Shown: positions 1-64,000 of the stretch, piece by piece
How positions within the stretch are numbered: the first letter of the stretch is position 1
How the letters are laid out: each line of letters begins with the position of its first letter
Assembly (NCBI GenBank): GCA_964016885.1
Contig: OZ024742.1
Location: forward strand, 91,016,001-91,080,000
Direction of reading: 5' to 3'
From: Eledone cirrhosa
Taxonomy: Eukaryota
DNA: 64,000 nt
Made by a program: the position numbers and the translations under genes
Notes under the pieces: generated by a model
What the model was told of the DNA's origin: nothing
Database searches by the model: none
Seen by the model: only the letters and a program-made list of their open reading frames with translations

Positions 1-116
1 TTGTAGAGTACATATTTACACGTTTAATATATTTAAATCTTGCCTCATTGAGTGAATAATGAGACTAACGGGGCGATACTGAATATTGTTTCCTATGGCC
101 TGTTTAACTATAGACA

Positions 117-366
<250 letters not shown>

Positions 367-1050
367 ACGCAGTACATTTAAGTGGAAATTGGATTGGATT
401 TTTTAAAGATAATCAAACAACCTGTTATATTTCTCAGCTCACTCTTACGACCTCTCGCACAAAATTACCGGAAGTGATAGATCATATAACCTTAAAATAA
501 ATGTATAAATAAAACAAATCACATTGAGGAAATCAGTGAAGAAGAAATTAATGAAAACATGTAAATACAGATGAAATAAAAAAAAAACTTAGATACATAT
601 GATGAAAATAATAACTAAACAGAATATTCAACAACAATAGAATAAGGAAATACCTTCAATTAGAAATAAGAAAGGAGGAAGCACAAAGTGTAGAAAAATA
701 ACTAGAAAATGAAAGGAGAAAATGTACGCCCAGTGGATATATCGTAAAATGCCAGTTGTGTTGCTCAAGTTACGCTTTGCTTGAACATAACTATGGGATA
801 CAAGCCACAGATATATGTTTTCACGTGTACAATATCCACCGTTAGATGACACATATATTTTACACTATATACTACCACCAATTCAATTAAGAATTGCACG
901 CAGCAAGTGTCGCAGTGCACAGGTCTGCGCATTGCTGTCCTCTAGTTCTACTAGAATCTGCCAAAGATTTTTCAAATTTCATCTTACCGTCTTAAAACAG
1001 ATAAAACCACCTTAGAAATAATATGTCGGAAACAAGAAATATGCCAAAAA

Positions 1051-1235
1051 ATAATTGTTTCTACTTTAGGCACAAGGCCAGCAATTACCCAGTGCATTAC
1101 TGGTACTTTATTTTATCGACCCCGTAAGGATGAAAGGCAAAGTCAACCTCGGCGGGATTTGAACTCAGATCGTAAAGGGACGTAACTATGCTGGAAAGCA
1201 TGGCGTCCGAACCTCTACCGATAGTACCAATCCAC
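1051..1235 (-). mobile_element. tRNA-derived SINE with MetaSINE-like core (the dominant SINE of the window)
   Basis: Reverse complement reads B-box GAGTTCAAATCC, core GCCTTTCATCCTTACGGGGTCGATAAAATAAAGTACCAG and tail GGCCTTGTGCCTAAAGTAGAAACAATTATT; about 20 copies in the window. Confidence 0.85.
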
Positions 1236-3225
1236 GATCATGGCTTGAATGCTGGTTGACGAAATTAGGCAATGGAAAAATATCCAAAGAAACATAAACA
1301 CTAATACGTTATCAGGTAACGTCCACATTTTGATGACAGTTGGGAAGTAAGTTGAACATTTTGACAGCCTATGATTATGGGGATTCGCTTGAAAACACTC
1401 ACATACGCGCACACGTTCAAACACACATACACCCACATGCTTAGATATTGTCGGGGCCTTAATTTTCTAGTAACGTCATATGATTCTCCGACTGTAAAAT
1501 TGAAGCAATATCTACAGCATAGAAAAAAGTTTAGCAACAACGATATCGACAGTAGTAGCATAAACAACAGAAGCCATATGCGAATCAAAGTAAGCGCCTG
1601 TGTGTGGTCGCACTTTGTGCTAGAATTAACACTCGAATCTCACTTTAGCTACATCTAAGTGTCCAAAAAGATCTCATTGGTTAATGTAGATTATTGCTAA
1701 AGAATGAATTTGATCGCCGTGGCCTGAATGTGTTCTGTGATACGTTTACTCGATCAGAACTAATTTGAGTATAAACAACAGCATCAATAACAAAATATAT
1801 AATAACACATATAATTAATTTTAATGAAATTATACACAGCTAAATTAGAAAATTAGAGGGACTTCTGTTTAATTGGCTGTAATTAGATATCTTGAAACAT
1901 ATATAGTGAGTGTGTCACGATTTTACTCTCAGCTGACAGTGAGTTGTATGAGAACAATATTCCACTTGTTAGTGATGTGGGAACCGATTTCGCACCTATA
2001 ACTGGAAGATATTAAGTGATCTATTAGTAGGCAATAGTTATCATATCCATTCATTTTAATGGGATAGCGACAAAAGTATTTTCCGCACAAATAGAAACAA
2101 ATTGAAGGCTTTGTTACTCATAACTGTGAATTATATTATTAATCAATTCTATCTAAAGACAAGAAAATCTCGTCAAAGTGATAGTTGCATATGTCAATAC
2201 ATATACTCTCAAATGCATAGATAATCACATAAATCTAAAATCATACTCTACAAAGTCAGTCGACATGCTAGAAAGTTAAAGTTCTCTCAAATCACACTCC
2301 ACCTGCTTAGCAAATTTAAAGTGCACGCTGTAAAATGTAATCTTACAGTCACCTCAAAATACAGAATGGCAATGACGGGATGTATTTTATCATAAGTTTT
2401 CTTAATCAGGCCGATGTTCATTTATACAACAACAAAACAAAGTTGTTATACTCATGGTAAACTATGTAACGTCATGCAACAATGTTATCGGATATATCAT
2501 TATATAAAACATGTTTATTTTTTTATTATATTAGAATATGTTTCAAATATGTTTAGTCGCTTAATAGTAGTTATATACTATTATACCCAAGACAATTGGT
2601 GAACACGCTTCTGCCTTACAATAGAAGCAAAAGGCTCGTGAAACCTCTCATAAATTCGTCCTCATCGAAAATATATCATGTGTCGCTTATTAATGTTTTC
2701 CAATAGAAGCGAATCAGTATATGTAATCAAAGGTCAAATGCTAAGCGAACTACGATCAAATATAACCTTGAAAGAAGTTTAGTCTAGTTTTGATATTAAA
2801 AGTTTAATCACATTATGAAATAGTATTGCTATTAACTTAGACGAGACAAAGATTAATTCAAGCGAAAACTTTTCTTAAGTTTATTACACACTTACCCACA
2901 TGATGGGTGTATAATGCTTTCGTGGTCAAATGGCTATTAATAGCCTAACATGGAGCACGTAGACAGGGTCTTATTTATAATTCACGCACATTCTACTACT
3001 GTCCAGCCTGTTTGAGTAGTATAGCTATTTTTCTTTTAGAACATTAAGATTCTGTTAGTTGATTGTTGACGCAACGATCAAACTGGACAGAGCACAGGAC
3101 TTCAATCAGCTAACTCCTTGCAATAGGTTTTTTCCAGGTAGGTGAGTTAACATCAATAACAACTACAGTATATACATATATTGATATATTTCTGTATCAG
3201 AAACACCACAAAATTGTTCGCACAC

Positions 3226-3258
<33 letters not shown>

Positions 3259-3583
3259 CAAACATATAGTTATTGGAAATAAATGTGTGCATTAGCAATG
3301 ATATACACGCATATATCCATACAAACCCTTATAAACATACACGCACACACATGCATACACATACAAACATACACAGAATAAGCAAATCATCGTGTAAGCA
3401 ACACGAAGAAAGTCATAGCAAATCAAAACAAAAGCAAAAGCAAGGACAAGAAAAAACATACAAGAAGACCGCGATAAAGTGGATCGAAAGAATCCTGCTG
3501 ATTTGTTTGTTCCAAAACATTTATTAAGAAGATGCCGGTCGATTATTTTTCACAGAAAATAACTGAAAAAGCGCGGGGAAAAG

Positions 3584-3626
<43 letters not shown>

Positions 3627-4133
3627 AGAAGAAGAATGCAAGGCAAAAGAATAAAAGTAAGATAGGACAAGGAAAAATGGGTTGATTTGCTGCCTGGTTG
3701 GTTGCAAGGCAAATACGGGACAATTGCTGTAAACAAACATTTGCTACGCTGTCCATTTCTATAGAGAGGAGAATGCCATGCTACAGGCCATAACAATAAC
3801 TAAACTGCGTCTATCTGTCTATCCAATCTATAATCTGCAAATCCCCGTCCCCCGACCGACGGACCGTCAAAAGGCAACCAACTGCTTCATTCACTTCTCT
3901 TCACTGACAAAACATGATAAGAAAAGATAGGCATCGCCATCATTTTTGTGAATTTGGTTTGGGTTAGAAGAAGAAGAAATCCTATTTTGTTACTCTTCAC
4001 CATCAGAAAGAGAGATAGTTTAGTATTTCACATAATCGATGAGGATTTTGCAATGTTTTCATTGACTGTTGCGTGTTTATTCATTAATTTATATTCATTT
4101 ACTAATTTATTTTGACGCAATCTTAACAGACAC

Positions 4134-4136
<3 letters not shown>

Positions 4137-4165
<29 letters not shown>

Positions 4166-4290
4166 CTTCTTCTTCTTCTTCTTCTTCTTCTTCTTCTTCT
4201 TCTTCTTCTTCTTCTTCTTCTTCTTCTTCTTCTTCTTCTTCTTCTTCTTCTTCTTCTTCTTCTCCACCTCCTCCTCCTCATCATCATCCT
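4137..4290. repeat. (TTC)n microsatellite grading into (CCT)/(CAT)
   Basis: Directly visible; similar tracts at 7663-7750, 10797-10838 and 25965-26128. Confidence 0.98.
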
Positions 4291-5256
4291 CCTCTTCCGG
4301 TGAGGATAGTTTCTTCACAAAATGCACTGTATGTCACGACGGTTCTCCTCCGACTCCATCAGCAATTTGAGAGTCAAGGAAGTATATTTGATTTTCTGCG
4401 TTTTCAATATCTTCGTTTCTACTGCGCCCTCTCAACGTCTTGAAACATTAAAGCCTATACGCCATCTACCACAAATAGCAGCTAAATCTTCCCATGTTAT
4501 ACTATGCTATCTTAAAATGGAAAGGTGATATTGGATAATGCAATCCTAGATGTACTCTATTTGAAAGAAAAAAACACATACTTGATATTCATGGACCAAC
4601 ACCTTTCACCATAGGTACTATTGATAATCTGCAACCAACCGATATGAGTCTTGTGTTTATGGTCATTTGTACGTAATAGAAGCGAATCAGTATATGTAGT
4701 CAAAGATCAAATACTAAGTGAACTACGATCAAATATAACCCTGAAGGAAGCTTAGTCTAGTTTGATTCAGTAGTAAATAAAGCCTGAAGAAATTATTTTA
4801 TCCATACTTAAGATCAAATAAAGGAAGATTCATATTAAAATGTAACTGCATTCCAGATCAAAGTAGTTAGAATCAAGATAAAATGTTGATTGAGTTTTAA
4901 ATAATTATTGTGTGAAATTATAAGTTTTTGAGTAATCAAAAGTTGCTGTTATTTTTTTATTCATAAATTATAAGATATTCATGAAAAGCTGACAGGAAAC
5001 ACATCTTTCATTCAAAATATTTAATACTTAAAAAAATATTTCAAACGAATGTTTAAAATATTTCTTTATCGTTTCTATTATAAATGTGGAAGAAGTGACT
5101 ATCTGGATGGTTGTACAGTCGACACCACAGATGTAGATCTAAGGCTACAAACTAAAAATAATTACTATAAGCAAACACACATACACACATTATACAGTTT
5201 CAAATAATGTACTTATATATTCGTGTAGCTAGCTACATAACAGGACAGATGTGTAG

Positions 5257-5325
<69 letters not shown>

Positions 5326-6492
5326 TGTGTGTGTGTATGTGTGTGTGTACATGTGTGTGTATGTGATGTGTGCGTCCGTGGAAAGAAAAAATTATTCAAT
5401 GTAATGTAAATATTTCTGCAGCTTTTGATCCATGTCCACTTAATTGTTTGTGTAGATTTTTTCTTTAAATGTGATTTATATGAAATAAAGTGTTCAAAAT
5501 AGCAAGGGCAATTTTCTTTCCATAATTTGTTCGTCACGCCATCTGGTGTAAAAATACTTCAATTCGTTGAGATTGTGATTGGTCAGTGATGGTTAACTAG
5601 AGAAACAATGTTCTAGTCAATTAAGGAGGGACAATGATGACAACTGAAGGAACACATCATAAACAATAACGAAACAGGGAAGATTTGTGAGAGAGAAAGA
5701 GAGAAGGAAGTGATGCAGTCGGTTGAAAACTCTCTGTGTAAGACAGAGTAAGAGGATGGTTAGCAGAGATTTTGTATAGATGTGACAAATAGAGAGTTAC
5801 TAAGGACAGCAAGCGAGAGAGAGAGAGAGAACAATGTGGAAAGGGCAGACTACTGAAATAAAAAGAAGAGAAAAAACAAAAGTGTAAGCACTAAATGAGC
5901 CAGAATAGGGGGAAATGGGAGGGGAGAGAAGGCGAAGGAGGAGAAACATTTGAATGAAAAGGCTATGGGGGAAGATATAGTGGTTGAAACTAAAATGTTG
6001 GAAGGTTATTATTGTTTTGCCTTCGGCAAACCTTAATTGAACAGACCTATTATCAAAAGGATTCCATCAGTGACCATCCCTTCATGATGTGGGTATTTAC
6101 GATTACGTTATCTAATGTATCCTTCTCACTTCTTAAGCATATGTTGTGAGAATTGAAGGAGATTTGGTAACTATTTCTAAAATGATTATTTCTAGTTGTC
6201 TCTTTGATGGATGGAATGGAATATTAGAAATTAAGAGAAATAACACATAAGTGTTTTGAAGTGAATACGTAAAACATGTGAGAAGAGTTCTACTTCTTTT
6301 ACGTGCGTATAAGTTGGACTTATCTAAATCAGGGATCTGTTTCCAGTGCCCACCGCGAGGAGCTTAACACACTTTGATCAAATATGATTCTAATCAGTGT
6401 GGGTGAGGGAGAGGGAGTGTATGTATGCCAATTTATGGGTGAAAGGATGGGTAGTGAGTCATTAAAGAATCATTTGAATAACTCCATATATA

Positions 6493-6665
6493 ATAATTTC
6501 TAATCTAGGTGCAAGGCCAGCAATTTGGTTGGAGGGAAACGTCGATCACGTCGACCTCAGTACATTATTTTATCGACTCCAAGAGGGATTTGTACTCAGA
6601 ATGTAAAGAACCCTAACTAAAAGACGCAAAGCGTTTTGCTCTAACAATTCTGTTGATCCGCCGTC
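6493..6665 (-). mobile_element. Degenerate copy of the dominant SINE
   Basis: GCAAGGCCAGCAATT, TTTTATCGAC and GGGATTTGTACTCAGA blocks match 1051-1235. Confidence 0.65.
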
Positions 6666-8565
6666 CTGAATACTTCTAATATATAAATAAATGTGATTGG
6701 TTAATTAGGCTCAGATCAACTAACACAAAAGCGTTCAAGGTATGACCCACATAGAAATGTATGTCACTAGAACTAGATTATCCAATGTTGGTAGAGTATG
6801 GTTTGAGAGAAATTCGCTCACTATTTCTGACTAAGTGGTCGTGTATAGGGTATATGGGTGGCCCATCCTGGATGTGCTTATATAGGAATAAGTGTTTTTG
6901 TTGTATCACCCTTGCTCAACCATGTTAGAGTTGACATATGGTGGAAGGTGTTCCAGCCATGAGCATATCATATTTTCCTTAGTGGAGTGGGGATGTAAGG
7001 TAAAGGATAAGTTAGTCACATTGCTGTCAAATTATCTAACATACACTTTTCTTTATTTCTATGAAGACATGGTGTGGTTTGATAGAGATTTGGCTGTTAT
7101 TTCTATTGGCTCGCTCGTTCATCTAGAAGGTCTTTCTCTAACTATATAATGGTAAAGAATAGATAAATAAACTACAAAATATACATCAGTATTTCAGTTC
7201 AACGATACAATTCAAAAAGGAAAATATATAAAATATTTTAATATTTAATCTTACATCAGCTGTTGATTTCGATCATCATCATAATGGATGTTTCTTGTTC
7301 TGAGCTAGCAAAACTAAAGTTGTATTCACAAAACGCCTGGGACAGATTACAAAGTGTTCATAGAAACTGTAGAAAATAAAATGATTTAAAGCTAAACTTC
7401 CAATCCAAGTCTCTCTAAGTGTGCATGCACATGCGATGCGTGTGTGTGTGTGCGCACGGGGAATAGTATGTGCGTAGTATTAATTATAACCGGTCAGCGA
7501 CGCTGTTTCGGCTCACGATCAATGAAATTTCATTTCGATTACATTGATATAGAGTTTGAAAATAGCATGAGCCTCACTACATCCATTCGACGAATGTAAT
7601 CACTGACATCTCTTGTACCTCGTAAAAAGGAATTCATTGAATGCCTAAAATAAATCTAATTATCTTCTTCTTCTTCTTCTTCTTCTTCTTCTTCTTCTTC
7701 TTCTTCTTCTTCTTCTTCTTCTTCTTCTTCTTCTTCTTCTTCTTCTTCTTCTCGTTCTTGTACATTTTAAACACACGGAAAACTACACGGACACTATGAG
7801 AGAGAAACCCGTACCTACATATCATACTCATATGCGTGTGTGTGTGTGTGTTTGATAGTGTATGTGTATGTGTGTGAAATGTAAACGGAAAACAACTCAG
7901 GAAACGATACAGTACAATGAAGATATACAATAGAATAAGAAATAAAAGAATAGAAAGTTAAAAGAAATTGAGAAGAAAAAGAGACGGAAAAACTTTTGGG
8001 AGTAAAAACACGCGTGTTAAGTTGGCCATTGTGGGGGAAGAGCTGGTCAGAATGTATATTGTACATAAGAGAGGTTTTGCAAAGGAAACATTGCAATATG
8101 TGGGGCAAAAATTATAGAGAATTATTATGGCTTCCTAGCTGAATATCCAAAGGAAAAATAGATATCGCTATCACTAGAGAAGCAATTCGTATACTTCATG
8201 GGTAGCTAACTGCAGTTAGCTACTCATGAAGTTATTGGGTGTGAGTCCTGCGTACTTATTTCATTGACCTCCATTTGTAAAACAGCTTTTTTACTGGTAC
8301 AGACAAACAGTAAACCTCAATACACATGCACACACGTACGTATGTATGTATATACGACGTATGTATGCATACACGTACGTATGCATATATATTTCCGGTC
8401 TACCAAATTTCACCCACAATCTATTGGCCAACTCATGGTTATATTACTATAATAGAAGACATGTCTAAGGTGCCGTGCACACACGCATACATACGTACGT
8501 ATACACACGCACACGCACATAAACACTTATATATAAATACACACAAATATATATTTATATATATG

Positions 8566-8646
<81 letters not shown>

Positions 8647-8652
<6 letters not shown>

Positions 8653-8848
8653 AAACTTTGGGAGGGTCATGCTAGCAATAAAAACACACGCACCTGTTGG
8701 TTTTCACTGCAATTTATTATAAACCTCCAGTTGGTTGGCCCAATAACCGGATGGTTGTTTATATATTGTCAAAGCTCTTTCATCCCACATTCTGTGGCCT
8801 CCTCAGTAACTAATTTTTTATTTTGTCTCTCCTTTGTTCTGTCCTACT
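8647..8848 (-). mobile_element. Older solo PLE pseudo-LTR (same family as 21641-22994) next to a (TA)n tract
   Basis: TTGTTAAACTTTGGGAGGGTCATG...ACACGCACC and CTCCTTTGTTCTGTCCTAC are shared with 21641-21886. Confidence 0.8.
8768..8810 (-). ncRNA. Hammerhead ribozyme motif (type I, decayed)
   Basis: Minus strand: GTTA-CTGAGGA-gg CCACA gaa TGTGG gat-GAAA-gagc-TT-TGAC. Confidence 0.55.
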
Positions 8849-9629
8849 AAACAGACTATTAAAAGCAACAGAAAAGGTAGAAGAAATGGGAAAATAGAAA
8901 TGAGAAAAAGAAAGCAGGAGCAAGAGACGAAAGAAAGTGGAGAACAGCCATCCCACCTCAAAGGGCTCCCTCCTCAAGCGGGCCGCCGTCTATCCAATTT
9001 TATGGGCTAGCATGTTCTTCGTGAAATGAACACATCTAAAGGGACTTTCGATCGTGTACGTGAGAGGATAATTTCATTCAATCTTTTTCGTCTCATTTCT
9101 CTCTCTCTCGCTCTCTCTCTCACTCCCTCTGAATGTATGTATGTGCGTGTGTATGTATGTGTGTGTATGTGTATGTGTGTATGTGTATGTGTGTGCGCGC
9201 GCGGGGACTTATGTGTCTAGGGGAAATAGCTCGAAATGAAAGGAAGATTTAAGGTTAAATTAAGTGGGAGGGGTAGAAACCTTGCAATATAAGAGGATAG
9301 AAATAAATAAAAGAAAAGGGAAAGAATAGATAGAAAACAATAGAAAGAAAAATCAAGAGGGTAGAAAGACGAAGAGAGATAAATGCAGACGATAAAAAAA
9401 GAAGAAAGCATACCTGAATAAATGCATGAATAAAAAAGAATGAATAAAAGAGAATGAATAAAAGAGAATGAAAGAAAGTAGAAACAAAGAAAGACAGGAA
9501 TAAAGAGGTAAAGAAAGCAATAGAACGAAAGAAAGTAAAAAAAAAAAAGAAGGAAAGAAAGAGAGAGTGGCTGAAAAAATAGGAACGAGCATGAAATGAA
9601 AGGAAATAACTGTGCGAAAGCAAATAAGA

Positions 9630-9690
<61 letters not shown>

Positions 9691-9859
9691 GAATAGCAAT
9701 GGAGGAATGAAATAAGATAAGTGAAAAGACAGAAATATAAGGTATGAATCAAGAAAGTAGAATAGAATAGAATATAAAAGTAAAAGACATTTAATTTGCG
9801 TAAAAGTCACGAAGTCCTTTCAATATCTATCTATATAGTTCATTGTCATTGCATGATAC

Positions 9860-9891
<32 letters not shown>

Positions 9892-9895
9892 GTAC

Positions 9896-9965
<70 letters not shown>

Positions 9966-10737
9966 CGTGTGACACAGCGGGTGAATAATACTGAAAGTGA
10001 GATCACATTTTTTCATTGTTAGTAACCAACCAATTTACTAACCCCCCATTAGGTATTTTGGGTGTCAAAGAATGCCGATTACTAAAACAGAATCTTTTTT
10101 GTTTGTCAACGGGATATGTGCGGTGCTGTGTTTTAACTGGTCTCTTTATGATGTAGGAAATGTGGGTCGGGAGGGACAATTTTATTCCGTCTTTAGGTAA
10201 GATATTTCATTCTCGAAAGATAATTACTAAAGTATAAGAAATAAATTGGTGTATGCGTTAACACAAGCCAAGCCAATAACGAGGAAAAGGTCGGGTGAAT
10301 ATAAGTACTTCAATGGAAAGAAATATATACCACTTCCTGATGACAGCCCCTCCTTATAACGTGAGCTCTACTCCAATGTACCTCATCTTTCTCCCTTGCA
10401 AACAGTAAAACATTATACCAACTAGGTTAAATACTTAATTCCTGTTTTATGAGTCATGAGACACTCTGGAATGTGTTGTCTCCCTTGATGAGACATTTAT
10501 GTTTCAGAAGACGTTGGTGAAATAATTGTGTAAAAACTGATTCCTAACGAGCTGACAACTGTTAAAAGAGAACTGTGTAATATAGGTAACCAATCAATCC
10601 CCAACAACGTGATGGATAAAAGGTAAATTCAACGTTTTCGCTGAAATTGGAACAAATTGTGTTATAAACAATCAATAATAATTTTTTAAAAAATACTAAT
10701 ATACTGAAATAATAGTAAATTCTATGTGTTCTTTCTG

Positions 10738-11010
10738 TTTGAAATAGCCTCTATATTTCCCACAAATCACTCCCGTTTGGCCATCTTAAAAGATATCTTC
10801 TTCTTCTTCTTCTTCTTCTTCTTCTTCTTCTTCTTCTTGCATGATTAGGGGAAAATGATATCTGATTTACTTTTAGAGGCAAGAGACAACAAAGAAGATG
10901 TTTCGGTATGTTTTCTAAATTGACTATACTTAGAGAGAGGTGATGTAGTCAAAGATGGAATGCCTTCGACCATGGATCTGTTTAATTAGCATTGACCTGG
11001 GCTAACAACA
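10738..11010 (+). repeat. Old dispersed repeat family (unclassified)
   Basis: GAAATAGC...CAAATCAC and GGAATGCCTT..CATGG.TCTG..TAAT...GACCTGGGCTAACAAC motifs recur in degraded form near 2265-2435, 4465-4640, 6010-6180(-), 7010-7110(-) and 14975-15150(-). Confidence 0.5.
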
Positions 11011-11337
11011 TTGATATATTTTGTGATATTACAATTCCAATGAATCTCAAGAATCGAATTACAACGGATGGCAACATTTTTCGTAAACACTGGATTATGT
11101 TCTGGAAAACAATTTTATTTATTTATTTATTGGTGAGAAATAACAAAAATATACATTAATGTTACATGCTACTTGACTCACTGTTGACTTGTGTATTCGA
11201 AAGTAAAGAAAAATACCTAAGAATCATAATTATTTGAAATAGAGTATTTATTGAGAATTGGGAGGATTTGGACGAATATAAGATCTGGATCAATGTTGTA
11301 AATATAAATACATATATATATATATATATACATACAT

Positions 11338-11386
<49 letters not shown>

Positions 11387-11390
11387 CAGA

Positions 11391-11489
<99 letters not shown>

Positions 11490-11493
11490 AAAA

Positions 11494-11700
11494 GGTAAAC
11501 AGAAATATCAACACAACCGGTACAGTATATGAAAGAGATATATTAGGTTAACGCTTGATATAGCAGGAAGAGGGTCTTAACGTTTCGGACGCTAGTCCTT
11601 CATCAGAAGAAAGCAGGAGAAATAAGATAGATTGAGGGGACGGGCGGGTTGGAATTGGAAAAAATGTCTTTAGATAAAAATAACAGGTCCATTCATGTTG
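11494..11700 (-). mobile_element. PLE-type pseudo-LTR fragment carrying an HHR, beside a (TA)n tract
   Basis: Contains a minimal HHR and abuts a TA/TG microsatellite; right boundary uncertain. Confidence 0.55.
11575..11610 (-). ncRNA. Minimal hammerhead ribozyme (dimer type)
   Basis: Minus strand: TCTT-CTGATGA-a GGAC tagc GTCC-GAAAC-GTT-AAGA; loopless palindromic stem III (ACGT). Confidence 0.75.
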
Positions 11701-14145
11701 ACTTCTCTTGCAAATCTGTTGGTGCTGGCGTTTTGTGTATGCTTTATTTTTTAGAAAAGTGGATGATGGAGCACGTCTACCTGAAATGGAAAAAAGAGCG
11801 TTTTGTAAAAAGAGCTATACTTGTGCACGTGCGTAAGCATTGGACGAATATATGATCTGCATCAATGTTGTAAAAATATATATATATATTTACAACATTG
11901 ATCCAGATCTTATATTCGTCCAAATCCACACACACACACAAATAGACATATATATATATAAACAAATTCTTCTCTTATCTCCTATTTTGCAGAAACAAAC
12001 CTCATCAGAAAGCGGGAGTGGAATAGTAACAGTATCGTAACATAGTGATTAATGTCAAAATTATTACGACTTATAGGAATAGATACACACGAGAGCACAG
12101 GCATCTATAGTACGTCATTCAATGGAAAGCAAGAATAGAATAGAAACAAACCAACCATTAGTGACGAACGACAAAAGTATTTCGGGATATGGGAATAGAC
12201 ATACAGTATAACAGATAGAAAATACAGTGTGAGTAGAGATGTGAATGAGTGTATACACACCCACGTAGATATTTACGTTGGGACATAAGATGACTGGTGG
12301 GAAATAAGCTATTAAAACTGCTGCTATTGACTGGTCTTGAGCCATATCCTCTCAGGAATACTCGACTCACTCACCCTTCCTCTTTCCACCTCTTATATTG
12401 TTTCCATGCGACCAGATTCCTTATCTCTAGTTCTTCCTATCGAGAACATCACCCTCCTGGAGCCCGCAGCTCGTCATTAACATTGCACATGTCTTTTTTA
12501 TTTCTAATATATCAATTGACAGACAAACTTTAAAAAAAGAATATTAGCCAAATCGATGAAAAATAAATAAAACAGAAAAAAATTGTTTCAGCTAACTATT
12601 TATTCTTCTCAATTAGACCCAATTATTTATATGTTAGGAAGTATGAAGGAAGTAGTGATCTTCCTGACATTTGCAAGTATATTTTTCGAAAAGCGTTAAA
12701 ATACCTGTCTATTTGTTTCACAAAGATCTTACCTTCTACTCAACAGCAATCGCCACCTATCTTTATAGTAAATTAATGTAATGGATATACAATATATTTT
12801 CTTGCATTCCTCAATTGTGACAGAACAAACTACTAAACTCAATTGGGGGTCTCGATGGCGAGATGTCATTTTTACATGAAAGATTTAAGGTCAAAGGTAT
12901 TAAATCAGCATGATAACTTGGCTCTTTTTTTTTCTTATTTACGTCCGTTTCATACCTCTGGCAATTCCATTTCAGCCTAGATTTCACTGGTCCTTGAATT
13001 GACTGTTGGCGATAGCAAGGTGACTACAGGATAGCTACAGGGTCCTAAACATCAATTGAAATCTGAAACTGTCATTCCTAATACGTTATATATTCGGACA
13101 TTTGAATTTATTTAATTACCGATATGAGCAGCTATCATTTCTACTTCATCGTTGTGGGGTTTTTTTGTTGTAGCTGTCAATGTTGATCTACGAATATTCC
13201 TTCTTGTCTGCTGTTTGTAAAAAAAACTGTTAGTGTGATATTTAAACCTGATACGCAGTTTGCTATTGATGGTATGGAATAAGTTTCACTGACTTTTCTA
13301 GAAAGGTATTAACATTGCACACTCTCATATTTTATCGTACTCTACAATAACAATGCCTTCTGTAATAGATATTGCACACATAATTAAACAAACAAAACAT
13401 ATCATTTCTATTTTTCACACAAAAGTTTATTAAGATATATCACTCCAGTATTAAAGTATATTTCATCCGAGCTCTATAGAATTTTTACTAGTAATATAGA
13501 ATATTTTGTACATATAAATATATTGGTATATATTTTATATAAAAAAGATAACGTGCTGTCTCTAAATCTCCTAGCATCCCATCATATAGTTTATTGATAC
13601 TCTAAAGATATTCAATAGAGTTTATTCTTTGCTTTGGAAAATCTTCAGAACGATACTCAGATGGAGAATGAATAATATCATATGAAAAAAGCTAACACGA
13701 GTACGGGCGAAATCGAAACCAAAAGACAGGAATATTTCTTTTAAAAGAGACAATGCTGTACTGAATAATTCTGAGACATTTTGATTGGGCTATATACATT
13801 GTTCATCTTTCTTGTTGAGAACAAGAAAGATGAACAAACCTGCGTCAGCACTTAATTTAAAAAATGTAATTCTTTTTAATTCGTTTTAATTGTAATATTC
13901 AACATTTGATAAGATGGATTACACTGATACATCGAAACCGGTTATAATTTATCTATATTATATACATTATAAAACTCCTTTTTTTTTAAAGAAGAATTGT
14001 TCCTCTCATTTTTTCAATAATGTCACTTTGATGAATCAAAGAAGAAAAAAACAAAAATAGATCCTTTAAATATACTTTTCGTGCTATTTCCAATTCCATT
14101 TTTTCTTTATAACCTCTGTTTTGTATAGAACCTCATTCCGTTTTT

Positions 14146-14227
<82 letters not shown>

Positions 14228-14249
14228 ACTCTACATGTGAGGAGAGGTC

Positions 14250-14620
14250 CACTGAAGCAGGTGGAGAAGTATTTCGGGGTCGTGTTCACGTATGATGGAA
14301 CCCGGGAGCCTGAATTAAGTGCAAGAATTGCAAGAGCTGGTGCAGTATCCTACCAGCTTCTGCATTCAGTAATCAGAATAAGGGAGGTAGACGTAAATTC
14401 CAATCTCGCGATCTTCTATTTCGTACTGGTGCCAACTATGGTCCTGTATCTTGGAGAACGATCGAAAGAATACGATCGCGAATACAATCGAGAATACAAT
14501 GGGGTTTCTCCGTAGGGTCTTTGGAGAAACGTTGCTCGATAGATTGCCTAACGCAGAGATCAGAGAGCCGCTCCAGGTAAAACCGCTACTTCTTCGAATT
14601 GACATATTCGAAATTTCACT
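14250..14620 (+). mobile_element. RTE-clade LINE fragment (post-RT region), frameshifted
   Basis: LKQVEKYFGVVFTYDG..E.SARIARA then MGFLRRVFGETLLDRLPNAEIRE; homologous to 55645-56140. Confidence 0.75.
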
Positions 14621-15344
14621 CACAAGCCATGGGTCCACTCGAGGCTATGTTAAAAGTACGTGTCCAAGAAGGGAAGCAATGGCTTTAGGCTCTTTTTTTT
14701 AAAGACAGTAGGGTAAAATTTAAATACAATGTTCTTGCTAATTCTGGTAGGTAGAGTAAGCAAATACGTAGGAACCAGGTCATTGGTTTGCATTGTTAAT
14801 ATTTTAGCCATGACATTGGCATTTTGAAAGATATGAAATCGAAGCTGTGTGTTAGTCTCTCTCTATTTCTTCCCTCCCCCTCTCTATCTCTCTCTCACCA
14901 GTGTTCCTACACTATATTTAATATACCGTAACACAACAAATAAGGAGATGATAGTTTAGCTTCTTTTCTTTCGTTTACGTTGTTGTTAATTGTATATTCT
15001 AGTCATCCCTGATCCAGTATTACAATGATCAAAACGACTCCAACTCTGACCATCCCAACTTTTTTTAGACAAATTATATATAGCGTCACATTATCCGATT
15101 TGTTCGTGCATTTTAAAGTTAGTATGAGAGTATTTGGTTGAGATTCGGTTTCTAGTCAATTTTACTGTTCATCTTTCCAAAAGATCCATAAAATAAGGTA
15201 CCAATAAAGTACTGGGGTCGATATAACCTAACACCTTTCCGAAAATTAAATGATATTATCACCGCTCCCGACTAAATACAAATAGTAAACATTTGCCTAT
15301 TTCAGAATTTAATTAATTAATACTGTTGTAAGGCTGTTGTAAGG

Positions 15345-15548
15345 CGTTATTTAGTTTTATTCTTTTACGTTCTAAGTTCAAATTTCTTTGAAATAATTTT
15401 CTATTTTATCCTTCACGGGCACCGGTAAAATGAAAATCCTAGTCAAATACTGGAGCCGATTTACTCGACTACACACACGCAAACCTATCCCACCCTACTT
15501 TAATCCTCCAAAAATTGTGTGGCCTTGTGCCAAAATTAGAAACTATGA
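15345..15548 (+). mobile_element. Highly decayed copy of the dominant SINE
   Basis: GTTCTAAGTTCAAAT and GGCCTTGTGCCAAAATTAGAAAC. Confidence 0.55.
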
Positions 15549-15716
15549 TTATTAGTATTATTGTTGTATTTCTTTTTTCAGTCTTGTTGTTTACAGGATG
15601 TAACAAGGAAATAGAAGAGAAAAATATATATCAAATGTAAAATAAAACAGCAGCAGCAACAATAAATGGAAGAAGAAAGAGTGAAAAGATTTATTTGTGT
15701 ATTTGTTGGATGTTTT

Positions 15717-15755
<39 letters not shown>

Positions 15756-17006
15756 TTTTAAATACAATTTAAAAAGAGAAAGGAAGAGAATTTCACGCTA
15801 GCTGTGCCTTTGACGTTTAATGTAGCTCAACTTTCAGGTGTCAATTATAAAGGTAGATAGAAGCGTGGGAAACTCCTGTTGAACCAGCATCTAGCCTCGT
15901 AACTGCGCCTGACTTGTCCTGCTTAGCTAATTTATGGGAAAGTTTTCAGTCTTTTCGGCTAAAGTCTTGCTGTGTACTACTGCTGTTATTGTTGCTGTTA
16001 GGGTTGTGATTGTTGCTGTTGTTGTTTGTGGTGGTATTGTTGTTATTGTTGCGTTTCTTATATTTGTTGATGTTATTGTAGTGTTTGGTGATAGTGTTAC
16101 TGTCAATACTGATATTTGTTGTTGCTGATGGTGTTATTCTTGTTCATTGTACTCGTAGAGAGTTTTAAGGAATGGAAGAGATGGGGGATATATTGAGGCG
16201 TGATAGTCTTCAAATATCGGTGTGCCTCTTCATTTGCAATGACCTGCAGTGAAGTCTAATAAAATACATAGTCTAATAAATACATAGTAGTGTAGTAAAG
16301 TGGGCGCTAGCATACTCGGTGTCATACGACAAGAGATTTTAATCAATTAAAATTACACAATGATGAAAATAATCATTATCGTTGATAAGGTCTTATAAGG
16401 TTGAACCATGTTCAGAGTTGGGACAACATTGCGAAAGGTCGAACTCACTTTCCATTGCATTATATAATTTATGTCCTCCACAGCCACCTCCGTAGGATAA
16501 ACGAGAAGGTGACTTCGACAGGATTTGAACTCAGATCATAAAGGGATATAACTAAGTAGTTCAGGCATTTTGCCTGGCACCACGAATACCATAATCCACT
16601 GCTCTTCTTCTGAGGAAAATATACCAGCCACGTAATACCAGCACATATTTACCTGTTCAGAATAACATTAGTAAAAGAAGTGGTTAGCTTGCTAGTCTAT
16701 ATCATGTTCCTCATGTGTTATTGACCGGGGTTATAATTACTCAATCTCTAAAACAACTTAGTCAACCTATTTGCAAATAGGAAACACAGGCGAGGAAAGC
16801 ATAACATCTTCCATCAGCCGAAGCCCTGGTGATTCGACAAGTGATTTGTTAGGTGCTGGCAGTGACGAGTTCTATCTTTCCTACGGTAAAAGCCAACTGA
16901 AGTAGATTTCTTACTTCTCAATTTAACGTTACCAAAATAACTTTAGATATGTAGTAGGCGATGTGAAACAACAATGCATATTTTAATTATTAATAACCAA
17001 TATTAT

Positions 17007-17280
17007 GGATGCCAACGTGGCCAAGTGGTAAGGGTGTTGGACTTACGATCAAAATGTCGTGGGTTGAATTCAAGGGTTGTGTGTTGTGTTCTTGAACAAA
17101 CCATTTCATTTCATGTTGCTCCAGTATACTCCACTGAAAATGAGTACCAGCAATAGTTGGAGTTTTAACACTTCGATGAACTGGTGTACTGTCCAGATGG
17201 GAGTCTTGTACTCTCAGTCTCTCCACTCCATGAAATAAGCACCGGTCAGATGAGCCTTCTGGCTTAAGACAGACTTTAGA
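17007..17280 (+). mobile_element. tRNA-derived SINE, V-SINE-like
   Basis: A-box TGGCCAAGTGG, degenerate B-box GGGTTGAATTC, GTGTTCTTGAACAA, and GATGAACTGG..TACTGTCCAG..TACTCTCAGTC resembling the V-domain. Confidence 0.6.
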
Positions 17281-18805
17281 CTTTAGAGACTAGATTGTGA
17301 CTAAATTTCTAATATAGTCACAATACCACTCAATATATCGGTGCCAGGTCTTTATGTGTTCTTTATTATATCGATCCAATAAATAAGAATGGTCAAGTCG
17401 AACTTAAAGTGATGTAATTAAATACTGTAAAGACAGTAGCCCGACGCTCGTGTGATTCTCCCTAGCCACTATTCACTCATAATCAATATTACTTGTTTTA
17501 AAACAATGAAGCAACGTTGTTTTTATTAACTAATAACTAATAATGTTTATTTTGTAAATAATAATAGCCAATGTTGATCATTTATTTATCTAATGGCTAA
17601 TATTGATTATCGTAATAAATAATTGTCAATATTGATTAAGAAAATGCAATATCTAACTTAAAACGTCTGAATTTTAAGAAATTTCAAAGAGTGTTTTAAG
17701 CAATCATGCCTTTTATAAATATATATTTGTACAAAATTGTATTATGTGTTGCCACCATCAAACAGATATTCTTCTTTCTTTGGTCTTGTAACTCCTTAGA
17801 GAGTAGTAGGATCGCCGTATTGACATACGACATTCTGAGTAGCGTTGAATATACCAAATTTCTTCCAGAGAAGAAGAAATAGAATTACAGAAATAAAATT
17901 AACAACATCACACAAAATTACATCACACGTAAAATTACATCACACTACAGGTATAGCAGTGAATGAATGTTGTTTAGTGAACAATTAAGTAGTTTTAATA
18001 AATTTTTAACGAAACAATATTTATGTAAATCTAACTTATCGATTGCGTAAACCCACTACTTTTGTGATTATTTTTGTTCGGCACTAAATCAAATTGTATT
18101 TTATATTTGATGAGAATTAAACACGATTTGAAACTTCTCATGCAGATGCAATTTTTCTGTCCACAGGAGAATGAAAACACAATATTTGTTTATAATACGT
18201 TCAATTCAGTGACAGCGCTGGTGTGTTTCGAAAACAAGTTTACCTTGCAACCCATTACAGATTATAAAAAAAACTGCTTTATTCCGACAAGTGCTTTTCT
18301 AGTTGTCATAATGATGGCATTCCGGCAGGGCTGACATATCCTCCGATCTTCGCCAGGTGCTTCTTGTATTTTGTAAAATTTTCGGATTTGTCAAGTTAAC
18401 CCTTTATATTACGAAGTTAGATTATTCTTGTTTCCGACATTCATTCTTAAGCAATACTCATATTAATTAATTTGATACTTAGGATGGCGCTTGCTTGTTC
18501 TACTTGAGCTCAAGGGTCACTAGCTTCGGGATGGAAAACCTTATTTTGGTTATTGTATTTTTGTATACTCTGGTTTACAGGAGAAGTTCTCGCTTTTCTT
18601 AATAAATGGAAAACACCACGGTTCGATGGAATGAAATCTCAGCTTAGAATACATAAATGTATGTTTAAATGGGCAAGTCGCCACTGACAAAGAAAATTAG
18701 AAAGATTTAGAGCTGACTTGTCTCTACCAAAAAACGAAAAGGAAATAATTCCATCTGAGAGTTGATAACAGAAGTGTCTATCACACACACACGCACACGC
18801 ACACG

Positions 18806-18899
<94 letters not shown>

Positions 18900-19419
18900 G
18901 ACACACACGTGCTCTTTATTATTGTAGTTATTTAAGTTATTTACATTCCTCTCTATATAACATACACGTTCGTTATATAAAACAGTATATACAGTTATCG
19001 CTATTTACGTAGTTATGCGTGTGTGTAAAAATCCTATTTTATTTAACCTTGTCACGGTACACGACATACATTGTGAATTGTGTTTTCAATAAAATAACGA
19101 ATCTAAATAAATTAATCTGTTAAATATTAACAACAAAGCTAAACATTAGCTTATTAATACCATGCCTCTTTTCTTTTCTGTTTCAACTTATGATCTTCAG
19201 TTTCACCTGTGAGAGGGAAAAAATGGAGGACATTCTGAAATATTTCAATTTAATTCGGGTCGAAAGTTCAAAGATATCATAAGACAAATATTTTCCTAAA
19301 ATAATACTTTGTATGAAATAAAAAAGAAGAAACGTGGAAGTGGTTTGTATTGTAATCGGTAACTCAGGCGCTCAGCAAGCCGTCGATACGGGTTTCGTGT
19401 ACCGTCAGAGGGCCGTTTG

Positions 19420-20730
19420 TAATTGTTAAGTCACAAATCCATAAAAATCATGAAAGACGTTCCATTCATGAGCATCACATCTTTTGTTCCATAATCTATT
19501 AAGGAATGCCTTGCTGTCTATGCAAATATAATTTGATGAAATGGCCAAGAACCACGAGTTTGTTCGATGCTGGAGTGGTTGGGATTGTTTATTTTCTCTG
19601 AAGATCGTAGAAGAACTTTTAATCGTATCGTCAGAGACAATTGTAGGTTCATAGACGATGATAAGAGTTTTGGATATACGGTGTTTGAGTGGGATCCGGA
19701 AGGTCATCACAGTTCGCTGATGGCTGTGGAGATGAGGTTGTACTGTCACACGAATTTGGTCTTCACGGCAAAGCCTACCCCATGGATGCGTTGCTTGCTT
19801 ACCTCCTTCCCTTTCCAAAAGATTGTATAGGTGGATCCGATTTCTTTGTTGAATCCTTCTTCGAGGAGCCTGGTTTCACTCAAAGCAGCCACATCGATGT
19901 TGAAACAGGGCAGCTCGCGACACACAAGTGCCATTCTTCTGGGTGATCTGTGTCCCTGATATACTTCAACGTACGCTCGTACAATGATCCGATAGTTAAA
20001 GAGTTAAAATAAATAGAGGTTTTGTCAGTGTTTCTTGATTTTCTAGGGTTTCGACCGCATAAATGAGTCATCTGCTGACCGGGGTTAGCCAGCTGATCGT
20101 TACCCCACCTTTTCTAGGGGCTTCTTCTCTTGGGGTGGGCTACGGGGATCCTGAATAGGCCAGTCCAGTCACGAGTCATGCTGTCAAATCTTCATGGTCA
20201 CGAGAGGGACGATGATCACGAACCCACCACCAAAGTGTAGGCGCAGACTGAGGGTTACCAGATTACCAAGCTTGCCCCCATCGCGTGCGGGACCATCAAC
20301 GCTGGACTTGCTGAAGATTGGATGAAAGAGAAGTTAAAGAGATATTTCGATGAGACCATTCACGTGAATTTGATTTTGGTGGACAACTCTGCGCGACGGA
20401 GAAGCCCACTCACTTGGCCAGAAGCACCTCCCTCGCAGCTCAAAGGGGATTGTGACAGGCAGGATCTGGCAATACTGGTTGCATCGGGGGGCCGAATGCT
20501 TGGTCTGTCAAGGGCCGCCATGGTTACGCCAGTCAAACTGGAGCTGCCCTCTTCCACCGGTTTAGCTGTTGAGGTCGTATAGAATTTGTTTCCACTCATT
20601 CCACCTTTTAGGTCTTCGGGGCTGATTGTGTTCCTCCATGATCATGCCGCCATGGGTAGCCCTTCTGGCGGCTTCGCTCCTGAGATCACTGTGACACGCA
20701 AGCCCTGAACTCCACCACAACAAGGGACTA
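19420..20730 (-). mobile_element. RTE LINE 5' portion: 5'UTR plus decayed AP-endonuclease
   Basis: MTHLCGRNPRK start; ALVCREL..FNIDVAALSETRL.EEG...YTIFWKG....RIHGVGFAVK; 5' end CCCTTGTTGTGGTGG..GGGCTTGCGTG..GGGCTACCCATGGCGG resembles RTE/BovB-type termini. Confidence 0.88.
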
Positions 20731-20857
20731 CCATTGGAGGGAAAAAAGAATACCAATATAATGATATCAAATTCAGGCACAAGTTCAGTAAGTTTTGTGG
20801 AAGGACAAAAATCATTAAATAAACACCAGTACTTGACTGGTATTATTTTGTCGAAAA

Positions 20858-21050
20858 GGCGGTGGATTGGCAGTATCAGTAGAGAGTCGGATACCATGCT
20901 TTGAAGCATAGATTTACGTCCCTATATGATCTGAGTTCAAATCTCGCCGAGGTTAACTTTGCCTTTCATCCTTACGGGGTCGATAAAATAAAGTACCAAT
21001 AATGTACTGGATAATTGCTGGCCTTGTGCCTAAAATAGAAACAATTATTT
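20858..21050 (+). mobile_element. Dominant SINE, full-length copy
   Basis: GGCGGTGGATTGGCAG head, GAGTTCAAATC B-box, core and tail all present. Confidence 0.85.
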
Positions 21051-21222
21051 TGTCGAAACCCGAAATACATACATGCATGGTTGTGTGCGTGTGCGTTATT
21101 TATAGTCCACGAAAATATTTTTATTTCGAAGAACCCATAATACAAAGAACTAAAGTATTTGTATGTAAACCTATTCAAATATATTACGCAATGGCCACAA
21201 TTATACAATATACAGTATATAT

Positions 21223-21255
<33 letters not shown>

Positions 21256-21261
21256 TATATA

Positions 21262-21313
21262 CAGAATTAGCCGTCGAAACGGCTTGAGCTCAGCTGTCGG
21301 GGTCTTACTGGTT

Positions 21314-21317
<4 letters not shown>
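21262..21317 (+). mobile_element. Short remnant of the GC-rich fold-back family (also 23898-24087 and 61918-62128) between TA tracts
   Basis: CAGAATTAGCCGTCGAAACGGCTTGAGCTCAGC is identical to 61994-62026. Confidence 0.8.
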
Positions 21318-21349
<32 letters not shown>

Positions 21350-21355
21350 TATATA

Positions 21356-21585
21356 TATTGTTATACTTTGGGAGGGTCATGTTGCCAATATAAGGAACAC
21401 AAGCACCAGTTGCATTTACTTCAATTTATTATAATAAATTTATAAATTTATTATAATAAATTGAAGTAAAAGCAACTGGTGCGTGTGTTCCTTATTGGCA
21501 ACATGACCCTCCCAAAGTATAACAATATCGGTTTCAACACACGTCTTCAGATAAAGAATCTTGCTAAACATATTCAGAAACGAAA
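21356..21585. mobile_element. Fold-back mini PLE insertion (two inverted pLTR ends plus tail) in (TA)n
   Basis: About 85-bp inverted arms centred near 21442, then the tail ATCGGTTTCAACAC...CAGAAACGAAA also seen at 22933-22994. Confidence 0.85.
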
Positions 21586-21611
21586 TATATATATATATAT
21601 ATATATATACG

Positions 21612-21642
<31 letters not shown>

Positions 21643-21795
21643 TGTTATACTTTGGGAGGGTCATGTTGCCAATAAGAAACACACGCACCAGTTGCTTTCA
21701 CTTCAATTTATTATAATAAATTTATAATAAATTTATAAATTTATAAATTTCTGGTTGGTTGGTTGGTTCCACAACCAGATAGTTGTTTATATATT

Positions 21796-21838
21796 GTCAT
21801 AGTTCTTTCGTCACACACTCTGTGACCTCTTCAGTGAC
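21796..21838 (-). ncRNA. Hammerhead ribozyme in PLE pseudo-LTR
   Basis: Minus strand: GTCA-CTGAAGA-g GTCAC agagtgt GTGAC-GAAAG aa CTA-TGAC. Confidence 0.75.
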
Positions 21839-22039
21839 TGGGGATTCCTCTCTTTGTTTCTGTGCCTCTCCTTTGTTCTGTCCTACGCCATTTTGTTTCT
21901 CTGTGTGTTTCGTGTGCTCAGTCTGCGCATGCGCCACATCCGGGTGTCTGTGTGTGTTTATGTTCATTTATTTATTTGTTTATTTACATGTTACTGGTTG
22001 GTTGTTTGTTCTATGTGTGTGTGTGTTTTCATTTTGTCC

Positions 22040-22563
22040 TTAATTGTTAGTTGTGATGTTGCTGTTCCACTCATATTTTCTATTTAATTTTGGTTGTAAT
22101 TCTTTTATGTTTATTGCCTCTGTAATTTGTCTAAACATTGCGTCTTTTCTGTGTGTAGATTCTATTTTTATTTCTATGTTCTCTAATTTACCCTTGTGTT
22201 CTATTTTAGCATGTTGGTAGAGTACAGATGATTCTTTACTATCTTGAAGGTCTCGCCAGTGTTCATTTATCCGTTCCCCTACACTACGAGCTGTCTCACC
22301 TATGTACACTATATTTTTGTCTCTACATTGTCCTTCAGTACACCTTAAGCTATACACTACATTTCTAGTTTTACAGTTAATATGGGGGCTTATTTTACAG
22401 GTTATACATTTCTTATCTATACATGAGGGTCTTTGAAAAGGGTATGTCTTGCTAATAAGTGTTTTTACGGAGGTACCTGGTCTTTCTACTATCTTAATAT
22501 TGTGTTTATGTTTATTTAGGGCCCTTCTAAATTTGTAAGCTAATTCACCTCTAGGGGTTGTAT
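22040..22563 (-). pseudogene. PLE GIY-YIG endonuclease C-terminal fragment (open frame, no native start)
   Basis: CIDKKCITC linker, NVVYSLRC...C....YIGETARSVGERINEH, YQH...EH, RQITEAINI...PKLNRKYEW; the ORF-track N-terminus (22564-22792) is only inverted pLTR sequence. Confidence 0.92.
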
Positions 22564-22736
22564 CGATGAACAACCAACCAGTAACATGTAAATAAACAAA
22601 TAAATAAATGAACATAAACACACACAGACACCCGGATGTGGCGCATGCGCAGACTGAGCACACAACACACACACAGAAACAAAATGGCGTAGGACAGAAC
22701 AAAGGAGAGGCACAGAAACAAAGAAAGGAATCCCCA

Positions 22737-22779
22737 GTCACTGAAGATGTCACAGAGTGTGTGACGAAAGAAGTATGAC
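22737..22779 (+). ncRNA. Hammerhead ribozyme in the inverted pseudo-LTR (stem III mutated)
   Basis: GTCA-CTGAAGA-t GTCAC agagtgt GTGAC-GAAAG aa GTA-TGAC. Confidence 0.65.
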
Positions 22780-23406
22780 AATATATAAACAACTATCTGG
22801 TTGTGGAACCAACCAACCAACCAGAAATTTATAAATTTATAAATTTATTATAAATTTATTATAATAAATTGAAGTGAAAGCAACTGGTGCGTGTGTTTCT
22901 TATTGGCAACATGACCCTCCCAAAGTATAACAATATCGGTTTCAACACACGATTTCAGATAAAGAATCTTGCTAAACAAATTCAGAAACGAAATATATAT
23001 ATATATATATATATATATGTGGGGGGGGGGGGGCGTGCGTGCGTGCGTGCGTGCGTGCATGCGTGCGTGTGTGTCTGTATGTCTGTGACATCTGTAAACA
23101 GTCTTAACAATGCTGACAACCCCAAGACCGGTTGATGACTATAAACAAAAGTTTAATGAATCGGATTAATTGCCGCTGGAGACGGGAAAACGAGGTCAGA
23201 GACCCATGCGGGGATATGAACCACTTATACCCTGCGTGTTGGGCGAACCGGCCCATGACATCAGATGACATTCGGTGGCTAATTACAGACACTTTACAAG
23301 ATTTAAACGTATAGCTAGAAGTGTGAAAAAGATTCCTTGTCTTACAAAGCATTGAGAAATTTGAAATCTTAAAACATAATCACTACAACTAAGTCATACA
23401 CACAAA

Positions 23407-23483
<77 letters not shown>

Positions 23484-23497
23484 GTATATATATTTAC

Positions 23498-23800
23498 TGT
23501 GAAGGCGCGTGACTTTGTGGTCAGGGAATTCGGCTCACGATCGTAAGGTTGTGAGTTCGATTCCAGGCGGCGCGCGTTGTCCTTGAGCAAGACACTTTAT
23601 TTCACGTTGCTCCACTCACCTGGCAAAAACGAGTTGTTTCCGTTATTCGAAGGGCCAGCCTTGTCACATTCTCTCTGGGAACTACATTAGGGGTACGCGT
23701 GTTTGTGGAATGTTCAGCCACTTGCACGTTAATTTCACCTGCAGGCTGTTAAATTGATCGGATCGACTGGAACACTCGTCGCCGTAATCGATGGAGTACC
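23498..23800 (+). mobile_element. tRNA-derived SINE, second family
   Basis: tRNA-like head with B-box GAGTTCGATTCC, conserved TGTCCTTGAGCAAGACACTT block, then a ~200-bp body. Confidence 0.75.
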
Positions 23801-23806
23801 TTGCAT

Positions 23807-23897
<91 letters not shown>

Positions 23898-23899
<2 letters not shown>

Positions 23900-24082
23900 A
23901 CAAAGAAGGTGTGGTAAGCTACCTGGTGGACCATAACGCACCAGAGGACTCGATACTGGGTAATAGGAAAAGAGAAAGGACTCCGACGGCCGAACCCCGG
24001 CCGCCTCGACAACCAGATCCGAACAGTTCGGATCTGGTTGTCGAGGCGGCCGGGGCTCGACCATCGGGGTCCTGACACTTTT

Positions 24083-24087
<5 letters not shown>
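23898..24087. mobile_element. GC-rich fold-back element in (TA)n
   Basis: Palindrome centred on 24025 (CCAGATCCGAAC-A-GTTCGGATCTGG); the tail is the reverse complement of 62075-62128. Confidence 0.85.
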
Positions 24088-24145
<58 letters not shown>

Positions 24146-24234
24146 GATAACAAAATATCGTTATAGGTAATCCAGTTAGACTGTAAATAAATCCCCTTTT
24201 TTGTACTGTTGACCATGTTATTCTCCACTTTTTC

Positions 24235-24279
<45 letters not shown>

Positions 24280-24362
24280 CGTTATTCCGGGTTGAATCGG
24301 AGGTAACCACACTAAGTAAGGTACTCAATACATAGCAGAGTATAAAAGTTTTAATATAGATG

Positions 24363-24413
24363 AGATTCTACAGGACTAGAACTGTTTCATTCTTTAGAAA
24401 TCATCAGGAATCT
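24363..24413 (-). ncRNA. Hammerhead ribozyme (type I)
   Basis: Reverse complement of 24560-24610. Confidence 0.8.
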
Positions 24414-24559
24414 GTGTATCAAAAAATAATATAGCTTTAAAGAATTAGCTTTTAATGAATTCCGTTTTCTATCAACCAATGACCTCTACCCATCCCACTC
24501 CCTACCCTCTCCTACCACCTGAAGAGCCCTATAAATACCATATTTATTTTTTGATACCC

Positions 24560-24610
24560 AGATTCCTGATGATTTCTAAAGAATGAAACAGTTCTAGTCC
24601 TGTAGAATCT
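24560..24610 (+). ncRNA. Hammerhead ribozyme (type I)
   Basis: AGATTC-CTGATGA-t TTC taaa GAA t-GAAACAG ttctagtc CTGTA-GAATCT: 6-bp stem I, 4-bp stem III, GUA cleavage triplet. Confidence 0.82.
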
Positions 24611-24623
24611 CATCTATATTAAA

Positions 24624-24652
<29 letters not shown>

Positions 24653-24659
<7 letters not shown>

Positions 24660-25133
24660 ATGTTGAAAAGGTAACACACTAGAGAGAGATACAGTGCGTT
24701 ATCAATAAAACAGGGAAAAACCACCAGTGTATGGAATCTATAACCTATGAAAGGCAGACTATAGAGACTTTTAAAAATTCTCTTAGTGTGGTCTGAAATG
24801 TATAGCCTTACACAGGCTGAAGACCCGGTATTATTCCATTTCTGTCAACAACTTACTGGCGAAACAGATCTCTTTGGATTTGTACGTGTGTTATATAGTT
24901 ATAGAGGTATTTATTTACGCTTTAATTTATATTTTTAATTATTGTGTCTATAGTCTGCCTTTCATAGGTTATAGATTCCATACACTGGTGGTTTTTCCCT
25001 GTTTTATTGATAGCGCACTCTAGTGTGTTACCTTTTCAACATATTGTATTTTAAAGAGCTCAGGATTTCCTCTCCTTTGAGCACATTATTTACAGGGAAT
25101 GGCGAGAGTCTATGGCTCCATTAATTTATCGTG
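24653..25133 (+). mobile_element. Fold-back HHR element in (TA)n, distinct family
   Basis: 24653-24765 is inverted at 24947-25049; the HHR lies in the spacer; unpaired tail runs to ~25133. Confidence 0.82.
24810..24891 (+). ncRNA. Hammerhead ribozyme (type I, extended stems)
   Basis: ACACAGG-CTGAAGA-c CCGGTA..TACTGG c-GAAACAGATC tctttg GATTTGTA-CGTGTGT. Confidence 0.78.
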
Positions 25134-25165
25134 ATATATATATATATTATATATATTATATATAT

Positions 25166-25258
<93 letters not shown>

Positions 25259-25260
<2 letters not shown>

Positions 25261-25700
25261 GTAATTAGGAATATTCCAAAGCTTGGTAGAACAAGTTGTG
25301 AGGAAAGTTATCAACATACGTTAAGGTGACTCGACAGGTTGGTAGGGATTCTGTAGTGGAAACACGAACAACGAGGAGTGTAATCAAAAAAGAGAAATAG
25401 GACGAAGGTAAACAGTTACAAAAGGATTTAATCCACGTATTAACAATTGTTTCATCAGAATTTCAGTCCATTATTGCTACACTATGTAATAATAGGCAAT
25501 CAAGAAAGATACTGTGGCATCCTAATTTTCAAAATACAAACTTTGTATTTTGAAAATTAGGATGCCACAGTATCTTTCTTGATTGCCTATTATTACATAG
25601 TGTAGCAATAATGGACTGAAATTCTGATGAAACAATTGTTAATACGTGGATTAAATCCTTTTGTAACTATTTACCTTCGTCCTATTTCTCTTTTTTTGAT
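25259..25700. mobile_element. Fold-back element: ~158-bp-arm palindrome plus unpaired tail, in (TA)n
   Basis: 25383-25540 / 25542-25700 are inverted with a 1-nt spacer, one mismatch and one homopolymer indel. Confidence 0.9.
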
Positions 25701-26507
25701 ATATATATATATACGCTGCCTCAATAAATGTACCGTACAATAACCGGAACGATTTTTTAAAAAAAACATTTCGACCAACACTCCAAAACGCGCGCTTGCT
25801 TGTCCACTTTTCTTCGACGAGATTGTAGGGGATAACAGTTTCGTTGGCATATCCGTTTTCAATTTTGCGTTTCATATTTTCTGAGTGCATACAAAGCAAT
25901 ATATTTAATTACCTTCACGTATCATTTCATTGCTGTGTTTATGTAGTTAGCTACTTTGTATATTTCTTCTTCTTCTTCTTCTTCTTCTTCTTCTTCTTCT
26001 TCTTCTTCTTCTTCTCCTCCTCCTCCTCCTCCTCCTCATATTCCTCCTACCCTCCCCTCCTCCTCCTCCGCCTCCTTTTTCTTTTTCTTCTTCTTCTTCT
26101 TCTTCTTCTTCTTCTTCTTCTTCTTCTTCAACTTTTAATTTTCTTTTGCTAAATTTCTTTATCCTCCTTTTCTTTTTATTGGCTATGACGTTGCCTCTGT
26201 TACTATACCGTTGTTAATATTGCTATCGTTCTTATAATAACCTTTAAAAAAGAGGAATTTCTTTTTGTTATGGTTTGTTTCGCTGAGGTTCGCTTCGTTT
26301 TTTTTTTCATTTCAGCCTCGTTTTCATTGTCTTCAACACACGGACTTTATCGTAATATTTATCTCTTACAATTACAACAAATAAAAGATGTTTTGAAAAA
26401 ACAATCTTTTCTTATTCTTTACTTATTGTGATAGAAATTTATAAGATATTCATGACTGAACTTGTATAGACTATTCTGAACTTTGACGAAACAAAATATA
26501 ACCAAAT

Positions 26508-26587
<80 letters not shown>

Positions 26588-26645
26588 TATATATATATAT
26601 ATTTATATATATATATATATATATGTATGTATATATGTTTATATA

Positions 26646-26692
<47 letters not shown>

Positions 26693-26726
26693 GTGTGTGT
26701 GTGTTGTGTGTGTGTCTGCGTATATG

Positions 26727-26760
<34 letters not shown>

Positions 26761-26763
26761 CAC

Positions 26764-26815
<52 letters not shown>

Positions 26816-26878
26816 GAATATATAAATATATATATATATGTCTGTGTATGCATGGATATATGTATATATATATATATG

Positions 26879-26940
<62 letters not shown>

Positions 26941-27122
26941 CATACATACATATATGTATATGTATATATATATTTATATATATATATGTATGTATGTATG
27001 TATGTATATATGTATATATATATACATACATACATTCATACATACATACATATATATGTGTGTATATATATATATATATAAATATATATATATATTAATA
27101 TACATATATATTTATGTATGTA
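26508..27122. repeat. Long compound TA/GA/TG/TACA microsatellite field
   Basis: Directly visible; a similar field lies at 51705-53000. Confidence 0.95.
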
Positions 27123-27643
27123 TTATGAAAGAAAAAAATGAATGAAGAAACATAGTTAAATATGAGAGGAAAAAAGATGTCCGAAGCTTTTTATTCTTCG
27201 ACTCATTTATGCTAAAAGCTGTTATCCTATAACTTTTACAAATAAATCCAATAATACTTATGTACAAACAATTTTGAGAGGTGCGCACTAGCAAATAAAT
27301 AGATATATACAAACTTACATATATGTACATATATATACGTGTTTGTGGTTGTGCGCATGTAATGGTTATTTCGGTTACATTGAAATTATCATTTTTTCCC
27401 TATCTTCTTTTGAACTGTTAGATATTGTTATCTCTAACATAAACGATTCTGTAGGACAAAATTATGAAAAATTAGAAATACCAAAAAAATACGAAGTTTA
27501 ACTGGAGGAAGATTCCACGTATTCATATTTGCTGAATATGTAATTCTATGTATAAGAATGCAAGTGTGCATATGTATATGTGTATATGTATTGATGAATG
27601 TTTATGCGTGTGTGAGAGTTTGTCATATGTATGTATGTGTGTG

Positions 27644-27686
<43 letters not shown>

Positions 27687-28029
27687 GTTCATGTATATAT
27701 ATATTCATGTATATAAATATATATGCACGCACTCACGCATATATATATATATATACATATATATATGTATATATATATATGTAAGTATGCATGTATACGT
27801 ACATACATATATGTATACAGACGTACAGTAGCATGCACATATATATATATATATATATACATATATACATACATATGCATACAGGTACACATACATATAT
27901 GCACGTATCAGTTTAGCGGCGCATATTATAACGTCGCTTTGTTCGTTTGTAAACAAACTGAACAGCCTGAATTTATGCCATACGGTGTTAAGGCAACCAC
28001 GTCACCTTTTTGTTCAACACTGACACAGG

Positions 28030-28074
28030 AACGATGTACTAGTTTCAAGCTTGTTAGCTATCATCAGCACCGTT
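28030..28074 (-). ncRNA. Minimal hammerhead ribozyme, unit 1
   Basis: Minus strand: AACGGTG-CTGATGA-t AGCT aaca AGCT t-GAAAC ta GTA-CATCGTT. Confidence 0.85.
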
Positions 28075-28507
28075 TACCCATCTGCCAGATAGTTGAACGT
28101 TCGAAAGTATATACTTTCCTTATGAAAATTAACGGCTGAGCAGCCTAATTTGCATATTGAGTGAGTTAAATAGGTCAGGCATACCGAAAACGATAAATTG
28201 AAACAAAATGAAAACGAAATTTCATTTCTCACTCTTAGTATGGCACTTACTTAAATGTAAGTATGCATGTATACGTACATACATATATGTATACAGACGT
28301 ACAGTAGCATGCACATATATATATATATATATATATACATATATACATACATATGCATACAGGTACACATACATATATGCACGTATCAGTTTAGCGGCGC
28401 TTATTATAACGTCGCTTTGTTCGTTTGTAAACAAACTGAACAGCCTGAATTTATGCCATACGGTGTTAAGGCAACCACGTCACCTTTTTGTTCAACACTG
28501 ACACAGG

Positions 28508-28552
28508 AACGATGTACTAGTTTCAAGCTTGTTAGCTATCATCAGCACCGTT
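28508..28552 (-). ncRNA. Minimal hammerhead ribozyme, unit 2
   Basis: Identical to unit 1. Confidence 0.85.
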
Positions 28553-28979
28553 TACCCATCTGCCAGATAGTTGAACGTTCGAAAGTATATACTTTCCTTA
28601 TGAAAATTAACGGCTGAGCAGCCTAATTTGCATATTGAGTGAGTTAAATCGGTCAGGCATACCGAAAACGATAAATTGAAACAAAATGAAAACGAAATTT
28701 CATTTCTCACTCTTAGTATGGCACTTAAATGTAAGTATGCATGTATACGTACATACATATATGTATACAGACGTACAGTAGCATGCACATATATATATAT
28801 ATATATATACATATATACATACATATGCATACAGGTACACATACATATATGCACGTATCAGTTTAGCGGCGCTTATTATAACGTCGCTTTGTTCGTTTGT
28901 AAACTAACTGAACAGCCTGAATTTATGCCATACGGTGTTAAGGCAACCACGTCACCTTTTTGTTCAACACTGACACAGG

Positions 28980-29024
28980 AACGATGTACTAGTTTCAAGC
29001 TTGTTAGCTATCATCAGCACCGTT
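28980..29024 (-). ncRNA. Minimal hammerhead ribozyme, unit 3
   Basis: Identical to unit 1. Confidence 0.85.
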
Positions 29025-29245
29025 TACCCATCTGCCAGATAGTTGAACGTTCGAAAGTATATACTTTCCTTATGAAAATTAACGGCTGAGCAGCCTAATT
29101 TGCATATTGAGTGAGTTAAATCGGTCAGGCATACCGAAAACGATAAATTGAAACAAAATGAAAACGAAATTTCATTTCTCACTCTTAGTATGGCACTTAC
29201 TTAAATGTAAGTATGCATGTATACGTCCATACATATATGTATACA

Positions 29246-29331
<86 letters not shown>

Positions 29332-29356
29332 TTATTCCGGGTTCAATCGGGGTTAA

Positions 29357-29406
<50 letters not shown>

Positions 29407-29419
29407 TTATTTATTATGA

Positions 29420-29503
29420 CATTAAACAGATTAAAGTTTAAGTAAAGAACCTTTGCTCTCACCCTAAACAGGATCTTCGGATTTTAGTCTTCACATTTAT
29501 TAT

Positions 29504-29508
<5 letters not shown>
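29420..29508. mobile_element. Short TA-associated repeat family
   Basis: ACAGATTAAAGTTTAAG.AAAGAA and GTAATAATAAATGTGAAGA.TAAAATCC blocks recur in both orientations at 32146-32495, 34432-34555 and 49842-49875. Confidence 0.7.
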
Positions 29509-29577
<69 letters not shown>

Positions 29578-29589
29578 GGAGAAAATGAT

Positions 29590-30098
29590 ACATGCACACA
29601 TATATATATGTACGTATGGATTCACCGAACATTTATCATAATGCTCGGTGTGATTGTAAACAAACATCCCGTATTAAGCCGTAGTGTCCAGCAACCATCG
29701 TTGCTCGTTTGTTCAACACTGACAAAGGAACGCTGTACTAGTTTCAAGCTTATTAGCTATCGTCAGCAACGTATACCTTCTTGCCAGATTGTTGAACATA
29801 TATACTTACCTTATGCATATTAACGGGGCTGAGTAGCCCAATTTGCATATCAAGTGGGTTAATCGGCCGGGTGCACCGAAAACGATAAACGGTAAAAAAT
29901 GAAACGAAATTTCATTTCCCACTCTTAGTACGGCTGTTACTTAAATATAAGTATGTACACGTACATACATATATGTATACAGACGTACAGTAGTATGTAT
30001 ATATATATACATACATGCACACATATATATATGTACGTATGGATTCACCGAACATTTATTATAATGCTCGGTGTGTTTGTAAACAAACATCCCGTATT
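29590..30098 (-). mobile_element. Diverged relative of the 475-bp unit (about 1.2 units)
   Basis: Shares GTTCAACACTGACA.AGGAACG, ATTTGCATAT and CGAAATTTCATTTC..ACTCTTAGTA; 29590-29677 repeats at 30013-30098. Confidence 0.8.
29730..29772 (-). ncRNA. Minimal hammerhead ribozyme, diverged copy
   Basis: Minus strand: ACGTTG-CTGACGA-t AGCT aata AGCT t-GAAAC ta GTA-CAGCGT. Confidence 0.82.
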
Positions 30099-30352
30099 AT
30101 TTAGAGACAAGTATTTCATATACATATTACAAGATTCATATTGATACACTAAAATTGTTATACTTGTTTTAAGAGTTGTTTATCTCCCAGCAATTCTTGA
30201 CGCTCAGTAGCTAACTGTTATTCTATTTCATTGGTATTGCCATTGTTACTATTCGTGTACCCTTATTAAATGTTCTTAAGACTATGAATGGTCTCTTCTA
30301 TATCATTTATCACTTGCCTATCTCTATCTTCGGAGTAATATTCATCTATATA

Positions 30353-30533
30353 TGGCGGATTAGCAGTATCTGTAGAGGGTCGGACGCCATGCTTTGCAGC
30401 AAATAGTTACGGCCCTAGCCATTCTGAGTTCAAATCCCGCCGAGGTTAACTTTGCCTTACGGGGTTTATAAAATAAAGTACCAGTAATATACTAGGATAA
30501 TTGCTGGCCTTGTGCCATAAGTAGAAACAAATA
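30353..30533 (+). mobile_element. Dominant SINE copy
   Basis: GAGTTCAAATCCCGCCGAGG...GGCCTTGTGCC. Confidence 0.8.
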
Positions 30534-30969
30534 TTCATCTATATATATATCTGTCTGAGGAGTGAGCCCCGCGAGGTTGGTTGACTTTTGCTGCGGGTGT
30601 AGCTGGCCATTGTCCAGCGTAATGCTTTTGCGGTCTTGTCCGTGGGGTACATCCTCTCTACCGTCGCGCCCTAGGCCCAGATCCCAATAACCCACCCCTT
30701 CCCCTCCCCCTTCTCCTGTAATACTAGAGTTCTTGTGCCCCCCCCCCTCTTCTGGATTTTTTCTTTCTTTTTCTCTTTTTCTCTTTTTCTCTTTTTCTCT
30801 TTTTCTCTTTTTCTCTTTTTCTCTTTTTCTCTTTTTCTCTTTTTTTCTTTTTTCTCTATATTTTCTTATTTTACATTCCATTCATTTCAATCTAAATTTT
30901 CTTTTCTTTTTCTAATAAACTGCATTTACATGATATATTCCATAAGTAAAATAAAATTATCCTTATCAG

Positions 30970-31152
30970 GGAGGTGGATTGGCAGTATCGGTTGAGGGTA
31001 GAGGGTCGAACGTTATACTTTGCAGCATAGAGTTACGGCCCTTTCCAGTCTGAGCTCAAATCCCGCCGAAGTTAACTTACGGGGTCGATAGAATAAAGCG
31101 CCAGTAATGCACTGGGATAATTGCTGGCCTTGGGCCAAAAGTAGAAACAATT
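30970..31152 (+). mobile_element. Dominant SINE copy
   Basis: GTGGATTGGCAGTATCGG head, CGGGGTCGATA core and tail. Confidence 0.8.
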
Positions 31153-31169
31153 ATATATATATATATATA

Positions 31170-31200
<31 letters not shown>

Positions 31201-31221
31201 TTGTGTGTACGTGTGTGTTTG

Positions 31222-31285
<64 letters not shown>

Positions 31286-31290
<5 letters not shown>

Positions 31291-31527
31291 GCGGACTGGG
31301 TCTAAAAATATTGGTTGCCAGGAGATGAAGGGGGCCTGCTTACATATAGAATGATATCATTTAATTTTTATAATGAATAAATAATATTTTTTTAAAAATA
31401 CATAAGTGGAAACAAAACAGTGCAATCAAATTTTTGTGGGAAAATACCTTACTTTCTCCTATAAAAATATTATGTATTTTGCGAAATCCAGAGACTTTCA
31501 ACAATGACCTTTGGTCTTTCACAAACA

Positions 31528-31612
<85 letters not shown>

Positions 31613-31952
31613 ATACCCAAACACGCGGTTAAACCACTGAGAGTGAAGGAGCTCTATCCTTTGTGAGGACATTCTTCTAGGAAAAGGCAACTCAGGAAAC
31701 TGGGATAACTTCGATATAACACATGCGGTTCAGTAGGTACCGATGATGTTGATCTTTTCTTATTTTCGGGTTATAGCTACTGTCGCTCAGAGAGCGTGAT
31801 TGGCTCAGTGCAGAGTCTTTCCTCAATTTAAAAATAATCTCCGCGCACAGGCATTGCACGATGGCATTAGTTAATAATTAATAATAATGCTCTATCGTGC
31901 AATGACCATACTCGATAACGAGGGTCAGCCATCATATGTATATGTATGCGTG

Positions 31953-31997
<45 letters not shown>

Positions 31998-32045
31998 AAG
32001 TTGCGTTTCGCTAATTTCTACCCGCCGAAATGCGATTCTCGCTAA

Positions 32046-32087
<42 letters not shown>

Positions 32088-32101
32088 TTAGCGAGAATCG
32101 C

Positions 32102-32149
<48 letters not shown>

Positions 32150-32843
32150 ATAATAATAATAAATGTGTACACTATAAAAGGATAATATATATATAAAATA
32201 TATAAAAAGTCGAGCAACAATTTATTAAAGTAACAGATTAAAGTTTAAGCAAAGAATCGCTGCATTCACGTTATCACGGGATCTTCTGAAACTTTCAGAA
32301 GATTCTTTGCTTAAACTTTAATCTATTATTTCAATATTATTTTAATATTATTTTAATATTATATAGTAATAATAATAAATGTGAAGAATAAAATCCAAAG
32401 AGGGCTCGATAAGGATAAATATATAAGAACACTTTAAGGGTGAAAGCAGCGATTATTCTTTGCTTAAACTTTAATCTGTTATTTTAATAAATTTATATAT
32501 ATATTTATATATGCTTGTGTGTTTATATAATATATATATTTGCATGCACTAAGCTTTAGATTTAGTAGAACGTAAAACCACTGATTCCAGCTATTTGCAC
32601 TATCATATATTTTGGTTTCTATTAATTCCCTGGGGAATTGGTTGACCATATACTTCGCTTAATTGTTTTGTTTATTTTTTAAAAATTATTCTTTCTCTTA
32701 GACTTCAGGTATATTTTTGGAAGCTAAGAATTGGCCACTAAAATACTACAGTGGACCCTGCATGCTATTGCAGGCCGCTGCAATGCTGCCGTGGATCCAC
32801 TGGGGCCCACTTGTCATTTGGGAACCAAGCCAGTCCGCCACCG
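31286..32843. mobile_element. Non-autonomous TIR element (hAT-like ends) with nested inserts
   Basis: Ends TAGTGGCGGACTGG / CCAGTCCGCCACCG; second copy at 33508-34855; left end again at 42484-42710. Confidence 0.7.
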
Positions 32844-32846
32844 TAT

Positions 32847-32911
<65 letters not shown>

Positions 32912-33039
32912 AATGTAAGTTCAGCATAATCGAAGCTCTGGCTGCAGCTAAGCTAACGAATGCAATCGGAATGTGCAGCTATGCACTCAATAATGTATTT
33001 TACCTCAGAAAGCTGACTCAGGATAATTTGATATATTAT

Positions 33040-36717
<3,678 letters not shown>

Positions 36718-36718
36718 A

Positions 36719-36750
<32 letters not shown>

Positions 36751-36761
36751 GTGTGTGTGTA

Positions 36762-37045
36762 TATTCCAATTTCTAATTTCTGCCGGACCGGCAACCGCTC
36801 TTTCAAGCCAGTTCCTGTACACAGCTAAGTATTCTATAAGTCTCTAGCTGTGTCATTCTCGATAAAAGCACTGGATATGTAGTCCTGATGATTTCTAACA
36901 AGAATGAAACGCGTAGATTACTTCCCTTGCTTTTATCGAGAATCTAATTGTAATACGTGACGTATTCTATTCTATAGCGATTAGGTCTTCAAAATGTTTA
37001 TTATAAACATACAGAATATTTTCGAATATTCTATGTCTATATTCA
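36762..37045 (+). mobile_element. Short non-coding HHR element between microsatellites
   Basis: 5' module TGCCGGACCGGCAACCGCTCT is shared with the 42843-43362 / 49284-49830 family, followed by a different HHR. Confidence 0.75.
36879..36921 (+). ncRNA. Minimal hammerhead ribozyme
   Basis: GTAGTC-CTGATGA-t TTCT aaca AGAA t-GAAAC gc GTA-GATTAC, clamped by a perfect 16-bp stem 36855-36870 / 36928-36943. Confidence 0.85.
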
Positions 37046-37249
37046 TATATGTATATATATATATATGTATCCAGGAGACTCCAACCGTGAAGGTTGCATT
37101 TTTTCAGGGTATGTCAATATTCATTTATAAAACTAATCTATATTATATTTTATCTGATCTAAGCGCACCATAATCTGCCTTGGTGGCCCTTGAAATATGT
37201 ATAATGAAATAAATATGGTTTTATAAATATAGTTTCCATTTGTTAATAT

Positions 37250-37342
<93 letters not shown>

Positions 37343-38070
37343 GTGAGGTTTCTTTTACAAAATGAAAAATAACCGAGGTGTCCTACACGAGTGAAAGTAT
37401 AAGGAAAAAAGATGAAATCGAAAATGCAACTAGAGTCTTTTTTTTTTAAATATATATTTATTTGGTTCCTTTACCGGTTTCGCAGTTCTTCTCTTTTTCA
37501 AAAGTAGAATTGGGATGGAGGGTCTGTGGTTTTTCTCACATCTGGTTGGTCTTTGAATGTTACTTCTGTTTTATATGGAAAAAAGTGGCTCGAAATGCCA
37601 GGTTTTTAGAGAAGTAATTTGGTTGGTAGGTGAATAAGTATAATAAATTTCGCGCCAGTTCGTGTTACAAAGTTCTTCAAACAAAGGGGCGTTGTTTTTT
37701 CATATATGAGTGAAGTTTGGTTGGTTGATGCAGTCACGTGAATAAGCACAGCTGCTTTCGCGCCAGTTTGTATTTGAATTTCTTTTTACTTAAAAAAAGG
37801 TGGCTCACGAAGGTTTTTTTTTATAAATGTAATTTGATTGGTTATAAATGAAATTATGACTGTCACGTGAACAAGTACATTAAATTTCGCGCCCGTATTT
37901 GGGAATTTATTTTGTAGCCTTTTATAGAATTTTGGGCCAAACAAAAATAATGGTCAAGAAAGATGGGATGGGGAGAATTGTTCTGGTTCAGTGAGAATTC
38001 AGACTTTCTATTGAAATAAAGAAAGTAGAGATATGTATGTTTATTTGTGTGCTTGTGTGTGGGGGGGGGG

Positions 38071-38400
38071 TGATTCTATTAGTAGAAATGGGGAGGGAGT
38101 TGTGTGTGTATGGGTGTTATGTGTGTGTGTGGGGGAGTATGGTTAGCACGTTAAGATGGAGAGAATATATATATTTTGTGTGTGTGTGTATGTAGGAAAA
38201 TGATTCTATTAGTAGAAATGGGGGAGGGAGTTGTGTGTATGGGTGTTATGTGTGTGTGTGTGTGTGTGAGTATGGTTAGCATGTTAAGATAGAAAGAATA
38301 TATATATTTTTGTGTGTGTGTGTGTAGGAAAATGATTCCGTTAGTAGAAATGGGGGTGAGTTATGTGTGTGTGTGGAGGGGGGTTAGCGTGTTAAGGTGT
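38071..38400. repeat. ~130-bp tandem repeat (about 2.5 copies) in the PLE 3' region
   Basis: TGATTCTATTAGTAGAAATGGGG at 38071, 38201 and a variant at ~38333. Confidence 0.85.
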
Positions 38401-38486
38401 TAGAGTATTAACGTATGTTAAGGTTTATTTAGTTCTGGTTTTTAAGTAGGCGTTGTGTGTGTGTGTGTGTCTGTCTGTTTGGATGG

Positions 38487-41400
38487 TTAGCATGTTATGG
38501 TGTTGACATAATGTATATATGAAACTATATTTAATGCTGGTCTATATTTTTGAATAAACATATTTTCCTTATTTATTCGTATTTGTTCTGTTGTATTGTG
38601 AGCGCAAAGATAAAATGGGAAGACTTGGAATTTGGGTGTCTTATTACTTCCACATATGCCTAGATGTGCACTTAGTGGTATCTGTCTCGTGGTTGGATCT
38701 CGTAATTGTTGGCGATGAACTGTCATTCTGTTTCTGAGTGTGAGTTTAGTTTGTCCTATATAATCTTCATTGCATCCTTTACATTTAATGGCATAAAGTA
38801 GATTTTTTGATGAGCATGTGAAGTGATTTTTTTACAGCAAAATGTTGTCCTGATTGAAATGTATAAGTGTTGCCTTCAATGAGGTGAGTGCAGGTTCCAC
38901 AATTAGAGCGACCACATTTTTGACAGTTGGTTGTGGGTTTGGGTAAGTAATTTGGCATTGGTGAGTAATGTTTTTAATGTTGTCTTTTGCTTTTGATTAT
39001 GTTGTGTGTCTCAAGAGCTTTTTTCATTCTTGGGTCTTGTTTCATTCTTGGAATCTTGTGAATAGTGTTGTAAGCTTCCGCATTTCTTGGGTTGTGTGTT
39101 GAGATATATGATAGAATATTGGACGTACCTTGAATTTGTTTCTGTTTTCGTAATTCATCAATGCCTATTGCTTTAGCCCTTTCTATTCCATTATTTATTA
39201 GTAATGGAGTGTACTGTCTTTCGAGTAGATTTTCCTTTAATTCTTGAAGTCTTTTATTTCGTGTTTCATAATTGGAGACAATTGTGCAAATTCTTCTTGC
39301 TAGCAAATTCTTCTTTTAACCTAGCAAGAAGAATTTGCACAATTGTCTCCAATTAGGAAATAATTGTCTCCAATTATGAAACGCGACCCCGGTTGATAAA
39401 TAATGTGTGATATATAGCAGAAAAGTATATAATTGGAGACAATTGTGCAAATTCTTCTTGCTAGGTTAAAAGGGATGTTCGTCTTCGTGTGCTTTGGATG
39501 GTTGGAGATGAATAGCAGGTATTGTTTGGAATCTGTTGGTATGTAGTGCATGTCAGTTTCAATATTTGTTCCTTGTTTTAAAGATTAAGATGTCCAGAAA
39601 TGGGAGTTGATATTGGCTGTATTCCATTGTGAATTGAATGTGGTTATTAATGCCATTAATTAAATTTTTGAAATCATTTAGTTGGTCGAGTGTGTGAAAC
39701 CAAAGAATGAGACAATCATCCAAGTAGCGTTTCCAATTCTCTGATAAATATTTGTGGAAGTTCAATCCGTATTTTGATTTGGGCTGTTCATGTATCTGGA
39801 CTTCCAAGTATGCCATGACTAAGCTGGCATAAGTTGGAGCGGCTTTTGTAACCATCGCAGTCCCCGATATTTGCTTGTAAGTACTGCCATCGAAATAAAA
39901 AAGTTGTTCTGTAAAATAAATTTTAATCCCTCGGTGATGAAGCTTTTTTCTATTCTGTCAGGTATCTCATTGGGATATTTCTCTAGCCAGAATCCTATTG
40001 CTTCTAGTCCGTATTGGTGTGGGATCGTTGCGTAGAGATTCACTACATCGAAAGACACAATAATAGTGTCGTTGTTGACATGTTTGGGGAGGTGATTTAA
40101 GAGGTCCAGATCGTCTCTTACAATGTGTTTGAGAATTGGTTTTAATAGTATGTCTATAAAGTTGCTTAGTCTGTGTGTTTTACATTGTGGGCCCGCTACA
40201 ATTGGTCTTAATTTAAGGTCTGTGGGGTATTGTGTGTTAACGCAGGTTGAGGTGGATTGTTTACAGGCATCGTTAATTATTTTACACTTGTGGATCTTCG
40301 GAAGTCCGTAAAGGTTGCTGGTTTTATATTCAAAATGTGTTAGATAATCGCGTTCCTTTTTAGTTAAGTCTTCCTGGTATCGACAAATGAATGTGTTTAA
40401 TCTGGTCATCGAGAACATAGAATTTTTATATTGTTCAGCATCCATAATGACCACAGTACTTCCCTTGTCCGCTTCCTTAATTATAATGTCCATATTGTTT
40501 TTTAGTTCATGGATAATCTCCCATTCCCTTCGACCCGTGTTAGGTTTGGGTTTAGGTTGTAGTAGTTCATGGTATGGGAAAGTTGCTATGTGGTCACAAA
40601 ATCTGTCCAGAACTCTGTTTCTACCTTTTGTTGGCTTGTAGCTGCTATTATTCCGTACAATTGATTGGTCGTTATTCTCCTTGTCAAAAGATTCCTCTGT
40701 GAGACGTAATTTTCTACAGAAGTGTAAGATATCGTCATTTATCTCATTGGGGTTAGAGTATTGTGGTGTTGGTGTGAATTTAAGTCCTTTGGAGAGAATT
40801 TTAATTTGTTAGGCCGAGAAGTTTGTATTTGAAAGGTTGATTATTTTCGGTTTTTAAAATCGGTTTGTGCCACCGGGTCCCGTGGGTCCTGTGCCTTGGT
40901 CTAAAAAATGATTTTGCTGAATTGTTTTTTCATGGGTATTATTACATCTAATGCCATTTCCCCCTGTTATTGTGTTGTCTTGGATAGAAGTTTCGGACTT
41001 ATTGAGGTTCGGGTTGTTGATGGTCCGGGTTGTAGATTGTGTTCCTTTGCGTGGGTTGTGATCTACGATTTTGGAACAGGTTCTGTGTGTGTTGGGGTCT
41101 ACGGTTTTTGAATAGGTTTTGTGTGGGTTTTGATCTGCGGATCGGGTCCTGTCTTGTGTTGGGGGACATTCGGTTTTTGTTAGTAGGGTTATAGTTTTGT
41201 CTATGGGTTCTGGGATTATCGTCATAATTTTTCTGGGGGTATGTTGGACGTTTTGTTACTGTTTTTGTTATTTGTTGTGCGTGTGGTGTGTGAGTTTCAG
41301 TTTGTTTAAAAAATGGGTTACCTGCATGTTGTTCATTTTTGAAATCCATTTCATAGTTGTTGAACGAGGTGGCGTTTTTTCCCATCGCTGGAGGGATGTT

Positions 41401-42035
41401 AGTTCTTCATCCTCACAATTTTCTTTTCAAAGTTTTAAGGTTTTTTTCATAGAGTAGGCCTTCAGGGTGCCTTGAGATTTCTGTTTCCATCTGTTGGTTG
41501 AGTGACTTGAATTTTTCTTCGTTGGAGTTGGCTCTTAACCGCAACAGTTCTATTTCTATTTTAAACTTTTCTAACGCCATCTTTACCCTAAGTTTTTGTT
41601 GGTTTTCGGGTTCATTCGGGATGGGTTTTATTTGGAGTTTTTTTTTTTTTTGGAGGATGATTGGCGTCGAGTTTAGCCACTTTTCATATATGTCTGCCTT
41701 GCCATTATTTTTTAGGAGATTCCAAAAGGTGAATTTGCGTGCTGTGAGCTTTTGATTAGGGTGTTTTTCACTGAGTGGACATCTCGTAGATTGGGTTCTA
41801 ATGGTTGTTCCAGCGTTTGGAGCATTGCTGTTTCAAAGGTTTCGATTAGTTTAGTTCATGCTGGAGTAATATTCGTCACTTGGGTATTTTCTGTTTCTTC
41901 GTGGGGTCCTTTTTTATAGATATGTATTTGGTCCACTTTGATGATCAAAACTGAAAGTTTGGAGGAAATCTCTTTGAGTTTATTTAAGATGACTTGGGTC
42001 AGTGAGTTGTTGTTTTGTTGAAACTTTGGTGGCAT
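38487..42035 (-). pseudogene. PLE reverse transcriptase + GIY-YIG endonuclease, frameshifted
   Basis: IIIKEADKGSTVVIMD, LYGLPKIHK, LRPIVAGP, SFDVVNLY, APTYA, WKRYLDDC, IQFTME..LPFLDI, SNHPKH; CGRSNCGTC linker; YAIKCKGC...YIGQT....RMTVH...H...ENMFIQKYRPALN. Confidence 0.93.
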
Positions 42036-42237
42036 TTTCGGTTTTCGTGTGGTGGGTATGTATTAGAAAGTGAGGGTTATTTTACAAAAGGGAAAATAAC
42101 CGAGGTGTCCTACACGAGTGAAAGTATAAGGAAAAAAGATGAAATCGAAAATGCAACTGGAGTCTTTTAAAAAATATATATATATTTATTTGTTTCCTTT
42201 ACCGGTTTCGGTATATATAAAGTTGGCAGTGAACAGT

Positions 42238-42287
42238 GAACAGTACTGATGAAGGGTAATACCCAGAAATATTAGTGTCTGCAGTTC
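42238..42287 (+). ncRNA. Hammerhead ribozyme candidate in a short element (about 42215-42470) abutting the PLE
   Basis: GAACAGTA-CTGATGA-a GGGT aat ACCC a-GAAATAT ta GTGTC-TGCAGTTC; weak stem III with G-U pairs. Confidence 0.6.
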
Positions 42288-42718
42288 TGTATACATGCCA
42301 ACACAAGAGCAAGAAAGAGAGGCTCATTCTACTGACATGGCTTTAAAAATGAGGCTTATTTGCATAATTGCTTATTAATATTGATTATATTGATTATTTA
42401 TATTCGAAAATCTCAGATTACATTTATTGTATTCAGCTGTGTAGAGCGAAAAGTTTTACATGTACCTCTATATAATATATATACAGTGGTGGACTGGGTC
42501 TAAAAATATTGGTTGCCAGGGGGCCCACCTACACATAGGATGCTATCATTTAATTTTTATAATGAATAAATAACATTTTCAAAAAATACATAAGTGGAAA
42601 CAAAACAGTTCAATCAAACTTTTGTGGAAAAATATCTTACTTTCTCGAATAAGAAATATTATGTATTTTGCGAAATCCAGAGACTTTCAATAATGACCTT
42701 TGGTCTTCCACACACACA

Positions 42719-43362
<644 letters not shown>

Positions 43363-43465
43363 TAATATATGTGTGTGTGTGTGTGTGTGTGCGTGTGTGT
43401 GTGTATATATATATACACCACCTTCACCACTTATTGATTTGACAGATGTCTTCAACCCATTGATA

Positions 43466-43539
<74 letters not shown>

Positions 43540-43667
43540 TATGTATATACATATATACGTGTGTGTTTGTGTATGTGTGTATGTGTGCCTGTATTTGTGT
43601 GTGCACGTGTGAATATAATATTATATGTGTATCCGTGTGCGCATGTTTATGTATGTTTATATTTTTG

Positions 43668-43796
43668 TACGGGTGGCCCAAAAGTCGCGACACATAAAAA
43701 AAATAATTATGTTTAATAAGAAACAATTTATTAAAAATAAATAAATATGGAAACTTAAAAATCTCCTATGTATTGCGACTTTTGGGCTACCCTGTA
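43668..43796. mobile_element. Tc1/mariner-type MITE
   Basis: TA-CGGGTGGCCCAAAAGTCGC ... GCGACTTTTGGGCTACCCTG-TA. Confidence 0.7.
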
Positions 43797-44222
43797 TATA
43801 TGTATATACGTATATATCTGTGTCTGTGGGGAGGAGTCCGTGTTCTTCCTTTAATATTATATAACTCATATATTCGCTCCATAATTTTCCCCTCTTTAAG
43901 TGTTTCTTTTTTCTTGTTGTTGCAGCATTTTCCATACGTAAGCCTCTGAGAAATAGAAAAACAGTCACTCGAAATACATATGGGTAATTGTTATATAGTT
44001 GATTACAATCTAAGTACAAGAAAATACTAAATTTGCAATGTCTATTGCGGAACGAGCGGGACATATAATATGCAGTAATGCAGACACGGTTATTTAGTGG
44101 AGACAAACATTCAATTAAAAATAAATGATAAAAATAAAATAAAACAAAAATGCTCAAAACAAACAAATATAAATGTACTCTGATAGTTTACAATGTAATA
44201 ATATTATTATAATATTTTTTTA

Positions 44223-44652
44223 ATTGGCAGCATCGATTGAGCGTCAGACACCATGCTTTGCAGCGTAAAATTATGTATGGCCCTATATGTTCTAAGTTCA
44301 AATCATGCCGAGTCTAGCTTTGCCGTTCATCCTTACAGGTCGATAAAATAAAGCACTAGTAATGTACTGGATCTATTTAATCGACTTTCACTCCCATTCA
44401 AATTGTAGAAACAATTATTATTATATTCTTTATATTATATTCTGGCAGTATCTGTAGAGCGTCTGACAAAATGCTTCGTGGCATAAAGTTACGCTTTACG
44501 TTCTGAATTCCAATTCCGCCGAGGTTAACCTTGCTTTTCCTCCTAACTGGAGTCGATAAAATAAAGTACCAGTAATGCACGGAGAAACGATTTAATCAAC
44601 TTTTCCCTCTCTCAAAAATTGCTGGCCTTGTCCTTAAATCAGAAACAATTAT
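44223..44652 (+). mobile_element. Two tandem dominant SINE copies
   Basis: 44223-44420 and 44442-44652, each with B-box, GTCGATAAAATAAAG core and AGAAACAATTATT tail. Confidence 0.8.
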
Positions 44653-45639
44653 TATATTTTCTTTTCTCGTAATAACACAAATAAAAGAAAATAATAGTTT
44701 TAATATATCCCTTGATTTCTTTGGGCAAGAATCATTTCACGGAAAATATCTAACTGTTAAAAAGAGATTGTGTTTCTTGGTTCGCGGGAGAGAAACTCTA
44801 ATATGTATATAAATAATGATTTATGATTCAAGTGAAGAGGCAAATTCGGAGAAAGGTACTTTTAGATTTCAATTGTTCTTCACTCAGTTGCCCACACATT
44901 AATGCAAACCGTGTGCATACATAATCGTACATACATTCTCATTTTTAGTTAGCTTTTGTGGCACATACAAATTATCTCAGCTATCCGATTGTTCCTCTCT
45001 CTCTTTCTCTCCCTCCCTCTCTCTCTTTCTTTCTCTCTGATGTTGGCATCATTTATCTACCAATTATCGTGTCATGTCTCTCTACAATAAACAAAAGGTG
45101 GCAGTAGTAATAAAGCATTAAAAACACTAACTAAAACAAGAAAACTACTACTGCGCACTCACACAAACACGATAACACATAGACCTGTTAAGTTACAAAA
45201 ACAAACACACACATACACGTAAATGCACACTTATACGCAAAGTGGCTATGCTACGATGGGGCAAATGCAAATAGAACTAGTGCCCAAGGCGCCTGGTTTT
45301 GTGAAAAGCAAATTTAAAATTTTTTTTTTTTTTTTAATTAAAATATGTTCCTTTGGAAATGTACTAGCACCACATTTCATACTCCATCATCTTCTCTTTC
45401 TGTCTATTTATCTCTGTATATATATATGATGGCTGAAACTTGATTTTTGAGTAATGCTATTCCTTGATACATAAGGAGGAGCTTTTTATTTGGTGCTAGG
45501 GACATACCGACGGCCAATCTTACCATGCAACGCAAAAGATGTCACATATTATTTTAAAGTGAGGAAAGGCTTTGCATGGAGCCAATCCCACTCTCTGAAC
45601 ATCGAATGCATTTACTAAAAAAGTAGAACTAGTCTACTC

Positions 45640-45944
45640 TATTGGATGCAAACAAAGTCGCAGGTTTTATATCAAAGTGATCTTCTCCTAGAGAGATGTC
45701 TTAATGAAAACTAAGGGTCTCTAACTTCACTGTCCGCTTAAAAAATACTTTATTGTATGGCTTTTGACTCACCTGACTTCTTTCGCCCTTTGACAGATTT
45801 TGTTTTTCGTCCCGTAGGGTGTCCAAAAATCACCCTCCTCACCAAGCAAGCTTATTGTGATTGCCGGTTTAGTCGCCGACGACCTGACCGTGCTCAGGTT
45901 GTACTGGGTTACATATTACCAGTAGTGATGAAGAGCGACCTGAC
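45640..45944 (-). mobile_element. Probable RTE-related 5'UTR fragment
   Basis: TCTTCTCCTAG...AAAACTAAGG block resembles antisense RTE 5'UTRs; ends at a TA tract; weak support. Confidence 0.35.
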
Positions 45945-46198
45945 ATATATATATATATGTATATATATACATATATATATATATATATGTCAGGTCGCTC
46001 TTCTTTTAATTAACTAAATATATAGCGTTTGGGGACACGTTTAAATATCTATACGACAGAAAGGATAATATTAATTGCAATATGATATTAACACACACAC
46101 ACACACACATATATATGTATATACATACATATATATGACACACATATATATGTATATACATACATATATATGACACACATATATATGTATATCCATAC

Positions 46199-46246
<48 letters not shown>

Positions 46247-46583
46247 ATATCATATTGCAATTAATATTATCCTTTCTGTCGTATATATATTTAAACGTGT
46301 CTCCAAACGCTACACATTTAGTTAAATAAGCTGAAACTATGTGATAAATGATATATTCAAATAGAAAGACACACCACAATGAAGAAATATGTACCTAAAC
46401 AAGGTGTTGATTTATCAAAGACGAAATAATAAAAGTAACGAAATAAACTACCGATTGTTTTCATTAACGAACTAAAAGTTTTGTCTTCAAAATTGGTTTC
46501 AAATTTCGGTTTCGTTTCGATCAGTAGTGTCTTGTGTGATAATATTCTACGGTCACACTGTAATATGCCATCAAATCAATATA

Positions 46584-46779
46584 TACGAGGGTCAGTTGGA
46601 AAGTTCATAGGCTGACCAATATACTGTCATGAATAACCAAATAACTTTATCTTTCAAGTTCCTGAAAAGAAGCAATTCATTTATTAATAAGAAGAGTTGA
46701 AATTAATGCATGTAAGATTTTAAAACTCTAGCACTACTCCTTCATGGACAGCCTATGAAGTTTTCAGCCGACCCTCGTA
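46584..46779. mobile_element. Mariner-type MITE
   Basis: TA-CGAGGGTCAGTTGGAAAGTTCATAGGCTG ... CAGCCTATGAAGTTTTCAGCCGACCCTCG-TA. Confidence 0.85.
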
Positions 46780-47840
46780 CGTTAACTACTTCGACACGAC
46801 CATTTTTTATATCACCTAGTAGATGTCACTCGGATAGTGACAGTCCACTTTAGACTGATCTAAATTGAGCTGAGACCAAACACGGCCGCCTAGCCCATCT
46901 AGCATTTCACCAGTTAAAATCGGTGTTTCATATCACTAGGCCGCTCTGATTAAGAGTTGCGGCAGACCATCTTCTTACGCATCAGCATCCATGGTCACCA
47001 CAGATCGTCAACGTGCAGCTAAAATGCTACATACACCTGCTTCGAATCGGATAGCAGATACGCTCTGCGAATCGTTAAAGACTGGTTATGGCTTTGCTTC
47101 CACCTTGCCTTTCTTTGCTTTTCAGAGCTCGCATCAACATGGAAAATACGTTCTTCAAGCCTCCCGTAGAAAAAAATAACAATGACGGTTTTCGTTGTAT
47201 TTTATAATTCAACTAACATCTCCCTTAACATCCTTCGGTGAAACGCCTTCTCAATTCTGTCCGCCGAGGCCGTGCGGCGGCCAGCACGTGGGACCCCATT
47301 GCTCATAATACAGAGAGATGGGGAGGGCGAGTGAGATGGAGGCGATGACAGTGGGAGTTCAGCCCTTCCGCGTTCGGACACATTTATCAATTCTCTACCC
47401 CTATGCATGCCCTCCAGCCAACACTAGACTGATCAAGCTAGCTTTGGCTTTGTGGTTGTCTAAATTCAACTAGCTCTTCATTTGATTATTTGTTTTCTGT
47501 TACTATCTTTGCTAACACGGACAGATTAGATTCTAATATTCCTGTTCAAGTGAGATTCAGCACCTGTTATTAGTAATTGCACCCATCAATTCAGTAATCC
47601 GATCCTTAAAATATTCCCTTAGCGAAAAAGCTGTTTTTATGATTTCATTTTTATGATTTCATTTTTATGATTTCATTTTATGTATTTCAGAACCCGAAAT
47701 ACATAAAATCATCTAAGTGCGAGAAGTGAAATACCCAATCTAAATTATGCAGGTATGCATAAATTCATACACACAAATGCGCTCGCTGAGAGAGGGAGAG
47801 AAAGAGAGAAAGAGAGGCAAATATACAAACACTCAAAAAT

Positions 47841-47877
<37 letters not shown>

Positions 47878-47952
47878 CGTATCTACTATTTGTGTGTGTG
47901 TGTTTATGTGTGTGTGTGTGTGTTTGTTTGCGTATGCATGTATGTATTTATG

Positions 47953-48135
47953 TACAGGGGTCGGCTGAAAAGTTCATAGGCTGAACAAGATACTGTTATG
48001 GAATGACCAAATGTGGTTTATTATTCAACATAGTCCCTGGAAAGAAACAATTATTAATCAGCGTTGAAATTAATGCATGCAAGATTTCATAGCTCTAGCA
48101 TAATCAGCCTATGAACGTTTCAGCCCACCCTCGTA
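47953..48135. mobile_element. Mariner-type MITE, second copy
   Basis: TA-CAGGGGTCGGCTGAAAAGTTCATAGGCTGA ... TCAGCCTATGAACGTTTCAGCCCACCCTCG-TA. Confidence 0.85.
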
Positions 48136-48221
48136 CATACACATTTATACTCACCTTAAAACTAAAATCATATAGTCGCTACCACCAAACCCCTCAAAGA
48201 AAATTTAAAAAATAATAATAA

Positions 48222-48651
48222 TAATTTGTAGTATAGGCACAAGGCCAGTAATTTGGGGGGAGGGGAAAGTCGATTAAATCGACCCCAGTATGTTACTGGT
48301 GCTTTATTTTATCGACCCCATAAGGATGAAAGGTAAAGTTAACCTCGGCGGGATTTGAACTCAGATCATAAAGGGCCGTAACTCTACAATCCAAAGAATG
48401 GCGTCCGACCCACTACCAATACTGCCAATCCACCGCCCTTAATAATATTAATAATAATAATAATAATAATTGTTTCTACTTTAGGCACAAGGCCAGCAAT
48501 TACCCAGTGCATTACTGGTACTTTATTTTATCGACCCCGTAAGGATGAAAGGCAAAGTCAACCTCGGCGGGATTTGAACTCAGATCGTAAAGGGACGTAA
48601 CTATGCTGGAAAGCATGGCGTCCGACCCTCTACCGACACTGCCAATCCACC
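48222..48651 (-). mobile_element. Two tandem dominant SINE copies
   Basis: 48222-48438 and 48468-48651 separated by (AAT)n; the second is almost identical to 1051-1235. Confidence 0.88.
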
Positions 48652-49203
48652 AATAATAATAATAATAATACGAATGTAAACGCCCAGTGCTAGAAATAAC
48701 AGCTAGAACAATTCGTGAGTTATTGTTCATATATAAATATCAACACCGAAAGGCAGAATCAGTTATCATCTATGATAATTAAGATAGAGCATTGTTATTC
48801 TTACATGCTCTCTGTATTATGTTTGGTGACTGCATTTTTATGAGTGTGTGATGTGTGATTGTGTGCCTGTGCGTGCTGTCGCCTGTGTTTATATAGGCTT
48901 ATATGTGAATTGAGATTGTTTAAATGTGAACAAATGCGTGAGGTGAATGTTCAAACGTGCATCCATGTGTGTGCGTGTGTGTGTGTGCGTAGCCACATAT
49001 TATTCTTAATACACAGTATCGCGGATTTTGTTTAGAGTAGGTAAGCAATAACAAGATGACTATTGGCTATTTATTTAGTTAAACATTTCATCTGTACAAA
49101 CCAGACACATGTATGAACACAATTACACTCTTCTCATTAATTCACACATTCACACAGAAACGTTACAACACTCACGCACGCACACACACACACGCGCACG
49201 CCA

Positions 49204-49281
<78 letters not shown>

Positions 49282-49283
49282 TA

Positions 49284-49830
49284 TTAGAATTGGTGCTCTG
49301 AAATAGCAATATATATATGAATGTATATACAGAGTATTTTGCAATACACTGTATGCTTAATTAAAAGCATGTTGAAGACCTTACGCTATTGTTTTAAAGT
49401 AGTGTCTATGTCACTTACTTCTTTTTTCAACAAACAAGGGACTACTTTAAAACAATAGCGTAAGGTCTTCAAAATGCTTTTAATTAAGCATACAATGTTT
49501 TGCAAAATACACTATATATACAATCTTATATATATATATCGCTATTTCAGAGCACCAATTCTAATTTTCAATTTTTGCTGGACCGGCAACCGCTCTGTAT
49601 AATCAGTTCCTGATTAATACTGGAATTCTATAAGAATCCAACATTCATAATTTTCAGCAGGCAAAGCGGGTGTACCAACAGTATGAAACAGAGATCTGTC
49701 AGCTTATCTCCCTTGTTTGTTGAAAAAAGAAGTAAGTGACATAATCACTACTTTAAAACAATAGCTAAGTTCTTCAAAATGCTTTTAATTAAGCATACAG
49801 TATTGCAAAATACACTATATATACATTCAT
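49284..49830 (+). mobile_element. Second locus of the ~307-bp monomer family (inverted end plus partial tandem; HHR 5' core lost)
   Basis: ACTACTTTAAAACAATAGC at 49441 and 49747; 49284-49404 inverted; GAAACAGA ga TCTGTC remnant at 49685-49700. Confidence 0.82.
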
Positions 49831-50314
49831 ATATATATATATTAATAATAATTGTGAAGACTAAAATCCGAAGAGGCTACTATATATATACATATACATA
49901 TCTATACATTACTAAGCATATGTATGCATATACATTTCTTTTCTTGAGTATACAATAGATATGTATTCATACACCTTGGATGCAGTGCGTTGTGCAGGGT
50001 ATATGATATTTCTAGAGTGTAATATCCCATATATACTGATACCTTGGCTACAATGTGATATCTAGAAAATATTCTATCTTGGCTATGTGTTTACACCTAG
50101 TTGATATACTGATATCATGTCTGCATGCATGCATAGTCCCGTAACTGCTGGAGTTGTATGACCGCCGTATTGACATACGGTGTTTCTAGGGCATTTATAT
50201 TATCGTAGTGTCCATTTTCCTTAAAATAAAAGATGTTGAAAGGTATTTAAATATTGCATGACATAAAGTAAAAAATTATTTAGAATATCTCAATACAGAA
50301 ATTAATAAAGATAA

Positions 50315-50506
50315 TAATTGTTTCTACTTTTGGCACAAGGCCAGCAATTATCTCAGTACATTACTGGTACTTTATTTTATCTACCCCGTAAAGATGAAAG
50401 GCAAAGTTAACGTCGGTGGGATTTGAACTCAGAACGCAAAGGGCCGTTACTCTATGCTGAATGGCATGGTGTCCAACCCTCTACCGATTCTGCAAATTCA
50501 CTGCCA
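50315..50506 (-). mobile_element. Dominant SINE copy
   Basis: Same tail, core and B-box on the reverse strand. Confidence 0.82.
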
Positions 50507-51179
50507 AGATAATAATAGAAAAATGTTTTCTACGAAAATTATAAAACATTTGCAGAACTTCAGTATATGTTTTTAACTTTTTACAGCATATATGAAAAGT
50601 TTGTGGAGGCTTCTTATCTTGAGGACAGACAGATTGTGACATTTATACAGACAGTGACATTGAGGTAGATAGTGAGAGAGATAGAAAGACATAGAGAGAA
50701 AGAGAGGGAGAGAGGGAAGTGATGCATATATAGAAAGAAGAGATATATATAGAGAAAGACAGATATATGCAGGGAGAGAAAGACACATAGAAATAGAAAG
50801 ATAGGGAGAAGTTGAGAGAAAAAGAGAATGAGTTAATAAGAGAGATAAAGAAAGATAGACAGATACATTTAGGGAGATAACTAGATATAGAGACATTAGG
50901 TGAGATAGAGAGAAATAGAGTGAGATAGGAAGGTATAAATAATGATGAATTATCTGAATGTATAAACCAGCAAGAGTACCTGCCACAGATCTCTATGCTA
51001 GAAAGAGAAGTAAAATCTCCGCACCTTGACACACACTCAATTTCGTTTTCGGAGAAATGTCGATGGCGAGCATGTCGGAGGTCAGATTAGTTGAAAACAC
51101 AAGAAAAACCTTAATTATTCCAAATTTTATTTAGTGTTACTTGCGGTCAAATTACAAAAAAATTTACTTTTTATAAGGA

Positions 51180-51260
<81 letters not shown>

Positions 51261-51437
51261 TCACACATCGACAAATAGAGACCAATAAAATAAGTACCAG
51301 GCTTATGAATAGGTGCTAGGGTGGATATGACAAATGGCACACTGCAATAATTATAACGTGCAAACGTACAAAGAATACACACACACCTATATATATATAT
51401 ATATGTGTGTGTGTGTGGGGGGGGGGTGCGTGGGTGG

Positions 51438-51469
<32 letters not shown>

Positions 51470-51705
51470 GTATGTATGTATATATATATGAATACACTCA
51501 TACCTTCGCACTTCGGGCATTGTTTATGAAGTTGCGATAAAGACACTTGATATACGATAACTGATAATGAGTTATCATTTTTATCTCTATAACAATAATA
51601 ATAATTTCTTAGCTGCAAGGTGAAAAGAATAAAAATCATATATGTATACTACAGATAAAAGAAAATTAAAGACTGTTTTTTGTAATTACTTACAAAAATA
51701 TATTA

Positions 51706-51752
<47 letters not shown>

Positions 51753-51808
51753 GTATATGTATATATGTATATGTATATATGTATGTATGTATATATATAC
51801 ACACACAA

Positions 51809-51850
<42 letters not shown>

Positions 51851-51893
51851 TAAATGAAAAGCTGTAAGAAACTATAATCTTAAATTGTTTATT

Positions 51894-51955
<62 letters not shown>

Positions 51956-52080
51956 TTAAGAGTCGGAAAAGGATGATAATAACGCAGTAGCACTATTATC
52001 AGAATATCAATAAAAAATAATGGTTTCTTTATTTTGTCAAAATAACAACGGAAAAATACGAATATCAAAGATAATACACA

Positions 52081-52111
<31 letters not shown>

Positions 52112-52120
52112 GTATATATA

Positions 52121-52151
<31 letters not shown>

Positions 52152-52208
52152 AGATATAGATAGATAGATAGATATATAGGTATATATATATGTATATATA
52201 TATATTTA

Positions 52209-52281
<73 letters not shown>

Positions 52282-52449
52282 GTATGTGTATGAAAGAGAG
52301 AGATTAGGTGAGAGGGAGAGAGTGAGATTGTATGTGTGTATTTATATATACATATACTATACGGACACACACATTCACACACGCGCACATATCATTTTGT
52401 GATGTATATAAGATGAGCAAATGTCCACAGTTAAACACATACAGACACT

Positions 52450-52485
<36 letters not shown>

Positions 52486-52553
52486 CGTATATATATATAA
52501 ATATATATAGTATATATATAGATATAGATATATATATATGTATATATATATAC

Positions 52554-52655
<102 letters not shown>

Positions 52656-52767
52656 GGGAGGGGTGTATATACACACACACATATATATATATATACAGAG
52701 AGAGGGATGGGTAGAGTGAGAGAGAGAGAGAGAACGAGAGAAGAACGATATCGATATATATATATGC

Positions 52768-52798
<31 letters not shown>

Positions 52799-52884
52799 CA
52801 CACACATACATACATATATATATATATAAATATATGTTTTCATATATACATTCGTGCATACAATCATACATACGTGTATGCATG

Positions 52885-52915
<31 letters not shown>

Positions 52916-53280
52916 TTATGTATGTATGTATGTATGTATGTATGTGTGTATGTATTATGTATGTATGTATAATATGTATGCATGCGTGTATTTGTGTGTG
53001 TCAGTTTAAATAATATATAAATAATATATAAATATTATTTAAAGACAACGTGCAATAACAAATAGGAGATATTCGCTAAAGAACCATATTCTGAGTAAAT
53101 ATATTAATCATGTTGGTAGGTGTGGATGGCCGCAATTCTACAATGCGACCAAAAATATACGCCGTCGTATTTTGAAAGATTACGAAAACAGTAACATAAA
53201 ATTACATTTAATAATAACATGATATTTTTTTCTAAACCCTTTATCTTAACAACAACAAAAACAACAAAAACAACAAAAAC

Positions 53281-53368
<88 letters not shown>

Positions 53369-53576
53369 TAGAAATGTAATAAGATGTACAATGGTAGCAA
53401 ATAGATTTGGATAAAGAAGATTTGTTGTTTTGATAACATTTCTGAAATATATAACACTTGTTGTAACAAAGGGCATACAGCGATGCCTATGGGCATACAT
53501 ACACTTATACATACATAATCACATACATATAATTTATAAATATATATATATATATATATAAATAACAATACATAAC

Positions 53577-53632
<56 letters not shown>

Positions 53633-53639
53633 CTTTATT

Positions 53640-54050
53640 TACCATAAAGGCATAATATATATATAACATGCACATAACATACATATGAAAGAGTACTGGT
53701 GGAATGTTCCAGTCGGAACCCTAATAAAATGCAAGCATAACAGACCAGATATAATGATATGAGACCAGGAAAAGAAGGCATGCACAGTAGTGGAAGTTAG
53801 CTGCCCAGCAGATGCCAATATAATGTTAAAGATTAGCAAAAAGGAGAATATCTATGCAGAACTAATGAGGAATCTGCAGATACTCCACCCTGACTATACC
53901 TTCAGATTTATACCTATGATTATTGGGGACCAGGGATATGTTAGTAACTGCCTCAACACAAATCTTGAGATACTGGGCTTCACAGAAACAGAAAGAGAAA
54001 ATTATAAGTACAATTATAAGAACAATAAAAATATGTAAAACATTCCAAAA
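53640..54050 (+). mobile_element. R4/Dong-like non-LTR retrotransposon 3' fragment (restriction-like endonuclease)
   Basis: YWWNVPV....KCKHNRPDIMI*DQEKKAC.VVEVSCPAD.NI..K...K...Y.EL......L.P.Y....IP.IIG..G; starts just after a (TA)n tract. Confidence 0.82.
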
Positions 54051-54399
54051 ATTATGTATGTAATAACTGCATGTACACATACCTGCACACATATAACTCA
54101 CAACATCCACATCCACACATTCAATAACATCCATACCTGCACATACACACGCACGCATGCAGACATGCAGACAAATCTACCTAGTTCATGTTATTTATAT
54201 TCCAATGAGTGTTGTGTCTATGTTAGAAACCGACTCTCTCTCCATAAAATATTTCCTTTGCAATCCTTGCATCATTCATGCGAACAAGATAACCTACCTA
54301 CTACATCTGATTTTAATGACAAGGGAGCACCCCAATATTAGTAAAACTTCAGTGTCAGGTGTCATGCTTCTCCAAATAACACATAAGATTGGCCGAAGG

Positions 54400-54860
54400 C
54401 ACTTGGTAGAATCTTTGGTATGCAATCATTGTAGTTGCAGGTGCAGTTCTTCTTTCTGATCGGTGTGATGAATTCTGGTTCAAAATTGTTCTAACATTCC
54501 AACAACAAAGGTTGGGCTTAACTCGCTCATTTGCAATTAATTTAACACGTCTATTATTTCTTCTGCCCCAGCTGACATGTACCACCGCTATTTGCAACGA
54601 ACTAACCAATATTGATGTGACAGGTATTGTTCGGTGCATCTTTTCTAGCCCCTTACAATTGGGTGAGCAGTGCTCTCCCTAACCGGGTTGATGAGACACA
54701 AGAACCTCCACCGAAGTTAGTCCCTGTCGCAGGAATACACAACAACGATGTTAAGATAAAACCCTTGCTGCCTATGCACAAATTTGTATTTGTGTGCTTC
54801 TAACTGCTTAGGTCTGCAGACGTCACCTCTACTCTATCGCCATAGGACTTTTAAAATGAC
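54400..54860 (-). mobile_element. RTE LINE 5' fragment
   Basis: LCCWNVRTIL....SHRSERRTA is the start of the RTE AP-endonuclease; upstream GGGCTAGAAAAGATG matches the UTR motif near 20110-20121. Confidence 0.7.
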
Positions 54861-54954
54861 AGATGAGAAGATCATGAAAGAGAGATCTGTACATCATTGG
54901 ATTATAGTGGTAAACGCTTGAACATAGGAGCACCACTCTCTAAGTCTCGGAGAT

Positions 54955-55078
54955 TATCAGTCTGAGTTCCAATCTCGCTAAATTTAAGTTTGCCTTTCAC
55001 CCTTACGGGGTCGATAAATTAAGTACCAGTAAGGCACTGCATAATCGCTGGTCTTGTGCCAAAAGTAGAAACAATTTT
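54955..55078 (+). mobile_element. Dominant SINE, 3' part
   Basis: TTTGCCTTTCACCCTTACGGGGTCGATAAA...CTTGTGCCAAAAGTAGAAAC. Confidence 0.75.
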
Positions 55079-55355
55079 TATCTGATGGCAAGCCTAATCA
55101 AGATGACCATTAATCGCGTAAACCGAAGGTTTCACTTCAGAGTTTACCTTTACTAGAGAACGATGTAACAATGGGGTTCTTCATTCCCAGTGGACATTCT
55201 TCGTTTTCTCATCTGCAGACCCCCCCCCCCTCCCCCATATATATATATAGTTTTAAATGAGTACTCAATACATATTAATGAGTATAATCTGTAGAGAAGA
55301 TATACGTGTTTAATTGTTGTAGCGGACTTGTGAAACGAGTAATTTTTGCAAGCGC

Positions 55356-55429
<74 letters not shown>

Positions 55430-55644
55430 AGCTGAATTAAAATTTCTCATGATGAAATGAAATATTTCCAGTGTAAAAAAAAAATAAGAAGACTCTGATA
55501 GAAGTAGAAAACATTATCTCAAGTATTGATACATGAAACATTAAGTCTAACTAGAGCACTGAAACGCATATTCAAATGTTTATAGGCAAACGCTAACGTA
55601 TGGGGCTTATGTGTTTGCATTCATAATAAAAATACTGATAATGT

Positions 55645-56140
55645 ACAACCCTGAAGCAGGTGGAGATGTTCAAGTATCTTGGGGACAGTGTACATGAGTG
55701 ATGGAAGGCAAGAAGTTGAATTAAGTCCAAACATTTCAGGAGCTTGTTGCAGAAATGTGCCAGTTTCAGCATTTGGTAATCAGAAGAAGGTAAGTGTAAA
55801 ATCCAAACTCGCTACCCTTACCTATGGTCATGAATGTTCGGTAATGACTGAAAGAATACGATAGTAAATGCAAGCTACCGAAATGTGGTTTCCGTAGTAA
55901 CGTTACTCGATAGAGTGCATAGCTCGGAGATCAGGGGGTCGCTCCAAGTAGTGACTCTATACCTCCAAGCGAAGAGATATCACCTCCGGTACTATGGGCA
56001 CATAGTTAGAATGTCTCAGGATAAATCAGTGGACAGATTTTACGGTCACAAGCAGCCGGTAGGAGACCCATAGATAGACCCCGAAAAAGATGGTTGGATA
56101 ACATCCATGAGCTCAGCTTGTCTCACTTAGGGATCCAGGT
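55645..56140 (+). mobile_element. RTE-clade LINE 3' fragment
   Basis: LKQVEMFKYLG...SDG; TLTYGHECSVMTERIR; LRYYGHIVRM; RPRKRWLDNI. Confidence 0.8.
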
Positions 56141-56569
56141 TTCCTATCTAGTAAACAGCCACGTGTTAATATTGATATAAATAATAGGTTAGTGTATGCA
56201 TTCATTACAGATTGATGATTGCTGATTCAGTTTTTAACTAGAAATTTTTTCGATCTTAACATATTTTATTGTCGTGAACTCACCGTTTTGTATGCTGGGC
56301 CATGTTTGTAGTGCTCAAACCTTTAGAGTGGAGAGGGGCACCCTCCTAGGATGTTCCTGTAGCGTCGTTTGGTTTAAGATTTGTGGAGGTTCTAAATTAC
56401 CCCTGGCTGGTCCCCCATATTGGGGAATTTTCATTGTTATGCATTTTGTTGTTTATTGTTATCTGTTATCTATATATCTATGTAAACCTCCAATGTCCCT
56501 ATTTTTGTATTAGTCACTTTTTGTCAGCAAATAAAATGAAATAATAATATCTACTACTATTATTGTTAT

Positions 56570-57002
56570 TGGACTGGCAGTATCGGTCGAGCGTCAGACA
56601 CTCTGCTTTGTAGCATAGAGTTACGGCCTTCTACGTTCTGAGTTCAAATCCCAACGAGGTTAGCTTTGCTACGGATCCGATAAAATAAAGTACCAGTAAT
56701 GCACTGGGTTGATTTAATCGATTTACCCCTCACCCAAATTGCTGGCCTTGTGCCTACAGTAGAAACAATTATTTTTATTATTATTATTAGATTGGCAGTA
56801 TCGATCGAGCATCAGACACTCTACTTTGCAGCATAGAGTTACGGCCCTTTACGATCTGAGTTCAAATCCTGGCGAGGAGAGCTTTGTCTTTCATCCTTAC
56901 GGGGTCAATAAAATAAAGCACCAGTAAGTACCGGGGGTCGATTTAATCGACTTTTCCCTCCTCTTCAAATTGTTGGCCTTGTACTTAAACTAGAAAGAAT
57001 TA
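56570..57002 (+). mobile_element. Two tandem dominant SINE copies
   Basis: 56570-56772 and 56790-57002 joined by (TTA)n. Confidence 0.85.
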
Positions 57003-57586
57003 TTATTATTGTTGTTATTTATTGGTATATTTACAGTTGTCTTCAGACAAGGACGCCTTAAAATGCAGACAGGCTGACTACTATTGTGTAACAATTAAGG
57101 AAATGTTGGTTTCACACATATACACTCACACACTCGTACTAACTCTAATACTTCAAACATCTCAACAAACAAGAAAGCAGGGGAAGGCACTGCACAACGT
57201 GTGAAAACAACCTTATTATTATCAAATTCATATATAAAAAAAGTACAACATGAAAGGTGGATGCTGTTTCATCTGTTGTGAATGTAGAGAGTGTGGAAGA
57301 CGAAAGAAAAGAAGAAGTAAAAACAATTATAACAATGGCGGCGACAGCTACAAGGCGGAGGAGGAGAAGGAGGAAAGGGGGAGGCGAAGACTTCAAGAAC
57401 GACAAGAAGAGAAGAATAGTGAGAAGAAATCAGGAAGCGGATGACATATTTCAAAGGATGTCGGATTGTTCTTGATTTCTCTATACGTACTGTGTACACT
57501 GTCGATATGATAGAAACAGACTGGTCTTGTTTTACTCTCAGTATAAAGAAAGAAGAAAGAGAGAGAAACTACATATTCTTCTAAGC

Positions 57587-58167
57587 CAATGTTTCTCAAC
57601 CGGTGTTCCCCGGAATACTAACGTTCGACAAAAGGGCGCTAGCTGTTCCACGAGAAACAATGATAAATAAAGCTAATACATTTTGGAATAATAATTGTTT
57701 CTACTTTTGGCACAAGGCCAGCAATTATCCTAATTCATAGCTGTTTCTTTATTTTATCGACCTCGTAAGGATGAAGGGCAAAGTTAACCTCGGAGGGATT
57801 TGAACTCAGACCGTAAAGGGGCGTGACACTATGCTGCAAAGCATGGCGTCCGACACTCTATCGATACTGCCAATCCACCGCATTTTTGAATAATAATTGT
57901 TTCTACTTTTGGCACTACATTACTGGTACTTTATTTTATCGACCCCGTAAGGATGAAAGGCAAAGTTAACCTCGGCGGGATTTGAACTCAGAGCGTAAAG
58001 GGCCGTAACTCTATACTGCAAAGCATGGCGTCCAACCCTCTACCGATACGGCCAAGCCACCGCATTTTTGAATAATAATGGCATATAATAATTTTTATGC
58101 AGGAGTTCCTTTAGACATGAAAACTATTTCAATCGTTACATAGGGGTTAAAAGGATGAGAAACTCTA
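57587..58167. mobile_element. hAT (Charlie-like) MITE with 8-bp TSD and two nested SINEs
   Basis: TIRs CAATGTTTCTCAAC / GATGAGAAACTCTA; TTCTAAGC duplicated at 57579-57586 and 58168-58175; SINEs at 57690-57881 and 57894-58062 (-). Confidence 0.85.
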
Positions 58168-58237
58168 TTCTAAGCTACATAAAAGGACACTCTTTCAAAG
58201 TTTCATACAGAAGTATCGAAACCAGAATCATGTAAAT

Positions 58238-58432
58238 AATGATTTCTACATTGACACAAGATCAGCAATTTGTGAGGAGAGGACAGACGATTATATTGAC
58301 ATCAGTACTTTAGGGTATTTTATTTTATCGACCACAGAAGGAGGAAAAGCCAAGTAAACTTTGGCGTGATTTGAACTCAGAACGTAAAGAGACAGAAAAA
58401 ATACTTCAAAGCAGTTCAGATATTCTAACGAC
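58238..58432 (-). mobile_element. Older dominant SINE copy
   Basis: TTTATTTTATCGACC and GATTTGAACTCAGAACGTAAAG. Confidence 0.7.
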
Positions 58433-58439
58433 TGTAGGG

Positions 58440-59330
58440 ATCACGTACTTCTTCTTTGGTGAACTCTACGGTCTTTACAGATTTTGATCACAAAGACTGA
58501 CCAACTGGATATATTAATGACAATGTCCCGCAAGCTCATTCATCTGAAGAAATTCCGGAATCAACTCTCAATTTGCAAAATGGGTGTAATCGCGTCTGTT
58601 TGACAATCAACATCCAGAAAAACAAAATACTTGCACAAAATACAAGCTCAATTCTTCCAGTTTTTAACATCATCATTCCCAAGATACTGCTGGAACAACT
58701 AGAACAGTTCAATACATCGTAAGCAACATCTCCACACAATGCTATTCGAAGAACAGGATCTCTCCATCGTGTCTTCGGAAACAAAATCCTCAAACCTCAA
58801 AACTCAAACCAAGTTCATGGGGGCATCGTGACGTGGTTGTTAATACCTTACTCTATATATGGTTGTGAAACGTGGACTTTGTATGTCAGTGACCTTGCAG
58901 TGCTTGAAACGGACAATGCCAACAGCATTGATACCTTCATCATCAAACAGCGCCTTTAATGTATATGTCACATCCGGCGCATGAATATTAACAGACTACA
59001 ACGTCAAACTCTACGGCGAACTCAGCATAAGCAAATGATCACGCGAATGCCCCATGTAACGTTCTAAAGACCAGATAGAACAGACAATAAAGAGCTGCAG
59101 CATGGACCCTAAATCTAGGAACAGCACACAGACGCCAGAACAACATGAAGACATCTTATCAATATCGGTGCAGAACATTTAGAAGAAAATTACTGGAGAA
59201 CTGAGGCGGATAAGAGAAGAATTCGCCAACTCGAACCAAGGATTCCACCAACCATCAGCTGTGACCTGTGTGCACAATTTTTCCTCGTAAAGAATCGGCC
59301 TTTTCAGGCATCATAAGCACCGTCATGGAT
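58440..59330 (+). mobile_element. RTE LINE RT/3' fragment, heavily decayed
   Basis: LTINIQK.K.L, LEQLEQF, LYGCETWTLY, LYGEL and a terminal CDLC....RIGLFRH.KH zinc-finger remnant. Confidence 0.75.
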
Positions 59331-60941
59331 GAGAAAACTGAAAAGAAAAATATTCAAGGAAGCGTTCTTGGGAAATGATGTAAAACAAAACAAATTTAAC
59401 AGGATCGGTGATATAAACTAGAGTTAGGTTCCTACATTATATTTTTACACGTAAACGTTTCGATAAAGAATATTTTAATATAAGTTATGCATCCACTTAA
59501 AAAAGAGGCATACAACCAGTATGATAATAATATACATAACAGAACTTGTCCAGTATTGTTTGTCCTATTCTGCATAATTCCTTATATCAGTTGCCCCAAC
59601 TGGTTATTAATGTCTTAGTTAATTTACTACTGAACTTGTCTCTCTTTTGAGATTTTTTTCGGAAAAAATGAATAGTTTTATCTAAATATTGGAATGACTC
59701 AAACAAATATCACTTCTTCATCATCATCGTCTTTGTCTTCATCAGCACTTTTCTGAATAGTTTATCATAGTTACTTGTGTCCTAGAAATGGTAAACAGCA
59801 GTTTGCCTGAGGATTAGACTCTCCTGGTGACTAAGGATAGTCATTAAATTGTTTGGAAACCTTGAAGCAGTTGCATGACATGTTACGAAGTTTTCACTTT
59901 CAACATCAGAACCCGTTCTCTTTAGGCCATCATATGAATATAACCCTTTCATTCGTAAGAAAATAGTGTACATGGAGAGCTACACTGTTGTATATCATTT
60001 TTCCATACGCTTAAAAATCTTTCCATATTTTCTATTTTTCTAGTTATATTCCTTAGTTACATGTCTAGTAGTTAAAGTTATTATACTTTCATGATTACTG
60101 CAAGATGGTCGTACAGCTGTACGCTGCAGACACGGAACACAACCAATATCTACAACTTGCTGTCCGCTGTCGAATCTACGTGACGTTTCCAATTGAGTTT
60201 TTTTGTTTCATTTTTTCTCTACTGTCTTTTTTCTTTTATAGGGGTGCTCATAAACTTCAGTGGTGCACATAAGACGTTTAGAAGTCATTGTAACCGAGAT
60301 ACGACAGGGAATAAATGTTTGCAAAACGAAAATTGCAAGGACCAGCTACAGCCACAATTCAATTAAAAATCAAATAATAACAACTGGTTTTGAATGTCAG
60401 AAGCTTCGTAGTAATTGAGTGAAAATCATTTTTGCAACAAGCTACACAGAGTTATCTTTCTTTTTCTGAGGTTGTGCGACACGTATTCTTTTGGATTATT
60501 GCCTTGTTAATTCTATTATGTTATAGTCAGAAAAAAAGTACGGATATGTTCTGTAGTATTTGTGAAACCGTAGAGGATGCTTTCTCCCATCAACAGAATG
60601 TTGTTGACACTAAATTGAGATTTTGTTTGGTGTTAGTCTTACTGTGGTATAACTAACAGTATATAAGCATCTGAGAGTGAAGATTATGGAGATTGAAGTA
60701 ACGGAAGAGAAAAACATAGTCATGATGATAGTATTTGTTTAAACATCTACTTTTCCGATGTGCTCCGCAAATGATGTGCTATGATTGACAGTGGCTATTA
60801 GATATCATGATATACGTATATACTGGTCTTTTTTATATGTACATATATAAAGTAACCTAGTATAACATATATATGTTTTTATATAGGTTGCTTTATATAT
60901 ATATACATATAAGTATATATATAACATATATATATATATAT

Positions 60942-61083
60942 AGATGAGATTCTACAGGACTAGAACTGTTTCATTCTTTAGAAATCGTCAGGAATCTGGC
61001 TTTCTATATTAAAACTTTTATACTCTGCTATGTGTTGAGTACCTTACTTATTGTGGTTACCTCCGGTTCAACCCGGAATAACT
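60942..61083. mobile_element. Inverted mini-copy of the 24281-24627 HHR family in (TA)n
   Basis: 60942-60998 equals 24358-24414 (minus-strand HHR, CTGACGA variant, 60947-60997), joined to the reverse complement of 24281-24359. Confidence 0.85.
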
Positions 61084-61087
61084 TATA

Positions 61088-61279
<192 letters not shown>

Positions 61280-61855
61280 TTGCATTATATATATTCATAT
61301 ATATATATGTATATACGAACCGAGTTGGATTGCGAGGAAAGCTCTAATGATACAAGTTAATACTATCTTTGATTTCCTCCTTTTACTGGCAATACGAAGA
61401 ATCACTCAATTTCGTATGTTGGAGAGAATAACTCTCTTTAGAATATAACCAGTTTAGCAACTGCAATAATTCGTCTATGATGACTTTACAAACATTTTAA
61501 TATAGTCGATCAATAACTTTAATCTATGGAGATAAGTCGTGCTTAAGTTAAATAAGTCGTGCTTATATGGTCAAATATCAACATACATAAATGTGCGTGT
61601 TTACACATTTATGTATGTTGACATTTTCACAGATTCATTTAAATCCCGAACTGAATTCATTATACATTTCAGTTGTTTAGTTCCTCGTGTAATATACGAT
61701 TAAATTAGTTATGAATATGAACATTAGATTTACGTGAATTAGCCAATCCAGGTAATGGCCAAGGTATTATGTAGTATGATCCGACTCAGAAGTGTTTGCA
61801 AAGCGATCTTCTTCGCCACATAACCATAGAGTATTTATATGAATGTGTGTTTGTA

Positions 61856-61917
<62 letters not shown>

Positions 61918-61921
<4 letters not shown>

Positions 61922-62126
61922 AACGAGGAGGACCCCGACGGCTGAGCTCAAGCCGTTTCGACGGCTAATTCTGGACTTAGTCTGGACTTAGTCCAGAATT
62001 AGCCGTCGAAACGGCTTGAGCTCAGCCATCGGGGTCCTACTCGTTCCTATTAGCCACTCTACTACCCTAAGTATTGAGTACTTTGGTGCGTTATGGTCCA
62101 CCTGGTTCCTTACCACATTTCCTTCG

Positions 62127-62128
<2 letters not shown>
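61918..62128. mobile_element. GC-rich fold-back element in (TA)n
   Basis: About 60-bp inverted arms around ~61985, plus a tail homologous to 23898-23960. Confidence 0.85.
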
Positions 62129-62198
<70 letters not shown>

Positions 62199-62214
62199 GT
62201 ATATATATATATAA

Positions 62215-62276
<62 letters not shown>

Positions 62277-62278
<2 letters not shown>

Positions 62279-62561
62279 GATGAAAGATTTAAGACATGAA
62301 CAAATTCATATCAGTAGACCTCATGTAGATTACGAACAGCATGATCTGAAAAAGAGTAGAGAATCTGGTAAGAAATATGCAAATTTGGGAGGTCTTAAAA
62401 GACATGAGATCCAAAAAGAGGAAAGTCCAAGAGGAATCTACAGTTGCCATGTATGCACAAGAGAATGCAAATCTTTGGCTGGTTTGAAGAGTCACATTCG
62501 TGCCTCACATTTTTGGACATTTCATCAAGCGACGGCAATACTGGAACACGAGCTTGCAGCC

Positions 62562-62564
<3 letters not shown>
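62277..62564 (+). mobile_element. RTE LINE extreme 3' end with C2H2 zinc finger, between TA tracts
   Basis: [24 protein letters not shown] followed by a short UTR GGCAATACTGGAACACGAGCTTGCAGCC. Confidence 0.7.
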
Positions 62565-62604
<40 letters not shown>

Positions 62605-62610
62605 GTACAG

Positions 62611-62728
62611 TGAGTTCAAATCCCGCCGAGGTTGACTTTGCCTTTCATCCTTACGGGGTCGATAAAATAAAGTACCAGTAACGCACTGGGTAATTGCTGG
62701 CCTTGTGCCTAAACTAGAAACAGTTATT
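62611..62728 (+). mobile_element. Dominant SINE, 5'-truncated
   Basis: GAGTTCAAATCCCGCCGAGGTTGACTTTGCCTTTCATCCTTACGGGGTCG. Confidence 0.85.
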
Positions 62729-62859
62729 TTATTCAGCGGTACCATACCAGGTACGTACGTTTCGTTAGCCCTGGAGACCAACTTGTTCAACATTTGCCTA
62801 CACACAGACGCATATCACACACAGCCCCCCCCCCCCTCCCCCACGTATACATATATATA

Positions 62860-62961
62860 GCGGTATAGCGACTTGGATCCTGCTACACTGGAGTAGTCGC
62901 AAATGTCTACCATCATAATCTTGTTAAATTTAAAAGACTAGTGCTATGCACCACAAATATA

Positions 62962-63029
<68 letters not shown>

Positions 63030-63037
63030 TATATATA

Positions 63038-63133
<96 letters not shown>

Positions 63134-63261
63134 TATATATATATATATATATATATAGGTATATTTGTGGTGCATAGCACTAGTCTTTTAAATTTCACAA
63201 GATTATGATGGTAGAAATTTGCGACTACTCCAGTGTAGCAGGATCCAAGTCGCTATACCGC
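62860..63261. repeat. 104-bp inverted duplication around a (TA)n loop
   Basis: 62860-62963 versus 63158-63261, two mismatches. Confidence 0.92.
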
Positions 63262-63500
63262 AGACACCATTTTGTAAAGAGGTTATTTTTACTTTATAGG
63301 GCTCACAAAAACTTGCTATAGAAAATACTTTGAGTAATTATCACCACCTTCAGAAGATGCCAACAAGTCTGAGGAAATGGCAAAAGATGGCATCTCATTT
63401 CGGCAGCCAATATAGACAATGGCGGTGGTTTGGGAAATAGGTATGAAACAAATGTGCGCACCCTCGCACATACAGACATACACACATACAGACACACACA

Positions 63501-63562
<62 letters not shown>

Positions 63563-63606
63563 ATGTGTATATGTCTGTGTTTATATATATATATATATAT
63601 ATATGA

Positions 63607-63653
<47 letters not shown>

Positions 63654-64000
63654 CAGAAATTAAATTCCTGTAAAAACCAATCTGAGCTTTGTCGATTTAT
63701 GTCACTCTTATATCATTCTTACCATGCCTTCGTCACTTGAGACAGCTGATAACTCTCACTTCTAACGTTTCTTATTTTTTTGTATTTAGAAATTTATATA
63801 AAAGTGGGGAAACAGACTAAACAGTTTCTACCAAATAGTTATAAGACAGGCTGATGCAAAAATGAGGAGAGGTATGGAGTTATTGACAAGAACGTGAAGC
63901 AAACAAAATCAAATAGTACGTACTCGACTATTCAACATTGCTAAAAATCAAAAGCATTTAACTACTATTACGACTATTACTACTACAGCTATTCCACTAC

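Follow-up and report, generated by a model that had tools for sequence, protein, structure and literature searches.

The locus studied here raises two questions: what kind of element is a short tandem repeat that carries a hammerhead motif in every unit, and by which route could it have spread? The window, a stretch of 64,000 nucleotides of the Eledone cirrhosa genome (contig OZ024742.1, positions 91,016,001 to 91,080,000), had been described in a first-pass annotation as holding a candidate retrozyme mobilised by PLE enzymes. Positions are counted from the first letter of the window, and the features used below are as follows.

27644..27775, no strand: target microsatellite of (TA)n type, adjoining the array at its 3' end
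27776..29250, minus: family A1 array, 3.2 units
28030..28074, minus: type I hammerhead 1, predicted cut between 28037 and 28036
28508..28552, minus: type I hammerhead 2, predicted cut between 28515 and 28514
28980..29024, minus: type I hammerhead 3, predicted cut between 28987 and 28986
28043-28067, 28521-28545, 28993-29017 and 29742-29766, minus: hammerhead cores, with the letters given in the annotation
28515..28986, minus: predicted 472-nt monomer, whose ends pair as a long extension of stem I
28037-28514, minus: predicted 478-nt monomer, adjoining the 472-nt one
28488..28580, minus: extended stem I around hammerhead 2
28671..28725, minus: 55-nt 'tail' segment (internal copy in unit 2), between the two genome-wide fixed 3' end sites
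29250-29329, 29359-29400 and 29507-29573: further TA runs
29330..29358, no strand: end remnant of another hammerhead-bearing repeat family, with similar ends near 24200 and 61050
29408..29481, minus: terminal-repeat remnant from a coding Hydra-type PLE (82% over 74 nt)
29574..30099, minus: separate subfamily A2 insertion, 1.2 units, period 423 here
29729..29773, minus: type I hammerhead of the A2 copy, with a stem I G-U to U-G flip and the outer pair lost

The array, its hammerhead motif and the related families

A tandem array with a period of 472, 3.2 copies and 97% matches was found by TRF at 27779-29300. Its three units (472-478 bp) differ by 1-4 substitutions and 0-10 gap columns, in agreement with the annotation, which had seen three near-identical head-to-tail units of ~475 bp; measured between predicted cuts, the monomers are 478 and 472 nt long. 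The unit is a non-coding, low-G+C tandem repeat (35.6% G+C): the longest ATG frames in two units span 123, 68, 62 and 30 aa, and the open frames of 140-148 aa in A1 lie on the other strand and cross the microsatellite. The array is 5'-truncated within the microsatellite tract of the unit, and its RNA-sense 3' end at 27776 is the fixed short end, without tail. The diverged copy that the annotation had counted with the array is instead a separate A2 insertion (unit 420-433 bp), set apart from the A1 array by TA runs and the ends of two other elements; it has a tail-type end at ~29574, followed by an internal deletion.

All three units of the array contain a type I hammerhead, with the intact minus-strand core, stem I and palindromic stem III read in the annotation. 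Stem I has 7 bp with one G-U, stem II has 4 bp capped by a tetraloop, and stem III has 2 bp, its six letters being palindromic. The base of stem II is a U-U mismatch, where G10.1-C11.1 is usual, in 23 of 28 aligned copies, and only five of the 28 form the outermost pair of stem I. In the A2 copy of the window the G-U to U-G flip of stem I does leave the core unchanged, as had been claimed, but not every pairing survives, as the outermost one is U-U. The motif had also been called minimal. Minimal PLE hammerheads have a helix II of 7-8 bp, a helix I of 4-5 bp, an extra base at 9/10.1 and G10.1-C11.1, according to the definitions given in PMC4209133; the window motif lacks this combination, with 6-7 bp in helix I, 4-5 bp in helix II, no extra base and the U-U of family A, and by the same definitions its helix sizes are those of the canonical metazoan type I motif. 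The Rfam search proposed in the annotation gave no match in the window at gathering score; a weak match to Hammerhead_HH9 scored 18.5 bits (E 0.36), with the cut-off at 52, in a list by E-value made up mostly of microsatellite matches to miRNA models.

Covariation, a check suggested in the annotation, was assessed on 28 of 43 distinct hammerhead-centred stretches, 15 having been dropped as junction-cut or nearly redundant, and 89.6% of the cells paired on the structure that we had named. Fourteen of 22 pairs had changed on both sides (shuffles 6.5 +/- 1.4, none of 500 as high; slid controls 3-4), although a handful of lineages (four copies of B and one of C) supply much of this signal, and the 14 pairs do not stand for 14 independent events. 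After 6-7 bp and a conserved 2-nt bulge, stem I continues into further helices that covary between families, suggesting that the two ends of a cut monomer would stay held together. The core was expected to be better kept than its flanks, and this was the case between A1 and a family B copy found through its flank, independently of the motif (core 11/11 identical, outside 205/309 or 66%, P 0.011); against the A2 copy of the window alone the difference was not significant (core 11/11, outside 208/265, P 0.07). Conservation of the core, and of the stems by compensatory change, across families that are ~66% alike elsewhere implies selection on the fold.

The genome search covered 2,995,841,428 bases in 1,796 contigs. 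The exact family A core, with two free positions, had 12,336 + 11,665 = 24,001 matches and its reversed control none, indicating that the core is not a chance pattern. A pattern requiring a base other than U at 10.1 had 9,899 matches (control 1), and among the first 100 listed nearly all belonged to a sister family, here named B, with G10.1-C11.1 and a unit of 461-470 bp. Family B has a predicted cut after GUU or GUC, arrays of up to ~31 units, and an overall fold like that of A with ~66% identity outside the ribozyme. A third family, C, has a 310-bp unit and 9,220 exact cores; its ribozyme is built as in A, and it is otherwise unrelated. A copy of C is found in the window at 36762-37054 (+); the palindrome of this family differs from that of A, and its arrays reach 27 units, with inverted arms and a 34-nt tail. 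Units of A1 were 462-591 bp long (36 extracted), and those of A2 420-433 bp, except for one of 21 with 469 bp. Together, A, B and C account for over 43,000 exact cores, and the head-to-tail repeat is present at many loci, from short arrays to long multimers.

Other hammerhead-like sequences were observed in the window. A fourth family, with cores at 24385-24407 (-), 24566-24588 (+) and 60969-60991 (-), has the U-U at the base of stem II as in A, but a longer stem III, and it occurs in an inverted pair. A lone canonical-looking core with a G-C-rich stem II lies at 11583-11606 (-). An octamer located 118 nt upstream of the cut, at 28626-28633 (-), is conserved in A1, in A2 and in the majority of B units (47/57 A units and 52/70 B units). 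Newt satellite 2 is cited in PMC2220036 as carrying an snRNA-type promoter. The octamer was absent from seven U1 upstream regions of this genome, and four of these compared with the units gave no match, leaving the idea of a U1-like promoter unsupported.

Insertion ends and the coding PLEs of the genome

The ends of the arrays were mapped at 105 loci: the window, 23 loci from a DNA search, 26 family B loci, and 55 chosen by their position within the first 22.5 Mb of contig 1. From 204 arms, 12 were dropped as low-complexity or overlapped and four ran off the locus. Among the 188 scored, 74 ended at a short site (+261 from the cut in A1, +220 in A2 and +235 in B), 89 at a tail site 55-69 nt further on, and 25 elsewhere; 152 of the 163 ends at the two fixed sites run into TA-rich sequence. 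Sixty inverted pairs joined at their 5' ends were found, 47 of them with both outer ends at fixed sites (one duplicated locus counted twice), and in 43 of these 47 one end was short and the other tailed, the remaining four having two ends of the same type (p 1.4e-9). The same one-tail rule was seen in all six scorable insertions among 10 loci of family C, with a tail of ~34 nt, so that the tails of the three families measure 34, 55 and 69 nt. The ends sit in TA runs, which would hide target-site duplications; in animal non-LTR retrozymes these exceed 4 bp when present.

Targets of the (TA)n type, 5' truncation, inverted arms and a tail at one end are marks described for PLEs (PMC8557442), and in one Hydra-type family of coding PLEs of this genome all three clear two-armed copies were likewise tailed at one end and short at the other. 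The arrays thus have the features of a non-autonomous PLE, namely fixed 3' ends with variable truncation at the 5' side, inverted arms, a single tail and a microsatellite target, and the insertions look as if they had been made by PLE enzymes.

Some loci have features of their own. L004 and L061 carry an identical flank beyond both insertion ends, in opposite orientation, and in L061 the array lies in a TA run between two inverted PLE arms. At the small hairpin that marks the A1 short 3' end, recurrent single-unit changes (window 28245-28255 and 28720-28726) consist of a 4-nt loss or one substitution on differing haplotype backgrounds, in a sample biased towards them because the DNA search query favoured such loci; at these query-biased loci the excess of the 4-nt length variant in terminal copies was not significant (p 0.20).

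Coding PLEs coexist with the arrays. Tens of thousands of PLE candidates were found in the genome, including four families with intact ORFs of 713-868 aa and one older family. Searching from a PLE fragment next to one of the loci yielded a young family whose ORFs measure 738-745 aa, and four further fragments led to Hydra-type families of 713 and 784 aa, to a family of 827-868 aa with a C-terminal GIY-YIG, and to the older one. The 827-868-aa family is presumably 'Neptune-like'. Among named proteins, the best match to one PLE protein of this genome came from Argonauta (39% identity), and a 276-aa RT fragment had no match in Pfam. The 738-745-aa family bears the DKT, CxCX5C, CxxC and CxH marks of the Hydra clade (as listed in PMC8557442), a clade with a described representative in Octopus, Hydra-1_Obim (PMC8557442).

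Remnants of PLEs were also seen in the window. An inverted, 5'-truncated PLE at 21355-22996 includes a C-terminal GIY-YIG fragment (22043-22498, minus), hammerheads of its own at 21806-21834 and 22741-22769, and, at one end, a tail of ~60 nt, similar in length to that of family A. Broken retroelement frames at 39559-41832 (-), with an RT-like stretch of 329 aa at 39819-40808, probably belong to another PLE family. Elsewhere, two young Hydra-type families (L236:4080-5560, 784 aa; L238:1150-2330, 713 aa) showed no canonical core in the spacer between tandem ORFs, although hammerheads are reported as universal in the Hydra clade.

In another explanation, foreseen in the annotation as the refuting case, a coding PLE outside our sample would have the unit as its terminal repeat (pLTR), and the arrays would be its truncated products. 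Such an origin has a precedent in Xenopus, where 24 of 57 retrozyme families match PLE termini according to a preprint (bioRxiv 10.64898/2026.07.22.740005), and would draw on the abundance of PLE candidates and on the PLE fragments found near some arrays. However, none of units A, B and C was found as a terminal repeat in the five coding PLE families, the matches across 38 + 53 PLE loci being only nested insertions or low-complexity sequence, and in alignments of end regions two of 15 reached about the maximum of 60 shuffles, with none clearly above it. Moreover, the hammerheads of the coding PLE families, where present, are of other types, and no array ran into an ORF in a constant arrangement at the 55 position-sampled loci. 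The unit thus appears to share no terminus with these five families; other families may exist, and we regard the terminal-repeat origin as very improbable.

Template, array growth and folding

If the ribozyme cut a linear RNA, reverse transcription would halt at the cut, and 5' ends would be expected there. This was not observed: two of 189 5' ends fell within -2..+3 of the cut (2.5 expected) and nine within 12 nt (10.3 expected), while 49 of 192 arms cross at least two intact junctions. A genome-wide count of starts was added because the mapped loci had been found through intact cores. Clean starts numbered eight at the cut and 78 at a control site lying 9 nt downstream, the latter falling to 67 places when a local array of 12 copies is taken as one; about half of the control places, by eye, have microsatellite-register flanks, a kind invisible to the test pattern, which is blind to copies whose flank gives TA in register with the cut. 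Indels were found beside the cut in one of 284 cores, and at the short-end site in none of 108 family B junctions. The absence of a pile of 5' ends at the cut suggests a template that was either circular or an uncut multimer, and since the ribozyme is under apparent selection, we infer that a circle would be the simpler of the two.

Divergence between units was 0.5-1.0% within arrays and 4.6-9.0% between arrays. One B insertion contains 16 identical units across both arms, and in one C insertion a private 2-nt deletion is present in 20 of 20 units, again in both arms. Some long arrays also hold shared variants: these are scattered in arrays of 29 and 14 units, another array alternates two unit types (ABAB) at 13 sites, and in the 20-unit C array variants recur with a period of 7, suggesting that later duplication, conversion or multimeric templates contribute to long arrays. 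One pass round one monomer circle does not explain these shared and periodic variants, which therefore count against the circular reading. The periodic and block-like variants, together with the homogeneity within arrays, could also be taken as marks of an ordinary satellite that grows by DNA-level duplication and carries a fossil ribozyme. As an origin this is largely refuted, and we give it a very small probability: the short arrays are dispersed, fixed 3' and variable 5' ends, the one-tail rule and TA targets are marks of retrotransposition, and the structure is conserved at the RNA level. DNA-level duplication stays as a secondary process.

The predicted folding energy of circular monomers was -145 to -152 kcal/mol (z between -8.9 and -11.5, 25 shuffles each), with 65-71% of the bases paired in the fold model, to which the microsatellite hairpin contributes. 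The branching of the folded monomer was alike in A1, A2 and B, and the hammerhead strand folded 26-42 kcal/mol better than the opposite strand. The active dimer fared differently among families. Formation of a double hammerhead cost +4.9 kcal/mol in A1, +6.0 in A2, +1.8 and +3.4 in B and 0.0 in C, and its probability was 0.00 in four of four A dimers and one of three B dimers, 0.27-0.30 in the other two B dimers and 0.59-0.65 in C. In the case of A1 and A2, a fold that blocks the core is preferred by the model, which takes no account of tertiary contacts; the dimer is the favoured form in C alone and, in part, in B. The 2-bp palindromic stem III makes action as a dimer plausible, but for the family of the window this modelling speaks against it.

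The disfavoured dimer in A1 and A2 is a model-based point against a working ribozyme, and it agrees with an explanation in which the unit is a non-autonomous PLE passenger whose ribozyme is slow or dispensable, the arrays being built without any circle from uncut multimers or by a reverse transcriptase that jumps between templates. The lack of truncation at the cut would fit an uncut RNA equally well, the spacer of the coding family Hy4 lacks a canonical core, and, by analogy, the hammerhead-free non-autonomous Chlamys elements described in PMC8557442 also insert as multiple head-to-tail copies, which likewise weighs against the need for a ribozyme. However, the compensatory changes across families that are ~66% alike imply that the fold is under selection, arms of 19-30 units would require as many uncut motifs, and the exact cut junctions and the absence of short-site indels in family B differ from the scars expected of template jumps. 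We therefore consider this explanation rather unlikely.

The reading that we prefer, and hold to be likely from the genomic evidence, is that of a non-LTR retrozyme, with a multimeric RNA that would be cut, circularised and copied into TA microsatellites by PLE enzymes. The proposal made in the annotation is thus supported in part, by copy number, covariation, insertion anatomy and the presence of young intact PLEs. The hammerhead strand would be transcribed as a multimer and cut to ~470-nt monomers, probably by two motifs sharing their palindromic stem III. The monomer would be closed to a circle, ligation being aided by the long stem I that holds both ends. Two internal sites, 261 and 316 nt beyond the cut, would serve for priming on either strand of the target, reverse transcription would pass the ligated junction for up to ~30 rounds, and the two cDNAs would join head to head, with local duplication or conversion later reshaping some long arrays. 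That PLE insertions carry a tail at one end, and that the ribozyme junction is read through, could both be due to such two-site priming on both strands. More tentatively, at somewhat less than even chances, the genome may record this mechanism itself, in the form of three arrayed families copied from circular RNA by PLE enzymes with two fixed internal priming sites.

Relation to described retrozymes and PLEs

Animal non-LTR retrozymes have been defined by Cervera and de la Pena (2020, PMC7229834), with circles found in coral, mussel and axolotl and PLEs named as likely partners. Family A resembles the elements described there in being short, low in G+C and non-coding, with one type I hammerhead per unit, a highly self-paired monomer, thousands of copies and coexisting PLEs. 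Its U-U in stem II occurs also in the axolotl HHR_Amex2; an axolotl motif with this mismatch cleaved weakly as a monomer (PMC7229834), a point against an active ribozyme in family A. The differences are a unit of 420-590 bp, at or above the 150-450 bp given for animal non-LTR retrozymes, and fixed paired ends, tails and inverted arms that have no counterpart in that description; in family A, cleavage and a unit-length RNA are predictions from sequence. The main text of PMC7229834 names no cephalopod. A giant squid draft has 235 Rfam hammerhead loci (PMC6962438), and no cephalopod retrozyme was found in the literature searched, although the supplements of PMC7229834 and of the 2026 preprint discussed next may list some.

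Retrozymes have been argued to be non-autonomous PLE derivatives in a 2026 preprint (Li, Clavereau, Pollet, bioRxiv 10.64898/2026.07.22.740005), whose sample, as described, comprises 31 vertebrates, three insects and one coral, and no mollusc. Our families are of the same class and have the same proposed partner; the units reported there measure 51-972 bp, and only one of nine predicted Xenopus dimers cleaved in vitro, which also speaks against ready cleavage in our families. In that account the link to PLEs is co-occurrence and pLTR homology, and local amplification after insertion is favoured. Our families, in contrast, showed no pLTR homology to the five coding families, and their link is the anatomy of the insertions, with multimers already present in both inverted arms.

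Endonuclease-bearing PLEs, above all those of the Hydra clade, as described by Craig et al. (2021, PMC8557442), share with our families the (TA)n targets, 5' truncation, inverted arms, single tail and a hammerhead upstream of the 3' ends, whereas our units have no ORF and a canonical ribozyme instead of the long-stem-II PLE type. The tails of 34, 55 and 69 nt compare with 30-40 nt described for PLEs (PMC8557442) and ~90 nt in a resident Hydra-type family. The non-autonomous Chlamys elements, such as MRC1, are likewise non-coding PLE passengers with multiple head-to-tail copies, but in the same description most of them lack hammerheads, and their 3' ends are common to the coding partner, unlike those of the window unit (PMC8557442).

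Both the retrozyme class and its PLE origin are therefore already in print, and the window family is a new addition. A retrozyme in one more mollusc-like genome was to be expected; the added value lies in the mechanism. The transposition of PLEs is described as still undefined (PMC8557442), and a circular template is a hypothesis in PMC7229834 and in PMC4209133, which besides defining the canonical and minimal motifs proposes such templates for PLEs. In this genome, thousands of young non-coding insertions obey the two-end rule of coding PLEs and pass the predicted cut without scars, which would tie retrozymes to PLE enzymes without shared sequence. They also make up a large repeat class missed by Rfam thresholds, and their short units are templates suited to a test in vitro. 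If our reading is true, several intact young PLE families and retrozymes in one genome would offer a ready system for the circular-intermediate model.
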